This document shows, one piece after another, positions 1 through 64,000 of a DNA stretch of 64,000 nucleotides. The translations under genes were made by a program, and so were the position numbers. Source of the stretch: a phage; NCBI GenBank assembly GCA_014685065.1, contig GCA_014685065.1_4092.1; one strand, written 5' to 3'. The notes under the pieces were generated by a model, which saw only the letters and a list, made by a program, of their open reading frames with translations, made no database searches and had not been told where the DNA came from. The number at the start of each line of letters is the position of its first letter. Within the stretch, counting starts at the first letter, position 1.

Positions 1-102
1 ATGGTATGTTTTTTGGTTTCTGGGCAGGTGAGATTATGCGTGGATTGGGGTTATACTCAATGTACCGTTTAAACACACCAAATCGTTTCCGTGATTTATA
101 AC

Positions 103-131
103 TTGACATAGAAAAAGTAATTATGTATAAT
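103..131 (+). promoter_or_regulatory. sigma70-type promoter TTGACA-N17-TATAAT
   Basis: TTGACA at 103-108, 17-nt spacer, TATAAT at 126-131; upstream of first ORF. Confidence 0.5.
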
Positions 132-132
132 T

Positions 133-163
133 AGAGAACTTCATATGGAGTTCTCTTTTTTTA
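133..163 (+). terminator. hairpin plus T-run (intrinsic terminator or leader hairpin)
   Basis: AGAGAACT / AGTTCTCT stem with 7-nt loop followed by TTTTTTT. Confidence 0.45.
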
Positions 164-175
164 TAAGGTGATAAA

Positions 176-595
176 ATGTTAAATGAACGTATTAAAAATG
201 CACTACATGTATTGAATCAAGAAGTCAATTCTATTCATAAAAGTACTGACCGTTATAAAGTAATGCATGAAATCAAACAAGAATTGGAATCTATTAATAA
301 GGGAGAGTGGTGGTATCTTCAGCCCGAATATCAAACTCGTGAATTAAACGATGTTGAAAAAGAAATTGTCAAATTCATCACTACTCGTTATTGTGATACA
401 TCAGAGAATGATGTATCAGCGAACTTCAATCTTACTAAATTGGAAGTCGAAGAAAAATTCCATTTTGATTGGCTTGATTGGATTGAAATGGTAATGGAAC
501 TAGAAGAAAAATTCAATGTTGAAGTTGATGAAAAGTTCGAGAATAATGAAACTAAGCTGTATGAACTAGTAGAACATATTCAAAAAATGTTGTAA
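176..595 (+). CDS. hypothetical protein with acyl-carrier-protein-like C-terminal helix motif (DWLDWIEMVMELEEKF), attachment Ser replaced by Trp
   Basis: ORF 139 aa, RBS AAGGTG; motif resembles ACP [16 protein letters not shown] from memory. Confidence 0.4.
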   Translation: MLNERIKNALHVLNQEVNSIHKSTDRYKVMHEIKQELESINKGEWWYLQPEYQTRELNDVEKEIVKFITTRYCDTSENDVSANFNLTKLEVEEKFHFDWLDWIEMVMELEEKFNVEVDEKFENNETKLYELVEHIQKML

Positions 596-648
596 AACTA
601 TACAATTGTATACTCTAAATAATATCATCAACTATAGGAGATATTATT

Positions 649-1023
649 ATGAGTATGTTAGAAATAATTGTTTCAAAAATTCTTATTCCATTTTGGAAAC
701 CAATTTCTTTTGTATTATTAATTGGCGGTTCAGCTTATGCTGGTTGGGAAGCTAATACTTATTACAGTGGATATCAACAAAGCATAGAGCAACAAATAGC
801 TAAAAAAGTTGATACCGCCTTGGATAAAATGCAACAAGAAAATGCAAAAAATTACCTTGAAACTAAAAAAATCATGGAAGATAATGCTAAAGTTATTGAA
901 ACAAAGGTTCCTTTTATTGTAGAACGTGAAGTTTATAAGAATGTATGTTTAGATGAAGATGGTGTAAAAGTACTAAATGAACTAAAACAAAATTCTCAAG
1001 CAGCGAGGAATAAATTCAAATGA
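649..1023 (+). CDS. i-spanin-like protein (N-terminal TM helix plus coiled-coil rich periplasmic part)
   Basis: hydrophobic segment ILIPFWKPISFVLLIGG then charged helical region; AGGAG RBS; stop overlaps next start. Confidence 0.4.
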   Translation: MSMLEIIVSKILIPFWKPISFVLLIGGSAYAGWEANTYYSGYQQSIEQQIAKKVDTALDKMQQENAKNYLETKKIMEDNAKVIETKVPFIVEREVYKNVCLDEDGVKVLNELKQNSQAARNKFK

Positions 1024-1328
1024 AAAAATTATTAGTTCCAATGATTTCTTTTTTAATTATAAGTGGGTGTGCCGAGCAAGTAAAACTACAATCCCCCGCA
1101 CCAATTAAACAAGAAATTCTGTTAGAAAGATGTGATGATGATACACCTCTACCACAAAAAATTATGATTGACAAAAATGGTTTTAAAGGTTATGATGGTG
1201 CAGAAATTCTTAAAGTACTTACTCGTTGGGATGCAGTATACAATGAATGTGCTTTAAAACATGACGCATTGATTAAAACTATTCGTGATTTACAAGGTAA
1301 AGATATTAAAATCAATATCAAGGAATAA
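1020..1328 (+). CDS. o-spanin-like lipoprotein
   Basis: signal peptide with lipobox LIISGC, ATGA overlap with upstream TM protein. Confidence 0.45.
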   Translation: MKKLLVPMISFLIISGCAEQVKLQSPAPIKQEILLERCDDDTPLPQKIMIDKNGFKGYDGAEILKVLTRWDAVYNECALKHDALIKTIRDLQGKDIKINIKE

Positions 1329-1329
1329 A

Positions 1330-1941
1330 ATGAACAAATATCATGTTTACTATACGACTAAATTATCACTTCTTGAAGAATTAAATCAACGAAGTACTAA
1401 GATGAAACGCTACACTTTAAATGGAATTACTTTTAGGTATTTCCCACAAAAAGTTCTTACATTTATTAAGAATCCAAAATGCGTGGCATGTGGGATTGAA
1501 GCCACTGAAGTACGCATTGAACGTTCATTTTGTTCTGATCCAGTATATGGTAAACCACATTTAAATATATATGCTGTATGTGGTCTTTATGAAGTGTTGA
1601 TGACAGTTGATCATAATCATCTGGCATCTAAGGGTGGACCTGATTTAGAGTCAAACTTTAATACTATGTGCTCCAGATGTAATCAACTACGTTCGAATAA
1701 AACTGAAACAGTTGATGAGTTTCTTGAGAAAGTTAAAGGTCGTAATCTTCTCCAAGAACATATGAATAATTTCTTTAATGTACAAAAAAAGAAAAATAAC
1801 ATTGACAAGTCGAAACTACTAGAAGAACGTAGGTTACGTCAAGAATTATGGGAAACTGATCATCTATGGCATGTTCGAGAGTTTGGTCGTCATATGAAAG
1901 CTTTGAAAAAAGAACAAAAGAAATTGAATAAACATGATTGA
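1330..1941 (+). CDS. HNH endonuclease
   Basis: CVAC ... DHNH ... N ... CSRCN zinc-finger/HNH motif; ATG at 1330 preferred over track start 1285. Confidence 0.6.
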   Translation: MNKYHVYYTTKLSLLEELNQRSTKMKRYTLNGITFRYFPQKVLTFIKNPKCVACGIEATEVRIERSFCSDPVYGKPHLNIYAVCGLYEVLMTVDHNHLASKGGPDLESNFNTMCSRCNQLRSNKTETVDEFLEKVKGRNLLQEHMNNFFNVQKKKNNIDKSKLLEERRLRQELWETDHLWHVREFGRHMKALKKEQKKLNKHD

Positions 1942-1954
1942 TATGATATTATAG

Positions 1955-1983
1955 GGACTTGAGTATTCAAGTCCTTTTTTTTT
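1955..1983 (+). terminator. intrinsic terminator
   Basis: GGACTTGA gtat TCAAGTCC hairpin then T9. Confidence 0.7.
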
Positions 1984-1994
1984 GGAGAAAATAT

Positions 1995-2267
1995 ATGAAA
2001 ACTAAATTATTTCCACAACAAATAATGATTGAACTGTGCGAACATCAGTCTGGTGAAGTTGTTACAATCAGTGGTGATACGTATTCCATCATTTTAAATG
2101 AACAACAATTTGATCATACAAATCATACGAATGAACTGTATAATCTTATGTTTATGGACGATAAGAGTGAAAAATACTATCATTGTACATATGAACGATG
2201 TATAGATACAACACCATTTTGTAATGAAATGGTTGGTGTTAAATGTTATGAATGTGAAGTGTTATGA
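1995..2267 (+). CDS. hypothetical protein, paralog family A (Cys-rich C-terminus)
   Basis: GGAG RBS; shares MKTKLF...ELCEH...VVTISG...EKYYHCTYER...TPFC...GVKCYE with next ORF. Confidence 0.6.
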   Translation: MKTKLFPQQIMIELCEHQSGEVVTISGDTYSIILNEQQFDHTNHTNELYNLMFMDDKSEKYYHCTYERCIDTTPFCNEMVGVKCYECEVL

Positions 2268-2287
2268 AGTTTTTTAGGTAAAAATAT

Positions 2288-2644
2288 ATGAAAACAAAAA
2301 TCTTTCTACCACAAACCATGATGGAACTGTGTGAACATGATGCAGGAGATGTTGTCACTATTAGTGGTTCCTGGAATGAGAGTACTGAAGACTTTATGCC
2401 AGATGAGGTATATTCTGTTGTTTTAAATGAACAGTACAATACAAGCCGTTGGAATGAACAGTACAATCTAGTTTTTCTTGACAATAACAATGAAAAGTAC
2501 TATCATTGTACGTATGAACGAGGTCTGACAGAACGTAACTACACAACTCCTTTCTGTGATGAAATGGATGGTGTAAAGTGCTATGAAGTTTCTGTTCGTC
2601 AGGTTCCAGTTGTTACTTACAAAACCGAGTGGGATTATCTGTAA
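2288..2644 (+). CDS. hypothetical protein, paralog family A
   Basis: tandem paralog of 1995-2267. Confidence 0.6.
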   Translation: MKTKIFLPQTMMELCEHDAGDVVTISGSWNESTEDFMPDEVYSVVLNEQYNTSRWNEQYNLVFLDNNNEKYYHCTYERGLTERNYTTPFCDEMDGVKCYEVSVRQVPVVTYKTEWDYL

Positions 2645-3042
2645 TGATTAAAGATTTAGATTTTTCAAATTTAGAGATCATCAGTGCAGTGAAGAATATT
2701 ACTGATATGGATGATGAAAAAGGTGTAATGGTAACTATCACTTTCGTAAAGGAAGAGGATAGCTATAAGCATCTTACTGGAATTGAAGAACTAATTCATA
2801 AAACCAATCTTGAGAATGATGGTAAACTCATCAAGCTTCAGGCTTCATATACGCAAAAAACGTCAAATTTTATAGACCTAAATAATGTAGTCAAGGTGGT
2901 ATACAATCATCCTGATCACACATATAGGAACACGACAAGAAATGAAAATGTTGCTAACGATTCGAATATTATCGAAGATGTTGAATTCATAAACACAATT
3001 TTTGATCGTTGTTCTAAGGATTTAAAAAAAGTATACATGTAA
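2644..3042 (+). CDS. hypothetical protein
   Basis: ORF, TAATG overlap start. Confidence 0.5.
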   Translation: MIKDLDFSNLEIISAVKNITDMDDEKGVMVTITFVKEEDSYKHLTGIEELIHKTNLENDGKLIKLQASYTQKTSNFIDLNNVVKVVYNHPDHTYRNTTRNENVANDSNIIEDVEFINTIFDRCSKDLKKVYM

Positions 3043-3043
3043 T

Positions 3044-3071
3044 GGGACATTATATGTTCCAATGATATAAT
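3044..3071 (+). promoter_or_regulatory. sigma70-type promoter GGGACA-N16-TGaTATAAT
   Basis: GGGACA 3044-3049, TATAAT 3066-3071 with TG extended -10; drives ORF-free region. Confidence 0.55.
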
Positions 3072-3344
3072 GTATATAGAAAATGACAACGGACATTGAA
3101 AAATGGACACTGAGAACCTACTTCTCTTGAAAATGTAAAGGATAGATGAGCTTTACCGTTGTAGCGAACAGCAGAAGAAACCTGTTAGAGTACTGGCATT
3201 TAAACAAACACGATGTAAGACCACGAATCACGGCGACACGGCTGTATAAAGAACTCCGATAAGCATACAGAGAGTTCCTAGATAGATGTATAAGGTTCGC
3301 ACCTTACCAGATTTGCTAAGGGAGTTTAAGAATAGCGGACGCAA

Positions 3345-3529
3345 TTTTACAAGAAAGTTGCGTCCAAAATTTGAGAACAGGTACTACTTTGATCGAATAG
3401 AGTTAGTACTGAGTGCTGTTGATGAAAAGACCAGCGACCGTTGCATATGACTGCGATAGAGAGAAACCGAGCAACCCGCTTTCGCTCTCTAAATTTTGGT
3501 ACAAGAAAGATCCGTCCAAAATTTGAGAA
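3345..3529 (+). repeat. duplicated ~33-nt element (two copies: 3345-3377 and 3496-3529) containing exact 17-mer CGTCCAAAATTTGAGAA
   Basis: exact 17-nt direct repeat at 3361-3377 and 3513-3529, each copy embedded in a hairpin. Confidence 0.7.
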
Positions 3530-3567
3530 ATTCGCAATTCGATAATATCCGATGCCATCATCGTCAA

Positions 3568-3592
3568 GAGAGACTTAATTGTCTCTTTTTTA
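3568..3592 (+). terminator. intrinsic terminator inside non-coding region
   Basis: AGAGAC ttaatt GTCTCT then TTTTTTATT. Confidence 0.5.
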
Positions 3593-3731
3593 TTACCTTC
3601 ATTCCCCTGCGGGGGGATGTAATAGTCCTCAACAAATCCCGTCAAGTTTTTAAAGTACATTATCATTTTCAGAAGGAACTAGTTTACGAAGTAAACGCAG
3701 TGACTTCTTGAGTTACGAGAGAACGAAGTGA

Positions 3732-4160
3732 ATGAGTAACACAACGAAAATATACGATAAATCTGAATTAACACAAATGTTATTCAAAGAATATTTTGAG
3801 TTTCAGATAAAAGACGAACATCAATTACCACAGCAATATTTGAAAAGAATTAAAGATCCGTCAGTAATTACTAAAGAAACTAATTTTTATAATAGTATTT
3901 TAGATTTCGTTAAATCAGTTCATACAACAAGACCTATTGTAGTTTTGTTTTTTGATAAATCTATTCCTTTAGTAGTTCCTGAAAATGTATTTTTTATCTC
4001 AGAAACTGATTTAAATAATCAAAGTACTGTAAGTAGATTAAGAAATTGCTTACTTGTAGTATGTGATTCTTCTTTGTATATTAATAGAATACTATGGGAT
4101 AGAAGTAAACGCAATGCAGTTTCGGAAATGAATCCTGAAATTACCTTTATTATTAACTAA
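3732..4160 (+). CDS. hypothetical protein
   Basis: ORF 142 aa. Confidence 0.5.
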   Translation: MSNTTKIYDKSELTQMLFKEYFEFQIKDEHQLPQQYLKRIKDPSVITKETNFYNSILDFVKSVHTTRPIVVLFFDKSIPLVVPENVFFISETDLNNQSTVSRLRNCLLVVCDSSLYINRILWDRSKRNAVSEMNPEITFIIN

Positions 4161-4192
4161 ATAATAAGAGAATAACTCTAAGGAGAGATATT

Positions 4193-4633
4193 ATGGAAGA
4201 TATTAATGATTTACGACACGTAATGGACTTTATCGGAAGTACTGAAGAAGATAATTCATATGATGAAGTACTATTAACTTTTATTGAAAATAGTTTGTTT
4301 TTAAGTTCTGCTGCACATAACTGGCACTTACAATGTCATTTTTATACAAAGCATTTACAATTAGATGAACTATATAAAGAATTACCAGAATATGTAGACG
4401 CATTTGTTGAAGGTATCATGAATAATCGTGGTGCTTTGCAAGTTGGGACTGGTAATAGTTATCGTTTTACACCAATTGAAGATTGTGTACCAATTCTTGA
4501 AGAATATGTTGAGCAATGCAGAGCAATTCATGATATGCTTGAAGAATCGGGTGATTACGGCAGTGTAAACACATTAGAAGATATTATGAGTTTTGTTGAA
4601 GGAACACTTTACAAACTTAAAGTTTTACAATAA
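4193..4633 (+). CDS. ferritin/Dps-like four-helix-bundle protein (tentative)
   Basis: AGGAG RBS; motif AAHNWHLQCHFYTKHLQLDELYKELPEYVDAFVE resembles Dps HWNV..F..LH..fde signature. Confidence 0.35.
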   Translation: MEDINDLRHVMDFIGSTEEDNSYDEVLLTFIENSLFLSSAAHNWHLQCHFYTKHLQLDELYKELPEYVDAFVEGIMNNRGALQVGTGNSYRFTPIEDCVPILEEYVEQCRAIHDMLEESGDYGSVNTLEDIMSFVEGTLYKLKVLQ

Positions 4634-4640
4634 AATATAC

Positions 4641-4670
4641 GGAGAGTCTTTTTGACTCTCCTTTTCTTTT
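4641..4670 (+). terminator. intrinsic terminator
   Basis: GGAGAGTC ttttt GACTCTCC then TTTTCTTTT. Confidence 0.7.
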
Positions 4671-4681
4671 GGAGAAATAAT

Positions 4682-5314
4682 ATGAAATCGCATGAATTAG
4701 CAAAATTACTACTGTCTCAACCGAATCTAGACATTTATCATTATGATGCAGAGAGTGACTTGCATTATCAGAATTTTGATAATAGATTAATGGTTACACC
4801 ATCTGGTATTTTCACCACAGTAAAAACCACATTAGATTATGAAAATGTACTTACTCCATACCATACACCACTCTTGGGTCACGTCCAAATTTTCTTTAAG
4901 GATGGTACTATTACTCCAAAATTGGAGGGTTCACATATCCAAACTGTTCTTAACTTAGAATATGGGTTGGTATTTAACATTCCTTATGAAAAGCCAATTA
5001 TTTTATTAGGTAAAAATCAATCAACACAATTCACTAATCAACATGCTGTTTGTTATACATCCGATGATATTGATTTCATTTCAGTACTGACAGAATATGA
5101 TCCTAATACTTGGCATGAAACATGGGAAAATATGTCATATGATGAAGCAATTGAATGTGGTAAAAATTTAGCCAAAATGTTATTTCCACCGAAAAAAGAA
5201 CTTTCACAAGAACAAAATGAATCATTTTCTAAAGATTTTCCTGATTCTGAATTCAATGTTAAAGCATCAACTACCAAAATTGGTGAATTTCTAAATGAAA
5301 ATCAAAAAGATTAA
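4682..5314 (+). CDS. hypothetical protein, paralog family B
   Basis: GGAG RBS; N-terminus HELAKLLLSQPNLDIYHYD similar to 5684-6268 KDLAALLMQNPEMEVYHEH. Confidence 0.55.
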   Translation: MKSHELAKLLLSQPNLDIYHYDAESDLHYQNFDNRLMVTPSGIFTTVKTTLDYENVLTPYHTPLLGHVQIFFKDGTITPKLEGSHIQTVLNLEYGLVFNIPYEKPIILLGKNQSTQFTNQHAVCYTSDDIDFISVLTEYDPNTWHETWENMSYDEAIECGKNLAKMLFPPKKELSQEQNESFSKDFPDSEFNVKASTTKIGEFLNENQKD

Positions 5315-5687
5315 ATTCCACCAGCATTGTTCTATACATGTCTGTGATGATTGTGGTATACAAATGAGTGATATTTATACAGTTTCCTGTAAAGGTTTCA
5401 AATTCACTCATGGTGAACCTGCTTACTGTTATGGCACAGAAGAAGGTGATATCGAGATAGTACTGAAAGAATTGTTCCAGTACTTGCAAAGTGTCGGTCA
5501 TGATGTTACAATACCCACATATTATGAAGATGATTATGATGCACATGTGGAAGAAAATACATATTATAATCAATTCGTTTATGGTAATGGTTTTATCACA
5601 TACCTACATGAGAATGGTATTGAGGTAAAAACTAAGTACACCAGTGATGATTATGATGATGATAATTCTATGGAGATTGAAGATTGA
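5295..5687 (+). CDS. hypothetical protein (Cys-rich N-terminus, acidic C-terminus)
   Basis: ORF 130 aa. Confidence 0.45.
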   Translation: MKIKKIKFHQHCSIHVCDDCGIQMSDIYTVSCKGFKFTHGEPAYCYGTEEGDIEIVLKELFQYLQSVGHDVTIPTYYEDDYDAHVEENTYYNQFVYGNGFITYLHENGIEVKTKYTSDDYDDDNSMEIED

Positions 5688-6268
5688 AAGCAAAAGACTT
5701 GGCAGCACTGTTGATGCAGAATCCTGAAATGGAAGTGTATCATGAGCACATGCACATTGATGACATGTGTGACGCTTACTATTCACCAGAAAATGTGTCT
5801 GGTATTGAAATCACCCCTAGTGGAGTATTCATCAGTACTGAACGTATTGATTATAATTCCCAGCAAGAAATCAAAACTCCACATAATAAACCTCGCATTG
5901 GTGCAATTGACCTAGTATTTCATCAGGACCGTTTGGTGGAATATGATGAAGACGATGGTACTACCCGAACTGATGTTGAGAATGTTGTTTTTCGTTTTTA
6001 TAATGCATACGAAGACCCAACTACTGGAGAAGATTTCTTCCGTGAGCTATTAGAGGATGGAGAAGTTTATGGTCAGGATGGTACGGTTTTTGTACTAGAC
6101 CCTAACTATGAGCCAGATCACAATACATGGCAATTCTATACACCAGAAGATGTAATGGAAGTTAAAGTACTTATGGATATTGACGATAAATGGAATCCTA
6201 TGTATACTTCAATGACATATGAAGAAGCCAAAGAATACTTCGTTTCTAAACTAAACATTACAAAATAA
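5684..6268 (+). CDS. hypothetical protein, paralog family B
   Basis: paralog of 4682-5314. Confidence 0.55.
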   Translation: MKAKDLAALLMQNPEMEVYHEHMHIDDMCDAYYSPENVSGIEITPSGVFISTERIDYNSQQEIKTPHNKPRIGAIDLVFHQDRLVEYDEDDGTTRTDVENVVFRFYNAYEDPTTGEDFFRELLEDGEVYGQDGTVFVLDPNYEPDHNTWQFYTPEDVMEVKVLMDIDDKWNPMYTSMTYEEAKEYFVSKLNITK

Positions 6269-6285
6269 TAAGGATTCACAAATTT

Positions 6286-6567
6286 ATGAAAATTGTTGCA
6301 AGTGCATGGATGAAACTACCAGATGGTACAACTGCTTTTGAAGAATATGGCTTTGTTGAAAGTGTCGATGAATTAAAGCGTTTCAAAAGTGAAAATGATG
6401 ATGATGTGTTTGATATTGTATTTGTATATCATCATATTCCTAATGATACTGATTATGAACATTATTATTATCATCCTGATTTGTTGGAAACACTTGTATG
6501 CGACAACTATCATGAAATTGATGAAAATACAGCTTTACTAATGTTGAGTACCGTATCTCCGGTATAA
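6286..6567 (+). CDS. hypothetical protein
   Basis: ORF with AAGGA RBS. Confidence 0.5.
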   Translation: MKIVASAWMKLPDGTTAFEEYGFVESVDELKRFKSENDDDVFDIVFVYHHIPNDTDYEHYYYHPDLLETLVCDNYHEIDENTALLMLSTVSPV

Positions 6568-6575
6568 GGAGTAAT

Positions 6576-7055
6576 ATGTATAATCTTATAATTATCCGCG
6601 AACCATATGAATCTGACAACAGTTCAACTGATGGTGAGGTTTTAGTATATCAAAGTTATGAACAAAGTGGTATTGAACATGAATTAAAAGATTATTTACG
6701 TCAACATATATATCTATATCGTACAGAACCACGTGAACAGTATGGAGATATAATGTTTATCGTAACTCATAATGGTGCAGTAATTGAACATGTAAATATG
6801 ACAAATAACATGTATTTTCATAATTACACTGACACGTCTAAAGAATTAGGAAACGATTTCAAGTCTGTTTTCGATGCATTGCGTATCAATTTTTTTAAAA
6901 ATGACAAATTCTGTACTGATATTAGATTAGAAGAAGCAAATACAAAAAAGAAACTTTCTCGAAAATACGAGAGTGATAGAAAAAAAGAACAAGAGATTCA
7001 GCGTTTACACGAATTGATGAAAAAATACCCTAATGAGGTACAGCATGGCTCTTAG
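6576..7055 (+). CDS. hypothetical protein
   Basis: ORF with AAGGAG RBS. Confidence 0.5.
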   Translation: MYNLIIIREPYESDNSSTDGEVLVYQSYEQSGIEHELKDYLRQHIYLYRTEPREQYGDIMFIVTHNGAVIEHVNMTNNMYFHNYTDTSKELGNDFKSVFDALRINFFKNDKFCTDIRLEEANTKKKLSRKYESDRKKEQEIQRLHELMKKYPNEVQHGS

Positions 7056-7383
7056 AGGTTCAAATCAATATAAATGTATTGCAGAGATCAGGAAGAAAGA
7101 TGGAACACTTGTAGACCGAGCATTGAAGCAAGAATATAAAGAACTACGTGATGTGGTGCATAATGATAGTTATGGCGGGATGCGTCGTCAAAAAATTTAT
7201 GAATATCTAAAGAAAGGTTTAGAAATTCAGGTTAATGGTCTTCATTGTATTCAAACAAAAAACGATCCTGATATTCTACGTTTGTTGAAAGAAGATAAGA
7301 TTGAAATGTTTAATGTTCCTATTTCATTCTATGGTAATAAACTAAAATGTAAGCATACTTTCTTGAGGATTAAAAATGGTTGA
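7045..7383 (+). CDS. hypothetical protein
   Basis: ORF; ATG 7045 with GAGG RBS preferred. Confidence 0.45.
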   Translation: MALRGSNQYKCIAEIRKKDGTLVDRALKQEYKELRDVVHNDSYGGMRRQKIYEYLKKGLEIQVNGLHCIQTKNDPDILRLLKEDKIEMFNVPISFYGNKLKCKHTFLRIKNG

Positions 7384-7600
7384 TTCATTTATGAAAAAAA
7401 TCTTTAAAAATTTACTATCTGGATTTGAAAAAGCAGTCCGTCTTATTTTCAGTTCAGTTGTAATGGTTATTACAGTACTGGCATTTTCTCTAGTACTGCA
7501 TTTTGTACCATTCTGGTTAGTCTTTATTGTACTTATTGCTCTGCTAGGTGCACATGTTTATTATGTTTACCGTGACGCATTGGATGATGATAACGATTAA
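7376..7600 (+). CDS. small membrane protein with two predicted TM helices (holin candidate, speculative)
   Basis: two long hydrophobic stretches, GAGGA RBS. Confidence 0.4.
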   Translation: MVDSFMKKIFKNLLSGFEKAVRLIFSSVVMVITVLAFSLVLHFVPFWLVFIVLIALLGAHVYYVYRDALDDDND

Positions 7601-7608
7601 ATGTATTT

Positions 7609-7633
7609 GACCTCACTATGTGGGGTCTTTTTT
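7609..7633 (+). terminator. intrinsic terminator
   Basis: 7-bp stem GACCTCA/TGGGGTC with G-U pair then TTTTTT. Confidence 0.45.
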
Positions 7634-7645
7634 AAGGAAAATTAT

Positions 7646-8098
7646 ATGCTTATAGAAACAGAAACATTTAAGCGTTTTATAGACGTATGTCGTGATACGT
7701 GTTTTTGTTTTCTTTCATCACAAGAACAGTTCGATGCAATGAGTGATGTGTTAGGATATCGCCGTTCGGTATTGATGAATTTTGATGGTCCTTTGATTGA
7801 AGTTCATGATGATGTGTATTCCCTCCAATATGTATCAATTAACAATGCGTTCATTTTTATTGCTGACTCGTACTCAATTGTAGTTGAGGAACGTGGTAAA
7901 GGTATACCAACAACACACTATATTGATTGTCAAAGAACTGATTGTGTTTATAGTTCTGGACTAATACAAACACCAATTCCATATCCTAGCATTTATATAA
8001 ACACACTCCATCGAGAAATTATTGAGTACTGTAATAGTATTTCTGATACAGATACACAGTATTTTCCTATTGTATTATTGAAAGGAGTTAGAATATGA
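7646..8098 (+). CDS. hypothetical protein
   Basis: ORF, AAGGA RBS, start after terminator. Confidence 0.5.
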   Translation: MLIETETFKRFIDVCRDTCFCFLSSQEQFDAMSDVLGYRRSVLMNFDGPLIEVHDDVYSLQYVSINNAFIFIADSYSIVVEERGKGIPTTHYIDCQRTDCVYSSGLIQTPIPYPSIYINTLHREIIEYCNSISDTDTQYFPIVLLKGVRI

Positions 8099-8484
8099 GA
8101 TGGAAGAAACGTCACATTAAGCGTTTTGAGAAAATAATTAAAAAATATTACTCACATAAGTTAGATCCAATGATTCTTCAGCTAAGGACCAGTATGTTTG
8201 ATAGACGTTATCCGCAGTGTTTAGAATCGTACAGTCGTAAGGGTTCCAAGAATGAATACCAGGTGTATCGTTATGATTTATCTGAATTGTTTTTGAATAC
8301 TCGTGTATCAGTACCAATCAAGCTGTACTCAAGGGTAAAACGAAGTAGGGTTCAAGATATTACATATGGATATCTTATGATTGAAATCGACGACCTCAAT
8401 GAAAAAACTGGCAGAAATTACAGTACTTTATGTCTGGAAAATCATGATTCAATAAAAAGAATCATAGAAGAGTTGGGAAAGTAA
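8095..8484 (+). CDS. hypothetical protein
   Basis: ORF, ATGA overlap. Confidence 0.5.
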   Translation: MRWKKRHIKRFEKIIKKYYSHKLDPMILQLRTSMFDRRYPQCLESYSRKGSKNEYQVYRYDLSELFLNTRVSVPIKLYSRVKRSRVQDITYGYLMIEIDDLNEKTGRNYSTLCLENHDSIKRIIEELGK

Positions 8485-8513
8485 GATTTTTAGTGCTATA
8501 ATTGGAGATGAGT

Positions 8514-8858
8514 ATGAAATACATCGATAAAGGTACAGTGGAGACACAGTACTGGAATATCCATATTGCTGGTGATATTCAAACAGCAAGAGAGTACACA
8601 AGAAAGTTTGCGTTTAAGCATGGCTTTTGTGTACAATTAATTCCCTGTGAATATATCTACACTGGCGGTCTTGAAAGTGGGATGTGTGCTCGTATTATTC
8701 AGTACCCACGCTTTCCAAAAGAAGAAGTATATCTCAACCGAGATGTATTAAACTATGCAAAGGGTTTAGCTGAAGAGTTGTGTCAAAAGAGCTTTACTAT
8801 AGAGCGAAATAATGATACAATTTATTATGAAAGTGATGAACCTTTACACAAGAAATAA
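8514..8858 (+). CDS. hypothetical protein
   Basis: ORF, GGAG RBS. Confidence 0.5.
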   Translation: MKYIDKGTVETQYWNIHIAGDIQTAREYTRKFAFKHGFCVQLIPCEYIYTGGLESGMCARIIQYPRFPKEEVYLNRDVLNYAKGLAEELCQKSFTIERNNDTIYYESDEPLHKK

Positions 8859-8869
8859 AAGGAAAATAT

Positions 8870-9001
8870 ATGAATGGACTAAAGAAATTTGGTAAAGATT
8901 TTCTAAAATGTATACGCTATACATATGATGCAAACCCAGAAATGACTGCTATTGTGGGTGTGTTTATTACACTCGTTGTATTAAGCTTTATTGTGGTGTA
9001 A
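8870..9001 (+). CDS. small C-terminally TM-anchored protein (43 aa)
   Basis: ORF below track cutoff, AGGA RBS, hydrophobic tail AIVGVFITLVVLSFIVV. Confidence 0.35.
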   Translation: MNGLKKFGKDFLKCIRYTYDANPEMTAIVGVFITLVVLSFIVV

Positions 9002-9004
9002 CAT

Positions 9005-17732: not shown

Positions 17733-18359
17733 ATGGGAAGACAAATAATTGCAATTAACGGAACTATTGGAAGTGGTAAAGATACATTTGGTGAATCTTT
17801 TATTAATAATGGTTACACACGAATGTCATTCGCAACCAATCTAAAAGATTCAGTTGCTGCTATCTTTGGATGGGACCGTGAAATGCTTGAGGGGTCAACT
17901 AAGGAAAGTCGTAAGATTCGTGAAGAACCGGATCAGTACTGGTGTGATAAGTTAGGTCGTAATGATGTATCCCCTCGATGGGTATTGCAGAATTATGGTA
18001 CTAATATTTTGCGTAAGTATTTTCATAATGATATTTGGGTATTCAGTTTAGAAAAATCAATGCAAGACATAGATGGAAATATCATCATCACTGATTGCCG
18101 TTTTCCAAATGAATTAAAAATGATTAGATCAAATAATGGGACTATTATTGAAGTTCAACGTGTTCTACCACATTGGTATGGTTTGGCTGCCTCTTATAAT
18201 AAAGGGGATATTAATATTAAACCAGTTGAACTAGAATCAGTGCACGAATCTGAGTGGGCTTGGATTGGAATAAACAATCCTGATATAATTGTACAGAATA
18301 ACAGTACTATTGATGATTTACATAAAAAAGCAATGGACATTATTTATTCTAATACATAA
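17733..18359 (+). CDS. deoxynucleoside monophosphate kinase-like (T4 gene 1-like)
   Basis: GTIGSGKDT P-loop and IKD...WG pattern as in T4 dNMP kinase (memory). Confidence 0.5.
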   Translation: MGRQIIAINGTIGSGKDTFGESFINNGYTRMSFATNLKDSVAAIFGWDREMLEGSTKESRKIREEPDQYWCDKLGRNDVSPRWVLQNYGTNILRKYFHNDIWVFSLEKSMQDIDGNIIITDCRFPNELKMIRSNNGTIIEVQRVLPHWYGLAASYNKGDINIKPVELESVHESEWAWIGINNPDIIVQNNSTIDDLHKKAMDIIYSNT

Positions 18360-18453
18360 ATTATAAACAATAAGGACTGGACAATTAAATCCTTCAATAA
18401 ATAAGACTATACGAATATATTTCGAATAACCAATTATTTTTGGAGGATTTAAT

Positions 18454-21117
18454 ATGGCAGGAGATCTACTCTCACCTGGCGTTTCCATTTCAGTAACTGA
18501 TGAAAGTATGAGTACCGCTGCTGCTCCTGGCACTGTACCACTATTTGTAATCGCTACTGCTGAAGACAAACTTGTCCCAGGAAGCAGTGCAATAGCTGCG
18601 GGAACTACTAAAGCAAACGCTGGAAAACTACAGCTTCTAACATCACAAAAAAGTTCACTTGATACCTATGGTACACCAATTTTTCAAATGAATAACGGTT
18701 CTGTTGTTCAAGGTGATGAACTAAACGAATATGGCCTACATGCAGTATATTCTTATCTAGGCATTACTAACCGTGCATATGTAATTCGTGCTGATATCGA
18801 TCTAGCACAACTAGCACCAAGTGCAGAAGCACCAACTGGCCCAGTATCCAATGGTACTTTGTGGTTTGATACCGCACAATCACAAGTAGAAGCGTATGTA
18901 GCGAAGAAAGATAGTCCAAGCAGTTTTTATGATTGGCAACTTAAGCCAGTAACTATTGTAAGTGCTGAAGAAGTTGAAGATGTAAGTCTAGTAGGTTTAA
19001 ATGTTGATGATTTAGTTCTACGTTACAAACCAAGCAATGGTCAGATGCTAATGTATAAACGTTCTGCTTCTGGGCTAGTGCAAATGGAAACTTACCTATC
19101 ACCAATTAACAAAGTTCCAGTTGGCTCAACTGTAGAAAAAGGTAACATTTGGATTCGTGATGGTTACACCCAAAATGGTTCAAACTATTTTGGTACTCGT
19201 TTTGTTATTAAACGTTATGCATCCCTAACTCAAGTTTGGAATATTGTACCAGCATATACTGGTAATTCATTCCAAGAAATTGAAGCGAAAAGTGGTGTAC
19301 TAAACAATAGTTATATCGCATCTCGTTTTGATGAAGATAGTAAGAGTTTCTCTTTCTATATTCAAAGTGCAAAACTAACAACAATTAGTGCTCCTGCTTT
19401 GCCACTTGGTGAAACTATTATTGAACAAGCAGGTGCTGATAGTTATATGACTTTTGTTTATTTGAATAAATCAGTTAAAGTACTAGCAGTTCCACAAGGC
19501 GGTGTTATTAATACCCAAACTATCATCAATAATCTAAATGCAAATGCTGAAATTATTAACGATGGTTTTAAATTTAAACGTGAAACTAATGGTGGTTTAG
19601 TTGTTTCCAATACAAAAGGTTACAGTTTCAAAATCACACAAAGTGGTGATGATATTTTTGCTGAATCTGAACTACAAAAACTAACTGTAGATAGTAACAA
19701 CTACTCTCTAATTAACGTTAATAACTTCCGTGTTAGTTATTCAGTACCACGTAGTGTAGCAAAAGAAGGAACTCTCTGGTATGATTTCGGAAACTCCGAT
19801 AATCTAACTGTAACTATGTATGTTGCTGATGTTGCTAATGATGAATGGGATCTAGTACAAGAAGAAAACAAATATGTACAAGTTGATGAACCAGCGGCTG
19901 ACCGTTTAATTTGGGTTTGTCCTTTGTCTCAAGGCATTGATGGTTATGATTTCTATCGTAACGTTGATGGTGAATGGGTTAAACTTGACAGTACTGACCA
20001 AAGTACACTAAATGGTATGATTTTCCAAGACTTTAATTTCCCAAGCCAAGTTCCTGCTGCGGCATTGTATCAAAATGGTATGCTTGCTGTTGACCTAGGT
20101 AACACTGAAGGTGTTGTTAAGAAAATGGTTAATGGTCAATGGGAAGTTGTTAGTGGTGTAAGTCTTGATGGTGCTGGTCTATTTGGTCGTGCTGCACAAC
20201 GTCAACTAGTAGTTGAAGCACTAGCTGCTGTTATTATTGGTAATGATGACATTCGTTCTGAATTTATTGATTTTAACCTAATTTGTGTACCTGGTTACGT
20301 TGAAACACTTGATGAATGTGTAACTTTAAACACTGATCGTAAAGAAACTGCATTTATTGTTACTGACGTTCCAGCACGTTTGAATCCAACCGGAAACGGT
20401 AGTGCTGTACAACAATGGGCTACTAATGCTAACAATGCACCAAGTAACGGTTCAGTTGGTCGTACAACTGCTTATGATTATGCTGCTCAGTATATGGGTT
20501 GGTGTCTAAGTACTAACGTTGATGGTGAAGAGGTTGCAGTTCCTGGTAGTACTATTGCAATGCGTACATATGCATATAGCGATAGTGTTAGTTATGTATG
20601 GTATCCACCTGCTGGTACAACTCGTGGTGTTGTAACAAACGCTGCAAGTACTGGTTTTATCAACAGCGAAGGTGAATATCAACCAGTAGTATATAACCAA
20701 GGTCAACGTGACGTTATGTATACTAACAACATTAACCCAATTGCAATGCGTCCTAACCGTGGTTTGCTTGTTTATGGAGATAAAACTCTATCTGCTAATC
20801 AAACTTCTGCACTAAGTCGTGTTAACGTTGCTCGTTTAGTTGTTTATATTCGTCGTCAACTAGAAATTATTTCCGAACCATTCCTATTCCGTTTGAATAC
20901 TCCAAGTACTCGTCAGGAATTTAGTGGTGTAGTTAATAGTTTCTTGGCTGAAATTGTTCAACAACAGGGTCTTTATAACTTCGCAGTAGTTTGTGATGAA
21001 AGTAACAATACCGCAGAGCGTATTGACCGTAATGAACTTTGGATGGATATTGCAATCCAACCAACTAAGAGTATTAACTTCATTTACGTACCAATCCGTA
21101 TCGAAAAAACTCAATAA
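18454..21117 (+). CDS. contractile tail sheath protein
   Basis: 887 aa; N-terminus LLSPGV as in T4 gp18; GGAGG RBS; terminator follows. Confidence 0.8.
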   Translation: MAGDLLSPGVSISVTDESMSTAAAPGTVPLFVIATAEDKLVPGSSAIAAGTTKANAGKLQLLTSQKSSLDTYGTPIFQMNNGSVVQGDELNEYGLHAVYSYLGITNRAYVIRADIDLAQLAPSAEAPTGPVSNGTLWFDTAQSQVEAYVAKKDSPSSFYDWQLKPVTIVSAEEVEDVSLVGLNVDDLVLRYKPSNGQMLMYKRSASGLVQMETYLSPINKVPVGSTVEKGNIWIRDGYTQNGSNYFGTRFVIKRYASLTQVWNIVPAYTGNSFQEIEAKSGVLNNSYIASRFDEDSKSFSFYIQSAKLTTISAPALPLGETIIEQAGADSYMTFVYLNKSVKVLAVPQGGVINTQTIINNLNANAEIINDGFKFKRETNGGLVVSNTKGYSFKITQSGDDIFAESELQKLTVDSNNYSLINVNNFRVSYSVPRSVAKEGTLWYDFGNSDNLTVTMYVADVANDEWDLVQEENKYVQVDEPAADRLIWVCPLSQGIDGYDFYRNVDGEWVKLDSTDQSTLNGMIFQDFNFPSQVPAAALYQNGMLAVDLGNTEGVVKKMVNGQWEVVSGVSLDGAGLFGRAAQRQLVVEALAAVIIGNDDIRSEFIDFNLICVPGYVETLDECVTLNTDRKETAFIVTDVPARLNPTGNGSAVQQWATNANNAPSNGSVGRTTAYDYAAQYMGWCLSTNVDGEEVAVPGSTIAMRTYAYSDSVSYVWYPPAGTTRGVVTNAASTGFINSEGEYQPVVYNQGQRDVMYTNNINPIAMRPNRGLLVYGDKTLSANQTSALSRVNVARLVVYIRRQLEIISEPFLFRLNTPSTRQEFSGVVNSFLAEIVQQQGLYNFAVVCDESNNTAERIDRNELWMDIAIQPTKSINFIYVPIRIEKTQ

Positions 21118-21125
21118 AACACTAA

Positions 21126-21150
21126 GGGAACCTTTTGGTTCCCTTTTTTA
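21126..21150 (+). terminator. intrinsic terminator
   Basis: GGGAACC tttt GGTTCCC then TTTTTT. Confidence 0.75.
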
Positions 21151-21512
21151 TTGTTTAAAATTAAATACCTTTATATTGATGTTATAAAGGGACATTATGG
21201 ATATGGAAGAAATACTAAAAAGAACAATACAAGATGTCAGTAAAATAGTTTTAACTCAGTTAGAATCAATACACATACTAAATATATTTTTAAAAAATTT
21301 AGAAGATTGTCGGTATAATTGAAAAATACGAAGTATACACAAATGGAAAATGGTCTATATCAGTAAACTATATTGACCACACTAAACGAAAAAGATACTT
21401 ATATTGTGTTAATATTAATTGGTTCCCTGTTGATGACACTTTAGTTAATTAAAAATATACTTCCAGATAGATAAATAATATAAAGATGTCATTCCATAAT
21501 AGGAGAATATAA

Positions 21513-22199
21513 ATGGCTACAATGCTTGATCGATATGGCGTACCGCTCGCTGGCGGTGGTCGTATCTCTATGAAACAACCAAAAGCAAAATACAAATTTC
21601 GTGTTATTTTCTTTGGTTTTGGTACTAATGATGATGGTAATATGATTACACTAGACACCAATACAGTTGGGGCAGTATCTGTATCACATGAAAACGTCAC
21701 TGTTCATAGTTACAACAGTTCTGCACACTACAAAGGGAAATACACTTGGGATACAATTGATGTTGCTTTCCGTGACTCAGTAGGTAATGCTTCCGCTAAA
21801 GCACTATACAACCAAATGCGTAAAGAATTTAACTACTACAGTCAAGAATCTCGCATGACAGATTCACAATTTAAATTTGAAATGTGGATTCAAGAGCTTG
21901 ATGGTTCTAATAGTGAAAATACAACAAACTTGTTTGAAGGAACATTGAGTACTTGGGTATGTCAAGGTTGCTTTATTGAATCCAGCAACTTTGGTGATTG
22001 GGATTATTCCTCAAGTGAAGCACAAGTTATTTCAATGACTGTTCAACCAGATGGTTGTGCTAAATTGGGTCCAAATGGCGAAGCGTTCGGTGATGAAGTT
22101 AGTGGCTTCGGTAATCCATCAACTGCTACCTCTATTTCTGGTGCACAAACTAATATTAGTAGTACTACTCTACCAGATAGTAACTTCTACGAAAATTAA
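21513..22199 (+). CDS. tail tube protein
   Basis: follows sheath; 228 aa; paralogous to next ORF. Confidence 0.55.
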   Translation: MATMLDRYGVPLAGGGRISMKQPKAKYKFRVIFFGFGTNDDGNMITLDTNTVGAVSVSHENVTVHSYNSSAHYKGKYTWDTIDVAFRDSVGNASAKALYNQMRKEFNYYSQESRMTDSQFKFEMWIQELDGSNSENTTNLFEGTLSTWVCQGCFIESSNFGDWDYSSSEAQVISMTVQPDGCAKLGPNGEAFGDEVSGFGNPSTATSISGAQTNISSTTLPDSNFYEN

Positions 22200-22220
22200 T
22201 TTTATTTAAACTTAATATAT

Positions 22221-22249
22221 AGCCTCGAATCTATTCGGGGCTTTTTTTA
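22221..22249 (+). terminator. intrinsic terminator
   Basis: AGCCTCG / CGGGGCT stem then TTTTTTT. Confidence 0.6.
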
Positions 22250-22293
22250 TGCTAAATAAAGTATAATGCCTTATAAAATAAAAAGAGGTTGCT

Positions 22294-23070
22294 ATGGCAA
22301 ATAACATGATTAATAAATATGGCGTTCCTTTACCATCGGGGCGTAATCGTTCAATGCTACAACCGAAAGCAAAATACAAGTTTCGTGTTATTGTGTATAA
22401 TTTCGGTACTGATATAGATGAACGTGATCACATCGCATTAGATGTTGATAAAATTGATAGACCTACTGTAACATTTAGTACTCATAAACTATATCAATTT
22501 ACTACTAATACTTCCTATATAGGTAGTCATGATTGGGAACCAATTACTATATCTATACGTGATTCAGTTGGAAATGCATCAGCAAAAGCATTATCACGCC
22601 AACTACAAAAACAACTTGACTTTCAACGCAGAATAACTTCAAGAAATGACCAAGATTATGGTTCTTATAAATTTGGTTTAGTTATACAGATGTTGAGTGG
22701 TCGTAACTCAGATGATACACTAGAAAATCTAGGAAGAGATACACTAGTAGATGCTGCAACTGCTGCAACAAATAATGCTGGCTTAGTAAATGCAGTAGAT
22801 CAATTTATTGGTGGTTCTTCTTATAACAGTGCTGGTGTTATGGAATACTTTGTTTTAACCGGATGTGTTATTCAAAACATATCATACGATTCATTAGACT
22901 ATAGTTCAAGTTCTCCAGTTGAAATGGTAGTGACTATCAAACCAGATAATTGTATACAATTTGATAACATTGAAGAAATGTATAGTACCAGAATTAATTC
23001 ACTTTTACCTGAAAATGTCAATCAAGGTTTAGATATCATTGATCGTGTTTTTGGTAGTGTAGGATTTTAA
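22294..23070 (+). CDS. tail tube protein paralog
   Basis: shares GVPL..G...SM.QPKAKYKFRVI and SVGNASAKAL with 21513-22199. Confidence 0.5.
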   Translation: MANNMINKYGVPLPSGRNRSMLQPKAKYKFRVIVYNFGTDIDERDHIALDVDKIDRPTVTFSTHKLYQFTTNTSYIGSHDWEPITISIRDSVGNASAKALSRQLQKQLDFQRRITSRNDQDYGSYKFGLVIQMLSGRNSDDTLENLGRDTLVDAATAATNNAGLVNAVDQFIGGSSYNSAGVMEYFVLTGCVIQNISYDSLDYSSSSPVEMVVTIKPDNCIQFDNIEEMYSTRINSLLPENVNQGLDIIDRVFGSVGF

Positions 23071-23081
23071 GGAGATAATGA

Positions 23082-25189
<2,108 letters not shown>

Positions 25190-25216
25190 CTTAAACGACC
25201 TTATGGAGTTATTAAA

Positions 25217-25753
25217 ATGAATAGATTACAACAAATCCTAACTGAAAAGAAACCAGTTTATGAATACCGAGTTAAGTTTGCAGTTGAACCATCACCGGAA
25301 CAACTTAGTAAAGTAACACAGCGACTAATGGACCGCTATGATGCATTTGAAATTGGTGCACTTAAGAAAACAATTTTTATGGAAAAACCATTAGATTTCT
25401 ATGAATTAGATTGTGGTGAAATTTGGATGTTTGATTTTAAATGTCATCGTGGTGTTCAATCAAACGTACTAATGTATGAAATCGGTAATTTACTAAGTAT
25501 GACCGAAGCACTGATTCGTGTACGCAGTAAAGATGAACCTCGTCAAATTGAAATGACTGACCTAGAAGATGATATCGATTTTGATGATGTTGATGAGCCA
25601 ATTATTGGTGTAGATTTTGGTAAACCAGAAGACAGTTATGATTTAGCTGGTCAACAACGTGCTGAAACAGCAGTTGATGATGCAATTGAAGCATCTAAAA
25701 AAGACAATAAATACTCTCAATATATGAGTGCTGGTTTTGGTAAAAAGGATTAA
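25217..25753 (+). CDS. hypothetical protein
   Basis: ORF. Confidence 0.45.
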   Translation: MNRLQQILTEKKPVYEYRVKFAVEPSPEQLSKVTQRLMDRYDAFEIGALKKTIFMEKPLDFYELDCGEIWMFDFKCHRGVQSNVLMYEIGNLLSMTEALIRVRSKDEPRQIEMTDLEDDIDFDDVDEPIIGVDFGKPEDSYDLAGQQRAETAVDDAIEASKKDNKYSQYMSAGFGKKD

Positions 25754-25756
25754 CAC

Positions 25757-26299
25757 ATGAGTATACTTAATGAAATGTTAGATTATGAAGACAATGAGTT
25801 AAATGAAGCTCGTCCTTATAGTCGTTCACAAAGTGCAGTTGATAGTGCAAAAGGAAAAGTAAAAGGCTTTTTTGGTAGTGGACAGATAGAACAAGGTGCA
25901 CAAGAGGTTGGTGCTGAAGCTAACCGATTGTGGGCCGAGTTTAAACGATATGTTGGACGTAAATATGGTAAAGCTCAACCATCAGTACCTTACGCTGATG
26001 TGGCACAGTTTTTTAAAGGTAACAATCTGGATATTAAACATTTAGGGAACAATCCTCGTCGTTCTTTTACACCAAAAGATGTAGGTACTGCTCTATTAAA
26101 TGCTGCTCGTGATATAATGAATGACTACCGTGACCAACAAGGCGGCGAAGAAAGTTCAGAATCACAACCATCACAATCGACCTCAACTGAGCAACCAGCA
26201 CAACAAGAACAACCAAAAGCACAAGGTTCCAGTATCCCTGATGCTCTACAAAAATTAAGTCCAGAGCAACGCGACCAACTGTTACGTATGCTTTCTTAA
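25757..26299 (+). CDS. hypothetical protein, Q/E/S-rich tail ending LLRMLS
   Basis: ORF 180 aa. Confidence 0.45.
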   Translation: MSILNEMLDYEDNELNEARPYSRSQSAVDSAKGKVKGFFGSGQIEQGAQEVGAEANRLWAEFKRYVGRKYGKAQPSVPYADVAQFFKGNNLDIKHLGNNPRRSFTPKDVGTALLNAARDIMNDYRDQQGGEESSESQPSQSTSTEQPAQQEQPKAQGSSIPDALQKLSPEQRDQLLRMLS

Positions 26300-26312
26300 G
26301 GAGAATCAACAC

Positions 26313-27830
26313 ATGGATAATTTTTTCAGTACTGAAACTACCACAGTTCCTAATGGATATGTATATACGTCACATACTGGTGCAAAATATGTATTTCTTG
26401 AAGGATTCTGGTTCAATGACAATAATATGTTAATGGTAGACCCTAGAAAATACCCATCCATGTACGCAAGTGCTCGACAACAGATTGTCGAGCACAATCT
26501 AGCTTCAAATGAATATAAGATTGGTAACAAATATATTGTTGAAGGTAAAGAGTGTACATTTATTGGTGAAAACCGTTTCAATTCAAAAGATGGAATTCTA
26601 TTAACTGAAAGTGAATTCATCACTGAATTAATGGCAGATGATCATCGAGTATATAATGTTTCTAAAGAAACACTACAAAAAGAATGGAATGCATTAAAAT
26701 TTTACATTCTTCCACCATATGCTGATGATATATCAATTCCAGCAGGTATGGAAGTAAGTGGTTTTAAATTTGTGCCAAAGAATCACCGTTTTGTTGATAT
26801 GAAATCAGGACGAGCAGTTGATCCAGCAATGACCCGTAAACTATCAGATGAAGGTATGCGTATTGCTCGTCAGTTAGCTTCTAAAAATAAACTAATTCCA
26901 ATCAAATCAACCTTAGTTCAAGGCAATACACGTTGTGAGTGGAATGGTAAAGAATTTTGTGATAATGATGGTAATGTAGTAATTCCAGAACAAAATGCAC
27001 ATGCAATTATTAATGCATATCAGCAATTTGTTAAGAATAACCCAAGTGATTTTCCAACATTAACGGGTGAACAAGAACATAGTGAGCAACGTTTTGGTTC
27101 AGGTGAAAAGCCACAACAAGCTTCACAACCTGCTAAACAGCCAGTATTTGCAACTAAAGAATCAATTAATGAAGCAGATGAAGAAATTGAAGAATTTGAA
27201 AGTATTACTGTTCCTGACGGTTATAGAATGACTTCTTCTAAAGGAAAAACATACGCTAAGAAAAATAACTTGTGGTATGATATCGAAAGTAAAAAGCAAC
27301 TTAACACAAGTGCTTCTAAAAGTGTTGAACGAGCAGCACAGCGTGATATTTTCCGTCATAACAATTCCGGTGCTATGAAAATCGGTACAAAAGTTAAATC
27401 CAAACAAGGCAAAGAATATTCGTATGTTGGTGGTGACAGATTCATTAGTGCTGATGGTAAGTTTATACCAAAAGCAACTGCTGCTAAATTACTTGCCAAA
27501 TATGAACAAGATAAAGAAGTTAAAAGTGATGAAACACCTGAAGTAGACTCTGGTACTGAGCAAATTCAATCAAAAGAAGAACCTAAGAAAGAACCAGAAT
27601 CTGAACAAAAACCAGACGAAGTTCCTGAACCAGAAACTAAATCTGAAACAATTGCTGGTGATGATGTACAATCATTAGCTTCTAAAATTAAAGAGTCACC
27701 TTATGCTAAAAAAATCACAGTACTACTAACTCGTGGTGATGAGGTTTCTCTACTTGCTGCTGACATTTTACTTTCAGGTAAAAAGGATGAAACAGTGCAA
27801 ATTTTAAAATCATTAAATAATAATGATTGA
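26313..27830 (+). CDS. hypothetical protein with internal repeats (PNGYVYTSHTGAKY / PDGYRMTSSKGKTY)
   Basis: ORF 505 aa. Confidence 0.5.
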   Translation: MDNFFSTETTTVPNGYVYTSHTGAKYVFLEGFWFNDNNMLMVDPRKYPSMYASARQQIVEHNLASNEYKIGNKYIVEGKECTFIGENRFNSKDGILLTESEFITELMADDHRVYNVSKETLQKEWNALKFYILPPYADDISIPAGMEVSGFKFVPKNHRFVDMKSGRAVDPAMTRKLSDEGMRIARQLASKNKLIPIKSTLVQGNTRCEWNGKEFCDNDGNVVIPEQNAHAIINAYQQFVKNNPSDFPTLTGEQEHSEQRFGSGEKPQQASQPAKQPVFATKESINEADEEIEEFESITVPDGYRMTSSKGKTYAKKNNLWYDIESKKQLNTSASKSVERAAQRDIFRHNNSGAMKIGTKVKSKQGKEYSYVGGDRFISADGKFIPKATAAKLLAKYEQDKEVKSDETPEVDSGTEQIQSKEEPKKEPESEQKPDEVPEPETKSETIAGDDVQSLASKIKESPYAKKITVLLTRGDEVSLLAADILLSGKKDETVQILKSLNNND

Positions 27831-27852
27831 TAACTAAAAGGATTTATTTAAA

Positions 27853-28833
27853 ATGGCTAAAAAAATTAATGAAGCACAAGTTAAAATCGATATCGCAGGT
27901 TTAGAATCTGATGATTTGGAAACACTATCACGTATGTTAGCACTTGCTGGTCAAGCTGAACGTCAAGACCCAGTTGTTGCTGCTCCAGTACCATCAATGG
28001 GGTCTATGACTCCATCTCTTCCACCTATTGCTCCACTAGATCTAGATTCTATTGGTGCTGAAGAAGAAATTGGTGGAATTGAAACTTCAGTTGAAGACCC
28101 ACTAGCAGCGGCAGTTGATGATCTTTCCGCTGATGTTGGTGATTTTGGTGCTGACTCAGATGAAGTTAGTATGGATGCTGAATTTTCAGAACCAGGTGTA
28201 GAAGGTGAAGAAGATTTTTCTCTTGACCTTAGTGGTCAACCTCAACTAGAATCAGTTGAAGAAGACGATGAGGAAGAAGAAGAAATTATTGAAGAAGAAT
28301 TCGATTTTAGTCGTATGCTATCCCTTGCTGGTATTAACGAAGAAGAAGACGAAGATTTTTCCGTAGAGGGTAATCCTGCCACCGATAAAGAAATGAAAGA
28401 TACCCAATTTCTACCAGATCTAAGTATCTCTGAAGATGAAGAACCATCTAACAGTACTGATTACGGTCCATATGGAACAGAAGCTGATGCAGTTCGTGAT
28501 GGTCAACTAAAGACTAATGGTGTTGAAGGTGACCATTTTGTTGTAATTGCAAAAGGCAATCAGTTTTATTGGAGACGTGTTGTAGATGAAGATCTTGACA
28601 ATCGTCCAGAACCTGAGTATTATGATAATGAAGGGAACGAAAATCGTGTTCATAAATTTGAACCAAAATTCCCAGGCACTGCATTAGGAGATAACCCACT
28701 AAATGTTAATGAAAGTGAAGAAGATGATTCACCTGAAGGTAACATTGACTTGGAAGATGATTCTGATGAAGAAGTAGAAGATATTTTTGAAAGTCTCCAA
28801 GAAAAATACAAGAAATTTTTAGGAGACAAATAA
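27853..28833 (+). CDS. highly acidic protein with duplicated SRML(A/S)LAG motif
   Basis: D/E-rich 326 aa, motif at two positions. Confidence 0.5.
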   Translation: MAKKINEAQVKIDIAGLESDDLETLSRMLALAGQAERQDPVVAAPVPSMGSMTPSLPPIAPLDLDSIGAEEEIGGIETSVEDPLAAAVDDLSADVGDFGADSDEVSMDAEFSEPGVEGEEDFSLDLSGQPQLESVEEDDEEEEEIIEEEFDFSRMLSLAGINEEEDEDFSVEGNPATDKEMKDTQFLPDLSISEDEEPSNSTDYGPYGTEADAVRDGQLKTNGVEGDHFVVIAKGNQFYWRRVVDEDLDNRPEPEYYDNEGNENRVHKFEPKFPGTALGDNPLNVNESEEDDSPEGNIDLEDDSDEEVEDIFESLQEKYKKFLGDK

Positions 28834-28834
28834 T

Positions 28835-29230
28835 ATGCAATATAATTATCGTGAACTAGTTGAAGCGTTAGACGAAATTACCGGAAGAGATGAAGACGAA
28901 AGTTTTTCAGTTGAAGTTGAATCCGATGTTGTAGCAGTTGATGTTCTTAAGGATATTACCAAATGTCTTATTAACATTGTTGATAAGATTAAATCTGGTG
29001 AAGACCAAAAAGAAATTGTAGATAAACTACAAAAAGCCTGTGACATTTTGTCTGATATTCGATATAATGATGAAAGTACTGAAGTTGCTGATGACGAAGT
29101 GTTGGAAGCCATTGCAGGTTGTTTTGGTACTGAAGGTATGGGACCAACAATTGACAAAGAAGGTGTACAACACTATAATGAACCTGGTGCACCATCTTAT
29201 GCTGCACGTCAAGGTTTTGTTGGAGACTAA
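28835..29230 (+). CDS. hypothetical acidic protein
   Basis: ORF, AGGAG RBS. Confidence 0.45.
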   Translation: MQYNYRELVEALDEITGRDEDESFSVEVESDVVAVDVLKDITKCLINIVDKIKSGEDQKEIVDKLQKACDILSDIRYNDESTEVADDEVLEAIAGCFGTEGMGPTIDKEGVQHYNEPGAPSYAARQGFVGD

Positions 29231-29233
29231 TAT

Positions 29234-29614
29234 ATGTTTCCAGAACCATCACATAACAGTACTGAATATCAAAATAATTTACTTTCCAAAGTTAGGGAAG
29301 TACATGAATCAGATTCAGAAATAACAGACCGTATGCTTCTGATGTCAATTTTTGAAAATTTCAGAACTGGCGGTGGTTTACGTCTTAGTAAGTTTGGGTA
29401 TGGAATTTGTAAAGAAAATAATCTTTATGAATTTACAAAAATCCCCTTGCAAAGAGAATTTAAAAGTTCTATAATGTTTACATCACTTGACAGAATATGT
29501 ACTTCACCTTACTATGTTGAAGGTCAGTACATATATCTGACAGATGCAATGATAATAACTGAATTAACATTGTGTTGTGATGATTTTAAACAGTTATTTT
29601 CTATTCATATGTAA
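29234..29614 (+). CDS. hypothetical protein
   Basis: ORF, GGAG RBS. Confidence 0.45.
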   Translation: MFPEPSHNSTEYQNNLLSKVREVHESDSEITDRMLLMSIFENFRTGGGLRLSKFGYGICKENNLYEFTKIPLQREFKSSIMFTSLDRICTSPYYVEGQYIYLTDAMIITELTLCCDDFKQLFSIHM

Positions 29615-29637
29615 GAAAAATGAATTAAAAATAAATG

Positions 29638-29665
29638 TTGACAAGATAGAATGATGTGATATAAT
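29638..29665 (+). promoter_or_regulatory. sigma70-type promoter TTGACA-N16-TGaTATAAT (P1 of tandem pair)
   Basis: TTGACA 29638-29643, TATAAT 29660-29665. Confidence 0.6.
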
Positions 29666-29732
29666 AAGCATCAGACATAAAGTTTTCAAGCGTCACAAGA
29701 TGTGAGTTTGAAAAAAAAAGAAAAAAAGTGAT

Positions 29733-29760
29733 TGACAAGTTGAAACGATGTGATATAATG
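29733..29760 (+). promoter_or_regulatory. sigma70-type promoter TTGACA-N16-TGaTATAAT (P2 of tandem pair)
   Basis: TTGACA 29733-29738, TATAAT 29755-29760; near-duplicate of P1. Confidence 0.6.
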
Positions 29761-29928
29761 TTCACATCAAGACAGCAAAGAGATTTACCTTTTAAACACA
29801 CGGATGATTCATGAAGTAACAAAGGAACTGATAAGTTAAATTATTTTAACACAGTTCCTTTACTTTTGCCCACGGATTGGCTATAATAGAAACTTAAACG
29901 ATTTTATCCAACAAAAGGAAATATATAC

Positions 29929-31254
29929 ATGACTACTCAAAACGATATCCTGAACGTTAAACTGACTCCAAAGAAAGCTAAAGAAGCAATGGCACTGGCT
30001 GACATGATTCAAGATAGCCTGATGATTTGGGGTAGCCCAGGTATCGGTAAGTCTGCTATCGCTCGTCAATATGCTGATGAAAATTACCCACTGCGTAAAG
30101 ATAACGTAGCTAAAATCGAGTTCATGAAACAACAAATCGAAGCTGACCCTGAAAATGCTGATCAGCTACGCCGTGAACTGGCTGCATTTGAAGCAAAACT
30201 AATCGACCAAGATACTAACTTTATCGATTTCCGTTTGTCTCAAATTGAACCAAGTGACCTTCGCGGTATCCCTGTACCAGAGAAGCTTTTCCGTAAAACT
30301 GACGGTTCTCTTCTCAAAGAATCTGAGCTTGCTGAAGCAAAAGATTATGTGGCTGAAACTGCTGTAGTATGGGCTGCACCTAAAGTACTGAAATTGTCCG
30401 AAGATTGGAAAGGTGTTATTCTGTTTGACGAAATTAACTCTGCAATGCCTATTGTTCAGGCAGCGTCTTATCAGCTAATCCTCGACCGTTGTGTTGGTGA
30501 GATGAAGCTACCTAAGACTGCACTGATTCTTGCAGCAGGTAACCGTGAAACTGATGGCGGTGTAACGTTCTCTCTTGCTACACCACTGCGTGACCGTATG
30601 ACTCACATTGAGATGATTCCTTATCATCAAGATTGGATTAACGATTATGCGATTGCAAAACGTTTGAACCCAGCAACTGTTGCGTTCATCAACAACACTG
30701 GTTCTAAGTACTTTAACACACTTAGCCCACAAGATCCTTCTCACAGCGGTGGTACTTCTCCACGTTCATGGGAAGCAGTAGCACGCTACGAAGATCTCAA
30801 GAAAAATAAGACAATTGATAAAGAAGTGTTCCGTGCAATGATTGCTGGTCGTGTTGGTGAAGGTGTTGCGACTGAATACATTGAGTACGTTGAGAACGTT
30901 GCTAAACTACCAGATACTATGTCTATTCTGTCTGGTGAAATCAAAGAAATCGACGCAACGCTGGATATTTCTGCGAACTACTTTATCACTCTGAACTTGG
31001 TTTATAAAATTATCGACCTGTTCAATGAGAAGCAAGAACAACGTCTACCAGTGGAAGAATGGGGTAAACTGTGTAACAACTTCATCACCTTCCTAGACCA
31101 TAACTTCTCTGCAACTCAAGCAGAACTGGCAGTACTGGCAATTCGTACCATCACGCTTCATAAGGTTGCGATTTCCATTAAAGATGTACCAGCGTTTAAA
31201 GATTTCATCGCTAAGTACTCTGAACTTGTACGTAAAGCACGCTCTCTTGGCTAA
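29929..31254 (+). CDS. MoxR/RavA-like AAA+ ATPase
   Basis: Walker A GSPGIGKS, Walker B ILFDEIN, AAGNRE sensor region; strong CTG/CGT/GGT codon bias. Confidence 0.7.
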   Translation: MTTQNDILNVKLTPKKAKEAMALADMIQDSLMIWGSPGIGKSAIARQYADENYPLRKDNVAKIEFMKQQIEADPENADQLRRELAAFEAKLIDQDTNFIDFRLSQIEPSDLRGIPVPEKLFRKTDGSLLKESELAEAKDYVAETAVVWAAPKVLKLSEDWKGVILFDEINSAMPIVQAASYQLILDRCVGEMKLPKTALILAAGNRETDGGVTFSLATPLRDRMTHIEMIPYHQDWINDYAIAKRLNPATVAFINNTGSKYFNTLSPQDPSHSGGTSPRSWEAVARYEDLKKNKTIDKEVFRAMIAGRVGEGVATEYIEYVENVAKLPDTMSILSGEIKEIDATLDISANYFITLNLVYKIIDLFNEKQEQRLPVEEWGKLCNNFITFLDHNFSATQAELAVLAIRTITLHKVAISIKDVPAFKDFIAKYSELVRKARSLG

Positions 31255-31274
31255 TTAACAAAGAGTTGTTGACA

Positions 31275-31306
31275 AGAAGGATGCCTAATGGTATCCTTCT
31301 TTTATC
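31275..31306 (+). terminator. intercistronic hairpin plus short T tract (attenuating terminator)
   Basis: 11-bp stem AGAAGGATGCC / GGTATCCTTCT then TTTTAT between the two cassette genes. Confidence 0.5.
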
Positions 31307-31328
31307 TTAACTAAACGAGGAAATATAC

Positions 31329-32753
31329 ATGTCAGATAACAAATCTACTTCCAGATTTAATGAAGTATCTCCGGCACTCCAGAAAGAATGTCAAGAACGT
31401 CTGGTTCTGGCTCGTACATCTTTGATGTTAACTGCACCATTCTTTGGTGTACTCGCTTCACGTTTACGTCCAGTTCCTAATAATACATGGTGTCGTACTC
31501 TAGCAGTGGATGGTAAACATCTATTCTACAACGTAGAATTTGTAATGGGTATTCAAGACCCATCTAAAAAGAAAGAATATGAAGAAGCTATTCGTGAAAA
31601 GCACCCTGAAGTTACAGACGAACAATTAAAAGAAATGACTGAAGGTTTGACTGATGAAAACCTTGTTGCAGTAATTTGTCATGAAATCCTACACTGTGCT
31701 TACGATCACTTCCTTCGTCGTGGTATGCGTGATCCACAACGTTATAACCGTGCAGCGGATTATGCCATTAACCAAATCATCGTTCGTGAGAAAATTGGAA
31801 AAATCCAAAGTTCATGGTTGTATGATAAAAAATATGAAGGTATGACCGCAGAAGAGATTTACATTCTTCTTGAAGAAGAAGAAGAAAAGCAAGATGGTGA
31901 AGGACAAGGACAACCACAAAGCGGTGGTGGTGAAGGTGAAGGTAAAAATCGTGGAACTTTTGGTGATATTAAAGATGGTAAGGGTAAACCAAAAGGTACT
32001 ACAATTGACCAACATGACGTTCCACAAGAAGGTCAAGAAGGTGGTTCTAGTGAACAACAAAAACGCGATTATATGGATGATTTCAAAACAGCAATGATGA
32101 ATGCTGCACGTGCAGGTGGTACACCAGCAGAAATCGCTCGTATGATTAACAACTTCAAAGAACCAAAGATTGACTGGCGTTCAAAACTTCAACGTACTCT
32201 TCGTAGTTGGTTGAAGTCTGATGCAACTTATCAAAATCCAAATCGCCGTTCATGGGGTGCTGGTTTTGGTTCTAATGGTTCATTCTATGGTAATCCAATT
32301 TACCCAGGGATGAAACCAGATGATGATATTGATATTGCGATTGCACTAGATGCTTCTGGGTCTATTTCTGAAGATATGCTTCGTGATTTCATTAGTGAAG
32401 TTCTTGGCATCACTAAACAATTCAAACAGTTTAAGATTCGTATCATGACTTTTGATACTGAAGTTTATACTGTAAAGGATTACAAAACTGGCGAAGAACG
32501 TAAGATTCTGGAATATCCAGTAAAAGGTGGTGGTGGTACTGACTTTGAAGCAGTATGGGTTCATATGAAGAACGACAACTACAAGCCTAAACAGCTTGTA
32601 ATGTTTACTGATGGTGAACCGTGGCAGTCATGGGGTGATCCAAACTACTGTAAAACATTGTTCGTGATTCACAGTAACCCAAATAAAGTTGCACCATTTG
32701 GTGAGACTGTACACTACGAATATGAAGCTGATAAAAAGCGTCAACGTAGTTAA
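31329..32753 (+). CDS. vWA (MIDAS) domain protein with N-terminal HExxH metallopeptidase-like motif
   Basis: HEILH at N-terminal third; DASGS ... TDGE MIDAS residues in C-terminal half; Gly/Glu-rich linker. Confidence 0.65.
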   Translation: MSDNKSTSRFNEVSPALQKECQERLVLARTSLMLTAPFFGVLASRLRPVPNNTWCRTLAVDGKHLFYNVEFVMGIQDPSKKKEYEEAIREKHPEVTDEQLKEMTEGLTDENLVAVICHEILHCAYDHFLRRGMRDPQRYNRAADYAINQIIVREKIGKIQSSWLYDKKYEGMTAEEIYILLEEEEEKQDGEGQGQPQSGGGEGEGKNRGTFGDIKDGKGKPKGTTIDQHDVPQEGQEGGSSEQQKRDYMDDFKTAMMNAARAGGTPAEIARMINNFKEPKIDWRSKLQRTLRSWLKSDATYQNPNRRSWGAGFGSNGSFYGNPIYPGMKPDDDIDIAIALDASGSISEDMLRDFISEVLGITKQFKQFKIRIMTFDTEVYTVKDYKTGEERKILEYPVKGGGGTDFEAVWVHMKNDNYKPKQLVMFTDGEPWQSWGDPNYCKTLFVIHSNPNKVAPFGETVHYEYEADKKRQRS

Positions 32754-32765
32754 GTACTAAATAAT

Positions 32766-32796
32766 GAGAACGGAATTTTCCGTTCTCTTCTTTTAT
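32766..32796 (+). terminator. intrinsic terminator
   Basis: GAGAACGG aatttt CCGTTCTC then TTCTTTTAT. Confidence 0.65.
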
Positions 32797-32800
32797 AAGT

Positions 32801-32828
32801 GGGACAACTTATAAAAATATGATATAAT
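32801..32828 (+). promoter_or_regulatory. sigma70-type promoter GGGACA-N16-TGaTATAAT
   Basis: same GTGGGACAA -35 context as promoters at 3044 and 13790. Confidence 0.5.
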
Positions 32829-32862
32829 AGTTAATGTACCAATATACATGGAGAGTATTAAA

Positions 32863-33108
32863 ATGGAACAAGAAAATAATCAAATTCAACTAACCCTTCT
32901 AGACCTAATCAATGCTGCAAAAATCATGGAAGCTGCTGTTGCACGAAACACCTTTAAAGTTGAAGAACTCGTTGAGGTTGCTCCAGTTGTATCTAAATTT
33001 GTTTCTTTTGCAAATGTAGCTCTTGAAGATATTAAAGCACAAGAAGATGCAGCTAAAGAAGAAGCTGAATCACAAGATAGTGAAACTCAAGAAGATAAAG
33101 GAGAATAA
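32863..33108 (+). CDS. small acidic protein
   Basis: ORF, GAGAG RBS. Confidence 0.45.
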   Translation: MEQENNQIQLTLLDLINAAKIMEAAVARNTFKVEELVEVAPVVSKFVSFANVALEDIKAQEDAAKEEAESQDSETQEDKGE

Positions 33109-33110
33109 TT

Positions 33111-33767
33111 ATGGCAGCTATTCGTCATGTTGGTGTAATGCGTAATACAGGTTCTCGTGTTTTTGTTGTTTGGCGTTCACTACCAGATGATCCTGAACAC
33201 TGCCTTATTGTTTATCGTGATTCACTACCAGAAGCATATGTTCACGCAGTAACTGATATTGTTATGGGTCATGGTCAATCTAATATTGATTTGTGGGAAG
33301 TAATGCATAAAATTGGTTATCTCGATGGACGCAAAATGCTAGATGTTCTACACAATATGCAGCATCTACGTCGCGTTCGTACTTGTGACATTGATATGCA
33401 CACTGGTGGTAATAATAAAATTTCTCTTGATGTTCTAAACAAAGCATTAGATGAAAATCAAGCAAAAGTACAAGAAGATGGTAAAGTAAAAGACTTTAAC
33501 CCATTCAATCCACAAGAAGCGGACACTAAAGTAGAAGAAGCTACTATTGTAGAACAACTTCTCACTGATGCACAAAAATATGAAAAACTGGCTAAAGAAC
33601 ATTATGAACGTGCATATAATTTAGAGCCAAGTTTGCGTCCACAAACACAAGTTGTTGAACAACCGAAAGATAGTAAAACAATTTATCTAGAAATTCCAGA
33701 AGGTATTTCACAGACTAAAGCTATTGAGAAAGTAAAACAACTATTTGCAGAACGTAAAGCAAAATAA
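33111..33767 (+). CDS. hypothetical protein
   Basis: ORF, AAGGAG RBS. Confidence 0.5.
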   Translation: MAAIRHVGVMRNTGSRVFVVWRSLPDDPEHCLIVYRDSLPEAYVHAVTDIVMGHGQSNIDLWEVMHKIGYLDGRKMLDVLHNMQHLRRVRTCDIDMHTGGNNKISLDVLNKALDENQAKVQEDGKVKDFNPFNPQEADTKVEEATIVEQLLTDAQKYEKLAKEHYERAYNLEPSLRPQTQVVEQPKDSKTIYLEIPEGISQTKAIEKVKQLFAERKAK

Positions 33768-33770
33768 AAT

Positions 33771-34364
33771 ATGAAAAAGAATGAATTAGATGAAGCAATA
33801 AAAGGTTTATCTAATGTATGTTTTAGTGGCGGGGCAGCAGGTGCTGACCGCCTTTTTTCTATCTATGCAAAAAATAATGGATTTGAAGTTATTAATTTTT
33901 CATTCAAAGGTCATGAGCATAGTGTAGATGAAAGTACTATATTAGAAATACCATCCAATATTCTATCTGATATTTCTATATTAAATCAACTAAACATTGC
34001 ATGTTACTCGTTACAGCGAAAAGTACCGAAGCCTGGTTCTTATGTTTACAACTTACTTGCAAGGAATAGTTATCAGATACTTAATACAGAAAGAATATAT
34101 TGTATTGCAAATATCACATCACCAACTAAGGTAAGTGGTGGTACTGCATGGGCAGTACAGATGTATATGGATTCAGTTGAAAATCCTGAAATTTATTGTT
34201 ATGATATGAATTCACGTTCAGTATTTTATTTCGATACAGTACTGAAAGAGTTCACACAAACATTCGTCGTTCCAGCACCACATGGTAACTGGACTGGTAT
34301 TGGTTCACGCAATGCCACCGAAAAACATATGGAACATTTTATTACATTTTTCAAGGAAGAATAA
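33771..34364 (+). CDS. SLOG/DprA-like Rossmann-fold protein (SGGAAGAD motif), putative nucleotide-binding
   Basis: VCFSGGAAGADRLFS glycine-rich loop after a beta strand. Confidence 0.3.
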   Translation: MKKNELDEAIKGLSNVCFSGGAAGADRLFSIYAKNNGFEVINFSFKGHEHSVDESTILEIPSNILSDISILNQLNIACYSLQRKVPKPGSYVYNLLARNSYQILNTERIYCIANITSPTKVSGGTAWAVQMYMDSVENPEIYCYDMNSRSVFYFDTVLKEFTQTFVVPAPHGNWTGIGSRNATEKHMEHFITFFKEE

Positions 34365-35293
34365 TGAAACAACTACAAGAACTATATCAAAAAATTCTAG
34401 ATGAAGGCGTAGAAAGCGTTGACCGTACTGGTGTTGGGACAATCAAACTTATCGGTCAACAAATGCGTTTCGACCTTAACGATGGTTTCCCAGCAGTGAC
34501 GACAAAACGTCTAGCTTGGAAAGCAATGACTTCAGAATTACTATGGTTTATTGAAGGTTCCCATGATGAGCGTCGCCTTTGTGAAATTTTGCATGGAACT
34601 CGTGATACCGAAAAGAAAACAATTTGGACAGATAATTACCTAAATCAAGGCGTTGCTCTTGGTTATACTGGTGGTGAATTGGGTCCAGTGTATGGTAAGC
34701 AATGGCGTGAATGGGAAGATTATAAATTTAGTTCCAGTACTGAAGAAATTCAAGAATTAAAAGATAAAGGATACAAAGTTATCGATTATACTGGTTCACA
34801 TGGTGTTGTTATGAAACGTACAACTGACCAATTACAAGAACTAATCAAAGGTATAAAGTCCGATCCATATGGTCGTCGCCACATTCTAAGTGCATGGAAC
34901 GTTGGTGAGCTTGATGATATGACGTTGCCACCTTGTCATAGCTTTGTGCAATTTTGTGTAGTACAAGGGAAACTAAGCTGCATTCTACATCAAAGATCCG
35001 CTGATCTATTTTTGGGAGTTCCATTTAATATCAGTAGTTATTCACTACTAACTCATATGATTGCACAAATTACTGGTTTAGATGTTGGTGAATTTATTTG
35101 GAATGGTGGTGATTGTCACATTTATAAAAACCACGTTGAACAAGTAAAAGAACAACTACAGCGAAAACCTCGTGAATTACCTGAATTGTGGCTTGATCCT
35201 ACAATTACTAATATTGAAGATTTCACAATGGATTCTTTCAAATTAGTGAATTACAACCCAATGCCTACAATTAAAGCACCGATGGCTGTATAA
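34364..35293 (+). CDS. thyA: thymidylate synthase (T4 td-like, uninterrupted)
   Basis: DRTGVGT, TKRLAWK, GPVYGKQWR, SAWNVGEL, PPCH catalytic Cys, near-colinear with ThyA/T4 Td. Confidence 0.9.
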   Translation: MKQLQELYQKILDEGVESVDRTGVGTIKLIGQQMRFDLNDGFPAVTTKRLAWKAMTSELLWFIEGSHDERRLCEILHGTRDTEKKTIWTDNYLNQGVALGYTGGELGPVYGKQWREWEDYKFSSSTEEIQELKDKGYKVIDYTGSHGVVMKRTTDQLQELIKGIKSDPYGRRHILSAWNVGELDDMTLPPCHSFVQFCVVQGKLSCILHQRSADLFLGVPFNISSYSLLTHMIAQITGLDVGEFIWNGGDCHIYKNHVEQVKEQLQRKPRELPELWLDPTITNIEDFTMDSFKLVNYNPMPTIKAPMAV

Positions 35294-35300
35294 ACGAAAA

Positions 35301-35327
35301 GGGAGAACTAATGTTCTCCCTTTTTTT
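35301..35327. terminator. bidirectional intrinsic terminator between converging genes
   Basis: GGGAGAAC taat GTTCTCCC flanked by T-run on plus and A-run upstream. Confidence 0.7.
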
Positions 35328-35328
35328 A

Positions 35329-37293
35329 TTATCTAATTGTTACCAATGTTCTTCCGTCGAAACGTACATCAGGAGTTGAAGGTATACTAAACACTACGTT
35401 AGTGCCGTTAAACGTAACGCTATCGACCTCAACACGAGTATAGACACCAGGACTAACCTGTTCCTGTATCTCTGCTGTGACGATGTTTGAGGCTGTTACA
35501 GTAAGGGTGTAGTAGTTACCACTTAATACCCAAGATGAAATGGTAAAAGCATCGGTTCTCACTGAACCTGAACCAATCGGAACCCATTGACCTTGAACTT
35601 TTTGCATTGAAGTACGCTCGGTATTTGAGTATGCAATCATACCATCAACGCCAACAGAGTTATCAATAGTTGCTAGTACTGGTAATTGGATACCATATCT
35701 ATTAAAACGTGTTCTTATAGTTCCATTATCATAGATACTTACATCAGCATAATTACCCATTGATAGTTTTAAATCAGAACTAACTAATTGGATTGTACTT
35801 TGATTAGTAGTACTTTCTAATGTAATTATACCATTAGCTAATAGATTTATATTTTTAAATTTATTAGTTGTTCCATTGAAATTAGTGTTTGCTGTAAACG
35901 TACTAACTCCATTAACTGTAATTGTATCTGATGCAGCATCGCCTAATATGGTATTACCTTGAATGTTCAAATTACCACTAGCAGTGATATTACTAGCTGA
36001 TGTATCACCAGTCAATGTGCTTGTACCATCAACCACAATATTACCATGAAACGCACTTTCACCATTTTTAAATTCAACTTGTACTTTATTCATTGAACTA
36101 AATGAAATAATATTACTACTAGCACTTAGTCCAACATTAGTATTGGTTGCATTATCAAATCTTAGTACTGGGGTTGATGCTGGGGTTGAAGTTGTTTGGT
36201 ATAATGTTAATGTTGAATTATTAATTCTAATACGTTCAGTTCCCGCAGTACTGAAACCAATTGCATCATCTGCTGGATGAAACATACCAGTATTAGCGTC
36301 TGACCATTTTGCAGGATCATTACCTGGGTTATTGGTTGGATCAAATGGATTGTTATTAAATGTCAATGCTGGTGCTGCTGCACTACCATACACCACACCA
36401 AAACGCCCTGAGCCGCTTGTTCCATCATTATACATGGAATCACCAGTTCTACGTAAACATTCAATCACAACGTTATCTATGGATGTTTGTACGGTTCCTG
36501 CGTTCGTTCTAAATTGACGATGGTTTGCAATCATTACTGTATTGTCATATAATACAGAAGCAGCAGAAATGCTTGTTCTTGACTGGCGTAGACGTATGTT
36601 TTTATCTTCAGTTATAATGATCCAATCACCATCTGATAGTGCGGTTTGGTTCATTGGAACGCCTGAAGCAAATGGTTTGGTTAAGTCAGCATCTGTTGCT
36701 AAATTTTTAAGACCATCATGACCAGTACTAGGAATAGATGCAGTAATAATTCTTGCAAAAGCGTATGTTACAAGTTTAGCACCAGATATATTTGGATTGG
36801 AGTCAACATAATATAAAATTTCAATCCAATTACCTTGACCAGTTGGGTTCGTAGGTGTAAATGTAACCGGACTTGTTTGTGGGTTATTTGCTTCAAAGTG
36901 TGCTTGTGCTGCATCCATAATACCACGAACAACATAATAATCACCATTTAGTGATGCTGCTGGTGCTGGTAGTGGCGTTTGTGCTAAAGGTGGGTCAATA
37001 TCATCTGGAATAGGATTATATGTACCAACAAACTGCAAACCACTAGTTACTGAATCTGGTAATTGGGAAGTAAGAAGTTTACCATTTGCATCTAAGTTTG
37101 CAAAGCGGCGATATGCCATAGTACCATCTTCAAAATCCAGAACACCTTCAAATGATTTCCATTCCTTATTGTATCTAATCATCCCTGATCTTATTACATC
37201 AGCGGTTTCTTTTGATGGTGCTTTCGGTAACTCTAAAAAAGATTTACTATCAATAATTACACCACCATCACCTCTAATTCGATTTATACTCAT
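35329..37293 (-). CDS. tail fibre protein
   Basis: 654 aa, N/T/S/G-rich beta-type composition, GAGGA RBS. Confidence 0.55.
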   Translation of the reverse strand: MSINRIRGDGGVIIDSKSFLELPKAPSKETADVIRSGMIRYNKEWKSFEGVLDFEDGTMAYRRFANLDANGKLLTSQLPDSVTSGLQFVGTYNPIPDDIDPPLAQTPLPAPAASLNGDYYVVRGIMDAAQAHFEANNPQTSPVTFTPTNPTGQGNWIEILYYVDSNPNISGAKLVTYAFARIITASIPSTGHDGLKNLATDADLTKPFASGVPMNQTALSDGDWIIITEDKNIRLRQSRTSISAASVLYDNTVMIANHRQFRTNAGTVQTSIDNVVIECLRRTGDSMYNDGTSGSGRFGVVYGSAAAPALTFNNNPFDPTNNPGNDPAKWSDANTGMFHPADDAIGFSTAGTERIRINNSTLTLYQTTSTPASTPVLRFDNATNTNVGLSASSNIISFSSMNKVQVEFKNGESAFHGNIVVDGTSTLTGDTSASNITASGNLNIQGNTILGDAASDTITVNGVSTFTANTNFNGTTNKFKNINLLANGIITLESTTNQSTIQLVSSDLKLSMGNYADVSIYDNGTIRTRFNRYGIQLPVLATIDNSVGVDGMIAYSNTERTSMQKVQGQWVPIGSGSVRTDAFTISSWVLSGNYYTLTVTASNIVTAEIQEQVSPGVYTRVEVDSVTFNGTNVVFSIPSTPDVRFDGRTLVTIR

Positions 37294-37340
37294 TTAAATA
37301 TTTCCTCAGAATAGATTTATATGATGTATTTATTTTAGTT

Positions 37341-37371
37341 AAAAGAAAAGGCCAAGCATAGACTTGACCTT
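37341..37371 (-). terminator. intrinsic terminator (minus strand)
   Basis: AAGGUCAAG / CUUGGCCUU hairpin then TTCTTTT on minus strand. Confidence 0.55.
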
Positions 37372-37380
37372 AATATGTTA

Positions 37381-38871
37381 TTAAACTACAGAAACCCCAC
37401 TCATTGAAGGTGGAACGATTTGCTCAGCAATTAATAATAAATTAGTGACTGTAAACTTGCCACCATGTGACATTAACGTAATAGGTGTTCCATTAGTTAC
37501 TAGGTTACCATTTTCATCAACACTTAAAAATGTATTAAATGAAATAGTATCAACTGTGATTGTTGGTGTTCTAACTTGGTTAATATTATTAAATTGAGTA
37601 TTTGTAAAATTAATAGCAAAACTCATATTAGATGAACTAGTAGTCCATGTACCGTATATATTTAATTTGAAATTTAGAGATGAATTGAAATTATAAACAT
37701 TTAGCTTATTACTTGTTGTATTGAAGAAACTATCTAGTGTTCCACTAGTGGGGGTCAATGATTTAAGTATTTGAATTAAATTCTGTTCAATACCATCTGT
37801 GAATTGTATATTTAAGTTTGAATAATATAATTCTCTTTTTCTACGAACTAGGTTAGTAGTATTATTACCATTAACAAATAATCCAGAACTATCTGATGTT
37901 AATATATTACCAGAGGTATTACTTATTTTAGACGAAATAACATTACTGTCAATAGTTATACCATTTCCAGCAGTATATGAGGATGGTCCAGTCGGTACAT
38001 ATAACCCATTTACGTCAGTTGTTAAAGTATTTCCTGGTGTTGTGCTTATTTTGGTTGAAATTGTTTCTGAACTAATTGATATACCAGTACCACCAACGTA
38101 ATTTATTCTTGTATTAGGCACAAACAATCCAGTACTGTCAGTAGATAGTATATTACCAGAAGTAGAACTAATTTTAGCACTTATTATATCAGAATTAATT
38201 GAAATTCCGTTACCAGCATTATAAGTTACAGTATTGTTAGGAACAAATAAACCATTGCTAGTAGAAGATAATATATTTTCTGGCGTAGGGTCAACCTCAA
38301 CACTAATCACTTCATCACTAATTACAATCCCATTACCCGCATTGTACGTTATCGAATTATCAGGTACGAATAGACCCGTACTATCAGTTGTAAGGATATT
38401 TCCTAAAGATGTGCTTACTTTTGATGATATAATATTATTATCTATTTTAATACTGTCACTACCTGTATATGTTACTGTATTATCAGGTACATATAAACCA
38501 TCTTCGGCAATAGTAAGGATGTTATTAGGTGATGTACTTATTTTAGTTGAGATAGTATTATCACTTATTGTCACACCAGTGCCACCAGAATACACAATTG
38601 ATGTATTAGGAACATATAAACCATTAGAATCATTACTAAGAATATTTCCTTGTGTTGAACTGATTTTTGTTGATATTAAATTAGAGGTTATTGATATACC
38701 AGTACCACCTTGATAGTTAATAGTGTTATCTGGAACATATAAACCATCACTTTCATGAATTAAAATATTTTTATTTTTAGAACTAATATCAGGTACTGGA
38801 ATCTTACCTATTAGAACACCGTCATAACTGATATCACCATTTACAATAATATCTGTTCTTATATTATACAT
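37381..38871 (-). CDS. tail fibre protein with ~35-aa tandem repeats
   Basis: repeating unit GNIL..D..GL(Y/F)VP(D/N)N...Y.(A/G)G.GI.I....IS.K(I/V)S at least eight times. Confidence 0.55.
   Translation of the reverse strand: MYNIRTDIIVNGDISYDGVLIGKIPVPDISSKNKNILIHESDGLYVPDNTINYQGGTGISITSNLISTKISSTQGNILSNDSNGLYVPNTSIVYSGGTGVTISDNTISTKISTSPNNILTIAEDGLYVPDNTVTYTGSDSIKIDNNIISSKVSTSLGNILTTDSTGLFVPDNSITYNAGNGIVISDEVISVEVDPTPENILSSTSNGLFVPNNTVTYNAGNGISINSDIISAKISSTSGNILSTDSTGLFVPNTRINYVGGTGISISSETISTKISTTPGNTLTTDVNGLYVPTGPSSYTAGNGITIDSNVISSKISNTSGNILTSDSSGLFVNGNNTTNLVRRKRELYYSNLNIQFTDGIEQNLIQILKSLTPTSGTLDSFFNTTSNKLNVYNFNSSLNFKLNIYGTWTTSSSNMSFAINFTNTQFNNINQVRTPTITVDTISFNTFLSVDENGNLVTNGTPITLMSHGGKFTVTNLLLIAEQIVPPSMSGVSVV
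37880..38810 (-). repeat. tandem ~105-nt coding repeats inside fibre gene
   Basis: periodic amino-acid motif in translation. Confidence 0.5.
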
Positions 38872-38887
38872 ATATTTTCCTTATATT

Positions 38888-38920
38888 GAAACAAATAAAG
38901 GCCAACCATAGTTGACCTTT
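38888..38920 (-). terminator. intrinsic terminator (minus strand)
   Basis: AAAGGUCAAC / GUUGGCCUUU hairpin then ATTTGTTTC; near-copy of hairpin at 37341-37371. Confidence 0.5.
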
Positions 38921-38928
38921 ATTATTAA

Positions 38929-39708
38929 TTAACGTATACGTTCAGGAATATCAATACCTTCATATACCCAAGTTGCAGCTTGTTGTGCTTTATAAATTGC
39001 ATCAGGATCTAAATCATTAACTGCATCAATTGCAGCACACTGACGATCACATTCAGCAAACAACTGTTCTACCATCGCAAATGCTTCAGTATATAGTTGT
39101 GTCATTTCAGCAGCAGATAGTTTAACTATTGCATCATCGAGAAATATAGAGACAGTTTCAGCACCAGAAGTTACTTGAGTATAATAATTAAGTAACATTT
39201 GACGACCAGCTAGATCAGTACTATAACGTTGTCCTTTAAACAAATAACCACGATTAATACGTTCACCACGTTCTGCTACAGTTCTGGATTTTAAATCATA
39301 TTTCACATCAGTGATATTCATATCAACGTAATGGTATGTTTTCAGTACTGTTAATGCTTTATACTCTGATGTAGCTTCTTCAATAAATTCAACAACTGGT
39401 TGATTATCATCTTTTAACTTAATAAACTCCAATGGTTGTTCAATAGCATTAACATTGCCAATATTTTTATACACTAACCACCAAAAACCTTCTTCTTTTC
39501 TAACAGCATCATTAGGTTCCACTGGAGAACCATCTTTACTTGAAATACCATAAAGAGTTCTAATATCACTATAAAGATAACGATAGGTTTGTGGATCTTC
39601 TGGTGTAGCACCTGGACGTTCTTTCAATCCTTTTACACCAATTGGGTTAGAAATAATGCTACCCAATTCATAATTTTCTTTTGAATTTCCTTTCACATAT
39701 GTGAACAT
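38929..39708 (-). CDS. hypothetical protein downstream of long fibre gene (possible fibre assembly factor, position only)
   Basis: ORF 259 aa, GAGG RBS. Confidence 0.3.
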   Translation of the reverse strand: MFTYVKGNSKENYELGSIISNPIGVKGLKERPGATPEDPQTYRYLYSDIRTLYGISSKDGSPVEPNDAVRKEEGFWWLVYKNIGNVNAIEQPLEFIKLKDDNQPVVEFIEEATSEYKALTVLKTYHYVDMNITDVKYDLKSRTVAERGERINRGYLFKGQRYSTDLAGRQMLLNYYTQVTSGAETVSIFLDDAIVKLSAAEMTQLYTEAFAMVEQLFAECDRQCAAIDAVNDLDPDAIYKAQQAATWVYEGIDIPERIR

Positions 39709-39771
39709 ATAACTACCTCACTTGTTATGATGGTGTCACCCAAAAGAGTGACACCTTTATTATTATAATTA

Positions 39772-42700
39772 TTAAGCTGTACGTTGTGCAATAAACATAT
39801 CTACAACTGGACTTACACCATCATAAATGACTTGGTAAATGGTCACAGAGTTTGCAGTTTTGTTTAGAGTGCCATCAACAACCGCATAAGTACCATCAGT
39901 AGTAAAGTTTCTGTTACCAGTTGCATCTTGTTTCACATAAATGTATACTGAAGATGCTTTACCACCACCGATTAGACCAGTGATTGGTGCTAGAGTTGTA
40001 TCTTGATCAAGGGTGATAAAGTATACGTTGCTAGTACCATCAGGAGTCCAAGTACCAGTTGGTGCAATAACAGAAGAAGTTACTTGATTAGGAATAACAT
40101 CATATTTTTTAGTAGTTACAGTAGTAGTAGTTAAATCAGCATTAGTTGTTGTTAGTTGACCAGTAACTGTTACATTTTTGTCAAACACAGCATTTTCTTT
40201 GAAAGAAGATGTTGCATTAACAGTTAATGTATCAGCAGCAGCGTCACCTAGAACAACACTACCATTTGCAGTCATTAAACCAGTAACAGTTAAAGTACCA
40301 CCTACGGTTGCTGCACCAGTTACAGATGCACTAGCAAGAGTAGCTGCACCAGAAGTAGTAATTGTAGTTACAGAAGTAGCACCAAGGGTAGCAGTACCAG
40401 TTGCAGAAATATCACCACCGACAGTTAGGTTACCAGAAGTAATACCAACAGTTCCTGTGATATTCGCACCACTTGACATAGTAACTGCACCACCGAATGA
40501 ACCAGTAGTAGTTACTTCAAGAGTGTTACCTTTTAGTAAACCAGTTGCAGTAATGCTTGTTCCTGCGGTAATACTAGTACCAGCAGCAACACTGTTAGTT
40601 GCAGTTAAAGATTTAACAGCCACATCAGAGTTAGCTTGGTTTAGCGTTGCGTTTAGAACACCCGTTACTGTAAAGTTACCATTGTTAACTACGTTACCAT
40701 TGATGGTTAAGTTGTTGTTTTGTGAACCAACATCACCAATAGTTGCAGATTTAGAAATCAATTCTGCACCAGATGTGATATTACCTGCTGCACTAATAGT
40801 ATCAGCAGCAACAACAGCATATGGTTCGATAGTTTGACCACTAACATCGATATCAGCGTTGATACCACCGTCTACACGCAAGGAACCTGCGATGTAAGTG
40901 TTAGGGAAAATCTGAACTGTTTCTGGTTGATCACCAATTTTTGTACCAATTACAACGTTCGCACCAGTTTTAACTGCACCAGATGTTGTTAGTGAACCTA
41001 AAGTTGCTTCACCAACTACACCTAATGTACCACCTACGGTTGCGTTATTAGTAACTGCCAAAGCTGTTCCTTCACCGTTAAGGGTGATAGATGGAGCAGT
41101 CGCTGCACCAGTTACGCCCAATGTACCACCTACGGTTGCGTTGCCATCAGAATGTAGTGTAGTAGCTACAGAAAGACTGTTTGCAACTACATCAGTACTT
41201 GCAAGATCCAATGCACCTGGTGTTAATGTACCAGTAATGTTAACATTATTACCAAAGGTTGCTGCACCAGTAACATCTAGAGTTGTACTAAATGTACCAG
41301 AAGTTGCAGAAACAGCACCAGAATCTAGTGAACCGACAGTTGCTTTTCCAGTTACACCTAGTGTACCACCTACAGTTGCGTCGGTTGTTACACCTAATGT
41401 ACCAGTACTAACTTCTTGAGCGGTTGCTTTACCAGATGCAGTAATAGTTGAAGTAGATACTCCCCCAGTTAATGTGCTTGCACCAGTTACTGCTAAAGTT
41501 GTTGCTGCTGTTACGCTGTTCACGTTAAGGTCAGCACCAGCTAGGTTCAAACCACCTTCAGGAATAAATTCACCCTTCACTGTTAGTTTTTGTACTGTAC
41601 TATCACCAGTGACTGCTAGTGTAGATGCAGTTAAACCACCATTCATACTAGCTGCACCAGTTACACCGAGTGTAGTGGTTACAACAGCACTATTAAGAGT
41701 AGCAGTGTCGGAAATATTAGCACTTGGTGCAGCAATAGTCCCAGCATCAACTTGAATACCACCAGTAACAACTTGGATACCACCAGCATTAACAGTGAGT
41801 TTACCAGCAGTGTTTAAGGTATTTGATACAGTTGTAGCACCAGATAGTGTACTTGTACCAGTAACACTTAGATTACCAGAAATTATTGGGCTACCAGTTA
41901 CATTACCAGTTGTTAGAATTAAATCAGTACCTACAGTTGTAGAACCAGTACTTTCTAATGTTACACCAACAATGTTAGAAGAACTTAGGTTAATTGAACC
42001 TGTTACAGTCAAGTCACCATTAACAGTTGCGTTACCTAGTGAATTTAATGATTTCACTGAAACATCAGTAGTGCTAAGGTCAATTACACCCGCAGTTAAT
42101 GTACCAGATACAGCCAAATCACCAGTGATTGCAGTGTTTTTAGTAATAGAAACACTTTCAGCAGCAGAAGTTAGAGAACCAACAGTCAAAGCACCGCCGA
42201 CAGTGGCGTTATTAGTAACGTTAAGTGCAGTACCAACACCAGATAGTGTTGCAGACGCACCATTAACAGCACCAGAGATATTTGCATTTGCAGCAGATAC
42301 ATCACCTGAAACAGCCGCAGTTGTTGCATTTACTGTAGTTGCGGTAATATCAGTACTTTGTACTTTTGGTAGTAGGTTAACACCTTCAGCACTACTAACA
42401 GTGATGATTCCAGCACTTGTTAGAGATTTTACTGATACATCAGCAGCAGATAGGTCTACAGTACCAGAAACAACAAGGTCACCACCAATATTTGCACCAG
42501 CAGTTGTTGTGATTGATTTAGCATTAACATCAGTTGTTGTTAAATCAATAGCACCTGGTGTTACTGTACCAGAAACTGTTAGGTCACCAGTAATAGATGT
42601 ATTATTAGCAATAGATACACCCGCAGTATTACCAATGGTTGGAACTTCAATAGAAACTGCTGTAACTTTACCAGAAGATGTTACATCAGCAACAGAAGTT

Positions 42701-45297
42701 GCACCAGTTACATTCAAATTAGTAATATTCGCAGTAGTAGAACCTAGAGTTGCAATTGTCGCATCAGTACTTTGTAGTTTAGGTAGAACACTACTAATAG
42801 TTGATTCATTACTAACGATTGCACCAGTACTGGTTAGAGATTTAACTGTTACATCAGCAGCAGTTAGGTCTACTGTACCGTTAACGGTTAAGTTTCCACC
42901 AATTGTTGCACCAGCAGTTGTTGTGATTGATTTAGCGTTAACATCAGTTGATGCTAGGTCGATAGATCCAGGAATCACAGCACCACTAACAGTTAAGTCA
43001 CCAGTGATAGAAGTATTATTACCAATTGTAACACCAGTTACATTGGAAATAGATGGAGTAACTAGAGATGCAGTTGTTGTTTCACCACTTACATTTAAAG
43101 TTGTTCCGACTACAACATCAGCACTTGTACGAACAGATGCTAGATTAGATGGACCTGTTACCGCAAGTTCAGTTGCATTAACAGTATTAATTGTTGCAGT
43201 AGTACTATTAAGTACTGGTAAAACGTTGGCGTTAACCAAATCATTACTTTTAACAATACCAGAAGTTGTTACAGATTTAACGTTAAGGTCAGCGGCTGAT
43301 AAATCAAATGACCCTTGAACAACTAAATCACCACCAATTGTTGCACCAGCAGTTGTTGTAATAGAGTTTGCATTAATATCAGTAGTGCTTAGATCTAAAG
43401 AACCTACAGTTAAACTACCAGTAATATCAACGTTTTCAGTAAAGTTAGTATTTCCAGTAATAGTTGGAGCAGAAAGACTTGTAGCACTAATAGTTGTACC
43501 ATTAATAGTTCCACCACTTAGTATACCACTTGCAGTAATAGTTGGAGCACTTACTTCAGTGGATGCAGTAATAGATGGTGCAGATACAGATGTTGTACCA
43601 GTAATAACACCAGCATTAATAGAACCAGCAGATAATGCACCAGATAGATTTGCAGTAGTACCTGCAATATCACCTGTAACGGTTAGTTTAGCACCTACAG
43701 TAGTATTTCCAGTACTTTCAAGAGTTGCACCTTTCACGTTTGCAGCAGCTACAACAGAGTTAGGAGTTAAGTTTTGACCACTAACATCAACAGTTAGGCC
43801 AGTAACAGTACCAGTGAAATCAACATCATTAAGAATAGTTTTACCACCAACTTGTAGGAATGGTGTACCTGGGGCTTGTGTTTCATTACCAGTGATAGTT
43901 AGGTAATCTAGTTTGTTAAGACCGTTACCAGTAATACCATAGGTAGATAGTGAAGCATTACCAAAAGTTGCGGTTTTTAGAACATTCAATGTTGCAGGTG
44001 AAACAACTTCTGATTGAACTTCGTTAGGTAAAATAACAGTTGGGCGTTGGCCTGGTGCTGTATATCCAAATCCTAATTTAACTGCTGCATCTTGACTGTT
44101 TTGACCCAAGCTAATGGATTTGAAAGAAGCAGTACTATTAAAGCCAGTGATATTTGAACCTAAAGTTACTGCACCAGTTAGTGAAGATGTACCAGTAACA
44201 TTCAATGAAACTGCATTAATATCGTCAAGTTGGAATGTACCACCTAGTAGACCAGAAACGTTAATGTTATTAAAGTTTGCGGTTCCTGTACTTTCAATAT
44301 TTGGAATAGTTGCTGTACCAGTAACTTCAAAGTCAGCAACTTTGGTTTTACCCTTTTGAACTTCCAATAGTGGGGTGTCTGGTGATTGAGTATTGTTACC
44401 AGATACAGTTAGGTAATCTAGTTTGTTAAGACCGTTACCAGTAATACCATAAGAAGAAAGAGAAGCGTTACCAAATGTTGCAGATGTCAAAACTGTTAAA
44501 TTTGCAGGTGACATTAATTCAGATTGAATTTCGTTTTGAAGAACTACAGTAGGACGTTTACCCGGAGCACTGTAAGGGAAGCTTAGTCTGAAGGTTTGAG
44601 ATTCAGAGTTGGAACCAATACGAATGTCTTTAAAAGTAGCAGTACTGTTAATACCAGTTACGTTAGCACCGAAAGTCACTGCACCTTGTTGGTTAGATGC
44701 ACCAGAAACGTTCAATGTTACTGCATTTAAGTCAGAAAGATTAAACTGACCACCTAATGTACCACTAATGGTTACATCTTTAAAAGTAGCAGTTCCAGTA
44801 CTACTAATATCGGTTGTACTTACATTAGTAATTTCTGCGGTATTAGCAGTAATTTTATCAAATGCAGCAGTAGTACCAACATCAGCAGTAATATTACCTT
44901 TAAATGCTGTTGTTTCAGCAACTTCTAAGTTTTTAACTTTAGTTGCTTGTAGAGTGGTTGTACCAGCAGTTTGTGTAAAATCAGAACCAACTGATACAGT
45001 ACCGTTAAAGGTAGCGTTTGAATTAATTGTTGCTGTATCAGACCCGACAACTGCACTACCGATTGTAGTATTACCCTCAACACCAAGACCACCAGAAAGT
45101 GTTGCTTTGCCACCAACATCTAAAGTAGATGTAATGTTGGCAGTTGATGATTCAATGGCAGTAAAAGTTGCATTTGCAAAAGTTACAGTACCATTTACAG
45201 TTAGGTTATTATTGAAAACAGCATTTCCTTTGACTAAAAGATCCTTACCAACCGTACCAGCACCAGTAATATCTAAGTCAGTTTTTATTGAGTACAT
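39772..45297 (-). CDS. long tail fibre protein (1841 aa) with extensive T/G/S/A/V-rich repeats
   Basis: continuous ORF, GGAGGG RBS, low-complexity beta-strand-like repeats. Confidence 0.6.
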   Translation of the reverse strand: MYSIKTDLDITGAGTVGKDLLVKGNAVFNNNLTVNGTVTFANATFTAIESSTANITSTLDVGGKATLSGGLGVEGNTTIGSAVVGSDTATINSNATFNGTVSVGSDFTQTAGTTTLQATKVKNLEVAETTAFKGNITADVGTTAAFDKITANTAEITNVSTTDISSTGTATFKDVTISGTLGGQFNLSDLNAVTLNVSGASNQQGAVTFGANVTGINSTATFKDIRIGSNSESQTFRLSFPYSAPGKRPTVVLQNEIQSELMSPANLTVLTSATFGNASLSSYGITGNGLNKLDYLTVSGNNTQSPDTPLLEVQKGKTKVADFEVTGTATIPNIESTGTANFNNINVSGLLGGTFQLDDINAVSLNVTGTSSLTGAVTLGSNITGFNSTASFKSISLGQNSQDAAVKLGFGYTAPGQRPTVILPNEVQSEVVSPATLNVLKTATFGNASLSTYGITGNGLNKLDYLTITGNETQAPGTPFLQVGGKTILNDVDFTGTVTGLTVDVSGQNLTPNSVVAAANVKGATLESTGNTTVGAKLTVTGDIAGTTANLSGALSAGSINAGVITGTTSVSAPSITASTEVSAPTITASGILSGGTINGTTISATSLSAPTITGNTNFTENVDITGSLTVGSLDLSTTDINANSITTTAGATIGGDLVVQGSFDLSAADLNVKSVTTSGIVKSNDLVNANVLPVLNSTTATINTVNATELAVTGPSNLASVRTSADVVVGTTLNVSGETTTASLVTPSISNVTGVTIGNNTSITGDLTVSGAVIPGSIDLASTDVNAKSITTTAGATIGGNLTVNGTVDLTAADVTVKSLTSTGAIVSNESTISSVLPKLQSTDATIATLGSTTANITNLNVTGATSVADVTSSGKVTAVSIEVPTIGNTAGVSIANNTSITGDLTVSGTVTPGAIDLTTTDVNAKSITTTAGANIGGDLVVSGTVDLSAADVSVKSLTSAGIITVSSAEGVNLLPKVQSTDITATTVNATTAAVSGDVSAANANISGAVNGASATLSGVGTALNVTNNATVGGALTVGSLTSAAESVSITKNTAITGDLAVSGTLTAGVIDLSTTDVSVKSLNSLGNATVNGDLTVTGSINLSSSNIVGVTLESTGSTTVGTDLILTTGNVTGSPIISGNLSVTGTSTLSGATTVSNTLNTAGKLTVNAGGIQVVTGGIQVDAGTIAAPSANISDTATLNSAVVTTTLGVTGAASMNGGLTASTLAVTGDSTVQKLTVKGEFIPEGGLNLAGADLNVNSVTAATTLAVTGASTLTGGVSTSTITASGKATAQEVSTGTLGVTTDATVGGTLGVTGKATVGSLDSGAVSATSGTFSTTLDVTGAATFGNNVNITGTLTPGALDLASTDVVANSLSVATTLHSDGNATVGGTLGVTGAATAPSITLNGEGTALAVTNNATVGGTLGVVGEATLGSLTTSGAVKTGANVVIGTKIGDQPETVQIFPNTYIAGSLRVDGGINADIDVSGQTIEPYAVVAADTISAAGNITSGAELISKSATIGDVGSQNNNLTINGNVVNNGNFTVTGVLNATLNQANSDVAVKSLTATNSVAAGTSITAGTSITATGLLKGNTLEVTTTGSFGGAVTMSSGANITGTVGITSGNLTVGGDISATGTATLGATSVTTITTSGAATLASASVTGAATVGGTLTVTGLMTANGSVVLGDAAADTLTVNATSSFKENAVFDKNVTVTGQLTTTNADLTTTTVTTKKYDVIPNQVTSSVIAPTGTWTPDGTSNVYFITLDQDTTLAPITGLIGGGKASSVYIYVKQDATGNRNFTTDGTYAVVDGTLNKTANSVTIYQVIYDGVSPVVDMFIAQRTA

Positions 45298-45390
45298 TTA
45301 TACCCTCCATTATAACCTTGTTAATATGTATATATTTAGTTTTATTATGCTGTTATCCAACAATTAATACATTATTTGACAAAAGCAAAT

Positions 45391-45428
45391 ATAATAAAAA
45401 ACCAGACTTATTTAGAACAAGTCTGGTT
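45391..45428 (-). terminator. intrinsic terminator (minus strand)
   Basis: AACCAGACTT / AAGTCTGGTT hairpin then TTTTATTAT on minus strand. Confidence 0.6.
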
Positions 45429-45434
45429 AATTTT

Positions 45435-46331
45435 TTACTTACCGGAGATGACAATCTTACCACTGAAAGAAATATCAGAAGTGAAGATTACATCACCAGT
45501 ACTACTAATTTGTGTATCAGTCACTACCAACTCGAATGGAGATGACGCAACACTTCCAGGTGTTTTATTTGCATAAATTGAAATATACAAATTATCTGGG
45601 GTTTGATTGTGTTCGGATGCTGGAATAGTGATTGTGAAATCACCAGCACTAGAAACCCAATCTGCTTGGTTTACTAATTTACTATAAGGTACTGTCATTG
45701 TGGTTGCTCCTATAATGTTTACTTTAACACTTGCATAATCTGTGATTTGACCAATCACATCAATTGTTATATCCCCAATACCACTAACTGTTACTGTGGT
45801 TTGGAATACTGATTCCAATGCAACATTACCTGGGTCACCTTGTAGTTGAATCATAATATCAGAACCTCTACCATGAACTGATTCTGGTAGTGTGTAAGTA
45901 TAATGATCAGTAGTATCTGGTACTAATGTAAATGCAGAAACAGGAACTATTTCAGTAGTTACATATGAGCTATCAGTTCCAGGTGAGCTACCTTTAAATG
46001 GTTTCCAAATACCAAGATCTTTAATATAAATTTGAAGAACATTAGTACTATCAACCAAAAAGTAAACGTCACCATCTAGACCAATAGAATCGGATGGTGC
46101 TGTTGTTCCACGTAAGATACCAGAACTACCACCACCACTGTGTGCGTTTAAATATCCCAATGTAACCAAGTGTGTGTTTGCAGTTGGTTCACCTGCTGAA
46201 ATTGGAAGAAGTTGTGTTCCTGAGTAGTTTTGAATTTGCACAACACTACCATTTGTGGTAATCTGTGCACCATTCTTCCCAAGAATGAAGGACTTCTTCA
46301 TGGTTCCTTCTAAATTAGAAAAAACTGCCAT
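45435..46331 (-). CDS. short tail fibre / receptor-binding protein with conserved N-terminal anchor
   Basis: N-terminus MAVFSNLEGTMKKSFILGKNGAQI shared with next gene; AAGGAG RBS. Confidence 0.5.
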   Translation of the reverse strand: MAVFSNLEGTMKKSFILGKNGAQITTNGSVVQIQNYSGTQLLPISAGEPTANTHLVTLGYLNAHSGGGSSGILRGTTAPSDSIGLDGDVYFLVDSTNVLQIYIKDLGIWKPFKGSSPGTDSSYVTTEIVPVSAFTLVPDTTDHYTYTLPESVHGRGSDIMIQLQGDPGNVALESVFQTTVTVSGIGDITIDVIGQITDYASVKVNIIGATTMTVPYSKLVNQADWVSSAGDFTITIPASEHNQTPDNLYISIYANKTPGSVASSPFELVVTDTQISSTGDVIFTSDISFSGKIVISGK

Positions 46332-46347
46332 TTTAATATAATCTCCT

Positions 46348-48489
46348 TTATGGTAGGGTTATGTAAGTTACGGGTTGGGCGGCTTTTAATGCTGCACCAG
46401 CGGCAGTTGCTGTTATGATAGGATCTGCAATATCAATTCTATATACGTTGTTTACAACATACACTGCACGAGTTATATACGTTCTCAAATCACCACCATT
46501 TTCACCAGCACCAGATATAATAATCTCAGTACCAGCAGCTTTTGCATATTGGTTTTCACCCCATGACACACCCAATGCTTCTATATATGTTTGTCCTACT
46601 ACGGTTTGTCTAATAGTGTCGTATTTTCCGAAAAAAGAACCACCAACGGTCACAATATATTTTCCACCAGATTGCTTATGTATAATAGTACCTTCTGGGA
46701 AATAACGACCACCCGGAAAAGTGTCGTAGGGAATATAATATTGTTCAACTACTGGTATCAGTACTGGGCCACGGTGACCTGTACCATCGATTGCAGTTGT
46801 AACTTTAAAGTTATTAGATGATTGGTCTATTCTGTCTACATACATTTTAGAAAAACTATATTTTGAAACATTACAATCATCTTGAACAACACAGTTAGTC
46901 CAATTAGTATAAGTATATTTAGAGCGAGTATAGATACCACCACCTTCGCCTTCTGTAGAGAGATGTTGACCAATTACGTCTAATTCTTTAGTTCTAATAT
47001 CACTAAATTTAGATGATGATGGTAAACCACGCCAAAGAATTTTAGAACAGGTGATATTGCTCAATTCTGTATTATTTAACCAATTGTCAGAACCGGAAGT
47101 ATAAACAAGTATAGAAGACTCTGGAATATAGAGATTAGAAATTTTAAAGTTTCTAGGTGGTCCAGCAAAACGACCAGAAGTTACACCCCAGTTTATTGAA
47201 ACCATTCTATTTGTGATAGAAGGATCATTAAGCAAATGACCAGTCAACCCATCAATAATGAATTCTTTAGAACCATAAGTTATAACACCAGCAGTGGTTA
47301 ATCCAGTACCGACAGAAACTAAAGATGATGGATAAACTTCATTATTAAGTATTTTAAAGTCCATGCCTAATTCAACGTGGATACATTGTCTAACATTATA
47401 TAGTCTGTTATTTTTAATAACAAAGTTTCTGACATATTGTGTATCTGGTGCATCTAAACCATAAGGACCAGAACCAGCAACACCAATACCAATACCCCAG
47501 TTTGAAAGTGGGATTGGAGCGTTAGAACCATCAACGTTTTCAATTATGTTCCCTTCAATAACAAAACCATCAGGATAGTGTGAGTTAATTACGTTTAGTT
47601 CAATTGCATCACCATATATATCATGTATGTGGTTATATGAATATCTACCAACCTTCATTTTCTCACCAGTACCTTGTTGAAGAACACCATACTTACATTG
47701 GGTCATTTCATTAAAGCAAAAATCTATTGTACCTGGTTGTGTCATGCCTTGCATTAAAAATGCAGCAGTACTTGTGATGTTTATAAATTTATTAAAATAA
47801 AACTTACCATCGCCACCGAAGAATTTTAAATAACATCCAGTAAGTGTTGCAAATTGTATTTGGGAATTAATAACGGATACCATAGTACCACCGTTACCAG
47901 TAATAGTTCCCCCAAACCAAGTTACATCTTCCAGATATATTGCCGTTTTGATACGGTAATTACCACCAGCCTGAATTTGTATTTTATTTTCTTTAGCATA
48001 CGCAGCACATAAATTTACAGCAGCAGTGTCATCAGTTTCGCCATCACCTTTAGCACCAAATTCTTCTGGTGTTATATAAAACTGTGCCTGTTGAACTGTA
48101 CCTCCAGTAATAAGTCCGATGAAATCTCCACCATTTTTACTGGATAGAACTTTTTTATTAATGTATAATGATTTTACCCATGTACCATTGCTTTTTGCAA
48201 AAATATCAACAATACCATCTTCATCAATTTGAAAATACGTATTATTGTTCTTTCCTATATCATCGGTAGGTGGTACAACACCAAATAATGCATTAGGGTT
48301 ATCTTCAAGATATTTTACGTTAACTGCTGAATTAGGATCAGATGAAGTTCCTACCTTCAGTGGTAGGAACTGTTCTCCTAGATAATCTTTTATAGAAACT
48401 GAATCATTGATAAAATTTATTGAAGCACCTTTTTTCCCCAATATGAATTTGGGCTGCATAGTTCCTTCAAAATTAGAAAATACTGCCAT
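46348..48489 (-). CDS. tailspike with right-handed beta-helix (pectate-lyase-like) domain, probable polysaccharide depolymerase
   Basis: N-terminal anchor MAVFSNFEGTMQPKFILGKKGASI; beta-helix-like repeats with GDAIEL, NNRLYN motifs; GGGAGGA RBS. Confidence 0.55.
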   Translation of the reverse strand: MAVFSNFEGTMQPKFILGKKGASINFINDSVSIKDYLGEQFLPLKVGTSSDPNSAVNVKYLEDNPNALFGVVPPTDDIGKNNNTYFQIDEDGIVDIFAKSNGTWVKSLYINKKVLSSKNGGDFIGLITGGTVQQAQFYITPEEFGAKGDGETDDTAAVNLCAAYAKENKIQIQAGGNYRIKTAIYLEDVTWFGGTITGNGGTMVSVINSQIQFATLTGCYLKFFGGDGKFYFNKFINITSTAAFLMQGMTQPGTIDFCFNEMTQCKYGVLQQGTGEKMKVGRYSYNHIHDIYGDAIELNVINSHYPDGFVIEGNIIENVDGSNAPIPLSNWGIGIGVAGSGPYGLDAPDTQYVRNFVIKNNRLYNVRQCIHVELGMDFKILNNEVYPSSLVSVGTGLTTAGVITYGSKEFIIDGLTGHLLNDPSITNRMVSINWGVTSGRFAGPPRNFKISNLYIPESSILVYTSGSDNWLNNTELSNITCSKILWRGLPSSSKFSDIRTKELDVIGQHLSTEGEGGGIYTRSKYTYTNWTNCVVQDDCNVSKYSFSKMYVDRIDQSSNNFKVTTAIDGTGHRGPVLIPVVEQYYIPYDTFPGGRYFPEGTIIHKQSGGKYIVTVGGSFFGKYDTIRQTVVGQTYIEALGVSWGENQYAKAAGTEIIISGAGENGGDLRTYITRAVYVVNNVYRIDIADPIITATAAGAALKAAQPVTYITLP

Positions 48490-48503
48490 TATGACATCCT
48501 CCC

Positions 48504-49619
48504 TTAAATATTATCTTGAATCGGTTGGATAGGAGCTTGCCATGAAAGAGTACAAATAATTTCCATTTTTCCATAAGGACTGTTGTTAACAGAATCGTTG
48601 AATACACATGAAATAATTTCATCAACATCGGATGCTGCATGATTAGTTTCATTAACAATAAAACGCATCTGACGATTGATATCAAAGTAGGAAGTTGGTG
48701 CAATTACAGTCCCACCAATATCTTCTTGTGCTTCACCACCAAAACGTACAAACATATCAGTTACAGGAAGAGAATAAGGTTGTATAACGTTTACATCAAT
48801 ATTAGAAACTACATATCCAGCAGGACACGTACCAATAACTAATAGTGCGTTAGTCCATGAGCTATCTATTGTATTTCTAATAGAAATTGTATCTTTACCT
48901 GGTGCACCTGGTTCGCCTTGTATACCTTGAATACCTTGCTGACCTTCTTTACCACGGAATAGAATACCATCACTCCACTCTTTTGAAGGAGGGGTAGTTG
49001 TAGTTACTTCATCAACATAATATAGTTTTCCATCAGTGTTGTTATAAAAACAATAATCAACTGGAAGATTTTCAATACTTGGAAATTGATCACCACTGCT
49101 ATCAATATGGAAACGACCACGCGGACCTTGTTCACCACGGAAAGGGATACCATCACTCCAAGTGGCAGTTACACTTTGATAGAAATAAAGCTTACCATCT
49201 TGAGTATTATAAAATGTATAGTTATTAAAAAGACCAGTTGTTGGGAAAGAAGTCCCAGCACTATCAATGTGGAACGGCTTACCCGCTTCACCAGTATCAC
49301 CTTTACCAAACTCAACACTAATCCATGTACTTGTCGGATCTTGTGCATCGTTTGATTTAAAGTATAGAGTACTGGTATTGTTAGCCAAGCTTAAGTAGCA
49401 CCACCCAAGTGGTTCACCAACTTTAAATTGTTCGGAAGGAATTTCAAAACCAATCTCATTAGGATAAAAGTTTTTACCATTCTCGCCATTCTGTCCTACA
49501 ACAAGACCTAAATCTTGAATTGTGTTATCTGCATAGGTTACAATTAAATGCCCAGCACCATTAATAACTAGACTTTTGATGCCGGAGTTATTACATGAAC
49601 CATTAAATGAAATTGTCAT
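48504..49619 (-). CDS. fibre protein with collagen-like Gly-X-Y tracts and triplicated module
   Basis: GEQGPRGRF and GKEGQQGIQGIQGEPGAPGKD; ATG 49619 with AAGGGA RBS preferred over TTG at 49655. Confidence 0.5.
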   Translation of the reverse strand: MTISFNGSCNNSGIKSLVINGAGHLIVTYADNTIQDLGLVVGQNGENGKNFYPNEIGFEIPSEQFKVGEPLGWCYLSLANNTSTLYFKSNDAQDPTSTWISVEFGKGDTGEAGKPFHIDSAGTSFPTTGLFNNYTFYNTQDGKLYFYQSVTATWSDGIPFRGEQGPRGRFHIDSSGDQFPSIENLPVDYCFYNNTDGKLYYVDEVTTTTPPSKEWSDGILFRGKEGQQGIQGIQGEPGAPGKDTISIRNTIDSSWTNALLVIGTCPAGYVVSNIDVNVIQPYSLPVTDMFVRFGGEAQEDIGGTVIAPTSYFDINRQMRFIVNETNHAASDVDEIISCVFNDSVNNSPYGKMEIICTLSWQAPIQPIQDNI

Positions 49620-49729
49620 AATATTTCCCTTGTATGAGTTAATGTCATATACCAATATTTATCAGTACAAAATACATTTCGTTATCATTAATAAATAAAT
49701 GAAAGTTCACTACTAAAAGGGCTTAAACA

Positions 49730-50227
49730 ATGGCATTAAGATCAAAAGACTTTCTCTTCAGAAGAAAAACAAAAGATGGTTCATGGCAAGATTTTCCTGA
49801 ATCTGATAGCTGGTATCCAGCTAACTTGGATTATCACTGGAATGAACAAACGTTACCACTAGCAAGTGGTGGCTACTATGGCTGTACTACAGGTTTACAT
49901 ACGATTTCATTTACACTACGTAATTTTATTGGTAGAATTTATGTGTTAGCTACATTAGCTAGTAATCCTACTGATGATGATTGGTTTCCAATTAAATTCA
50001 CTGAAAGTTGTAATTATTATCTTGAATTTACTGATATGGTTATTTTAAATCCAAATGGTGGGGATTTAATTAGACAACAAGGAACAACCGGAACATTTGC
50101 TGAAACAGTAACTGGTAATTTTACTTACCTTAAAGTTGGTATAGACCGTGATTATATTAGTAAGTATCCATCAGATGTCCAAAAAAGTTTAGCTGGGAAG
50201 TTAGAACAAATTTTAATTAACTACTAA
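49730..50227 (+). CDS. hypothetical tail-associated protein
   Basis: ORF 165 aa. Confidence 0.45.
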   Translation: MALRSKDFLFRRKTKDGSWQDFPESDSWYPANLDYHWNEQTLPLASGGYYGCTTGLHTISFTLRNFIGRIYVLATLASNPTDDDWFPIKFTESCNYYLEFTDMVILNPNGGDLIRQQGTTGTFAETVTGNFTYLKVGIDRDYISKYPSDVQKSLAGKLEQILINY

Positions 50228-50236
50228 GGATTAGAA

Positions 50237-50845
50237 ATGAAATTAGAAACAGAACAACCAAAACTATTTGTTAAAGGTCATGTCCTAATTACTGACGTTA
50301 CTGATCCATCAAATCAAAAAATCGTTTTAGATAAATCTAACGCTATTCACCCTGAAAATATGAGTACTGCCATTGCTAATGCGTTAGCATATAATCAAGA
50401 CAGTACTGGTATTCCTATTGGTTCTATTAGCGAGATGCGTTTTGGTAATGGTGGTACAGTAGTTTTAAGTACTGGGCGTGTTACTTATAAAAAACCACGT
50501 GTTACATCATTTGGTGGTTTGTATTCACAAACATATTTGAAAAAAATCAACCCAAGAATTACGGCTGGTATCGATTCACAATATAATAATATTACGACTG
50601 TTCATATTCCAGGACAATCCTATACTGACATCGTGTGTATTTGTACTTTAGGCTTAGGTGAACCATCAGATCAAGGTGTGAGTTCAGGGACAAGCATGGA
50701 CGGAACATATGTGTTTGATGAATTGGGATTATACACCGATGGTGATAGTGGTATTCCTTTAACACATATTATTTTCCACCCAGTTGAAAAAAGTGCAAAC
50801 CGTGTTTTGCAAATTAAATACACTGTGCGTGTACAACTACAATAA
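50237..50845 (+). CDS. hypothetical tail-associated protein
   Basis: ORF, AAGGA RBS. Confidence 0.45.
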   Translation: MKLETEQPKLFVKGHVLITDVTDPSNQKIVLDKSNAIHPENMSTAIANALAYNQDSTGIPIGSISEMRFGNGGTVVLSTGRVTYKKPRVTSFGGLYSQTYLKKINPRITAGIDSQYNNITTVHIPGQSYTDIVCICTLGLGEPSDQGVSSGTSMDGTYVFDELGLYTDGDSGIPLTHIIFHPVEKSANRVLQIKYTVRVQLQ

Positions 50846-50857
50846 TGGGGTCATATA

Positions 50858-51958
50858 ATGAGTGTTAACTATACAATTTATCGAAGTAATGGTAGTGTTT
50901 ATGCTACCATTCCAAATAACGTTATTTTAGGTCCAAATCAGCCAGGTAGTAACCCAGTTCCATTAAATTTAGTTGGTAGAAACAAAGTAAGTTATGGTCA
51001 AGCATGGAATGAAAACTTTTTACATTTAGTTGAAAACTTCAGTTCAGCTTCAGCACCACGTGGTAACGTAAATGGTCAACTTTGGTATCGAAATACTGGA
51101 AGTACTGGTGAGTTATTAATATCATTAGTGGATAATGCTAGACAACCAGCAGATATGGTAAGTGAAGCGGAATGGGCTTCTATTCCAATGATAACTGTAT
51201 TCAACACTGTACCAGATGGTGAAAACAGTGTTATGGGTCGTATGGTATTAACCAGCAATGGTGATTCACTTCGTGTTTTGATGAAAAACAAAGAATGGCG
51301 TGAAATTCAAACATCTCGACCAGAAAACAAAGAATATACATCATTATTAGATATTAACTATGATAATGGAAAAAAATACATAGAGTTTACACAAAGTAAC
51401 AGTACTAAACCAATTGCGTATTTTAACTTAGGTGGTACTTCACAAGTAGATACAAATAACTGGACAACATTAACTAATGGTACTGGTGTCTTTGAATTTG
51501 GTAGCAACTATTTCTATGAATTAAAAATTATGATTAGAGAAGTAAATGATTCTTCTGGTGAGATAGTTTCTCTTCCCTATAATTCAAAAACCTTTTTTAT
51601 AAAAGGGCAATTCTATGTAGATAATCAAGGAACTTTTGTTCCTGGTTCGGTTGGGGCAAGTCAAATGCCAGACCCACGTAGGATTACACAATTAGAATCC
51701 ATAAAAGATGTTATTACCAGTAGTCGCCCAAACTGGGACGTAAATATTGTTATTAATGGTGTAGATCCATCTATCCCAAATCCTAATGGAACATCTAAAG
51801 CTGATTATGAAAATTGGGTTATCAATTCTCTAAACTCAAATAAAAATTTAGGTTTTCGAGTTGATGGTAGCATTAGTAATCTAACTGCTGGTGAATCCGT
51901 TAAACTACAAGCATCCGTGTTGTTAAATATCACAGGTATTCCGATTATTGGAGTATAA
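50858..51958 (+). CDS. hypothetical tail/baseplate protein
   Basis: ORF 366 aa. Confidence 0.45.
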   Translation: MSVNYTIYRSNGSVYATIPNNVILGPNQPGSNPVPLNLVGRNKVSYGQAWNENFLHLVENFSSASAPRGNVNGQLWYRNTGSTGELLISLVDNARQPADMVSEAEWASIPMITVFNTVPDGENSVMGRMVLTSNGDSLRVLMKNKEWREIQTSRPENKEYTSLLDINYDNGKKYIEFTQSNSTKPIAYFNLGGTSQVDTNNWTTLTNGTGVFEFGSNYFYELKIMIREVNDSSGEIVSLPYNSKTFFIKGQFYVDNQGTFVPGSVGASQMPDPRRITQLESIKDVITSSRPNWDVNIVINGVDPSIPNPNGTSKADYENWVINSLNSNKNLGFRVDGSISNLTAGESVKLQASVLLNITGIPIIGV

Positions 51959-51961
51959 AAA

Positions 51962-51989
51962 AAGGAGCCACACGGCTCCTTTTTGTTTT
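51962..51989. terminator. bidirectional intrinsic terminator
   Basis: AGGAGCC acac GGCTCCT then TTTTTGTTTT; converging genes. Confidence 0.65.
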
Positions 51990-52452
51990 AATATCTATAT
52001 GGTAAACTGTTGACAAACTGTGTACCTTCACGTATACTTTCCCATAGTGAGTAAAAATCTTTCATTAAGTTTGTGTTAAGTAAAGTATTTTTAGCACCAG
52101 GGTGTAATGGTTTAGGCCAAGAACCAATTCTAACCCAAGCATAACCAGAGCTTTCATGATTTAAAGTTGGTACAAATTCATTCTCAACTACAATAACAAA
52201 TGAATAATATTTAAATTTACCATTTTTTGTACAAAATACATCAAACGGTATAATATCAATAATGTTAGGTATTGAGTTGCCCAACTCTTCTTTAATTTCT
52301 CTCATCAGACCTTGTAATGGTGTTTCGTTATGTTCAAGCTTTCCACCAACAAATGCCCAGTTGTTAGAATAGGTACTTCTTTCAGAACGCAAGTTTAACA
52401 TCATATGTCCAGTACTTTTTGATAAAAATATAGCACCAACCGCTTCATTCAT
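51988..52452 (-). CDS. NUDIX hydrolase
   Basis: NUDIX box GGKLEHNETPLQGLMREIKEELG; AAGGAGG RBS. Confidence 0.7.
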   Translation of the reverse strand: MNEAVGAIFLSKSTGHMMLNLRSERSTYSNNWAFVGGKLEHNETPLQGLMREIKEELGNSIPNIIDIIPFDVFCTKNGKFKYYSFVIVVENEFVPTLNHESSGYAWVRIGSWPKPLHPGAKNTLLNTNLMKDFYSLWESIREGTQFVNSLPYRY

Positions 52453-52465
52453 AACAACACCTCCT

Positions 52466-53809
52466 TTATTTGTCAGTGAAAGTTATTTTCCAATATCCCT
52501 GACGATACACAGGCATGATACTTTTATGCCATTTAAATTTGTCATTATATCTATAATAACCATTGTCTTCTTTATTATAAATGTAATTTCGTACAGTAGA
52601 TGGTTCAATTAATTGTGCACCATCATTTGTAATTTTAAACAAATAATTTGATGGGATTTCGGTTTCTTTATAAATGATGTTATGTATACTGTTATTTACA
52701 TAATATTGTTCAGGTAATGCATTTGAAAGTACTGAATCTTTCTGCACAAACCCATGTATAGTGTAATCAACAGTATAATTTGTATTATCAAGCTGTACTA
52801 TAATTTTGTTGGCATCTTCATTTTCACCATACGACGCTATATGACCTTTTAGTGGGTTGTCTTCTTCAATAGATTGTTGAAATTTAATCCCTACTTTTTT
52901 ATCATCAAAATTTGGTTCTAGATATTTAAGATATTTTTCCCATGAATATATTCCACCGTTGGGAGAAACCGCAGATAGCGATTGGCTAACCAAGGTAAGT
53001 TGGTATGTATCAGGTAAATTATACTTGGAATTAGTAATTTCTTCAACTTTAATACATAAGTTCTTTGGTGTAAAAACATCTGTTATTATATCTGAATAAT
53101 TTCCCATTTCAAAATCAAATTCGTCACGAGCACCTTTAATATTTGTAGTAATCTGTTGAATTAATTTTGGTTTTTCAACAATAGCTGGTAAAGAAAACCA
53201 TATTGTCGTTTCAAATGTTAAAACCATTATATCCAAATCTGGGTCAGTTCCTTGTGGAAAACCACGAGTAGAAAACTGACAATCTATTAGTTCAACATCA
53301 CTAAGCGATGTCCAATCTAACGGGTTATCAGATAATTGAAGTTGTATACTAGGTGCAAACAAAGTTGAGATTTGTTCGAATAATTCCATTTTAGTTTGAG
53401 TTTGAGTTACCCAAATATTCAAATCAAACGTAAAAGTCCAAGGTACTGGGTTATGTCTTACAATTTTGTATTGTGTGTCAAGATCTTTTGTGTACTCATT
53501 AATAGCAGGGGACTTGTTAGACCCCATTACTATAGTTTCGTTGGCATTAGAACGAATATTTTTACGATCCAACTTTAGTTGATTAACACTTATGGTCATT
53601 ATAGGTGCTGATGGGAGAACATTTTCACTATTCCCATTTATAATTGCTGCTGCCATTCTTGAAATATCGGCATAGCGACATGGAACCTTTTTGTATTTTG
53701 GGTTTCCATTAGCATCAACACCATTTTGTACTTGAAATTCACCAAAAACTCTGATAAGATGTTTCAGTACTCTGCGAAATTGACCGTCATAATAATAATC
53801 TATTTTCAT
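52466..53809 (-). CDS. hypothetical virion protein (baseplate candidate)
   Basis: ORF 447 aa, ATGA overlap with upstream gene. Confidence 0.45.
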   Translation of the reverse strand: MKIDYYYDGQFRRVLKHLIRVFGEFQVQNGVDANGNPKYKKVPCRYADISRMAAAIINGNSENVLPSAPIMTISVNQLKLDRKNIRSNANETIVMGSNKSPAINEYTKDLDTQYKIVRHNPVPWTFTFDLNIWVTQTQTKMELFEQISTLFAPSIQLQLSDNPLDWTSLSDVELIDCQFSTRGFPQGTDPDLDIMVLTFETTIWFSLPAIVEKPKLIQQITTNIKGARDEFDFEMGNYSDIITDVFTPKNLCIKVEEITNSKYNLPDTYQLTLVSQSLSAVSPNGGIYSWEKYLKYLEPNFDDKKVGIKFQQSIEEDNPLKGHIASYGENEDANKIIVQLDNTNYTVDYTIHGFVQKDSVLSNALPEQYYVNNSIHNIIYKETEIPSNYLFKITNDGAQLIEPSTVRNYIYNKEDNGYYRYNDKFKWHKSIMPVYRQGYWKITFTDK

Positions 53810-55299
53810 TCTGTGTCCTTATGTATGCGATAAACAGTATTAGGTTTAACTGCGTCATGTAATGGAACTTTGTTATCACTATTTACAAACTGTGTAAGTG
53901 CTAAGTCTGCACCTTCCCACGGTTTTCTTCCACCATAATCAAAAATAACCCATGAATTCTTAGTTGCATTGAATTCCCATAACGTAACTGGAGTATAATC
54001 GGTGCGATAGAAATAGTCACCATCTACTGCATCAGTTGGGAACATATTTCCTTCAGGGACTGTACCTCGTGCTGGTGGAATTTTAGGACGATAATCTTGT
54101 TGCGAATCAATATTACCATATACACAATTGGACGTGAATGGTTCATTGACATAAGTTACCTTTGGTTCCCCCCACTTGTCATCATTATACTGATAAATGT
54201 GTGGTTCTTTATAAAAAATACAAAAATCTTCCACATCTTCTGGTGGAACATCACTGGTAGTATATTCTACATCACAATTTAACCATTTTTTAGCACTTTT
54301 ATCATATTGATACAACGTATAACCTGTCACATCTGCGTCATTTTCTTTAAAGAAGAAGTCACCATCCATTGGTTTTCTGGGAAAGATGGTTCCACGCTTG
54401 ACTTCCACAGAAATCCATGTATCATTAACAAACTCTTTGAGTACTGGGTATGTTTTTTTCAAAAAATACATTCCATCGGCAGGTTCTTCTGGAAAATCAT
54501 AACCGTTAAGCATATATTTTGATAAATCTACTGTATCAGGTCGATCATCATACAAATGTTCATTTGTATAATGAATATAGGGTACTTCATCATCAGCTTG
54601 CATGATGATACGGTTCATGATATCCATTTCATTGCCATAGTTACTGTTTTCCGACGAACCATCATCGGTATTTCCATTACCATTATTAGGGTCATCTGGA
54701 TTATCAGGATAATTATTGTTACCGAGTAAATCGGAGTACTCAGGTGAGTCGGTTAGCGGTTTAACTCTAAGTTTATAAATGTGATGTTGCCACGTAACCG
54801 AGTATCCCTCAGATGTACGAAATGCATCTTGGACGACATAGAAGCGGTTTAGACCTGTATCTTTACCCAATACATCAAAATCACGTAAATTTGGTAGTTC
54901 TATCACATCCCCTGGCATGATTTTTCTACCTAAACGCTGCATCATTGTATTATAATGGATTGTGATGTCCATAGTGTTGAAATTAAAGAACAATCCTGGG
55001 ATTTTCAAGTCTGGAGTTGCTTCTTGAACTTGATAGACACAACTAAGTGTGATAGCTTCAAGGTTGTAGTTTCTGTTTGGTGTGTCACCAAAAATTAAAT
55101 CGCCAATACTTGACACAACTGATCCTGAAGATGTATAATCACCTCCATAGGATAAGTCAGTGTTGTCAGCAACTTGTTTTGGACCGACATATGCATAAAG
55201 CCACATGTCAACTCCACCAATGTTGTATTGTTCAGCAATGGCAGAATCAATGAACTTGTAATCATTGGTTCTCCCTTTTTTCCACATTCTATATGTCAT
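53806..55299 (-). CDS. hypothetical virion protein (baseplate candidate)
   Basis: ORF; ATG 55299 with GGAGA RBS preferred over TTG 55311. Confidence 0.45.
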   Translation of the reverse strand: MTYRMWKKGRTNDYKFIDSAIAEQYNIGGVDMWLYAYVGPKQVADNTDLSYGGDYTSSGSVVSSIGDLIFGDTPNRNYNLEAITLSCVYQVQEATPDLKIPGLFFNFNTMDITIHYNTMMQRLGRKIMPGDVIELPNLRDFDVLGKDTGLNRFYVVQDAFRTSEGYSVTWQHHIYKLRVKPLTDSPEYSDLLGNNNYPDNPDDPNNGNGNTDDGSSENSNYGNEMDIMNRIIMQADDEVPYIHYTNEHLYDDRPDTVDLSKYMLNGYDFPEEPADGMYFLKKTYPVLKEFVNDTWISVEVKRGTIFPRKPMDGDFFFKENDADVTGYTLYQYDKSAKKWLNCDVEYTTSDVPPEDVEDFCIFYKEPHIYQYNDDKWGEPKVTYVNEPFTSNCVYGNIDSQQDYRPKIPPARGTVPEGNMFPTDAVDGDYFYRTDYTPVTLWEFNATKNSWVIFDYGGRKPWEGADLALTQFVNSDNKVPLHDAVKPNTVYRIHKDTE

Positions 55300-55342
55300 G
55301 TTTGTCTCCAAAATAAATCGGGTATATCTTTATTTACCTTGT

Positions 55343-55370
55343 AGACAAACCGTAAGAATGTGATATAATG
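55343..55370 (+). promoter_or_regulatory. sigma70-type promoter TAGACA-N16-TGaTATAAT
   Basis: TATAAT 55365-55370 with TG extension. Confidence 0.55.
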
Positions 55371-55409
55371 TTTATTAATTAGAGTGACGTGAATCACATA
55401 GGAGAATAC

Positions 55410-57698
55410 ATGAATCTTACTCAATTGTTCAAAAAAAGCGACGAACTGGCAACATCTCTAGGTCATACATTCTTGACTATTGACCACGTAAGTGCCACAG
55501 TACTGACTATTGATAGCATCAAGAACGTATTTGAAGATATGAACATTGATGCAGACAAACTGCACAACCGCCTGATGAACTATCTTAAAAATACAACAGT
55601 TCCACATGCACCAAAAAGTGTTAAAGATGAAGACGCGAATCGCACTTCACTTCTAGTGAATCGCGTTGTACATGAGCTTTCTAAAAAATCAGTTATTGAA
55701 CAACTAAAAAGTGATGATTTTTCGATTGATGCATATTTTGTTCTATTCGAATGTCTGTCTTTCCCTAACACAGCACTAGAAGCTGCGTTGAAAGAAGAAG
55801 GTGTTAGCTGTACTGAAGCTGCACGTGCATTGCAAAAACACGTTGAGTCACTTGATAAGGGTATCAACTTACAAAGTATTAATGACGAACCGATTGGAGA
55901 TAAAAAAGTGGCCCAACAGCAGCAATCATCTAAACAAAAAGGTTTGGAAGACTATACAACGAATCTAACTGCTCTTGCAAAAGAAGGCAAACTAGATCCT
56001 ATGATTGGTCGCCAGAAAGAATTGTCTGCATTGATTGAGACTCTTGCTCGCAAAACCAAAAAGAATGCTATTCTTACTGGTGAAGCTGGTGTAGGTAAAA
56101 CACAAATCATCGACGGTCTTGCACAAGCTATTGCTGACGGCAACGTACCTGAACACCTGAAAGACGTTGAAATTCTTTCACTAAATGTTGGTGCATTGAC
56201 TGCTGGTACTAAGTATCGTGGTGAGTTTGAAGAACGCATCGACAATTTGCTAAAAGAACTAAAGAAACGTGAAAATACTATTGTTTTCATTGATGAAATT
56301 CATATTATGGTTGGGGCTGGTTCCGCAAGTAATGGTTCTATGGACATGAGCAATATGCTTAAGCCAGCACTTTCACGTGGTGAGATTCGTGTAATTGGTG
56401 CAACAACATATGATGAATATCGTAAAAATATCGAGAAAGATAGTGCATTAACTCGTCGTTTTATGAAAATTGATGTAGTTGAGCCGTCAATTGATGAAAC
56501 TCGTGCAATTGTTAATGGTTTGAAACCAACTTATGAAAAATTCCATAATGTTGAGTTCACAACTGATGCAATGGATGCTGTAATTTCTCTCAGTGATAAA
56601 TTCCTGAAGAATAAGCACTTCCCAGATAAAGCAATTGATCTAATGGACGCTGCTGCTGCAAAAGTTCGTTCACGTGACAACAATAGTAAGCTTATTACTG
56701 CCAATTTGATTCAAGAAGTTGTTGCTGGTATTGCCAATTTGGATATCAACGTGGTTGCATGTACTGAAAGTGATCGTATGCGTAATCTACCAGATGCACT
56801 ACGCTCACGTGTATACGGTCAAGAGGAAGCTATTCAAAAATTAGTTGATAACGTGATGGTAGCTCGTGCAGGACTGCGTGACAAATCTAGTGTTCAGGGT
56901 GCATTTATGTTTGTTGGACCATCTGGTACTGGTAAAACAGAAATTACCAAAGCATTAGCAGATGCAACTGGTGCGGAACTGATTCGCTTTGATATGTCAG
57001 AATTTTCTCAAGAACATACTGTTTCTAAACTAATTGGTTCACCTCCAGGTTATGTTGGTCATGATTCTGGTAACGGTTTACTGTTGGATAAAATTGAGCA
57101 GTTCCCTAATGCAGTACTGTTACTTGATGAAATTGAAAAAGCAGATCGTAAAGTACTACTAACCTTCCTACAGGTTTTGGATGAAGGTCGCCTGACTGGT
57201 TCACAAGGTAAAACTGTATATTTTAATAACGTAACTGTTATTATGACTACAAACCTTGGTGCGGCAGATTCAACGAAGCGTAGCATTGGTATGAGCGGTA
57301 GTGATACTGCACAAGACAAGGCAATTAAAGCATTCTTGCCACCAGAGTTTATTAACCGTATTGATAGTATCGTTACGTTTAAAGACCTAAGCAGTGAAGC
57401 TATTGACAGCATCATTGATAAGTTCATGGGCAGTTTGAATGAACAAGTCAAAGACCGCAATGTTAAAGTTACATTGACAAAAGCTGCACGTGAATGGCTT
57501 GCGAAAAATGGGGTAAAAGTTGGCATGGGTGCACGTCCAATGAAACGTACCATTGAACAAAACATTCGTGTACCACTAGCTAAAGAAATGTTGTGTGGTT
57601 CACTTGTGAATGGTGGTAACATTACATTTGATGTTATTGATGGTAAAATCGGTATTAAACCGAAACGTACCAAAGCTGTAGATAAAGCACTGGCATAA
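55410..57698 (+). CDS. clpA: ClpA-like two-ring AAA+ unfoldase (ClpA/B N-domain, D1, D2, no ClpB-type middle domain, IGM loop)
   Basis: two Walker A ([16 protein letters not shown]), Walker B ([15 protein letters not shown]), [22 protein letters not shown] tripeptide loop; near-colinear with E. coli ClpA from memory; AGGAG RBS. Confidence 0.85.
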
Positions 57699-57708
57699 AA
57701 AAAGAAAA

Positions 57709-57733
57709 GGAGAGCAATATGCTCTCCTTTTTT
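57709..57733. terminator. bidirectional intrinsic terminator
   Basis: GGAGAGC aatat GCTCTCC then TTTTTT, A-run upstream. Confidence 0.7.
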
Positions 57734-57734
57734 A

Positions 57735-60700
57735 TTACTTAACTAATAATATATTTTTAATATCATTACCACTAACTTGTAGACTATCAGTGTATACTGA
57801 AAGATCTATAGTGTAACTATTTTGTGTGTAACGTTTTAACATATCATAATTACCTAAATTAATTCCATTGAATGAATATGTAGTATTAAGTTTAAAATCA
57901 TGTTCTGCACTATACATTACTCCACGGAGTAAATTATTTGCATTTCTAACTTCAACTTTTTCATATCCAATCGATATAATATCATTCATGTTCGCGGCAG
58001 AACCGGATAAAACATTATTTCTAATACTATAAGGACTTATTGATTTAGGTTGAGAAACATAGGTTGTATTTTCTTCACTAATGGTTGTGATGTTAGTAAC
58101 CGTGCCACCAACAACACCGATGTACATACCGTCAACCATTGGATATCCATAAACCCATATACCTTCATTATTTCTAAACGGTTGAATAACACTTGAATCA
58201 TATTCAATAACGTTGATTTCTAAACTATCAGTCATTTTAGTTCTTGCTAATTCACTAAGAACTCCCGCACCAGTAATTGGTAGGTTATAACCGTTGTCGA
58301 TAGTAATTCCATCAACATCAAATATTTCGTTAGAGATTATCCAAACGTCAACGTCATCTGGTGTTATTCCGTCATTGTACTTACCACCATTTAAAGTAGT
58401 ATCGTAGAAAACATCATAATTAATTACATCAATTGTGTAATTTCTATTTTGTTCGTACAATTTGATACCATTCTTCACAAATTCTGGGTCAGCAAATGTT
58501 CTAACACGAACAATGTTCAATGCAAGAGGCTGTACTGGCTCATTTTGTTGTGCAAGAGTGATATTATCATAACGGAGAACTGCACCAGTACTCTCATCAA
58601 TCAATTCAATCGTTTCTTTACCTGTATTTCTTACAGTGAATAGGATCGGAGTTGTATTGTTTTTGATGTTAGATACACGCAAGATTGTTTCCCATGTGTG
58701 ATTTTGATATCTCACGAAATCTTCACCATCAGGAGTGAAAATCATCACCTTATCACCATCAGATAGGTCATTGTCAACTATTTCTGCTTCAGTTAAGCTA
58801 TTAATAGATCTCACACGATAGAAATATTTTTCATCAAACTTCGATGTTGTTTTATTAATATCATTTTCAATCTTAGCATATGAAGGAATACTAACAATTG
58901 CTTCTGTATGTTTATATGGATTGATAATTGCCATACCTTCAGTTTGATATCTGCTGTTATCACGTAATTGTACAAGAGATACATTGTCAAACCCATATCC
59001 ATCAACTGTAAATCTAATTTGACCAACATCACGCCCAGAAGGGTTTATGTCAGATATATCCACAATATAAGGATCAACCTCATCATCTTTAACTTCCCAT
59101 TTTATTGAAGAAGTTTGAGATTCTAATGCTAGGTTATCAAATGCATTCATATCATTGAAGTACTTAGCTTCAGTAATACTATCAAGTATATATTGATAAT
59201 CTGAATACATTGGGTTATTTTGATCTAGTGGTAAATCATCTAGATTTATTTCAGCTAGTTCAATCATTTCACCATTTGTGATAAAATAATCTTCCATGAA
59301 ATCATCAATACTTTGTTCATCAGGTATACTTTGATATACACCGTTAACATTTAAGTAAACATATTTTCGTGGAATCATTGTAATTGCATAGATATCAATT
59401 GGGGTTTTACTAAGAATCTCTTCAGCTTTTTCGTACTTATCAGTAGCGTCTTTGTCGAATAACCCTCTCATACCTGCTAATACGTGAATAGCATCAGTAT
59501 AGAAACGGGTATCACCACCGACTTCATCATAACGATAAACATATACACCATACTCAACTTCAAGTTTAACTTTTACTTCATAGTCTGATGCGTCAGGATT
59601 TTTATCTTTAATTAATGAAATATATTTTTGATACAGTTCACTGCTTATTTCAAAATATCCATAGTTATAATCATTACTAGAAGAAAAGCCTAATGGAAGT
59701 CTAGTACTAGGATTGTCATTATAAGTAAGTCCACTAAATCCACAACCAACTTCATCGTGAATTTTCTCATCACTTATATCTTTATAAAGTTTCAAACGGT
59801 TTGCCAATGTGTTATACTGAACATATTGTCTAAGGTCAGTAAACATATCGTTCTGCGTTGATTCTTTATAAACACGCTCCAATGTAGCAGTAAATTCATC
59901 TGTTGCTTCTAAATCTTCCGCATGGTCTTTATACCACTGGTTAACACCATATGCTGTTCCTAATGTTACATCCAATTCTGGATAGTAGATTTGCATTTGA
60001 TAAGCAATAAGAAGATCGAAAGTTTCTTCACTATATTCTGGGAAAGAATATATATAACGTTGTAATTCATAGTTACTAACAGCATCCTTTTCATTGGATT
60101 GATATTTGTTATTAACACTTACTAATTCATTTATGCTTGCCAAATCTGCATTTGGTTTACATTGAATGTTATCGTAATGCATAATAATATCAATTTCTTG
60201 GAATCTTCTATTTGGTGTAATGAAATCACTTGGTAGTGAACCTACCTGTTCCCATTTTTGGGTAATTTCATTAAATTGAGCGTACTCATAATCCCAAATA
60301 TCTTTTTCAGTTTTGACCCAAGAACCGTCAACGAAAATATATCCATTAGGATCTAAATCATTACACAGACCTTTTATTAAATCATCATCAGATGTCTTTT
60401 GCTCTATTTGTGAACGAATTTTAGTTCTATAAGGTTTAACTTCTTCAAAATATTCAACAATTTGATTAATCAAATTATCGTTTGAATAGTTTTGAACTAA
60501 TGATTGTTCCAAACCAACAATATAGATATATGATGTTTTAAATACCCAATCCACAACACTTTGTTCAACATGTACATATTTGACCATATCAAAAACAATT
60601 TCGCTTTGATGTAAATCGAAAGAATTTTTGAGTAAAGCTAGTGCTTTACGAACGTTGATTTCACGATTGCTTAGTGAACCATTATCATTATGAACACTAT

Positions 60701-63700
60701 AATCTGCGTAAAGCATATCATTGAGTTCAACTGTACTGTTTTCACGACCAATCGCTTTCCAATAAATTGAATCGCGTGATTGTGATTTAATATACAATGT
60801 CCAAATGTTTTCACTATCGGTAACTCTGATAATATCGCCAACTTGGTAGTTTTTAGTATTAGCATCTTCTAAGCTTGACTCTTGAGTATAAGTCGTGTTA
60901 CTATCATACCCAACATCATACCAATCAGCATATGACCAGTACTGAGTCATGTCCAATGAAGTTCCCAGTGATTCAACATAATCAGATTGTTTAATCATTT
61001 TATGTTGACCCTCACCTTTGTTCTCTAACGTTATAGTAACAACACTACCCGCGTTTGCTGGACTATTCATTAACTGAATATATCCATTTTCGTCGAAGTG
61101 AATAAAATAAACAGCACTAGAAGTTAATGGATTTGGTAGATATCCACTAGTACTTAAAATAACAGCGTCATTTTCTTTAAATTTATCACTTTCAACTGCA
61201 ATAACTAATTCATTATTGTAAGACAATACACGGAAAGAAACTTCATTCGGATTAACTTCAGTGGTTTTAACATTAAACACATCTTCCATAACAACACTAT
61301 TAGTGGTTATGTTTTGTGACCTATAATAATTATTAGCACTTTCTACAAAGTTTCTACGAGCTTCTATAACATTTTGGAACCAAGTTTTGTTTGAACCTAA
61401 ACCGTTATCAACATCTGGATATAATAAATTAATCACAGAACCTGATTCAGTTGTTTCTTGACCAATTAGTGAGTTCCACATTGAATCCCAAATTAGTGGG
61501 TTAAAGTTATAGCTGTCACCTTCTTTACATAGTTGATACTGGTCATGTTTAACAACTTCAGTACTATCCATATAATAAGAAACAGTTAAAATACTGGTAT
61601 CATCATTCACTTTAAATTGCATATTACTAAGAATAAACGAGTTTTCATTGATTGGAGCGAACCAAGGAATGTTTAGCTGTGTTGGATCTTTAATAATACG
61701 AGCAATGTCAGTACATGATTTTGTTCTGGTATGTAGTGGTGGTACATAAATTGTATCACGTACCCAGAAATAGTATTTTGTCACATAACTATCAGTTGAA
61801 CTATCATATTCCAAAAATGTACTATAATTATCTTCAAGTGCAGTTCCACTTGGTAGATACATAGTATTATTTTTGTTTTTCTTAGCAACATCTTTACAGT
61901 ATTTGTCCCAGTTATATGGCTCAACTGGTGAACAAACCCACTCTAACACATCAATTGTACTATGTGGTAATAAACGACCCCAGTTGTAACGTTTGTATTC
62001 ATTGGTTGCATCAATGTCAACATTACCGTCTGCGTCATAAATTGCACGAGTATAATCCAAATAAAATGCAGTGCTAGTGTTCCACCATACTTGACCAACT
62101 TTATCAGCACCCCAAGCCTGGATTAACTCTCCATTACTATTATACTGTGCAGGATCAACTGGTGAAGTATATGTTACGTTTTGCATAGCCGCACCTGGAA
62201 TAACACCATTAATTGGGTCATAAACGTTTAGATATAGCTCAGTAATGTTAGTACGTTCATCATATGTCGTTGGACGATCAAATAAAGTACTTTGTGGTGC
62301 TTTAAAACTATATTTCTTGTCAATGTAAGCTTGACGTTCATCAGTACTGGCAAAACGTGATACATAACGATACAAACGTGGACGTGTATCTGGATCAGTA
62401 AATTCAATATCAATAGAAGTATCAAATGGAACTACCATAACTTTAGGATCAGAACCAGCAGTATAATATTGACTTTCTACTGTTAAAGTATCTGGCATAA
62501 AGTTAGTTTCATCAACAAAATAATAATAATCACCATCTTCAAGTGGTACATTATCAGTTAAAGTTACTTTACAAAATTGTTCAGCATACACATCGGTATT
62601 TTCAATAGGTGTTATAGAAACCATTTGCACATTAGTATCAACCAATTCAAAAATGTTCCACAAACCATTACCGTCTTTAAACATCCACACAGATTCAGGA
62701 TTTTCACCTTTACCATTAGTATAAGTTATGCGGTCATTATATGCAGTACTGAAATCTTTTGTTGTGTACGATACTTCATCCAATGTTACTGGACCAATAT
62801 CTGGAAGTTGGATATTTTCACTTCTTCCACTACGCATTGGGAATGAGAACTTACCATTTGGACGTGTAATCCAACGAGGATCTTTACCCTGCTCACCGAA
62901 GTATACAATATGATTACCATTACCATTTGAAGTTGCATTTACATCAAAAGAAACCATTTGAGGTTGTTGTTTAAATTGGTCATTGATTAGTTTAAATTGA
63001 AGGTTTTTCTTACCATCAATATTACCATATGTACCAATTTTAAATGCCCATTCTTGTAATGCTTTATATTCATCAGTGTCATATGATTTAGAAACACGAA
63101 GTACACGTTCTAAAACTTGGTTAGTACCTTTATCGTGAATGAATCCTTTATAGAAATCAACACGACTAACATCACTACTAATCATACGCTGTAGATAATC
63201 ACGAGATTGATAACCAATCAAATGGTTTGACAACTCTTGTAATTGTACATCACTTACTGGAGTTTCACTATCATAATAATGTTGGAAATCCGACACTAAT
63301 TTTTCAAATGATGGTAGTGTTCCAGCTTCCAAGATAATAAATCCAGGAGCTTGTAGGCGACCAGTCCATGAACCAGTAATATATCCATACATTTTAATTA
63401 GTTCTTGAATAGAACCATATGTTGGCTGATAAATGTAATCACCAAAAATAGTTTTATCATCAAAAATAACAGCATGTTCATATGAACACAAACTTAAACG
63501 AATCAATGCAATGCGTTTATTAGATTCTAAAGTTCTAACAGTGAAGATATTTCCAATACGAGAAGTTTCAATTTCATATTGGCGAATACCTTGGTTATTA
63601 TCATCAAGTAATGACCATACACCACCATTATTTTGCGTAATAGATTGTACTGAACCAAAGTCTGCCCCAAATTTAGCGTTTGCAGCACTTGGGGTACAAG

Positions 63701-64000
63701 AAATAAATTCACCAGTTACTAGAGAATTCTGACTCCAGATCACGAAATCTTTAGCAATAGTGTTCCAATCTTGTTGAGCACCACTATCATTTACATCTTC
63801 AAAAATCCAACCATGTTCTTTAAGATATTCACCATATCCACAAATAAAAGTATAAACTTCTTGGTAACTATTGAAAACTTTACCATATTCAATTGAAGCT
63901 TCAGACTTCCATTCATTATAATGAACAACATTACGGTTTTCCAATTTAAGAGTTACTTTTCTACCATTTTTTACGGGAAGTTTATATTTAAATTTAGCAC
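57735..64000 (-). CDS. giant virion-associated protein, 5-prime partial (>2088 aa, N-terminus beyond window)
   Basis: reading frame stays open to position 64000; track start is only an in-frame TTG. Confidence 0.6.
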   Translation of the reverse strand, partial: AKFKYKLPVKNGRKVTLKLENRNVVHYNEWKSEASIEYGKVFNSYQEVYTFICGYGEYLKEHGWIFEDVNDSGAQQDWNTIAKDFVIWSQNSLVTGEFISCTPSAANAKFGADFGSVQSITQNNGGVWSLLDDNNQGIRQYEIETSRIGNIFTVRTLESNKRIALIRLSLCSYEHAVIFDDKTIFGDYIYQPTYGSIQELIKMYGYITGSWTGRLQAPGFIILEAGTLPSFEKLVSDFQHYYDSETPVSDVQLQELSNHLIGYQSRDYLQRMISSDVSRVDFYKGFIHDKGTNQVLERVLRVSKSYDTDEYKALQEWAFKIGTYGNIDGKKNLQFKLINDQFKQQPQMVSFDVNATSNGNGNHIVYFGEQGKDPRWITRPNGKFSFPMRSGRSENIQLPDIGPVTLDEVSYTTKDFSTAYNDRITYTNGKGENPESVWMFKDGNGLWNIFELVDTNVQMVSITPIENTDVYAEQFCKVTLTDNVPLEDGDYYYFVDETNFMPDTLTVESQYYTAGSDPKVMVVPFDTSIDIEFTDPDTRPRLYRYVSRFASTDERQAYIDKKYSFKAPQSTLFDRPTTYDERTNITELYLNVYDPINGVIPGAAMQNVTYTSPVDPAQYNSNGELIQAWGADKVGQVWWNTSTAFYLDYTRAIYDADGNVDIDATNEYKRYNWGRLLPHSTIDVLEWVCSPVEPYNWDKYCKDVAKKNKNNTMYLPSGTALEDNYSTFLEYDSSTDSYVTKYYFWVRDTIYVPPLHTRTKSCTDIARIIKDPTQLNIPWFAPINENSFILSNMQFKVNDDTSILTVSYYMDSTEVVKHDQYQLCKEGDSYNFNPLIWDSMWNSLIGQETTESGSVINLLYPDVDNGLGSNKTWFQNVIEARRNFVESANNYYRSQNITTNSVVMEDVFNVKTTEVNPNEVSFRVLSYNNELVIAVESDKFKENDAVILSTSGYLPNPLTSSAVYFIHFDENGYIQLMNSPANAGSVVTITLENKGEGQHKMIKQSDYVESLGTSLDMTQYWSYADWYDVGYDSNTTYTQESSLEDANTKNYQVGDIIRVTDSENIWTLYIKSQSRDSIYWKAIGRENSTVELNDMLYADYSVHNDNGSLSNREINVRKALALLKNSFDLHQSEIVFDMVKYVHVEQSVVDWVFKTSYIYIVGLEQSLVQNYSNDNLINQIVEYFEEVKPYRTKIRSQIEQKTSDDDLIKGLCNDLDPNGYIFVDGSWVKTEKDIWDYEYAQFNEITQKWEQVGSLPSDFITPNRRFQEIDIIMHYDNIQCKPNADLASINELVSVNNKYQSNEKDAVSNYELQRYIYSFPEYSEETFDLLIAYQMQIYYPELDVTLGTAYGVNQWYKDHAEDLEATDEFTATLERVYKESTQNDMFTDLRQYVQYNTLANRLKLYKDISDEKIHDEVGCGFSGLTYNDNPSTRLPLGFSSSNDYNYGYFEISSELYQKYISLIKDKNPDASDYEVKVKLEVEYGVYVYRYDEVGGDTRFYTDAIHVLAGMRGLFDKDATDKYEKAEEILSKTPIDIYAITMIPRKYVYLNVNGVYQSIPDEQSIDDFMEDYFITNGEMIELAEINLDDLPLDQNNPMYSDYQYILDSITEAKYFNDMNAFDNLALESQTSSIKWEVKDDEVDPYIVDISDINPSGRDVGQIRFTVDGYGFDNVSLVQLRDNSRYQTEGMAIINPYKHTEAIVSIPSYAKIENDINKTTSKFDEKYFYRVRSINSLTEAEIVDNDLSDGDKVMIFTPDGEDFVRYQNHTWETILRVSNIKNNTTPILFTVRNTGKETIELIDESTGAVLRYDNITLAQQNEPVQPLALNIVRVRTFADPEFVKNGIKLYEQNRNYTIDVINYDVFYDTTLNGGKYNDGITPDDVDVWIISNEIFDVDGITIDNGYNLPITGAGVLSELARTKMTDSLEINVIEYDSSVIQPFRNNEGIWVYGYPMVDGMYIGVVGGTVTNITTISEENTTYVSQPKSISPYSIRNNVLSGSAANMNDIISIGYEKVEVRNANNLLRGVMYSAEHDFKLNTTYSFNGINLGNYDMLKRYTQNSYTIDLSVYTDSLQVSGNDIKNILLVK

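Follow-up and report, generated by a model that had tools for sequence, protein, structure and literature searches.

The locus and its neighbours

The window, which refers here to the whole 64,000-nucleotide stretch of phage DNA that was analyzed, is over its first 6 kb 96-99% identical to Escherichia jumbo phages of the 121Q / PBECO4 / phAPEC6 group, namely the genus Asteriusvirus, with genomes of ~350 kb. Close to its start lies a gene whose product is identical to 121Q gp510 and to phAPEC6 gp313c and which we refer to as gp510 (Table 1). The protein is a member of phrog_18343, where no function is assigned (E 1.3e-61; residues 2-139 span positions 1-138 of the 138-position profile). With gp510 as query, a single place was found per record in 46 of 47 phage records, and 45 of the 47 have an uninterrupted frame (coverage of at least 80%). 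Record names for gp510 and its orthologues vary between 'hypothetical protein', 'acyl carrier protein', 'acpP', 'carrier domain-containing protein' and 'D-alanyl carrier protein 1'.

Table 1 Features of the gp510 locus and of the upstream open reading frame (ORF) found in relatives. Positions are those of the window, except in the last row.
Feature	Position	Strand	Remarks
Predicted sigma-70-type promoter, TTGACA-17 nt-TATAAT	103..131	+	12/12 consensus match, directly upstream of gp510 gene
Terminator-like hairpin and T-run	133..162	+	Hairpin 133-156, 10 bp stem
ACP-like protein CDS (gp510)	176..595	+	139 aa, 17.0 kDa, pI 4.75
N-terminal helical hairpin	176..343	+	Residues 1-56; helices 4-18 and 23-41
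Arg26-Tyr27 codons	251-256	+	Near-invariant pair in hairpin
ACP four-helix domain	344..592	+	Residues 57-139; pI 4.35, net charge -13
Asp98 codon	467-469	+	AcpP Asp35 equivalent, directly 5' of helix II span
Trp99 codon (TGG)	470..472	+	At phosphopantetheine-attachment Ser position of DSL motif
Helix II	470..514	+	Residues 99-113
Trp102 codon	479-481	+	Invariant in the branch of gp510
Rz-like inner-membrane spanin (i-spanin)	649..1023	+	phrog_1152, E 6.6e-29; apparently same transcription unit as gp510
Outer-membrane spanin lipoprotein (o-spanin)	1020..1328	+	MKKLLVPMISFLIISGC lipobox; start overlaps i-spanin stop; o-spanin annotated in Munch
HNH endonuclease gene	1330..1941	+	Followed by terminator-like hairpin 1953-1976, closing the unit
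~187-aa ORF of non-Escherichia relatives	RaK2 ORF008 L002:2441-3004; CBB_162 L003:2412-2981; Munch gp180 L021:1789-2346; L016:5454-6017		

In front of gp510, the order is promoter, hairpin with T-run, ribosome-binding site and gene, and the promoter-hairpin arrangement recurs, slightly altered, in Sharanji, UE-S1, A4 and Turkey5. The hairpin would block read-through from the upstream tail-fibre gene and, as the promoter adjoins the hairpin, the transcript would begin within the hairpin's 5' arm. Positions 103-162 taken together resemble a compact insulator, where upstream transcription is halted and a new start is made at gp510. In Asteriusvirus, tail-fibre genes lie directly upstream of the ACP-like gene, inserted between it and the RlaP-family nucleotidyltransferase gene, while in Ecwhy_1 these two genes directly abut. 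The shared upstream block has an RNA-repair flavour, with Thg1-like, DUF4326, N6/N4 methyltransferase and RlaP-family nucleotidyltransferase genes (Sharanji L004:1-11926; L015-L020).

Downstream, the order of ACP-like gene, i-spanin and o-spanin was found in every relative examined, from at least five genera, although the flanking genes vary, and for Eneladusvirus the adjacency has been pointed out before (PMC7760394). Together with the promoter and the closing terminator, which bracket the unit, this order is what speaks for a lysis-related role, in which gp510 would work with or regulate the spanin pair. We consider such a role improbable. Gene order is kept throughout this phage group over a 12-kb block that runs from Thg1 and RlaP to thymidine kinase, such that the adjacency may be inherited order only and is, on its own, weak evidence of a role in lysis. 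Moreover, gp510 has neither a signal peptide nor a transmembrane segment, while spanins act in the periplasm, and in phage Munch an annotated terminator separates the ACP-like gene from the spanins. Lipoprotein acylation, furthermore, draws on phospholipid donors and is not known to use acyl-ACP. As to the remainder of the unit, an HNH gene directly follows the o-spanin gene in Asteriusvirus, Munch and Hallingskeid, and a DUF7325 gene takes this place in metagenomic Ser-bearing relatives. Further downstream of the spanin/HNH unit lie two tandem paralogous ORF pairs (1959-2267 with 2288-2644, and 4652-5314 with 5684-6268), whose translations have similar N-terminal sequences and to which no function is assigned.

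The ACP fold and the missing attachment serine

The initial annotation likened a C-terminal peptide, corresponding to residues 95-122, to the core of acyl carrier proteins (ACPs), with Trp in place of the Ser to which phosphopantetheine is attached. Both observations held. The homology to ACPs is upheld by profiles and by the predicted fold: an AlphaFold2 model of gp510, with 27 family members as input, has a mean pLDDT of 84 and presents the four-helix ACP fold that the claim required, formed by residues 59-138, preceded by residues 1-56 as a separate helical hairpin, with a linker of lower confidence between the two. Single-sequence scores are low. Pfam PP-binding_2 (PF14573) gave E 0.0016 and 19.1 bits against a cut-off of 32, PF00550 gave no match in the Pfam search and NCBIfam TIGR00517 gave 24 bits against a cut-off of 70.45, such that gp510 lies below every curated ACP threshold of Pfam and NCBIfam. 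PHROG 'acyl carrier protein' families match gp510 with E 1e-7 and 5e-6, ACPs of the PDB match from E 9e-4, in alignments that set DWLD against DSLD, and hhalign of the gp510 family profile against E. coli AcpP gave 96.7% and E 4e-10. As far as sequence comparison goes, the evidence for ACP homology is modest by single sequences and strong by profiles. In helix II and its border, gp510 Asp98, Asp101, Glu104, Glu110, Glu111 and Phe113 are the equivalents of AcpP Asp35, Asp38, Glu41, Glu47, Glu48 and Phe50.

Trp99 aligns on the Ser of DSL, for which the Ser-bearing relatives carry TCA, two steps apart from TGG. Residues 88-125, around the helix II N-terminus, hold no further Ser or Thr, and a conserved Ser elsewhere was also looked for, with none found in the ACP domain. 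With Trp99 at the attachment site, gp510 should therefore not be phosphopantetheinylated, should carry no acyl group and would have to act without the cofactor. Neither an AcpS- nor an Sfp-type phosphopantetheinyl transferase was found in any RaK2-like phage (tblastn with hand-entered sequences of E. coli AcpS and B. subtilis Sfp as queries, E <= 0.01). Because the Ser is missing and no phage transferase was found, gp510 is predicted to be absent as a holo- or acyl-protein in vivo. A second, canonical ACP was searched for by tblastn with E. coli AcpP, which matched no Escherichia jumbo phage, although this search is insensitive and missed the gp510 locus as well. We found no publication on the loss of Ser in these phage ACP-like proteins.

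One could still imagine a working carrier with a non-canonical attachment residue or another cofactor, since Ser23 is present (Ser or Thr in 38 of 39 tabulated family sequences, Cys in one), as are Ser76 and Ser81. None of the three, however, lies at the helix II N-terminus or in a D-S-L context, and none could thus be retained as an alternative attachment Ser; Ser23 is, moreover, outside the ACP domain. A Ser-to-Thr change at the attachment site blocks the modification of E. coli ACP, and with no transferase found in these phages, we regard this explanation as extremely improbable. In terms of classification, gp510 is ACP-like in its fold and helix II but stands outside the acyl carrier proteins, as it lacks the defining Ser and stays below the curated score thresholds. 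Names such as 'acpP', 'acyl carrier protein' and 'D-alanyl carrier protein' are functionally wrong for the Trp form, the sequence of which cannot support a carrier role. The identical Ser-less protein is labelled 'acpP: acyl carrier protein' in Sharanji and 'acyl carrier protein' in phAPEC6, and the fEgEco12 orthologue, which is 72.7% identical and probably Trp-bearing too, is labelled 'D-alanyl carrier protein 1'.

The N-terminal hairpin had no Pfam, PHROG or PDB match outside its own family. It is the most constrained part of gp510, with dN/dS of 0.07-0.20 as compared to 0.15-0.35 for the ACP domain. Arg26 is found in 37 of 39 family sequences and Tyr27 in 33, with Phe in five others. A likeness of this pair to the LYR motif was considered and dropped, because the position after Tyr27 is not conserved as a basic residue. 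In Erwinia phage Hallingskeid, the place of the ACP-like gene is taken by a 204-aa ORF (L022:2353-2967) without a recognizable ACP helix II, which ends in '...QRYNLFDAIAKHIENIRKDN', similar to the N-terminal hairpin motif of the family, and which may be a rearranged or domain-swapped relative.

A family with two branches

For this analysis, we defined an N-terminally extended ACP-like family, comprising proteins of 120-155 aa with a hairpin that carries Arg26-Tyr27 and a C-terminal ACP domain. Word-indexed and exhaustive profile searches yielded ~50 full-length members, between 122 and 154 aa long, which stem without exception from RaK2-like Enterobacterales jumbo phages or from metagenomic contigs that share this gene order. 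gp510 shows both the architecture and the position of the family, as it is found just upstream of the i-spanin/o-spanin pair in the RlaP-to-thymidine-kinase block. In a neighbour-joining tree, the family splits in two. Branch A comprises the GAP32, CBB, Eneladusvirus and Munch-like proteins, while branch B comprises those of Asteriusvirus, including gp510, Turkey5/JNE01, RaK2/K64-1 and several metagenomic lineages. The two differ at the attachment site, in helix III and at Trp102, and share the acidic residues of helix II (Table 2).

Table 2 Residues and matches in the two branches of the family. Residue counts are for 24 sequences of branch A and 15 lineage representatives of branch B.
Feature	Branch A	Branch B
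Attachment site	LDSLD, Ser 23/24	S 5, D 3, W 2, T/N/R/E/K 1 each
Helix III, Asp56 equivalent	Asp 21/24	Not conserved
Helix III, Glu60 equivalent	Glu or Asp 19/24	Not conserved
Trp102	Residue varies	Invariant 15/15
Helix II Asp98, Asp101, Glu104, Glu110	Invariant or nearly so	Invariant or nearly so
Pfam PP-binding	Matches	No precomputed hit

Asp56 and Glu60 of helix III are common to branch A and E. coli AcpP and were lost in branch B, where the branch-specific invariant residues Trp102, Glu16 and Leu10 are unlike AcpP. Taken together, the changes at the attachment site, in helix III and at Trp102 indicate a coordinated shift of branch B away from the hallmarks of a carrier, and not a single accident. 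For reference, Ser is absent in only ~4% of 166 other small ACP-like matches from the same searches, although this sample is biased, as the query profile itself contains non-Ser members. A4 and UE-S1, two other E. coli phages, encode orthologues that are 65-70% identical to gp510 and keep DSL. Such orthologues might be modified by the host AcpS, and being non-acylatable is therefore not a conserved requirement.

Selection and origin of the Trp form

The Trp form is under purifying selection, with dN/dS of ~0.2. For the 121Q-type and Ecwhy_1-type proteins, both Trp-bearing and 72% identical, dN/dS is 0.21 at dS 0.78. The Ser-bearing pair UE-S1/A4 gave 0.26, in a range like that of the Trp-bearing pair, and values within Asteriusvirus are 0.17-0.26 at dS 0.7-1.3. 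The two halves of the gene group differently. By nucleotide distance, the N-terminal half of 121Q pairs with that of UE-S1 (0.11) and that of Ecwhy_1 with that of A4 (0.10), while for the ACP domains, it is the two Trp-bearers that pair (0.20 vs 0.29-0.32). The gene is therefore a mosaic, shaped by intragenic recombination. The Trp-bearing ACP domain appears to have had a single origin, and the Ser and Trp alleles appear to have been exchanged by recombination among co-circulating coliphages.

These values bear on another explanation for the missing Ser, namely that carrier function was lost and that the ORF is now a decaying relic, drifting without function. The hypervariable attachment site of branch B, the lost acidic residues of helix III and scores under every curated ACP threshold could all be read in this manner. 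However, the dN/dS values and the near-universally intact frame make a relic unlikely, and the invariant helix II residues and Trp102, the confident AlphaFold2 model and the retained promoter and ribosome-binding site all argue against it as well. We thus disfavour decay and assign it only a slim chance, though one somewhat better than that of an unconventional carrier.

Possible partners and role

Given the above, gp510 very probably has a cofactor-independent, protein-binding role, as judged from its sequence. What it would bind is considered in the following, starting with partners encoded by the phage. In RaK2, CBB, GAP32, Eneladusvirus, Yersinia and Salmonella (Munch) phages and metagenomic relatives, the stop of a ~187-aa ORF overlaps the start of the ACP-like gene, and judging from this overlap, the ACP-like gene is translationally coupled to this upstream phage ORF in most genera, which hints at a phage partner. 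The ORF is 55-64% identical between genera, far above the conservation of the ACP-like protein. Its invariant residues, His90-x-Asp92 ... His158 ... Arg169, are like the triad of 2-oxoglutarate/Fe(II) oxygenases and two records annotate it as 'oxidoreductase', although the oxygenase-like pattern had no Pfam or PDB sequence match. Its product may have been the ancestral partner of the carrier protein. However, tblastn found the RaK2 ORF008 family in no Escherichia phage, and this family was thus ruled out as the upstream partner of gp510.

Data on virions have to be considered as well. The virion proteome of phAPEC6, with 62 proteins, does not contain gp313c, which is identical to gp510, while gp314c is a virion tail fibre (PMC7247149). 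We thus did not classify gp510 as a virion component. In contrast, the ACP-like orthologue of Eneladusvirus was detected by LC-MS/MS of virions (PMC7760394). As the same virion list also includes lysis and nucleotide-metabolism proteins (PMC7760394), carry-over of the orthologue is likely.

These data bear on the main rival of a host-directed role, namely that gp510, instead of being a decoy for the host, serves a phage protein as adaptor or chaperone, with the ACP-derived domain and the hairpin binding this partner. Candidates would be, for example, the product of the oxidoreductase-like ORF upstream in other genera, a component of the tail fibres or hairs, or a protein of the virion. Apart from the gene overlap and the Eneladusvirus detection, this explanation can draw on the position of the Asteriusvirus gene directly after tail-fibre genes, one of whose products is the phAPEC6 virion tail fibre, and on the branch-specific invariants that AcpP does not share. 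Nonetheless, the ACP-like gene persists under selection in the Escherichia phages, from which the upstream ORF family is missing, the identical protein is outside the phAPEC6 virion, the Eneladusvirus detection is probably carry-over and the terminator and separate sigma-70 promoter would uncouple gp510 from the tail-fibre gene. We hence consider an adaptor role rather unlikely, although it is clearly more probable than a role in lysis.

As to partners encoded by the host, the initial annotation had proposed a non-acylatable ACP mimic that would titrate ACP-interacting host proteins. This proposal stands in part: gp510 does have a true ACP-fold domain, its Ser is replaced and the protein is under purifying selection. 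A mere copy of host ACP is, however, not the whole story, in view of the orthologues that keep DSL, the lost helix III acidic residues, Trp102 and a hairpin unlike anything in AcpP. A decoy of host ACP partners is accordingly still plausible, although weakened by the Ser-bearing close relatives and by the features absent from AcpP. In particular, as the hairpin and Trp102 have no AcpP counterpart, they point to a partner other than the standard AcpP clients, and the lack of conservation in branch B of the helix III residues common to branch A and AcpP likewise argues against docking on host enzymes.

With these reservations, we tentatively describe gp510 as a 'pseudo-carrier', apparently descended from a phage ACP, of which it has kept both the four-helix fold and an acidic helix II. 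For its specific mode of action, we suggest, as a putative and at best equally tentative proposal, non-productive docking on the ACP-binding site of a host enzyme. gp510 would be a small acidic docking module, in which helix II, with Asp98, Asp101, Glu104 and Glu110, and Trp99 and Trp102, both exposed, would contact the basic ACP-docking patch of the partner with no substrate delivered, while the conserved hairpin could supply a second contact or self-association. The likeliest partner class would be a host enzyme that normally docks AcpP, which is the weakest step of the proposal, and gp510 would act as a non-productive competitor produced early in infection. Docking on a host enzyme is favoured here because the acidic helix II is kept, the promoter is of an early type, the protein is absent from virions and precedents exist: apo-ACP inhibits glycerol-3-phosphate acyltransferase and halts E. 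coli growth (review, PMC3896788), and a preprint gives a computational prediction of a phage ACP docking on host FabZ. SpoT is reported not to bind apo-ACP (PMC3896788), which removes one popular candidate target.

A more detailed version of host docking can be drawn, but it is doubtful, scarcely more probable than a role in lysis. Trp99 and Trp102 would here form a hydrophobic 'plug' at the point where the pantetheine arm leaves an ACP, helix II would dock on PlsB, FabZ, LpxA/D or AcpS, and the indole would enter the arm-binding tunnel, while the Asp or Glu found at this position in sister lineages would mimic the charge that the phosphodiester gives to holo-ACP. If this were true, gp510 would be a natural protein, evolved in a phage, that inhibits lipid or envelope synthesis in bacteria.

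Comparison with known systems

E. coli AcpP (TIGR00517 / PF00550) shares with gp510 the four-helix fold, the D-x-L-D-x-x-E-x-x-M-x-L-E-E-x-F pattern of helix II and a strong acidity. The two are, however, only ~26% identical, with gp510 scoring 19-24 bits where the cut-offs are 32-70, and gp510 differs in having no attachment Ser, a helix III that is not conserved and an additional N-terminal extension of 56 residues. If the partner of gp510 is a client of host AcpP, the phage would supply, ready for use, a protein that inhibits an essential pathway, one well studied as an antibacterial target.

For a decoy, the precedent is obligate apo-ACP, a cofactor-free ACP fold that is active through binding, as it inhibits the sn-glycerol-3-phosphate acyltransferase PlsB (PMC3896788). 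That inhibition reflects the artificial over-production of the host's own protein, whereas gp510 is a naturally selected, Ser-less phage gene with extra features.

ACPs that serve as structural subunits, in mitochondrial complex I, NFS1-ISD11-ACP, the Ycf2-FtsHi motor and trypanosome mt-SAF32, are among the structural neighbours of gp510 and use the ACP fold as a protein-protein scaffold and not as a shuttle; mt-SAF32, for example, is an assembly factor of the mitoribosome. In the well-studied structural ACPs, the acyl-phosphopantetheine arm is inserted into a LYR-motif partner, for which the Ser is needed. gp510 is unlike them in that the Ser is absent. If its partner is a phage protein, gp510 would represent a metabolic cofactor protein turned viral adaptor.

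Many large phages have genes annotated as encoding ACPs, and we know of none for which a role has been demonstrated. The closest to gp510 are those of the GAP32/CBB/Eneladusvirus type, such as CBB_163 and the ACP of Serratia phage BF, which are annotated as 'acyl carrier protein', have PF00550 hits and are homologous to gp510 (profile E 1e-26 to 1e-37). They share with it the Arg-Tyr hairpin and C-terminal ACP domain, a length of 130-150 aa and the place upstream of the spanin pair. They, however, carry LDSLD and an acidic helix III and match Pfam, while gp510 has Trp at the Ser site, none of these features and the branch-specific Trp102. The family can thus be considered a natural experiment, in which branch A holds the hallmarks of a carrier while branch B has repeatedly dropped the Ser and yet stays selected, and the contrast between the branches sets what the ACP fold does without its cofactor apart from carriage.

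Follow-up and report, generated by a model that had tools for sequence, protein, structure and literature searches.

Bacteria and phages have few known classes of non-coding RNA (ncRNA) that exceed 500 nt and adopt complex conserved folds. Large ncRNAs with known roles perform core functions of the cell, and ROOL, GOLLD and OLE have revealed unexpected architectures. ROOL and GOLLD are large "ornate" RNAs of phages and prophages, for which cryo-EM revealed RNA-only multimeric cages (PMC12286853). Their genes are often located near tRNA genes. In a jumbo phage distantly related to those described below, PA5oct, a "putative lncRNA" of 619 nt, ncRNA004, was defined by RNA-seq (PMC7318152). A further phage-encoded structural RNA, the pRNA of phi29, is about 170 nt long and known only from phi29-like phages.

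Here, we analyzed a locus on the + strand of a 64-kb stretch of phage DNA (the window). A preliminary description, made from sequence alone, had proposed a promoter-driven, ORF-free, structured ncRNA locus at this site. Our analysis confirms the observation and supports the proposal, with expression itself untested. Its more specific inferences need refinement. The region does not harbor "one or more sRNAs" but specifies a single large RNA that contains several pseudoknots and measures ∼515 nt without its tail. Nor do we regard it as a regulatory RNA that serves as leader of the downstream gene, because the neighboring genes are not the same from one locus to another.

The RNA meets the criterion for an ornate RNA, that is, a stand-alone phage or prophage RNA of >500 nt with many helices and pseudoknots. 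It shares with ROOL and GOLLD the size class of ∼500–800 nt, the wealth of helices and pseudoknots, the stand-alone genes and the unknown function. In contrast to both, it shows no sequence or structure match to their Rfam models, is not associated with tRNA genes (only one of 36 loci contains any, >8 kb from the RNA), is found in Enterobacterales instead of Lactobacillales and rumen or lake bacteria, and occurs as two paralogues per genome. We consider the family previously undescribed, with ROOL and GOLLD as its nearest analogues. A literature search returned nothing on the present RNA, and the RaK2 and Sharanji phage papers do not mention it.

PA5oct ncRNA004, from the wider Rak2/PA5oct group, is similar in length, likewise stands alone with both flanking genes on the opposite strand, and carries a similar C-run/G-run hairpin at its end, whereas the neighboring protein is unrelated. 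Homology could not be demonstrated: the covariance model built for the present family (R1) scored 5 bits at best, and nhmmer, run on such small targets with relaxed filters and a positive control, reached 0 bits at an E value of 0.11. The phi29 pRNA resembles our RNA in being a phage-encoded structural RNA with loop–loop pairing, in which compensating sequences are interchangeable, but there is no sequence relation. That the present RNA also occurs in a small island and in the lysogeny modules of prophages speaks against a packaging role.

An independent unit with a conserved extended –10 promoter

The promoter (3044–3071, + strand) consists of a –35-like element, GGGACA (3044–3049), a 16-nt spacer and TATAAT (3066–3071), preceded by TG at 3063–3064 to give the extended –10 element TGaTATAAT (3063–3071). 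It lies directly 3′ of the stop codon of the upstream gene (3040–3042), as had been claimed. In this AT-rich region, promoter-like sites are no more frequent than expected (six found, 7.4 expected), and the match to the motif alone is therefore weak proof. The real support comes from conservation of the –10 region: across 36 homologues, A15 and A17 are invariant, while T14, T16, A18 and T19, as well as T11, the T of the extended –10 TG, are conserved in at least 90%. The –35 region shows no conservation across the same homologues. In GAP32, CBB and Yen9-04, the promoter comes immediately after an upstream terminator hairpin. The RNA gene is an independent unit on the + strand, an orientation that is fixed by the frequency of G:U pairs, the commonest pair at several positions of the structure model described below.

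Transcription is inferred to start at about position 3078. From there, a core RNA of ∼515 nt (3078–3592) extends to a hairpin followed by U6; its extent is based on full-length nhmmer matches, the 18-helix model and the minimum free energy (MFE). With a structured tail of ∼150 nt beyond this hairpin, the whole RNA would measure ∼515–660 nt; both its 5′ and its 3′ end are inferred only. The GC content is 0.40–0.42 at 3151–3600 and 0.24–0.34 in the flanks, in agreement with the locally higher GC noted previously. The MFE z-score of 3078–3592 is –3.5, but covariation among the 36 homologues is far stronger evidence of above-chance structure. No further copies of the RNA were found within the 64-kb window.

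The stretch is not coding. As stated in the preliminary description, it contains no ORF above ∼90 amino acids, the longest comprising 87 (– strand) and 71 (+ strand) codons' worth of amino acids. An intact gene in related genomes would have refuted the ncRNA proposal, but the 36 homologues share no common ORF, and a pseudogene is thus not supported: their longest ORFs differ in strand, frame and position, column variability shows no period-3 signal, and the most conserved block is interrupted by 1- and 4-nt indels. No Pfam or PHROG family matched.

An Rfam scan, ARAGORN and a covariation analysis had been named as checks of the proposal. Rfam 15 (4227 models) gave no match in the window at gathering thresholds. 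Among 12 homologous loci, there was again none on the RNA, the only matches being a TPP riboswitch and SRP RNA elsewhere. Even at E values up to 10, three different members of the family yielded only weak, unrelated and mutually inconsistent sub-threshold matches. ARAGORN found no tRNA or tmRNA in the window and none overlapping the RNA in 36 loci. The third check revealed overwhelming base-pair covariation across the 36 homologues.

Some blocks recall the M1 RNA of RNase P by eye: CGACCGUUGCA and ACAGAGCAACCCGC compared with CGACCAGUGCAACAGAGAGCAAACCGCC, and AGAUGAG...CAGAAGAAACCCG compared with AGAUGAAUG...ACAGAACCCGG. Both RNAs are large and pseudoknotted and share such short look-alike blocks, but these sit in different structural contexts (GAGAG, for example, is base-paired in the present RNA), and the similarity does not exceed chance. 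Local alignment of seven members with M1 RNA scored 17–22, against a mean of ∼19 for shuffled M1. RNase P RNA was rejected on the basis of this shuffle-level alignment, the absence of an Rfam RNase P match at E values up to 10, and the absence of covariance-model matches in either direction, R1 finding nothing in the E. coli rnpB locus. A P4-like pairing of CCCGUUAG with CUAAGGG was dropped because CCGU pairs instead with ACGG, with covariation, in helix 5. A group I or group II intron was likewise rejected: no covariance model matched, and the element is intergenic with its own conserved promoter. An Hfq-type small RNA (50–300 nt) does not fit a single unit of at least 515 nt, though a terminator-like hairpin with U6 is present.

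A fold of at least 18 helices with four pseudoknot-type pairings

Our structure model comprises 18 helices with 84 base pairs, including four pseudoknot-type pairings. Across 36 sequences, 93.7% of these pairs can form, compared with 37–44% when the partners are slid against each other, and double-sided changes occur at 58 of the 84 pairs, compared with 20–27 in the slid controls. The observed values were reached in none of 500 shuffles. The pseudoknots alone are 95.7% paired (controls, 24–40%). The paired percentage is somewhat inflated, as the structure was itself derived in part from this alignment; the double-sided changes are less affected. The fold contains at least 18 helices, four pseudoknot-type pairings among them, and surrounds a near-invariant stretch of ∼50 nt. 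Long-range helices spanning 3392–3543 hold it together as a single unit of at least 515 nt. No helix closing the 5′ leader onto the tail was identified, the partners proposed by RNAduplex being inconsistent among sequences.

The 5′ half begins with a hairpin at 3118–3145 (helices 1 and 2, 3118–3120/3143–3145 and 3124–3128/3138–3142), in which seven of eight pairs show double-sided changes and the loop, GAAAAUGUA, is conserved. It is followed by the near-invariant AGAUGAG (3144–3150) and a short hairpin at 3150–3165 (helix 3, 3150–3152/3163–3165; 100% paired, two of three pairs covarying). Helices 4 and 5 (3168–3172/3241–3245 and 3182–3185/3230–3233) are 100% and 99.3% paired, with covariation at eight of nine pairs. 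They enclose the conserved strands AGAAGAAAC and CAAUGCG (CGACACG in the present window) and a lineage-variable insertion (3186–3229), which is deleted in Munch-type copies, where CCGC/GCGG replaces CCGU/ACGG. A tertiary pairing, PK3, joins 3236–3238 to 3287–3289 (97.2% paired, two of three pairs covarying); the present copy has ACA/UGU, and others have AUG/CAU or AUA/UAU.

The next element (3251–3317) combines a hairpin, helix 6 (3251–3256/3272–3277, all six pairs covarying), with PK1 (helix 7), in which the loop at 3262–3265 (AGCA) pairs with 3314–3317 (UGCU; 84% paired, three of four pairs covarying). Variants of this region include AUACCC/GGGUAU and AUACA/UGUAU. Between the strands of PK1 lies a small hairpin, UAAGG-UUCGCA-CCUUA (3291–3306), read from the sequence, with a loop whose length varies among lineages. 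This is the T-arm-like hairpin of the preliminary description; its stem (3291–3295/3302–3306) is real, and ARAGORN found no tmRNA here and, in line with that description, no tRNA. An invariant single-stranded block, UAAGGGAG (3317–3324), follows, with A266–A271 invariant and G272 conserved in at least 90% of the 36 sequences. A second lineage-variable insertion (3330–3378) contains a hairpin (3337–3344/3358–3365), and a 30-nt direct repeat has its first copy there (3348–3377). The insertion is absent from GAP32, CBB and Munch copy A and takes other forms in copy B (see below) and the prophage copies.

Downstream of it, a long hairpin (3381–3409; helix 8, nine of ten pairs covarying) exposes the loop AUCGAAU (3392–3398), which forms PK2 with AUUCGAU (3537–3543). 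PK2 is 98.8% paired, with covariation at six of seven pairs. It occurs as five complementary "alleles", and the two paralogues of one genome always differ. This paralogue specificity is no more than a hint of homo-oligomeric RNA assembly, an inference for which there are no oligomerization data. Another hairpin (3414–3436; helix 10, 3414–3417/3433–3436) is 95% paired and covaries at three of four pairs.

The near-invariant centre (3435–3483), CGACCGUUGCAUAUGAC...GAUAGAGAGAAACMGAGCAACCCGCUUUCG, folds as an H-type pseudoknot from stems S1 (helix 11, 3440–3444/3471–3475) and S2 (helix 13, 3459–3463/3479–3483), both 100% paired, with compensatory changes in one homologue, L060 (GUUAC/GUAAC), and in RaK2-type copies (GGACG/CGUUC). 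From within it, the long-range helix 12 pairs UGCGA (3452–3456) with UCGCA (3532–3536), abutting PK2 on the 3′ strand; it is 99.4% paired, three of five pairs covary, and sequence variants exist among copies. Helix 14 (3486–3489/3525–3528; 100% paired, all four pairs covarying) closes a lineage-variable arm, and the 30-nt repeat occurs for the second time at 3500–3529. The hairpin GAUG...CGUC (3551–3565; helix 15), part of the conserved block CCGAUGCYAUCAKCGUCA, is 92.6% paired and shows one-sided changes only.

The core ends with the terminator-like hairpin AGAGAC/GUCUCU plus U6 (3569–3592; helix 17, four of five pairs covarying). A simple terminator scan did not call it on the + strand, and some homologues (L045, L052 and L055) lack the stem or the U-run. 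We infer that it is probably a leaky terminator. A strong U-tract hairpin might also end most transcripts, and the tail would then need another explanation.

The tail (3593–3740) contains CCCC-UGC-GGGG (3604–3614), the conserved motif CCUCAACAAAUCCCGUCA (3627–3644), a hairpin at 3682–3696 and a stem at 3712–3716/3736–3740, the loop of which, GAACGAAGUGA (3721–3731), adjoins the downstream ATG (3732). GGGGGAU (G560–T566) is invariant in 36 of 36 sequences, with one more G conserved in at least 90%. In 14 other tails, the terminal hairpin shows eight pairs with double-sided changes; because the tail hairpins covary, we regard the tail as RNA. The idea that motifs beyond the terminator are genome-wide regulatory sites was rejected, both being unique in the 64-kb window.

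All hairpins named in the preliminary description exist in the sequence. GGACGCAA/TTGCGTCC pairs at 3337–3344/3358–3365 but falls outside the conserved core, within the lineage-variable insertion. CCCC-TGC-GGGG was confirmed at 3604–3614, GTTTAC-GAA-GTAAAC at 3682–3696 (one base off the position originally given), and AGAGAC-TTAATT-GTCTCT plus T6 at 3569–3591.

Distribution and paralogues

The RNA matched 72 phage records, all from Rak2-like jumbo phages. Every fetched locus contained a full-length profile match (nhmmer), and R1 scored 115–197 bits in all copies, the most divergent included. The RNA is thus conserved across all genera of Rak2-like jumbo phages sampled, with two ancient paralogues per genome. 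Relative to phage 121Q, no part of the neighborhood is better conserved than this stretch: the RNA core is 99.2% identical and the tail 100%, while the upstream coding sequence reaches 83.4% and the downstream one 98.4%.

The copy described above (copy A) is found in different gene contexts in different genera. The second paralogue (copy B) is located elsewhere in the genome, at the endoVII/baseplate-hub locus. Its position is syntenic across genera, and both flanking genes are on the opposite strand. Outside the jumbo phages, two enterobacterial prophages carry the RNA gene with its own promoter between integrase and CI genes, one copy from a metagenome-assembled genome (L055) adjoins a convergent CI-like repressor gene, and one copy resides in an E. 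coli integrative island. Copies in enterobacterial prophages and the island are rare. With the exception of two records named as Xanthomonas phages, all members of the family come from Enterobacterales phages and elements, and no homologue was detected in 72,556 plasmids (PLSDB). Flanking genes differ between loci, and no partner protein was found that the jumbo phages share with the prophages or the island.

Proposed function and competing explanations

The best explanation, which we regard as likely, is that the locus is the gene for an undescribed family of large, highly structured ncRNA acting in trans; the function is inferred, without expression data. According to this model, host RNA polymerase would transcribe the RNA at an early stage of infection and, in lysogens, from the prophage, and the leaky terminator would give rise to a shorter and a longer species. 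The RNA would not regulate its neighbors; folded into a compact particle, it would act in trans on a target that Enterobacterales have in common. We favor a trans-acting particle because the neighboring genes differ between loci. It might bind or sequester a host component, be a ribozyme, or self-assemble like ROOL and GOLLD. The paralogue-specific PK2 pairing may serve as an address that prevents mispairing between the two paralogues; it could also reflect simple ancient divergence and not selected specificity. No target, partner or catalytic activity was identified by computation, and the function remains an inference. A bolder reading, which we consider merely possible, is a new class of catalytic or self-assembling particle, RNA-only or ribonucleoprotein, used by lytic jumbo phages (with two paralogues) and by temperate elements (from the lysogeny module) to manipulate an Enterobacterales-wide process or to exclude competing phages. 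The H-type pseudoknot (3435–3483) would then be the active or binding site and PK2 a code for homotypic assembly.

The RNA could instead be a cis-acting leader, that is, a long 5′ UTR, riboswitch or antitermination element controlling read-through at 3569–3592 and the downstream gene (3732–4160). This would agree with a terminator-like hairpin inside the conserved element, with conserved sequence continuing beyond it, and with the last tail hairpin (3712–3716/3736–3740), which brackets the start codon at 3732 in the window. We nevertheless consider it unlikely: there is no consistent same-strand downstream gene, the genes being unrelated between loci or, at the syntenic copy-B locus, on the opposite strand, and in L055 the next gene is the convergent CI repressor. 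Moreover, >500 nt with several pseudoknots far exceeds known leaders, and no Rfam riboswitch or leader matched. Similarly improbable is a replication-origin primer, an untranslated transcript of ∼550 nt that would serve, by way of an R-loop, as primer for DNA synthesis in the manner of ColE1 RNA II or the T4 oriF/oriG transcripts. Size and promoter arrangement do resemble ColE1 RNA II, which is likewise a promoter-driven, untranslated ∼550-nt transcript, carries a G-run element and belongs to a mobile element of enterobacteria. Further points that could be cited in favor are the presence of two copies in each large genome, the invariant G-run and its accompanying C-run just after the U-tract (a G6/C4 element that would help hybrid formation) and, apart from the two Xanthomonas-named records, the restriction to Enterobacterales phages and elements. 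On the other hand, the plasmid search was negative, on which ground a ColE1-type RNA II origin was rejected; there is no GC-skew change at the locus, no evident antisense arrangement of the RNA I type, and no adjacent replication gene shared by the elements carrying the RNA. The conserved, pseudoknot-rich fold, with its covarying loop-to-strand pairings and ∼50 invariant nucleotides, points to a folded RNA and not to a hybrid-forming primer.

The remaining alternatives carry less weight. The RNA might be selfish, as part of a mobile RNA or DNA element that is not autonomous (ORF-less intron-like or homing-associated), passes from one phage genome to another and does nothing for the phage. Such an element might account for the variable contexts of copy A, the occurrence in unrelated prophages and an island, and the HNH endonuclease genes near some loci. 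This reading is very unlikely in view of the RNA's own promoter and the absence of group I/II intron signatures, and neither terminal repeats nor target duplications were seen. In addition, copy B is syntenic across genera, and the two paralogue lineages arose before these genera diverged and have both persisted, which indicates long-term retention by selection. We see even less room for the view that the RNA belongs to a known family (RNase P RNA, tmRNA, group I/II intron, ROOL, GOLLD or 6S) but is too divergent for the models to recognize. The only support is the by-eye likeness to E. coli M1 RNA, against which stand the shuffle-level alignment, the blank result of R1 in rnpB, the lack of any Rfam match at gathering thresholds and the negative ARAGORN search. 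Finally, we can all but exclude that small protein genes are clustered here or that the stretch is a decayed pseudogene. Short hypothetical coding sequences are annotated here (SHEFM2K M2K_0604–0607, 121Q gene 516 and Yen9-04 g347/g348), but neither their strand nor their position agrees from record to record; the 36 homologues have no common frame or location for their longest ORFs, period-3 and Pfam/PHROG signals are absent, indels fall in the most conserved block, and the stretch is better conserved than the adjacent real genes.

The trans-acting ncRNA thus remains our preferred reading. Its covariation, including that of the four pseudoknot-type pairings, is unusually clean. Occurrence in lytic phages, temperate phages and an island, with its own host-type promoter and without a partner gene, suggests a self-sufficient RNA tool in phage–host or phage–phage conflict, where RNA-only players are almost unknown. 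Because the RNA is carried by cultivable E. coli phages (PBECO4, 121Q, phAPEC6, CRJP21 and relatives), it is immediately tractable by genetics, RNA-seq, probing and cryo-EM. The finding also corrects existing annotation: the small coding sequences placed on the RNA in several GenBank records are spurious.

A gene-free stretch and its coding potential

The source of the window is an Asteriusvirus jumbo phage; the window is 99.6% identical to vB_EcoM_CRJP21, and its identity to the PBECO4 and 121Q group is 95–97%. From the stop codon of the upstream gene (2629–3042, 137 aa, phrog_9016) to the start of the downstream gene (3732–4160, 142 aa, phrog_35272), 689 bases contain no ORF longer than 87 aa and reach a GC content of 0.40–0.42, compared with 0.24–0.34 in the flanks. 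The preliminary description had listed a promoter (GGGACA-N16-TGaTATAAT), several hairpins and a hairpin with a T-run. All of these features were found, with the promoter at 3044–3071, the hairpins at 3337–3365, 3604–3614 and 3682–3696, and the hairpin plus T6 at 3569–3591, confirming the observation as a whole. Its interpretation as non-coding structured RNA is supported, but sharpened to one large RNA. Of the checks it had proposed, ARAGORN detected no tRNA or tmRNA in the window, and Rfam 15 returned nothing at gathering thresholds.

The RNA element is more conserved than the neighbouring genes. Identities to 121Q and Phage A4, respectively, are 83.4% and 75.4% for the upstream CDS, 99.2% and 80.2% for the RNA core (3078–3592), 100% and 77.9% for the tail (3593–3731), and 98.4% and 64.7% for the downstream CDS. 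Among Asteriusviruses that otherwise hardly differ, the phrog_9016 gene (“structural protein” in the 121Q annotation) shows unusual divergence, with 83% identity to 121Q and 91% to SHEFM2K next to an RNA that is 99% identical.

The stretch does not code for protein. Across 36 aligned representatives, the longest ORFs disagree in strand, frame and position, and column variability shows no three-base periodicity (its period-3 bin comes 39th among 182). Neither Pfam nor PHROG gave a family match for the window ORFs in this stretch. A 33-codon ATG-initiated frame lies inside the most conserved block of the window, but its ATG is absent from three homologous loci (L005, L045 and the metagenome-assembled L055), and 1- and 4-nt indels disrupt the frame in other members. 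GenBank leaves the stretch unannotated in most records and otherwise shows short hypothetical CDSs that conflict from record to record. Those of SHEFM2K (M2K_0604–0607, L003:1603–2169), 121Q (gene 516, L002:2861–3016) and Yen9-04 (g347/g348, L006:1703–1855) agree neither on strand nor on position; they are probably spurious.

Promoter, inferred terminator and tail

Within the 36 sequences, conservation of the promoter is confined to the extended –10 box: every TATAAT position, like the T of the TG before it, is either invariant or conserved at 90% or more, and the –35 region is not conserved. In GAP32, CBB and Yen9-04, a terminator hairpin lies immediately 5′ of the promoter. Because of this upstream hairpin and the conserved –10 box, we infer, in the absence of expression data, that the RNA gene is likely an autonomous unit read by the host σ70 RNA polymerase. 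Transcription would start near 3078.

The stem of the hairpin plus U6 (3569–3592) covaries, and some members lack the stem or the U-run. The sequence 3′ of it is conserved and itself structured: a GGGGGAU motif in the tail is invariant in all 36 sequences, one further G is conserved at 90% or more, and in a set of 14 tails eight pairs of the terminal hairpin have changed on both sides. We infer a leaky terminator, which would yield two RNA species, one of about 515 nt and the other of about 650–690 nt. Both tail motifs occur only once in the 64-kb window and are therefore not general regulatory sites.

Solely in copy A (the paralogue type held by the window) of Asteriusviruses, the ribosome-binding region and ATG (3732) of phrog_35272 lie within the last tail hairpin (stem 3712–3716/3736–3740, GUUAC...GUAAC; loop GAACGAAGUGA). 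In this context only, the hairpin could link translation of phrog_35272 to read-through. A consensus terminator scan did not report the plus-strand hairpin plus T6 (3569–3591), although it apparently meets the stated criteria of that scan, and gave a minus-strand site at 3487–3469, inside the invariant core.

A covarying fold with four pseudoknot-type pairings

All column pairs were scanned for runs of covarying complementary columns, and the assembled model comprises 18 helices with 84 pairs. As a control, the 3′ partners were slid by 1–3 columns in the 36-sequence alignment, and 500 shuffles were performed. Standard pairs occupy 93.7% of cells (37–44% in slid controls), 58 pairs are changed on both sides (20–27), as are 403 cells (37–69), and none of the 500 shuffles matches the observed value on any measure. 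Since the helices were derived from the same alignments, the paired-cell measure is favoured; double-sided changes are less affected. Several positions have G:U as the commonest pair, which would be A-C mismatches on the opposite strand; the plus strand is thus the functional one, in agreement with both promoter and U-tract. For the core, an MFE z-score of –3.5 was obtained. These data establish a structured RNA read from the plus strand, and that it represents a functional structured RNA gene is very likely.

The four pseudoknot-type pairings, all on the plus strand, alone show 95.7% pairing, compared with 24–40% in slid controls. PK1 joins 3262–3265, in the loop of hairpin 3251–3277, to 3314–3317, and PK3 joins 3236–3238 to 3287–3289. 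The H-type knot (S1 3440–3444/3471–3475 and S2 3459–3463/3479–3483) sits in a 50-nt block that is nearly invariant, and compensating changes occur in locus L060 and RaK2-type copies. PK2 connects 3392–3398, in the loop of hairpin 3381–3409, with 3537–3543; it is 98.8% paired, and six of its seven pairs covary.

PK2 occurs as five fully complementary “alleles”: UCGAAU/AUUCGA in copy A, UUGUAU/AUACAA in copy B (the second paralogue) and prophage or island copies, UCAUGU/ACAUGA in XaC1 and the MAG, CUUGAAU/AUUCAAG in the RaK2 type and ACUGUAU/AUACAGU in L045. Within any lineage PK2 is frozen while other helices drift, and the two copies of one genome always differ in it. This would fit a pairing code separating the paralogues, as expected if PK2 were intermolecular (ROOL and GOLLD assemblies are multimeric; PMC12286853), but ancient divergence alone could also account for it.

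A 30-nt direct repeat (TACAAGAAAG.T.CGTCCAAAATTTGAGAA; 3348–3377 and 3500–3529, 93% identical, 152 nt apart) occupies two separate lineage-variable arms, covering the loop and 3′ strand of hairpin 3337–3365 in the first and pairing through its 3′ part with 3491–3499 in the second. It looks like a converted or duplicated module.

Genomic distribution and proposed mode of action

By blastn, 72 phage records match the stretch at 67–79% identity, all of them Rak2-like jumbo phages (Escherichia, Klebsiella, Salmonella, Erwinia, Yersinia, Cronobacter, Pectobacterium and Serratia phages, plus two that carry Xanthomonas phage names). An 11-sequence profile found full-length copies in all loci fetched, including RaK2 itself, and further copies came from pattern scans covering IMG/VR, metagenomes and GTDB genomes, leading to the final 36 representatives with identities down to about 55%.

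Jumbo phage genomes that were examined for both copies contain two in every case; here, the second lies outside the 64-kb window. The neighbours of copy A change from genus to genus: it follows GAP32_343 in Mimasvirus and Eneladusvirus, precedes an ADP-ribosylglycohydrolase gene in Munch and Kae01, and follows a σ factor gene in RaK2. Copy B shows conserved synteny throughout: it is encoded between the endonuclease VII and baseplate-hub genes, on the opposite strand. In RaK2 (L013:521–1417, 1459–2073), the RNA gene lies directly 3′ of the phage RNA polymerase σ factor gene ORF244, a neighbour not found in other genera, and GenBank annotates ORF245 on top of it. The RaK2-like metagenomic contig L043 (117–293, 932–1532) carries one full copy, followed at a distance of about 640 nt and in the same orientation by the promoter and 5′ portion (profile positions 2–167) of another, perhaps a tandem partial duplication.

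Bacterial chromosomes also carry family members. In Citrobacter amalonaticus P55 and a metagenomic relative, the RNA lies between genes for a large serine recombinase and a CI-type repressor, and in an Enterobacteriaceae MAG it adjoins a CI-like repressor. Only two of 5,426 complete E. coli genomes contain it, in a small island beside ffs with an IS3-disrupted integrase, mSLOG-DUF4326, DUF488 and DuOB (dual-OB) genes. Two paralogous lineages have been retained since before the Rak2-like genera split, and temperate elements also acquired the RNA. No neighbouring protein common to the jumbo phage and the prophage, MAG or island contexts was found, no tRNA genes lie near the copies, and no plasmid carries the element.

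The two prophages (L056:1845–5730, in C. amalonaticus P55, and L047:958–5687) are related but occupy different host integration sites; both show the order large serine recombinase, RNA, 165-aa ORF (phrog_20181 in L056; no significant Pfam match for either copy), CI-type repressor. In E. coli LR-29-1 (L058, NZ_AP027515.1 3469971–3488553), the island next to ffs spans about 11 kb (4791–15341), with the RNA at 8946–9643 in an unannotated 1.4-kb gap; its mSLOG-DUF4326, DUF488 and DuOB genes are typical of conflict systems.

Several identities were considered. A by-eye resemblance to RNase P RNA was rejected: the family aligns to E. coli M1 RNA no better than to shuffles, and the family model gives no match in rnpB. 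A leader of the downstream gene was rejected because neighbours vary and are often antisense. That the RNA serves as an R-loop primer or replication origin is not excluded, but fits poorly with the pseudoknots and invariant core, the lack of any relative on plasmids and a flat GC skew. Rfam 15 at E up to 10 gave only unrelated weak matches, in three different members, and the literature searched contains no description of this RNA. The family corresponds to nothing known; its nearest analogues are ROOL and GOLLD, with a likeness limited to size, fold complexity and phage association.

The data demonstrate an RNA gene that is autonomous, does not code for protein and has an intricate fold. We propose, as a likely but inferred reading, that the RNA would form a folded particle acting in trans on a target common to Enterobacterales, given the lack of a conserved neighbour, the host-type promoter and the lysogeny-module position in two prophages. 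Lysogeny modules are the usual site of independently expressed accessory genes. The sequence does not discriminate between a ribozyme, a scaffold or sponge, and a self-assembling particle. The strongest candidate for an active or binding site would be the near-invariant H-type pseudoknot.

The distant relative PA5oct, a Pseudomonas jumbo phage, encodes a 619-nt “putative lncRNA” defined by RNA-seq in a comparable antisense setting (ncRNA004, L063:1117–1735; PMC7318152), for which homology to the family was sought but could not be shown. Like copy B of the family, it has opposite-strand genes on both flanks, and the UUCCUUCCC-AAAC-GGGGAGGAA hairpin at its 3′ end recalls the CCCC-UGC-GGGGGG hairpin of the window RNA.

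Follow-up and report, generated by a model that had tools for sequence, protein, structure and literature searches.

A predicted large pseudoknotted RNA of Rak2-like jumbo phages and bacterial integrative elements carries a conserved stem-loop module at two of its helices

GOLLD and ROOL, and likewise OLE, raiA and HEARO, are RNAs several hundred nucleotides long that fold into many covarying helices and pseudoknots, are borne by phages or mobile DNA and possess a promoter of their own. ROOL and GOLLD are reported to form RNA-only homo-oligomers (PMC12286853). The RNA family described below is of the same general kind as these large ornate RNAs and is unrelated to them in sequence and structure. 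It differs from GOLLD and ROOL in its hosts, which are jumbo phages and integrative elements of Enterobacterales, in the presence of four diverged paralogs per genome and in a module that switches between two helices. Oligomerisation of this kind would be one possible use of a conserved hairpin, were it exposed.

The family is undescribed, being absent from Rfam 15 and from the literature searched. None of the 4227 models of Rfam 15 matches the window (the whole stretch of 64 kb of phage DNA that was analysed) at gathering thresholds. At E-values up to 10, the region 2950-3800 yields solely chance-level matches of the snoRNA type, and at E up to 5 no match is common to 11 divergent homologues. 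The GOLLD, ROOL, OLE, HEARO and raiA models do not match the window locus or these 11 homologues at permissive thresholds, and ARAGORN predicts no tRNA or tmRNA gene in the window. The literature searched, including the genome papers of phages CBB and PA5oct, does not mention the family, and ncRNA002, one of four lncRNAs of PA5oct defined by RNA-seq, gives no nhmmer match with the filters off. Bacterial type A RNase P RNA is similar in size and in its pseudoknotted architecture, and a few short strings (CGACCnGUGCA..., AGAGAG(C)AAACC and GUAAGGG) presumably resemble S-domain motifs of E. coli M1 RNA. These strings differ in order and are not colinear with M1 RNA, the RNase P models give no score at E up to 10 in the window or up to 5 in the 11 divergent homologues, and no P4-type CR-I/CR-V pairing was identified in the family; RNase P RNA was rejected on the grounds of string order and lack of a model match, and the resemblance is treated as coincidental. 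Nor did the core show a link with any other known ribozyme or ribonucleoprotein.

The window is 99.9% identical to Escherichia phage vB_Eco_slurp01 (slurp01), an Asteriusvirus of the PBECO4 type. The locus occupies a 689-nt gap (3043-3731), left blank in most GenBank records and annotated in some with up to four small, spurious “hypothetical proteins”. An earlier note, made from the letters alone, had regarded it as non-coding, and comparison with relatives bears this out: the gap harbors only three short ORFs, all of which are disrupted, by stops or by frameshifts, in JNE01 and A4, the closest relatives (86% and 79% DNA identity), and a protein-coding gap was therefore rejected. Indels in the alignment of homologues are not multiples of three. 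From the proximal to the distal end, and leaving aside two helices given further below, the locus comprises the following features.

3044-3071, + strand: sigma-70-type promoter with an extended -10 element (GGGACA-16-TATAAT with TG upstream; 10 of 12 matches plus the TG in a promoter scan).
3079-3591, + strand: predicted structured non-coding RNA core of ~510 nt, its start placed from the -10 element and its end from a hairpin plus T-run.
3086-3162, + strand: 5' domain, in which 3086-3092 pairs with the loop 3156-3162 (pseudoknot 1), with a hairpin at 3118-3145 bearing the conserved loop GAAAAUGUA and a stem 3150-3152/3163-3165.
3381-3409, + strand: hairpin whose loop 3392-3397 (AUCGAA) pairs with 3538-3543 (UUCGAU), forming pseudoknot 2.
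3440-3483, + strand: most conserved core, with pseudoknot 3 formed between GUUGC (3440-3444) and the loop of helix 3459-3463/3479-3483, which contains the partner GCAAC (3471-3475).
3550-3563, + strand: 3' hairpin CGAUG/CAUCG, not conserved as drawn.
3570-3585, + strand: terminator-like hairpin GAGAC/GUCUC followed by U6 (3586-3591), closing the conserved block.
3602-3646, + strand: G+C hairpin UUCCCC-UGC-GGGGGG, then a box AUGAAAAUG.CCUCAACAAAUC.CGUCA, accompanying every RNA copy.

Judged from sequence, the promoter would be expected to drive expression of the ~510-nt RNA. The TGnTATAAT element is kept upstream of the homologues, as in a copy residing on an E. coli island, with promoter TGTGATATAAT. 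In the copies of GAP32, CBB and Yen9-04, TGAAACG is found at -35 in place of the sigma-70 type; this sequence corresponds to what has been called, in CBB and GAP32, a “divergent RpoD-like promoter” (PMC5259590).

Homologues were gathered by scanning IMG/VR with a motif of the most conserved segment and by applying an nhmmer profile to the DNA collected. This resulted in 55 nhmmer matches and 46 distinct full-length copies in ~16 sequence clusters, the window locus being matched at 3099-3654 with E = 2e-144. The structure proposed on the 46-sequence alignment comprises 109 pairs in 19 helices, including three pseudoknots. Canonical pairs fill 86.5% of the cells, against 37-42% when partners are slid by one to three columns, and 74 of the 109 pairs have changed on both sides. 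Cells with double changes number 685 versus 216 ± 11 in shuffles, and the covariation score reaches 0.367 versus 0.144; none of 500 shuffles attains the observed value of either measure. The whole RNA has a minimum free energy of -127 kcal/mol (z = -3.7).

Single helices are also very clean. In the 5' domain (helices 1-3), pairing amounts to 80.7%, 93.4% and 100%, and 6, 7 and 2 pairs have changed on both sides; its pseudoknot 1 is 81% paired, six of seven pairs being compensated. Helix 3168-3172/3241-3245 is 99% paired, while helix 3251-3255/3273-3277 is 97-100% paired and displays four or five pair types per position. The hairpin 3381-3409 (helix 9) is 88.5% paired, with compensation at 10 of 11 pairs. 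Its loop engages in pseudoknot 2 (helix 10), which is 99.5% paired with five of six pairs compensated, as exemplified by the covarying partners AUCGAAU/AUUCGAU, UUCAUGU/ACAUGAA, AUUGUAU/AUACAAU and UGAAUU/AAUUCA. The core, enclosed by helix 3452-3456/3532-3536, is the segment that blastn still recognises in Klebsiella phages; pairing is complete (100%) in its helices 12, 13 and 14, among which is pseudoknot 3, and changes on both sides affect 3, 4 and 4 of their pairs. At the 3' end, the hairpin CGAUG/CAUCG (helix 17) is only 37% paired, and the terminator-like helix (helix 18) is 94.5% paired, with four of five pairs compensated, in the 22 copies having it. The G+C hairpin and its box are found in phage, IMG/VR and bacterial copies. 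This hairpin (helix 19) is 98.2% paired, and all six of its pairs vary solely between C-G and U-G; such one-sided G-U to G-C changes fit an RNA read from the + strand and not from the opposite one. Taken together, the comparative data suggest that the locus qualifies, in the generic sense, as a structured non-coding RNA gene.

Two further ideas were considered for the 3' segments. The G+C hairpin (3602-3616) presumably resembles a type I-E CRISPR repeat, but no CRISPR-DR model matches 3592-3660 at E up to 10, and an RNA anti-CRISPR was rejected for this reason. A CGUCAA-type motif, which recurs at the 3' end of the RNA and within the box that follows, was also discarded, as the 7-mer CGTCMAA is no commoner in the window than in shuffles.

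At this locus, the earlier note had pointed to an exact 17-nt direct repeat, to a similar context before each copy and to the position of each copy as the 3' half of a hairpin. All three observations hold. The 17-mer CGTCCAAAATTTGAGAA has exactly two sites, 3361-3377 and 3513-3529, both on the + strand and both preceded by TACAAGAAAG; a local BLAST of the gap against the window widens the similarity to 30 nt with 93% identity (3348-3377 versus 3500-3529). The 64-kb window contains no further match to the 17-mer on either strand with up to three mismatches allowed, nor, by local BLAST, any other significant similarity to the gap. The two copies are non-tandem, lying 152 nt apart inside the structured core. 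The hairpins to which they contribute, 3322-3380 (-20.7 kcal/mol, z = -6.5) and 3484-3531 (-12.4 kcal/mol, z = -3.9), are each more stable than all of 200 shuffles.

One conserved stem-loop module is present twice in the RNA, each copy on a helix of its own, and each 17-mer makes up apical and 3'-strand parts of its copy. The element is thus a peripheral part of a ~500-nt pseudoknotted RNA gene and not a stand-alone one.

3324-3378, + strand: helix P-s1, module copy 1 in its extended form, with a 12-bp apical stem of GGACGCAAUUUU (3337-3348) with AAAGUUGCGUCC (3354-3365) and loop ACAAG; it contains the 17-mer 3361-3377.
3486-3528, + strand: helix P-s2, module copy 2 in its compact form, consisting of UCUC/GAGA, a bulged U, AAAUUUUGG/CCAAAAUUU, a second bulged U, AC/GU and the 11-nt loop AAGAAAGAUCC; the 17-mer is at 3513-3529.

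Site s1 comes directly after an invariant UAAGGGA in all copies, and P-s2 directly follows the pseudoknotted core. The compact architecture, as at s2 of the window, has a stem ...AAAUUUUG(G)-U-AC, an 11-nt loop A-R-N-A-N-A-G-W-U-S-C and a 3' strand GU-C-CAAAAUUU.... In the extended architecture, as at s1 of the window, a 5' insert GCGRYYG...AUUUAU (here GGACGCAAUUUU) pairs with the 3' half of the compact “loop”, resulting in a 12-bp stem closed by a 5-6-nt loop (U)ACAA(U/G). The module consensus (U)ACAAnAnAG-WU-SCGUCC-AAAAUUUGAG, with the loop sequence GAUCCGUCC, is kept across genera, and the exact identity of the two 17-mers is due to both copies sitting at the family consensus. In a logo of 36 distinct instances, the information is concentrated on AC, A.AG.U.CGUC and AAUU, that is on the loop and the 3' side, with the 5' strand near zero. 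The sequence of the 17-mer region is therefore conserved, and not merely its ability to pair. Changes of the 3' strand are compensated on the 5' strand, for example CUUGAAUUUGAAC with GUUCAAUUUAAGG in Munch-type copies.

The four-pair helix at the base of P-s2 (3486-3489/3525-3528) displays strong covariation and is kept even where copies have a short hairpin only. Of its four pairs (columns 506-509 with 551-554), each of the first three shows compensation in 4 to 16 sequences; the third is unpaired in 4 sequences, and the fourth has letters in 22 sequences only. The earlier note had looked to structure and covariation as a check of its element: the host RNA provides both, as described above, but support for the module as a single hairpin is modest. 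One hairpin model for all instances is 61.7% paired, against 33-46% when slid, and pairs changed on both sides are no commoner than in shuffles. This modest result reflects the existence of at least two architectures and renders the module's own fold less certain than that of the core. The fold given here relies on per-instance folds and on the conserved base helix instead of one common model.

The module recalls CsrB/CsrC, 6S RNA, ToxI and RNA anti-CRISPRs, as a short conserved hairpin repeated in one RNA, borne by phages or mobile DNA, with sequence conserved over pairing. It differs from these in occurring in 0-2 non-tandem copies and in forming part of a large conserved core, which they lack; neither a GGA motif nor a toxin gene nor any likeness to CRISPR repeats was detected. 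ToxI-like antitoxins are made of direct repeats of ~34-36 nt arranged in tandem, with the gene of an endoribonuclease toxin immediately downstream. A type III antitoxin RNA of this sort was rejected in view of the spacing of the non-tandem copies and of neighbour genes that differ between paralogs. Resemblances to a CsrA site (RUACARGGAUGU) and to Hfq motifs (ARN) were discarded for the lack of a GGA motif, of colinearity and of consistency across variants.

The RNA is widespread among jumbo phages. By blastn, the gap is matched in 72 jumbo-phage records, typically at about four places per record, from phages of Escherichia, Salmonella, Klebsiella, Cronobacter, Yersinia, Erwinia, Pectobacterium, Serratia and “Xanthomonas”. 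The Rak2-like jumbo phages examined encode about four RNA paralogs each. In slurp01, four were found, all on the + strand of the 348-kb genome.

29,495-29,946, + strand: copy A, immediately behind the gene for the rpoD-like sigma factor; RaK2 has its copy at the same place.
~135,417-135,896, + strand: copy B, two genes before the Dam methyltransferase; same context in Serratia phage BF and in XaC1.
~188.0 kb, + strand: copy C, the copy of the window.
~266,811-267,283, + strand: copy D, in the SbcCD/baseplate region; same context in Munch and Hallingskeid.

These positions are conserved across genera, indicating that the paralogs are old. Gene neighbours differ from one paralog to the next.

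Copies also reside in bacterial chromosomes. Of 5,426 complete E. coli genomes searched by blastn, two, those of strains EEC_W5 and LR-29-1, contain the RNA (74-76% identity), in both cases on the same ~10.5-kb island adjoining ffs. This island encodes a tyrosine integrase split by IS3, hypothetical proteins, a DuOB / DUF488 / mSLOG-DUF4326 trio and a resolvase, and its RNA has a TGnTATAAT promoter of its own and retains both modules as well as terminator, G+C hairpin and box. Scanning a single genome per species for a motif uncovered nine more full-length copies. Seven of them are assigned to genomes or metagenome bins of Enterobacterales (Citrobacter amalonaticus, Enterobacter chinensis, Silvania hatchlandensis, two Serratia, Enterobacteriaceae RIT714 and an uncultured Enterobacteriaceae bin); the remaining two come from contigs of metagenome bins, one from a Buttiauxella bin and the other 2.8 kb long with the label Clostridium, and either may be mis-binned. 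A recurring synteny, fullest in four loci, consists, in order, of a tyrosine integrase or large serine recombinase, the RNA, an oppositely oriented cI-like HTH/S24 repressor, an HTH_35 protein, a 286-aa protein and an invertase. Among the 72,556 plasmids searched, none carries a copy.

The distribution of the module was followed by sequence search and with a covariance model of the module, R1. The earlier note had suggested a modular RNA element or a protein-binding site in preference to chance, and had regarded occurrences scattered at random over the genome as the observation that would contradict it. Such scatter was not found in the window plus 264 kb of slurp01, which represent ~76% of its genome, that is all but ~84 kb at 149-183 kb and 298-348 kb. 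The 15-mer CGTCCAAAATTTGAG has three occurrences there and the 12-mer GTCCAAAATTTG, with one mismatch, one extra, and all four lie at the same two structural sites, s1 and s2, of paralogous RNAs. R1 detects four credible matches in the 264 kb, again all at s1 or s2 of paralogs: s1 of slurp01 paralog A (48.9 bits), s2 of the window (3483-3533, 44.8 bits, E = 2e-6), s1 of paralog B (23.1 bits) and s1 of the window (3336-3378, 22.3 bits). The remainder is a 21.7-bit reflection of the paralog A hairpin on the opposite strand, and matches of at most 17.7 bits with E above 1. Over 953 kb of loci, all 36 matches with E up to 1 fall inside copies of the RNA, 35 of them on the RNA strand. R1 also matches each of the 10 bacterial loci searched. 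The same stem-loop of ~30-50 nt thus occurs at two helix tips of a covarying RNA, and the modular character claimed for the repeat is upheld; that it may be a protein-binding site is plausible.

Across the 46 homologues, the module is present at s1 only, at s2 only, at both sites or at neither. It is found at s1 only in BF-type B copies, in slurp01 A and B and in Munch-type D copies, and at s2 only in GAP32-type C copies and in the cluster that includes GAP32 L076. Both sites are occupied in the Asteriusvirus C copies, among them that of the window, and in the orthologues of JNE01 and A4. The Asteriusvirus D paralog, one per genome, has a module at neither site, which indicates that the module is not essential to the core. 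The module is therefore optional and position-swappable, with zero, one or two copies per RNA. In the alignment, 8 of the 10 bacterial copies display the module sequence at both sites, and R1 scored both sites in four. As the two-module state is widespread among phage and bacterial copies, it is an old arrangement and not a recent local duplication, and is probably the shared, ancestral one.

What the module does may be approached from its pattern of conservation. The sequence is kept whether it lies in the 11-nt loop or in a duplex, and the 5' partner strand is free to vary. The most likely function, and on balance a somewhat probable one, is therefore to dock a trans-acting partner, a protein or a second RNA, in a sequence-specific manner. 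The modules of P-s1 and P-s2 would then cap two peripheral helices of the pseudoknotted RNA, the window RNA offering two docking sites; the core would supply a scaffold or an activity, and the modules would recruit or tether the partner. Contexts differ among paralogs, no neighbour protein is common to island and phage copies, and the 257-aa protein flanking the island copy has no jumbo-phage homologue, so that a neighbour protein was rejected as the shared partner. A protein partner would consequently have to be a host product conserved in Enterobacterales, or else a phage product that acts in trans on the RNA of the island. Against a docking site stand the modest support for a common hairpin model and the Asteriusvirus D paralog without any module. 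Its high sequence conservation could, moreover, equally reflect a tertiary contact within the RNA.

Such an intramolecular element, the loop or minor groove of which would dock into a receptor in the core and stabilise the fold, has precedents. Peripheral elements stabilise the fold of group I introns and RNase P RNA, and contacts of this type are commonly used by large pseudoknotted RNAs. Both sites are helix tips beside the most conserved pseudoknotted core, and their loop sequences are conserved. A fixed receptor is nevertheless hard to reconcile with a module that sits on either helix or is missing while the core sequence remains unchanged. In addition, the conserved sequence is sometimes fully paired by the cis insert, which would mask a contact between loop and receptor, and no column elsewhere was found to covary with the module, although heavy phylogenetic clustering of the data limits this comparison. 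We therefore consider a tertiary element unlikely.

The locus might alternatively act as DNA or as an R-loop, for instance as one of several replication origins primed by a structured transcript, with the repeats serving as initiator sites on DNA. ColE1 RNA II and phage T4 oriF/oriG are the analogues, and the likeness to their transcripts resides in a ~500-nt intergenic transcript with a dedicated promoter, in the G-rich sequence that follows and in multiple copies per large genome. Four copies are dispersed over the 348-kb genome (at ~29.5, 135.4, 188.0 and 266.8 kb), each with its own promoter and then a G-rich hairpin and A+T-rich DNA, and the single copy carried by small mobile elements would, by analogy, fit an origin borrowed from another replicon. 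The comparison remains an analogy only: there is no homology to RNA II or the T4 origin transcripts, no equivalent of RNA I, no replication gene consistently adjacent and no copy on plasmids. We know of no description of pseudoknots and heavy covariation for either of these transcripts. Compensatory changes, the tolerance of G-U on one strand only and the three pseudoknots indicate selection on a folded RNA, and the position of the module varies between copies. An origin thus appears quite improbable.

A conformational switch fares worse still. In this scheme, the segment UCUCUAAAUUUUGG (3486-3499) would pair with either 17-mer, and the alternative folds would regulate termination or a downstream gene. 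The segment is indeed complementary to both copies of CCAAAAUUUGAGA, and a terminator-like hairpin lies downstream, but the local hairpins are strongly favoured, accounting for 74% (copy 1) and 31% (copy 2) of the ensemble. Furthermore, many homologues with one or no module keep the terminator and the box, and the downstream gene differs between paralogs; Munch, Hallingskeid and the bacterial elements have it in the opposite orientation. A switch is very improbable. As to a chance match or a recent functionless local duplication, A+T-rich phage DNA does yield many short repeats and only two copies were seen initially, but the comparative data already refute it, with the same sequence at the same two sites in Asteriusvirus, Mimasvirus, Eneladusvirus, unclassified phages and bacterial elements that are only 65-80% identical overall, and nowhere else in 0.95 Mb.

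With the module read as a docking site, the shared occurrence of the RNA raises a further, tentative possibility, which we hold to be rather doubtful. The RNA may be an ingredient that Rak2-like jumbo phages share, in a relation of conflict or dependency, with small SOS-inducible integrative elements of Enterobacterales, which could be satellites or defence islands. The element copy would then be a decoy, a sensor or a hijacking handle for the factor that recognises the module, and the four phage paralogs would represent related ribonucleoprotein or RNA-only assemblies differing in their number of docking modules.

Rak2-like jumbo phages (PBECO4, 121Q, RaK2, K64-1, GAP32, CBB, BF and others) are in development for therapy and biocontrol, and most of their genes have no assigned function. 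The family described here adds a new class of large RNA to the short list known in phages, GOLLD and ROOL. Its conserved hairpin of 30-50 nt provides an experimental handle, being open to mutation, transplantation or use as bait. Were the module to recruit a factor of the host or the phage, an unseen step of jumbo-phage infection or of the conflict between phages and satellites could come to light. Should the conflict or dependency reading be true, the RNA would represent a new class among large phage RNAs, distinguished by a recognition hairpin that is defined and transplantable.

The slurp01 genome carries four diverged paralogs of the pseudoknotted non-coding RNA, all on the + strand and each within a gap of ~650-840 nt that is unannotated in the slurp01 record:

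slurp01 LT603033.1 29,495-29,946, +, RNA paralog
slurp01 ~135,417-135,896 (L136 36417-36896), +, RNA paralog
slurp01 ~266,811-267,283 (L137 18811-19283), +, RNA paralog
window 3079-3650, +, RNA paralog, window copy with the downstream G+C hairpin and box

The paralogs occupy conserved positions in different genera: following the gene for the phage sigma factor, preceding the Dam methyltransferase, and adjoining SbcCD/baseplate genes. At the homologous locus, several GenBank records (SHEFM2K, SD-2_S15, E9.1, JP4, WPEC3 and others) have one to four "hypothetical proteins" annotated over the RNA gene; these are probably mis-annotations, because the corresponding ORFs are not conserved. Slurp01 also harbors a 2.2-kb stretch devoid of annotated genes amid very small ORFs (76,123-78,315; L003 27,124-29,314), in which nhmmer found no match to the RNA, i.e., the two are not homologous.

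The conserved stem-loop modules at helix tips of the RNA have loop sequences that vary by lineage. AAGAAAG or AGGAAAG is found in both window modules, in the close Asteriusvirus relative JNE01 and in slurp01 paralog A, and AAUAUAG in slurp01 paralog B and in the majority of the other phage and bacterial copies. At one and the same module loop position, GAUCC and GUUGC occur as linked variants, the latter being identical to the core strand 3440-3444, which pairs with GCAAC.

Downstream of the RNA lies a second conserved feature:

window 3602-3646, +, G+C hairpin UUCCCC-UGC-GGGGGG followed by the box AUGAAAAUG.CCUCAACAAAUC.CGUCA

The hairpin and box are found 3' of every RNA copy, including the BF-type copies that have no intervening terminator hairpin. 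Variation of the hairpin pairs is restricted to C-G versus U-G, which argues that the hairpin probably acts in the + strand RNA. Together, hairpin and box bear a loose likeness to a type I-E CRISPR repeat; no Rfam CRISPR-DR model matched the hairpin region (window 3592-3660) at E-values up to 10. In the interval that separates the box from the following gene (window 3690-3731; columns ~850-960 of A1, the alignment of RNA copies with flanks), ACGAAGURA motifs are repeated (UUUACGAAGUAAACG and GAACGAAGUGAAUG), and they are found again 3' of other RNA copies. GAP32, Hallingskeid and Munch possess an extra conserved hairpin-like block, AAAUUCUUWGACAWUCGAAGAWUGGC.

In bacteria, a complete RNA copy resides on a ~10.5-kb island adjoining ffs in E. 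coli EEC_W5 and LR-29-1 (L139). The EEC_W5 coordinates are:

NZ_CM130020.1 241,200-251,544, island locus (L138)
L138 8942-9495, RNA copy

Other genes of the island are those for an integrase split by IS3 and for a resolvase, plus the trio DuOB / DUF488 / mSLOG-DUF4326, which resembles a conflict or defence cassette. Directly after the RNA come ~700 nt of additional non-coding DNA (L138 9496-10208). Single copies are found in GTDB genomes (L140-L148: a Buttiauxella bin, an uncultured Enterobacteriaceae bin, Silvania, Citrobacter, Enterobacteriaceae RIT714, two Serratia, a "Clostridium" bin and Enterobacter), flanked on one side by an integrase, either a tyrosine or a large serine enzyme, and on the other by a pair made up of a cI-like S24 repressor and HTH_35. 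Such loci look like small SOS-inducible integrative elements, perhaps satellites of jumbo phages. In Serratia fonticola, ParB/RepB-like genes come next instead of this pair.

Upstream, the RNA copies of GAP32, Yen9-04 and CBB (L005, L006 and L007; A1 columns 40-90) are preceded by TGAAACG-N-TATAAT, the "divergent RpoD-like promoter" reported 5' of DNA-synthesis genes in CBB (PMC5259590). The presence of this promoter sequence suggests that RNA paralogs or lineages may differ in their timing of expression.

Follow-up and report, generated by a model that had tools for sequence, protein, structure and literature searches.

A repeated, predicted helix in an acidic virion protein of a 121Q-type jumbo phage is similar to the scaffolding protein's C-terminal tip and may act in prohead docking

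The window analyzed here, a stretch of 64,000 nucleotides of phage DNA, belongs to an Asteriusvirus jumbo coliphage and showed 99% identity to 121Q, PBECO4 and phAPEC6. The complete genome of 121Q, an E. coli phage, is about 350 kb in size (348 kb scanned). The features of interest are collected in the table below, where the slash in MAKKINE/A marks the candidate cut. The central gene encodes a protein of 326 aa, which is known in relatives as 121Q gp560, phAPEC6 gp267c, CBB_213 and GAP32_207, and is 99% identical to the first two of these. It matched phrog_15988 (RaK2-like jumbo phage virion structural protein) over residues 1–326 (E=3.6e-141), and the mass of the phAPEC6 protein, 35.96 kDa, equals the value in Table 1 of PMC7247149. 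With 29% D+E, a net charge of -74 and a pI of 4.05, the protein is as extremely acidic as a sequence-only reading of this DNA had remarked. That reading had spoken of acidic proteins in the plural; however, the 180-aa and 505-aa products are mildly acidic (pI 5.3–5.5), and the recurring peptide described below was found in the 326-aa protein only. The 505-aa protein carries three internal repeats of its own, of about 100 aa each. The 'Hsp70' label of the 180-aa protein stems from PHROG only, as Pfam gave no HSP70 match. A tandem-repeat scan of the DNA returned only trivial GAA-type runs.

Table. Features of the locus; positions are those of the window.
Feature	Position	Strand	Evidence
180-aa protein (121Q gp558), ends ..QLLRMLS, without the motif	25757..26299	+	Orthologue C-termini, no HMM match
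LLRMLS string at the end of the 180-aa ORF	26279..26296		
505-aa virion protein (121Q gp559), between the 180-aa and 326-aa proteins, without the motif	26313..27830	+	ORF list
Gene for the 326-aa acidic virion protein	27853..28833	+	ORF list, PHROG match, identity to Asteriusvirus records
N-terminus MAKKINE/A (aa 1-8), T4-style [LIM]-x-E/A candidate prohead protease site	27853..27876	+	Orthologue conservation
Predicted helix, aa 19-36 (SDDLETLSRMLALAGQAE), holds motif copy 1	27907..27960	+	AF2 pLDDT ~77
Motif core of copy 1, L25-E36	27925..27960		
SRMLALAG core of copy 1	27928..27951		
Weak degenerate third copy, aa 119-134, EEDFSLDLSGQPQLES	28207..28254	+	HMM and family matrix
Motif copy 2, aa 152-163, FSRMLSLAGINE, short helix then I-N-E	28306..28341	+	AF2 helix H152-158, pLDDT ~77
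SRMLSLAG core of copy 2	28309..28332		
Small beta-alpha-beta-beta domain, aa 203-242, GPY..TNGVEGDHF..FYWRR	28459..28578	+	AF2 pLDDT 89-96
C-terminal helix, aa 308-323, ..VEDIFESLQEKYKKF	28774..28821	+	AF2 pLDDT ~88

In the AF2 model of the 326-aa protein, the small domain was the sole confidently folded part. This domain is triplicated in some relatives (P0017, P0088), and had no match in Pfam, PDB or Foldseek. Searches with the whole protein (Pfam, PDB sequence search, Foldseek against PDB and BFVD) returned orthologues only. In the C-terminal helix, I311, E313 and S314 were near-invariant. The acidic stretches are predicted to be disordered; they are poorly conserved, and vary in both length and sequence. 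Uncultured distant relatives have other domains, such as DUF7249, fused ahead of the motif-bearing module. These features are best explained by a conserved, mostly disordered and highly acidic protein of RaK2/121Q-type jumbo phages that may be associated with the head.

The two peptides LSRMLALAGQ (aa 25-34) and FSRMLSLAGI (aa 152-161), which had been noticed from the sequence as lying about 125 residues apart, were both confirmed, with a spacing of 127 residues. As 12-mers (LSRMLALAGQAE, aa 25-36, for copy 1) they are identical at 9 of 12 residues, but at only 22 of 36 nucleotides (61%), which rules out a recent DNA duplication. Both follow the pattern phi(-8)-x-x-phi(-5)-x-x-L(-2)-[AS](-1)-G(0)-phi/Q(+1), and the recurring peptide is predicted to form a short, Gly-capped amphipathic helix; the AF2 helices at residues 19-36 and 152-158 are set within sequence of pLDDT <50. 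The degenerate third copy scored 10.7 bits with the copy-1 HMM; by the family matrix it reached 11.7 bits and ranked 7th in the genome. The motif strings occurred in none of the papers searched.

Across 99 orthologues of 31–87% identity, copy 1 was near-invariant, and its mean column conservation (0.95) was the highest in the protein, compared with 0.72 for copy 2, 0.64 for the folded domain and about 0.4 for the flanks. The orthologue consensus of copy 2 was DDFDMxRMSSLAG[IL]xES. Exactly two copies were found in 132 of 177 family members, and three above threshold in 16. The motif was not lost in orthologues: about 170 relatives keep both copies, among them distant uncultured members and Vibrio phage 2.275.O, and the motif was equally conserved in phages of Escherichia, Klebsiella, Erwinia, Xanthomonas and Vibrio. 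Low-complexity acidic proteins often hold short repeats, and the repeat could in principle be left over from an internal duplication without having any function, or the likeness could be due to chance. This is hardly credible and is already contradicted by the conservation data, as over these relatives no part of the protein is conserved as well as the copies, while the flanks diverge freely; the low nucleotide identity of the copies, and the fact that the HMMs detected nothing comparable elsewhere in the 348 kb, also speak against it.

The complete 121Q genome was assembled from 7 segments, and the HMM scan covered 5,012 six-frame ORFs. The 326-aa protein was the sole match to the motif HMMs (23–28 bits, iE 1e-5 to 1e-7), with the next-best match below 6.2 bits. 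With the family matrix, the copy 1 helix scored 28.1 bits and ranked first in the 121Q proteome. The implication that phage proteins share a common signal therefore did not hold: these scans showed the motif in gp560 only, apart from the scaffold-tip pattern described below. The preceding protein had also been said to end in LLRMLS. This string is present at the end of the 180-aa protein, but the 505-aa ORF lies in between, so that it is two genes upstream rather than adjacent. Nor is it an instance of the motif, as it lacks LAG..E, gave no HMM score, and is replaced in orthologues by KLLRLIS or QLLSLLA. The best non-self match to the matrix, gp546 (positions 15938-16315 of the window; ..ELEQIEYLAGQ), was judged to be due to chance, since its Gly is not conserved in orthologues and it looks like a folded enzyme (PF01981 on one orthologue). 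The C-terminal tail of the protease (..EIYDFFKKLKG) is conserved, but does not match the motif.

The pattern phi-xx-phi-xx-L-[AS]-G-phi also makes up the very C-terminal tip of the scaffolding protein (121Q gp602 family). This tip is conserved across 120 homologues of 30–100% identity (examples are DDMAFLKELDVLSGINKK, VVELEQIRKLAGLSR and EELRRLAGIK of PA5oct), and its Gly is among only 25 invariant columns of the scaffold family. In the forward test, a matrix was made from the motifs of the acidic protein only and about 355 windows were ranked per scaffold; the C-terminal tip was the best window in 117 of the 120 scaffolds. Column-permuted controls, run on a subset of 30 scaffolds, picked it in 1.3 of 30 (observed, 29 of 30). 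In the reverse test, a matrix from the scaffold tails was applied to 163 family proteins and picked out a motif copy in 144 of them, whereas permuted matrices averaged 1.8. Over both tests the column-permuted controls amounted to about 1–4%; the counts take in related sequences, and are therefore not independent events. The motif is short. HMMER profiles of the acidic-protein and scaffold families did not retrieve each other, and the regex phi..phi..L[AS]G[ILMVQ] had 9 matches in the 121Q genome, which makes the pattern by itself unspecific. The connection between the two proteins rests on the within-protein rank tests; in the whole-proteome scan 121Q's own scaffold tip scored 6.8 bits and was unremarkable.

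The AF2 models of the two proteins showed the same layout, a short helix on a flexible tether. In the scaffold, a disordered linker (315-350) is followed by a predicted helix (353-365) and then S-G-INKK-COOH. The residues past the Gly differ, being E/acidic in the 326-aa protein and K/R followed by the C-terminus in the scaffold. The likeness suggests that the 326-aa protein may gain entry to the head during assembly as a mimic of the scaffold. The short linear signal for docking or targeting that was proposed from the sequence fits the islands of conservation, the predicted helices and the scaffold-tip match, although not as a signal common to the neighbouring proteins.

121Q possesses a T4-type head module with homologues of gp20, gp21, gp22 and gp23; its gp601, gp602 and gp603 are annotated as gp21-like protease, gp22-like scaffold and gp23-like MCP, and the GAP32_248 record lists PF03420 Peptidase_U9 (prohead protease). 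MLTE43/S of the MCP aligns with FLTE65/A in the cleavage region of T4 gp23, which fits the reported processing of the MCP from 42.2 to 37 kDa. In the 326-aa protein, an N-terminal [LIVM]xE with E7 and A8 was present in 98 of 99 orthologues (a pattern match only), and the style of MAKKINE/A is shared with T4 gp24 (MAKINELLRE/S), gp22 (MLKEQLIAE/A) and gp67 (MEGLIE/A). An N-terminal [LIVM]xE was found in all 5 head-module proteins (Fisher p=1.5e-4) and in 5 of the 7 proteins of the 326-aa gene's cluster (Fisher p=0.0024), in each case against 17% of the remaining predicted proteome, a background rate that makes this a loose signature. It was absent from all recognised tail proteins.

Candidate sites also lie beside the motif. 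Glu occupies position +3 after the motif Gly in 198 of 264 distinct motif instances (75%), while the orthologue of Vibrio phage 2.275.O has D there. The I-N-E of copy 2 is a canonical [LI]-x-E; 89 of the 99 orthologues have an [LIVM]xE whose Glu falls in this column, and in 80 the P1' residue is S. In copy 1, P3 is Q instead of L/I, which makes it a non-canonical T4 site. The frequent Glu, the copy-2 tails (mostly [ILMV]-x-E-S, the T4 gp21 consensus) and the encoded gp21-like protease would also accord with helices that serve as recognition elements and cut sites of the prohead protease without any docking, in which case the scaffold tip would look alike because the scaffold is a further substrate or a protease binder; the T4 protease itself belongs to the core (PMC9026906). 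This appears quite improbable. The scaffold has K/R and then the C-terminus behind its motif, without a Glu at which it could be cut, and conservation peaks in the helix (-8 to 0) rather than at P3-P1. T4-type proteases are described as having very few determinants past L/I-x-E (PMC9026906), which would leave a 12-residue helix unexplained.

The 326-aa protein was detected in virions by mass spectrometry of two relatives, phAPEC6 (PMC7247149, Table 1) and CBB (CBB_213; PMC5259590, Table 4), and is marked as a virion protein in the annotations of 121Q, GAP32 and K64-1 as well. For phAPEC6 gp267c a single peptide was found (4.9% coverage), whose position at aa 12-27, deduced from the coverage, would mean that the N-terminal segment is not lost from virions. 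A subset-sum analysis of the CBB_213 coverage gave several solutions, each of which takes in peptides of the C-terminal domain; the published values behind these deductions are peptide counts and coverage. A role as an internal protein is plausible in view of the mass spectrometry and the conserved T4-like N-terminal [IL]-x-E/A.

The gene order (tail tube, head completion, three small genes, repeat protein, 326-aa gene, 131-aa gene, MoxR ATPase, DUF2201) was the same in 121Q, GAP32, K64-1, CBB, two metagenomic contigs and Vibrio phage 2.275.O. The 326-aa gene thus lies between tail-tube, head-completion and MoxR ATPase genes, outside the head module, a position that would also allow a location in the neck or tail. 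Strict conservation of this cluster even in distant phages, together with the detection of the MoxR-type ATPase in virions, might indicate that the helices have a binding partner, in the virion or in the course of morphogenesis, that has nothing to do with building the capsid. Candidates are the neighbouring virion proteins gp557-561, the MoxR-type ATPase encoded nearby, the portal or neck, and the C-terminal domain of the 326-aa protein itself. L-A-G often caps the C-terminal end of a helix, and the likeness to the scaffold tip would then be convergent, that of a generic Gly-capped amphipathic helix. Such a partner is unlikely; the two-way matrix tests were position-specific and far above the permuted controls, and the N-terminal [LIVM]xE of the cluster proteins is common to the head module, not to the tail proteins.

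The net charge and the presence in virions would also suit a protein that is ejected and acts in the host, for instance as an acidic decoy or DNA mimic against restriction or other defences, with the helices binding a host target. Among the internal proteins of T4, IPI* and others are ejected and counter restriction, and the DUF7249-type domains of distant relatives are placed before the module as cargo might be. Nevertheless, this role is improbable. T7 Ocr and ArdA share the very low pI, but are rigid folded carboxylate arrays, whereas the acidic parts of the 326-aa protein are predicted to be disordered and are variable, and searches of Pfam, PDB and Foldseek connected the protein neither with Ocr or ArdA nor with any solved structure; the DNA-mimic role raised by the sequence-only reading found no support. 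The motif is, in addition, equally conserved in the phages of all five host genera, and matches a phage scaffold rather than an identified host motif.

We consider it about an even chance (roughly 0.5) that the helices dock to the prohead as mimics of the scaffold tip, and that the Glu behind each of them may be a cut site of the T4 gp21-type protease. During prohead assembly, the helices of the 326-aa protein would take the site bound by the scaffold tip, most likely on the inner face of the MCP or, alternatively, in the scaffold core, and the protein would be co-incorporated into the head. The protease could then cut after Q-A-E36, I-N-E163 and the N-terminal I-N-E7/A. The acidic segments and the small C-terminal domain would come free in this way and would remain in the head.

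In herpesviruses, the C-terminal tail of the scaffold binds the major capsid protein, and the maturation protease severs this tail. The coat-binding domain of the P22 gp8 scaffold is a C-terminal helix-turn-helix. Binding of this end of gp8 to the P22 MCP is cited in PMC6813328. The 121Q-type scaffold is similar to both in being a long helical protein with a short helix that ends a flexible linker (AF2), and it is this protein's own tip that the acidic-protein motif matches in the matrix tests. A possible protease site beside the docking element would be comparable to the herpesvirus M-site. In contrast to P22 gp8 and herpesviruses, the element is also present twice, internally, in a second, non-scaffold protein, and binding of the 121Q-type tip to the MCP is putative. 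The 121Q-type scaffold has no sequence similarity to P22 gp8, and the C-terminus of T4 gp22 has no LAG tip.

The T4-type head module, the MAKKINE/A N-terminus and the association with virions are shared with T4 proteins that carry a capsid targeting sequence (IPI-III, Alt). These sequences are propeptides with affinity for the core (PMC9026906). Each is a single N-terminal peptide of 10 residues that is removed by the gp21 protease at L/I-x-E, whereas the helices of the 326-aa protein lie at aa 19-36 and 152-163, are present in two copies, resemble the scaffold tip, and have putative cleavage sites. The T4 internal proteins are small and, unlike the 326-aa protein, not extremely acidic. Encapsulin cargo-loading peptides are short and conserved, sit on a flexible linker, and dock cargo inside an HK97-fold shell. 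They represent the same concept in an unrelated sequence and system, and are thus an analogy only; they are also usually single and terminal, unlike the motif of the 326-aa protein.

More tentatively, the LAG helix may be a natural, portable capsid-loading tag of RaK2/121Q-type phages, with two or three copies of the scaffold's own coat-binding tip carrying the protein into the T=28 prohead before the protease frees it. If so, a tag about 15 residues long might serve to load foreign cargo into very large capsids, much as fusions to the P22 scaffold and the capsid targeting sequence of T4 are employed at present. The sequence link between the scaffold tip and the acidic virion protein provides a hypothesis, testable by mutation, of a shared docking site in T=28 heads, and marks 121Q gp556-561 as candidate head-internal proteins.

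121Q and phAPEC6 have a phiKZ-like inner body in bubblegrams. The phAPEC6 authors reported no homologues of the phiKZ inner-body proteins, and no paper found on RaK2/121Q-type phages identified the inner-body proteins. The 326-aa protein resembles the phiKZ-type case in being a virion protein of a phage with such an inner body; it had no Pfam match at E<=1, PF12699 (phiKZ_IP) included. Should the helix be a loading tag, 121Q gp556-561 would be candidates for the inner body or for a set of ejection proteins. The neighbouring 131-aa protein gave a sub-threshold match to PF12699 (E=0.036, 13.7 bits against a cut-off of 27).

The region is 99% identical to the Asteriusvirus jumbo coliphages phAPEC6, PBECO4 and 121Q (~350 kb), and gene order around the 326-aa gene was kept in every context examined. 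The counterparts of gp558, gp559 and gp560 gave full-length PHROG family matches in which, the 'Hsp70' of the 180-aa protein apart, the only function label was 'virion structural protein'; catalogues already list the 326-aa family as a virion protein without assigned function. The name 'Hsp70 heat shock protein' (phrog_16152, propagated to several GenBank records) is unsupported, since the 180-aa protein had no HSP70 Pfam match and its sole Pfam match was sub-threshold FAM110_C. The 505-aa virion protein consists mostly of three internal ~100-aa repeats (..TVPxGY..G.KY.., 21-30% identity between repeats). Its K64-1 orthologue has only 328 aa, so repeat number probably varies in this family.

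The sequence-only reading described two SRML(A/S)LAG copies about 125 residues apart in a D/E-rich 326-aa protein, and both were found, 127 residues apart, with 9 of 12 residues and only 22 of 36 nucleotides identical. It spoke of acidic proteins in the plural, which holds for the 326-aa protein (29% D+E, net charge -74, pI 4.05) and not for the 180-aa and 505-aa proteins, whose acidity is only mild. An AlphaFold2 model from a 99-sequence alignment (mean pLDDT 60.6) placed helices at both copies, and the remainder outside the elements tabulated was low-confidence, presumably disordered. Pfam, PDB sequence and Foldseek searches with this protein returned orthologues only.

Positions of genes and protein elements discussed
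Feature	Nucleotides	Strand	Residues	Remark
gp546	15938-16315	+		125 aa
Neighbour	24635-25189	+		conserved T4-style N-terminus
Neighbour	25217-25753	+		conserved T4-style N-terminus
180-aa ORF	25757-26299	+		121Q gp558; conserved T4-style N-terminus
505-aa ORF	26313-27830	+		121Q gp559
326-aa ORF	27853-28833	+		121Q gp560
Copy 1	27925-27960		25-36	LSRMLALAGQAE
Copy 2	28306-28341		152-163	FSRMLSLAGINE
Weak third copy			119-134	motif HMMs
Helix of copy 1			19-36	AlphaFold2 prediction
Helix of copy 2			152-158	AlphaFold2 prediction
Small beta-alpha-beta-beta domain			203-242	AlphaFold2 prediction, pLDDT 89-96
C-terminal helix			308-323	AlphaFold2 prediction
131-aa ORF	28835-29230	+		conserved T4-style N-terminus
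MoxR-type AAA+ ATPase	29929-31254	+		
DUF2201 vWA-like protein	31329-32753	+		

All 5,012 six-frame ORFs of the complete 121Q genome were searched with motif HMMs made from copy 1, copy 2 or both, using instances from ~100 orthologues. Apart from gp560 (23-28 bits), which also showed a weak third copy, no bearer was detected (runner-up <6.2 bits). The LLRMLS noticed earlier at the end of the preceding protein is indeed the C-terminus of the 180-aa ORF, a gene that is not the immediate neighbour but stands two places upstream; the HMMs did not detect this C-terminus, and orthologues end in KLLRLIS or QLLSLLA. As gp560 was the sole scorer and this C-terminus went undetected, the motif is an intra-protein repeat, not common to neighbouring proteins.

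A protein search of 5.8 billion sequences yielded 102 relatives of the 326-aa protein, and the motif was conserved in orthologues. Copy 1, D[LF]ETLSRMLALAGQAE, is near-invariant even at 35-45% overall identity, and copy 2 follows the consensus DDFDMxRMSSLAG[IL]xES. Mean column conservation in the 99-sequence alignment was 0.95 for copy 1, 0.72 for copy 2, 0.64 for the folded domain and ~0.4 for the flanking acidic sequence. With an iterated matrix, exactly two copies were counted in 132 of 177 family members and three in 16, and three copies were found in the Vibrio phage 2.275.O member. Given such figures, a functionless relic is scarcely credible. The extreme acidity had also been thought to fit a DNA mimic; that the motif acts inside the host once ejected, as a decoy, a DNA mimic or otherwise, is quite improbable. 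The DNA-mimic idea is unsupported: no homology to a known mimic was found, and the acidic segments, predicted to be disordered, show poor conservation.

Searching 1.84 billion representatives with a profile also brought in distant, uncultured members (230-700 aa). In these a module K[IL]NEA..GL[EN][ST].D.ETLSQ[MI]L.LAG[QV]AE lies internally behind other domains and is followed by a second LAG helix. In two of them (P0261 and P0274) DUF7249 (phrog_871) precedes the module. Among uncultured relatives P0259-P0297 the module with its 'MKK[IL]NEA' is embedded 115-500 residues deep in larger proteins with varied N-terminal domains, and an internal Met is kept just ahead of it, which suggests fused genes, or else a start or a cleavage site within the protein.

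The head module of 121Q comprises portal gp598, gp599, acidic gp600, gp21-like protease gp601, scaffold gp602 and gp23-like major capsid protein (MCP) gp603. The scaffold C-terminus, ..DDMAFLKELDVLSGINKK in 121Q, always has the form phi-x-x-phi-x-[KR]-[LN]-A-G-[ILM]-x-K-COOH (RaK2, GAP32, XaC1, PA5oct and 120 database homologues at 30-100% identity; for example VVELEQIRKLAGLSR, IIEIKRLAGLQ and EELRRLAGIK), and its Gly is one of 25 invariant columns. In the AlphaFold2 model of the scaffold, long helices are followed by a disordered linker (315-350), after which a last helix (353-365) stops just before S-G. Common to motif and scaffold tip is the pattern phi(-8)xx phi(-5)xx L(-2)[AS](-1)G(0)phi(+1), numbered from the Gly. 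HMMER profiles of either family did not retrieve the other, and the tip of 121Q itself scored only 6.8 bits with the acidic-protein motif matrix. With this matrix, made from the acidic-protein motifs alone, the extreme C-terminal window was the top of ~355 in 117 of 120 scaffolds (75 of 77 distinct tails), and column-permuted controls gave 1.3/30 vs 29/30 observed. In reverse, a matrix from scaffold tails only gave its highest-scoring window at a motif copy in 144 of the 163 family proteins (permuted mean 1.8), both counts covering related sequences and not independent events. The effect is large in both directions despite the mixed statistics, and a convergent resemblance, with the helix binding another morphogenetic or virion partner, is rather doubtful.

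A regular expression for the shared pattern matched 9 times in the genome. The top-scoring non-self hit of both matrices, gp546 (..ELEQIEYLAGQ..), was judged a chance match because its Gly is not conserved in orthologues, one of which carries PF01981 (peptidyl-tRNA hydrolase PTH2).

The most economical reading, to which we give a probability of about one half, is that the recurring peptide may be a prohead-docking helix of the same kind as the scaffold tip, with an adjacent Glu allowing protease release. The docking helices would tether the acidic protein inside the assembling prohead, and the Glu residues beside them would permit release by the gp21-type protease. A short linear docking or targeting signal, as first proposed, is thus backed by the conserved helix and the scaffold-tip match, though not as a signal common to neighbouring proteins. 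Loading of proteins into HK97-fold shells by short peptides has precedents in encapsulin cargo peptides, scaffold termini and the T4 capsid targeting sequence. The C-terminus of P22 gp8, which binds its MCP (PMC6813328), and the T4 capsid targeting sequences, an analogy for loading into the prohead (PMC9026906), serve as models for such tethering. The motif was not found in any paper of the literature searched; new here, for this phage group, is a putative loading-type element that is duplicated and internal and imitates the scaffold tip. The docking hypothesis is of moderate interest as a topic, and clear experiments are available.

The MCP N-terminal region, ..HRKVMLTE43/SATSG..NKVILPIMRRVMP, aligns with the T4 gp23 cleavage region ..SFLTE65/AEIGG (slash, cut site in T4, putative elsewhere), and the predicted loss of 43 residues agrees with the 42.2 to 37 kDa change seen by SDS-PAGE (PMC5646251). 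T4 head proteins gp67, gp22, gp24 and gp21 start M-x(3-8)-[LI]-x-E/[AST]. Such starts occur in 5/5 of 121Q gp599-603 (Fisher p=1.5e-4) and 5/7 of gp556-562 (p=0.0024), compared with 17% of the remaining predicted proteome and no recognised tail protein. The four neighbours listed begin MKSKPQIDE/ALGLP, MNRLQQILTE/K, MSILNE/M and MQYNYRELVE/A, and the same [LIV]-x-E pattern occurs in GAP32 and K64-1. Because these N-termini match the style of gp599-603 and of T4 gp67, gp22 and gp24, they suggest that the gp556-561 cluster as a whole encodes head cargo that undergoes processing.

In the 326-aa protein, where all cleavage is predicted from sequence, [LIVM]xE with A at P1' occupies residues 5-8 in 98 of 99 orthologues. 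A second [LIVM]xE has its Glu at residue 163, immediately behind copy 2, in 89 of the 99, and S follows it in 80; E stands at +3 in 198 of 264 distinct motif instances. The end of copy 1 reads Q-A-E, replaced by V-A-E in distant members, and does not conform to the canonical T4 site; a pure protease-recognition element is an unlikely account of the helix. The gp601 protease (33748-34371 in locus L002; also L011-L014) has its own C-terminal tail, ..[EQ]I.[DQ]FFK.LKG-COOH, conserved in 121Q, RaK2, GAP32 and XaC1; this tail shows no match to the LAG motif and may be a separate targeting or autoprocessing element.

In phAPEC6 the 326-aa protein is gp267c, whose mass is identical (35.96 kDa), and a single peptide (4.9% coverage) revealed it in virions (PMC7247149). 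The only fully tryptic 16-mer is IDIAGLESDDLETLSR (aa 12-27), so virions seem to contain the N-terminal region. For the orthologue CBB_213 five peptides gave 18.9% coverage (PMC5259590), and in a subset-sum analysis every solution included C-terminal-domain peptides. Bubblegrams of 121Q and phAPEC6 reveal a phiKZ-like inner body, and no phiKZ inner-body homologues were found in these phages. Outside the window, the 121Q annotation (117089-131255 in locus L005) also shows the RCC1-like 'DNA condensation' genes that have been described as a tandem array in both phages. Several RCC1-like proteins are phAPEC6 virion proteins, proposed by the phAPEC6 authors as inner-body candidates. Very high acidity (pI 4.1) is shared by the 131-aa protein adjoining the 326-aa gene; it matches PF12699 (phiKZ-like internal head proteins) below threshold, with E=0.036 and 13.7 bits vs a cut-off of 27, a hit too weak for use yet notable given the inner body.

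Directly downstream lie genes for a MoxR-type ATPase and a DUF2201 protein, a pair conserved in all relatives examined; the latter is labelled 'HNH endonuclease' or 'Zn-dependent hydrolase' in some records. Unusually for a protein of the MoxR type, the ATPase was detected in phAPEC6 virions (gp265c, 6 peptides).

Follow-up and report, generated by a model that had tools for sequence, protein, structure and literature searches.

A Conserved MoxR-Type ATPase and vWA Partner Gene Pair With Host-Type Promoters and Position-Conserved Terminators in a Jumbo Coliphage

Introduction

What does a large virulent phage gain from a MoxR-type AAA+ ATPase encoded next to a protein in which a zinc-peptidase motif is combined with a vWA domain? 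We addressed this question in a 64,000-nucleotide stretch of phage DNA (GCA_014685065.1, contig GCA_014685065.1_4092.1; hereafter the window), which comes from a 121Q/PBECO4-type jumbo coliphage, Asteriusvirus (98.5% identity). A preliminary description had read the locus as an autonomously promoted and highly expressed cargo system, serving as either an assembly chaperone or a counter-defence device.

The novelty implied in that description does not hold, since Iyer, Anantharaman, Krishnan, Burroughs and Aravind (2021; Viruses 13:63; PMC7824862) described a MoxR AAA+ protein with a vWA co-chaperone bearing an N-terminal metallopeptidase in the 'group 2.2' T4-related jumbo phages, and the genomes that they analyzed include CBB, a Rak2-like phage. 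Their example pair (ASV44729.1, ASV44728.2) has the same described architecture as the pair in the window; their study contains no regulatory analysis, and the role in virion assembly that it proposes is not the one favored by the present evidence. The pair is also annotated in phAPEC6, as "MoxR ATPase" and "N4 gp25-like", and gp24-like/gp25-like annotations are found in phAPEC6, K64-1, and 7t3. Jumbo, rV5-like, and N4-like phages were thus already known to carry the pair, which introduces no new kind of system here.

The Two Proteins and Their Domains

The two-gene unit is real, consisting of a MoxR-type AAA+ ATPase gene (29929–31254, plus strand; 441 aa, 49.5 kDa) and, starting 74 nt downstream, a gene for a partner with a zinc-peptidase motif and a vWA domain (31329–32753, plus strand; 474 aa). 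Both open reading frames and all of their previously listed motifs lie where they had been placed. The ATPase carries Walker A (GSPGIGKS, residues 35–42), Walker B (ILFDEIN from 164, with D167/E168), and sensor-1 N205; 36 homologs all keep G35, G38, K41, S42, and E168, and the catalytic K41, S42, E168, and N205 remain invariant in homologs down to ~32–42% identity. An AlphaFold model (pLDDT 86) places strands 114–123/140–149 between beta2 and Walker B, within an enlarged helix-2 beta-hairpin (114–150), and a short pre-sensor-1 hairpin at ~188–193, before N205, in a segment that all homologs have; a clade-specific helical hairpin occupies residues 53–95.

The best Foldseek matches of this model are NorQ hexamers and NorQ-NorD VWA complexes (9qh4, 9qh8, 9qhd; E ~1e-6), followed by CbbQ2 (6l1q), dynein, McrB, and midasin, the last of which was also recovered in a profile search (5.8e-14). 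The protein belongs to PHROG 1297 (2e-107). Pfam had been expected to return AAA_3 or AAA_5; AAA_3 scored 16.6 bits, below its cut-off of 27, AAA_5 was not reported, and AAA itself reached only 21.3 bits. Homologs at ~30% identity carry PF07726 and PF07728, a Pfam link to MoxR that is transitive only. Profile and model comparisons together support a predicted assignment of the ATPase to the MoxR class, in the helix-2-insert clade.

For the partner the Pfam expectation was borne out, with DUF2201_N at 122.4 bits (3.5e-35; cut-off 23.2) and the VWA-like DUF2201 at 75.1 bits (6.9e-21; cut-off 26.4). An N-terminal DUF2201_N domain, a putative zincin, is followed by a disordered acidic and glycine-containing linker (~190–237) and a C-terminal vWA domain, with the motifs HEILH at 118–122, DASGS at 341, and TDGE at 427. 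H118, E119, and H122 of the HExxH motif are invariant in 37 homologs; all five residues of a complete MIDAS of the DxSxS...T...D type (D341, S343, S345, T404, D428) are invariant too, and these catalytic and MIDAS residues are likewise retained in homologs down to ~32–42% identity. All listed structural matches from fold searches with the partner fall on its vWA half, and the N-terminal domain by itself gives weak Pfam hints of PhageMetallopep (0.008) and M48 (0.04). The earlier MoxR-like AAA+ and HExxH-plus-vWA/MIDAS identities are accordingly backed by profile and fold matches.

The partner belongs to PHROG 1314 (3e-128), a family named HNH endonuclease both there and in many GenBank records. 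We rejected this name, as Pfam gives DUF2201_N, DUF2201, VWA, and VWA_2 only; it is a propagated mis-annotation.

Distribution and Inheritance

The pair is syntenic throughout the Rak2-like clade (Asteriusvirus, Alcyoneusvirus, Eneladusvirus, Mimasvirus, 7t3, and metagenomic relatives) down to ~40% identity. The two genes adjoin each other in most of this clade, and other genes intervene in PA5oct-like Cassandra and in Vibrio phage 2.275.O. Hundreds of phage records contain homologs of the pair, those of N4-like (gp24/gp25) and rV5-like phages among them, and the partner alone matches 686 phage records. Genes in the neighborhood of the pair encode virion proteins, small ORFs, a DprA-like/SLOG protein, and ThyA.

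N4-like gp24 and gp25 are homologous to ATPase (28.6% identity, E = 7e-21) and partner (E = 4e-13, over 93% of its length), respectively, although the N4 versions are shorter and have neither the 42-aa helical insert nor the enlarged helix-2 insert, a difference shown for distant relatives. In the rV5-like phage Bas54 (MaxBurger), the ATPase has a homolog in bas54_0063 (BLASTP 24% identity, 383 aligned columns, E = 6e-33), a locus tag which we verified in MZ501093; Bas54 also carries a DUF2201-type metallopeptidase-vWA gene, bas54_0055, 3.6 kb away on the opposite strand.

Recent acquisition as accessory cargo, in the manner of the mobile vWA-MoxR-VMAP conflict systems, would account for the unusual codons of the ATPase gene by foreign origin, and its GC (0.42 vs 0.35) and GC3 (0.35 vs ~0.2) do exceed those of its neighbors. 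The vWA-MoxR-VMAP ternary systems are known conflict systems with a MoxR and vWA core in which a metallopeptidase is occasionally fused to vWA as an effector (Kaur, Burroughs, Iyer, and Aravind, 2020; eLife 9:e52696; PMC7159879). The window pair differs from them in being phage-encoded and syntenic rather than part of a bacterial defence island, and has no VMAP or effector array; VMAP and effector genes are absent from its vicinity, and PADLOC returned no match. Moreover, the codon bias is common to the 7t3 and BF orthologs and matches the capsid profile, which points to selection instead of transfer. Strict synteny and orthology across the Rak2-like clade at ~40% identity, together with the hundreds of homologs, contradict the "cargo" of the preliminary description, and we regard this origin as highly improbable. 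By comparison of sequence and gene order, the MoxR/vWA-peptidase pair is a vertically inherited core module.

Promoters, Leader and Terminators

Two sigma-70 consensus promoters with an extended -10 (TTGACA-N16-TG-n-TATAAT, each 12/12 matches plus TG) precede the ATPase gene on the plus strand: P1 at 29638–29665 and, 94 nt downstream, P2 at 29732–29759. Both had been noticed before, the second with a position off by one base. They are the only exact matches to the pattern TTGACA-N13-TGNTATAAT in the 64 kb, and at up to one mismatch the pattern occurs three times against 0.26 expected, a count reached in 0 of 100 shuffles. The 28-nt promoter cores agree at 24 of 28 positions and the surrounding 94-nt units share only ~62% identity, which marks an old duplication. 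Among relatives, P1 is confined to 121Q-type Asteriusvirus, with a single promoter in 7t3, K64-1, BF, Yen9-04, and GAP32. After P2 comes an initial transcribed sequence, CATCAAGACA, that is kept across genera. From the P2 start site to the ATPase ATG the leader measures ~162 nt, much as had been estimated, and its full fold is better than that of shuffled sequences (z = -3.1).

This leader contains a hairpin, T0 (29822–29869, plus strand), made of AAGGAACTG, a 21-nt loop, and CAGTTCCTT, and followed by the T-rich tail TACTTTTGC. Its 9-bp stem had been described earlier and is present in the minimum-free-energy fold (hairpin 29822–29860). In relatives the stem is fully paired in 11 of 11 cases with two double-sided compensatory changes (A-T<->C-G and G-C<->A-T), and the tail has 5–6 T within the next 9 nt. 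BF, Yen9-04, and GAP32 have a compact form with a 10–11 bp stem and a 4-nt loop, and in phage G17 the element is annotated as an ARNOLD terminator. T0 therefore combines the stem-loop, U-tract, and compensatory changes of an intrinsic terminator or attenuator, and as a conserved terminator-like element is a putative attenuator or the putative 3' end of a short RNA. It was overlooked as such when the unit was called "autonomously promoted", a label which T0 makes more complicated. T0 stands between P1/P2 and the ATPase gene, and strong promoters are thus no guarantee of abundant mRNA.

Two further elements flank the hairpin. A first A(C/T)GGAT motif (ACGGATG, 29800–29806, plus strand) lies upstream of it, at a position kept in 121Q-type relatives, 7t3, BF, and GAP32, while K64-1 and Yen9-04 show AAGGAT variants; a second, at 29872–29878, falls inside a candidate promoter, P3 (29859–29887, plus strand; TTTACT-N17-TATAAT, 10/12), just 3' of T0. 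The P3 region bears TGGTATAAT in JNE01 and is weak or absent in 7t3, BF, and GAP32, leaving P3 uncertain as a third promoter.

Promoter and hairpin could alternatively constitute a separate short RNA gene with a regulatory job of its own (here ~100 nt if begun at P2 and 195 nt if begun at P1; ~55–60 nt in BF and GAP32), the ATPase mRNA then starting elsewhere, at P3 in the window and at P2 in EJP2 and Vibrio phage 2.275.O. The order P1-terminator-P2-ATPase in the latter two phages indicates that such a unit is separable from the gene, and all relatives examined show, in this order, at least one extended -10 promoter, the conserved start sequence, and a hairpin trailed by a T-rich stretch. The layout is like that of bacterial small RNAs, with a terminator behind a single-stranded A/U-rich 5' part, and the compact terminators of BF, Yen9-04, and GAP32 would suit such an RNA as well. 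However, no promoter can be recognised between hairpin and ATPase gene in 7t3, BF, and GAP32, so read-through, and hence attenuation, would be needed there anyway; the 21-nt loop and broken T-tract in the window point to a leaky terminator, an Rfam search gave no match, and the element was found once only in the window. We therefore think a dedicated short RNA gene possible, if rather doubtful.

Between the two genes lies an intrinsic terminator, T1 (31274–31306, plus strand; hairpin 31274–31301), with a 12-bp stem, one pair more than first counted, a 4-nt loop, and a T-tail (z = -4.3). Its position is occupied by a terminator in all ten related loci folded, from several genera and metagenomes, with unrelated sequences and thus complete turnover; this persistence supports the earlier suggestion of an intergenic hairpin that sets the ratio of ATPase to vWA protein. 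The unit is closed, as had been proposed, by T2 (32766–32795, plus strand; 9-bp stem plus T-tail, hairpin 32766–32787), which is annotated in G17 and has a hairpin at its position in 6/6 loci compared. T0, T1, and T2 all keep their positions across genera. Immediately beyond, the next promoter (32801–32828, plus strand; GGGACA-N16-TG-n-TATAAT) serves a downstream small ORF and marks the 3' boundary of the cassette.

Codon Use and Expression

Of the 61 genes in the window, that for the ATPase makes the most use of E. coli optimal codons (Fop 0.632, z = 2.6). Values of similar size belong to the major capsid protein (0.693) and the scaffold (0.611), a resemblance that bears out the earlier claim of high expression. 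The codon preferences that had been singled out hold for CTG (0.41 vs 0.05 in the rest of the window, p = 5e-12) and ATC (0.46 vs 0.16), to which AAC can be added (0.81 vs 0.34), whereas CGT (p = 0.04) and GGT (p = 0.12) hardly set the gene apart. The capsid protein has a CTG share of 0.00, and the 0.41 of the ATPase fits translation from the host tRNA pool. The codon profile thus supports strong expression of the unit. Host-type promoters, three position-conserved terminators, and codon adaptation together suggest early, high, and unequal expression of ATPase and partner, and argue against the published assembly proposal.

A Possible Mechanism and Role

Cellular MoxR-vWA remodelling systems (NorQ-NorD, CbbQ-CbbO, RavA-ViaA) offer an analogy, at 11–15% identity only; they act on metalloenzymes or Rubisco as clients, through vWA partners that lack the HExxH peptidase domain. 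By this analogy the ATPase would build a hexameric ring on which the partner docks, its MIDAS taking hold of the target protein by an acidic residue; ATP hydrolysis would remodel the target, and the fused putative peptidase might then cleave it. T1 would hold the partner sub-stoichiometric, at roughly one per hexamer. Host RNA polymerase would transcribe the unit early, and the targets would be mainly host or non-structural proteins.

The published alternative is that the pair serves as a virion-assembly chaperone and maturation peptidase, which folds or assembles and trims a structural component (Iyer et al., 2021), as the p618 (MoxR)/p892 (vWA) pair of Acidianus two-tailed virus does in tail development. 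That viral MoxR-vWA pair, likened here by description, is a precedent for an assembly role; it belongs to an archaeal virus, lacks the peptidase domain, and acts in extracellular tail growth. An explicit proposal exists for this very phage group (PMC7824862), and in the Rak2-like clade the pair is directly downstream of virion structural genes. Similarly, its retention in several phage families as a pair of core genes and an expression signature on a par with capsid and scaffold would agree with assembly. Virion preparations of phAPEC6 yielded 6 peptides of the ATPase (19% coverage), but thymidylate synthase is in the same list, indicating carry-over of abundant soluble proteins, and the partner is absent from it; neither protein appears in the CBB virion proteome list. 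AAA+ and vWA folds were recovered, and the lists do not show the two proteins as stoichiometric virion components.

Expression and gene context also weigh against assembly. The promoters are of consensus host sigma-70 type, and no late-type motif was seen on reading of the leader. N4 gp24 and gp25 are middle genes (PMC4193335), located in the middle/replication module and read by N4 RNAP II where the window pair has sigma-70 promoters, and early/replication modules house the genes in both rV5-like and N4-like phages, the rV5-like ATPase lying among rIIA/B, helicase, methylase, and polymerase genes. The window phage has its own, separate T4-type prohead protease. Furthermore, bas54_0063 can be knocked out on K-12, and the gene is required to overcome a predicted defence system, DS-28 (HIDEN-SEQ preprint, 2025; bioRxiv 10.1101/2025.11.20.689424). 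We therefore judge a dedicated assembly role to be on the improbable side.

Early-type promoters, the middle-class N4 orthologs, and the DS-28 preprint tip the balance away from virion assembly, in favor of a role directed at the host or at its defences. The reading that we prefer, tentatively and with slightly less than even confidence, is that of a conserved core module, probably transcribed early by host RNA polymerase, whose targets would be mainly host or non-structural proteins in takeover or counter-defence. Several observations run against a host-directed role: deep syntenic conservation as a core pair beside structural genes, unlike typical variable anti-defence genes; the ATPase in phAPEC6 virion preparations; and, for Bas54, the distance of the ortholog, the restriction of the co-required bas54_0140 to Vequintavirus, and a DS-28 requirement reported without the vWA partner.

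A bolder version, which we consider improbable, is that of a broadly conserved early phage machine whose MIDAS captures, and whose zincin cleaves, host immune or takeover targets chosen by lineage-specific adaptors. One such adaptor might be the rV5-like bas54_0140, which is co-required with bas54_0063 and has no homolog outside Vequintavirus. In Rak2-like phages the dose would be gated by the leader attenuator or short RNA, with its two A(C/U)GGAU motifs as possible sites for CsrA or another RNA-binding protein.

Significance

Of the conserved gene pairs in large virulent phages whose role is so far only proposed, this is one of the more widespread. What the window itself contributes is an account of regulation, with consensus promoters of host type, codon adaptation, and three terminators conserved in position. 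The 2025 report on the rV5-like ATPase and one defence system makes the role experimentally testable. A MoxR motor driving a fused MIDAS adaptor and peptidase would be a distinct viral route to remodel or destroy chosen proteins.

Identity and Architecture of the Gene Pair

Nucleotide comparison of positions 29400-33100 gave 98.5% identity to Escherichia phages 121Q, PBECO4, G17, phAPEC6 and others, all members of Asteriusvirus, the "Rak2-like" jumbo myoviruses of ~350 kb; the window therefore belongs to an already sequenced and annotated phage lineage. Both open reading frames claimed in the preliminary description are present on the plus strand, at 29929-31254 (441 aa, the MoxR-class ATPase) and 31329-32753 (474 aa, its HExxH-vWA partner), together with all five motifs quoted from the two proteins. 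In phAPEC6 they are named gp265c ("ATPase; MoxR ATPase") and gp264c ("N4 gp25-like protein"). Many GenBank records of partner orthologs, and PHROG 1314, carry the label "HNH endonuclease", which we rejected because Pfam searching found no such domain; the ortholog labels "Zn-dependent hydrolase", "anti-sigma factor" and "homing endonuclease" were also weighed.

Profile, fold and homolog evidence bears out the families proposed for both proteins. The ATPase matches PHROG 1297 at 2e-107 in a profile search, and a profile of 36 homologs reaches midasin (5.8e-14); its own Pfam result is a marginal AAA match with AAA_3 below the cut-off, and AAA_3 and AAA_5 are present in homologs of ~30% identity and ~360 aa. 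The folds nearest to its AlphaFold model (pLDDT 86) are NorQ, both hexameric and NorD vWA-bound, followed by CbbQ2, dynein, McrB and midasin, and the predicted structure appears to contain both clade-defining elements, the helix-2 beta-hairpin insert and the pre-sensor-1 hairpin. Rak2-like ATPases carry a 42-aa helical hairpin (residues 53-95), and their helix-2 insert is enlarged to 37 aa, compared with ~15 aa in shorter relatives. Walker A K41 and S42, Walker B E168 and sensor-1 N205 are invariant in the ATPase family, as are the HExxH and five of five MIDAS residues across 37 partner homologs, a pattern that places both chemistries under selection. Single-sequence PDB searches returned nothing useful, the partner profile had no match in the PDB, comparison of the partner N-terminal domain with solved structures did not confirm a zincin fold, and NCBIfam and PADLOC gave zero matches for either protein.

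The pair had been described as phage cargo and, by implication, as new. It is instead core and syntenic across Rak2-like relatives, and the system was already known from comparative genomics. The order of structural genes, small ORF, ATPase, partner, small ORFs, DprA-like/SLOG gene and ThyA is kept in Asteriusvirus, Eneladusvirus (BF), Mimasvirus (GAP32) and Salmonella phage 7t3 and, where the flank read sufficed, in K64-1, Yen9-04 and metagenomic contigs down to ~40% protein identity. In the window, the DprA-like/SLOG (YspA-related) protein and thymidylate synthase lie 3' of the cassette at 33771-34364 and 34364-35293 (+). Distant homologs comprise 686 phage records for the partner and, at E <= 1e-20, 345 for the ATPase, and include rV5-like, PA5oct-like, Atu_ph07 and N4-like phages, with gp24 and gp25 being the N4-like names. 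In Vibrio phage 2.275.O (L013 3890-5401) and Pseudomonas phage Cassandra (L007 1940-3436) a gene of ~500 aa with no Pfam match directly precedes the partner, and in these lineages its product may act as a third component. The Cassandra copy bears the annotation "homing endonuclease", with three more small ORFs between it and the ATPase.

Promoters and Codon Usage

The two tandem consensus promoters claimed upstream of the ATPase, P1 (29638-29665, +) and P2 (29732-29759, +), are both perfect TTGACA-N16-TATAAT with an extended -10 TG. Searching the window for the combined pattern with at most one mismatch gave three sites against 0.26 expected, P1 and P2 being the only exact matches. The third and only other near-match, TAGACA-N16-TGTGATATAAT with one mismatch (55342-55369, +), lies just 5' of a Clp-type AAA+ ATPase gene (55410-57698, +; 762 aa; phAPEC6 gp246c) with an above-average E. 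coli optimal-codon fraction (Fop) of 0.547; host-type promoters thus occur at both AAA+ genes set among late structural genes. The tandem layout is limited to 121Q-type Asteriusvirus, while K64-1, 7t3, BF, Yen9-04 and GAP32 have a single promoter of the extended -10 kind (TGTGATATAAT or TGGTATAAT, preceded by an A-tract), and the initial transcribed sequence after it is conserved.

Several other promoter-like sites were found on the plus strand. A variant in which GGGACA replaces TTGACA, TGGGACA-N16-TGATATAAT, occurs at 3037-3071, 13783-13817 and 32801-32828 and may represent an early or middle class of promoters specific to the clade; the 7t3 ATPase promoter is also of this type. Matches of 12/12 to TTGACA-N17/18-TATAAT lacking the TG lie at 29151-29179, 103-131 and 55110-55139, the first of them inside a structural-gene ORF (28835-29230), ~450 nt upstream of P1.

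By optimal-codon fraction the ATPase stands at the top of 61 window genes, and its orthologs likewise lead their own loci in 7t3 and BF. Its profile resembles those of the major capsid protein (Fop 0.693) and scaffold (0.611), except that CTG makes up 41% of its Leu codons and none of those in the capsid gene. The preliminary description had reported CTG, CGT, GGT and ATC as far more frequent than in neighbouring genes; this holds for CTG and ATC, as well as AAC, TTC and TAC, and barely for CGT and GGT. On this codon profile the claim of high ATPase expression is upheld. We infer that the bias was selected because it allows high translation with the tRNA pool of the host, which would suit an early gene; horizontal transfer as its source was rejected, since the bias is common to the 7t3 and BF orthologs and the profile is capsid-like.

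Leader Hairpin and Terminators

The claimed leader hairpin is present at 29822-29860 (+), and every relative has a hairpin and T-rich tail 3' of the promoter. Because loop lengths differ, MAFFT misaligned the leader hairpins, and they were compared by an explicit register table; the stem is fully paired in 11 of 11 sequences, with two independent double-sided compensatory changes. In BF, Yen9-04 and GAP32 it is a compact stem of 10-11 bp with a 4-nt loop, and in the G17 record its authors marked the hairpin as an ARNOLD terminator. EJP2 and Vibrio phage 2.275.O have the order promoter, terminator, second promoter, ATPase, so that the promoter-plus-terminator piece is either an attenuator or a short RNA gene that can be separated from the ATPase. 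Directly 3' of the hairpin, a candidate promoter matching at 10/12 positions (P3, 29859-29887, +) might be that of the ATPase mRNA. An Rfam search of the leader found no family. The conserved leader terminator and possible short RNA, both unproven, are the only parts absent from the literature searched.

In the minimum free energy fold of the P2 leader, UUUACCUUUU (29783-29793, +) pairs with the ribosome-binding region AAAAGGAAAU (29911-29921, +), and the first ACGGAUG motif pairs with UUAUCC. If this predicted pairing forms, the long leader would mask the ribosome-binding site, whereas a P3 transcript would not. A CCUUUU/AAAAGG pair of the leader is conserved within Asteriusvirus. Most relatives have two A(C/T)GGAT motifs, one on each side of the hairpin. 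Placement of the second in a covarying "GGA-loop mini-hairpin" 3' of the leader hairpin, as in CsrA-type sites, failed a background control: among all GGA sites in the window, 76% have a flanking stem of at least 3 bp and 46% one of at least 4 bp, making the mini-hairpin indistinguishable from chance, and only the motif is retained, as an observation.

The intergenic and closing terminators named in the preliminary description are likewise present, at 31274-31301 and 32766-32787 (+). The intergenic terminator occupies the same position in 10 of 10 loci folded, with unrelated sequences, which supports the proposal that it sets stoichiometry by lowering expression of the partner relative to the ATPase; by analogy with the NorQ-NorD entries, such a reduction would fit a hexameric motor served by one vWA adaptor. 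A TTGACA-N17-TATCCT site with TG (31269-31297, +) overlaps this hairpin, its -35 lying 5' of the stem and its -10 in the 3' arm; kept in Asteriusvirus relatives and absent from 7t3, BF and GAP32, the site may represent a weak partner promoter or chance. The ATPase and partner have near-identical translation-initiation contexts, AGGAAATATATACATG (29916-29931, +) and AGGAAATATACATG (31313-31331, +). Downstream, ATACATGGAGAGTAT (32844-32858, +) is a 4-bp hairpin whose loop holds the GGAG Shine-Dalgarno sequence belonging to the small ORF that follows (ATG at 32863), and EcMJ, JNE01, 7t3, BF and GAP32 all retain the element ATACATGGAG(A/T)GTAT.

Assembly or Host-Directed Function

Exactly the same architecture has been described in "group 2.2" jumbo phages, and a role in virion assembly and peptidolytic processing was proposed by analogy with ATV p618/p892 (Iyer et al., 2021; PMC7824862). 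This is the main alternative to a host-directed function, and it draws on the adjacency of the pair to structural genes and on detection of the ATPase in phAPEC6 virion mass spectrometry (6 peptides, 19% coverage). However, the phAPEC6 virion list includes thymidylate synthase without the partner, which suggests carry-over of abundant soluble proteins, and the CBB virion list omits the entire CBB_215-223 interval. Moreover, the phage encodes a separate T4-type prohead protease, P1 and P2 are of host-consensus type, N4 gp24 and gp25 are middle genes (PMC4193335), and the ATPase gene of rV5-like phages is surrounded by rIIA/B and replication genes, again pointing away from assembly.

The most informative result on role comes from a HIDEN-SEQ preprint (bioRxiv 10.1101/2025.11.20.689424), in which bas54_0063, the "MoxR ATPase" of the rV5-like phage Bas54, tolerates knockout and is specifically required against the predicted defence system DS-28. 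We confirmed that Bas54 is phage MaxBurger and that bas54_0063 is its MoxR ATPase gene. Its homology to the window ATPase is true but distant (24% identity, E = 6e-33); bas54_0140, the gene required alongside it, occurs only in Vequintavirus, and the vWA partner bas54_0055 is not among the reported requirements.

Taken together, the observation in the preliminary description is confirmed and its interpretation partly right, with families, high expression and stoichiometry holding and cargo status and implied novelty failing. The most likely working model is that the ATPase would be an early, abundant MoxR motor and the partner a sub-stoichiometric MIDAS-adaptor/peptidase, acting on host or non-structural targets.
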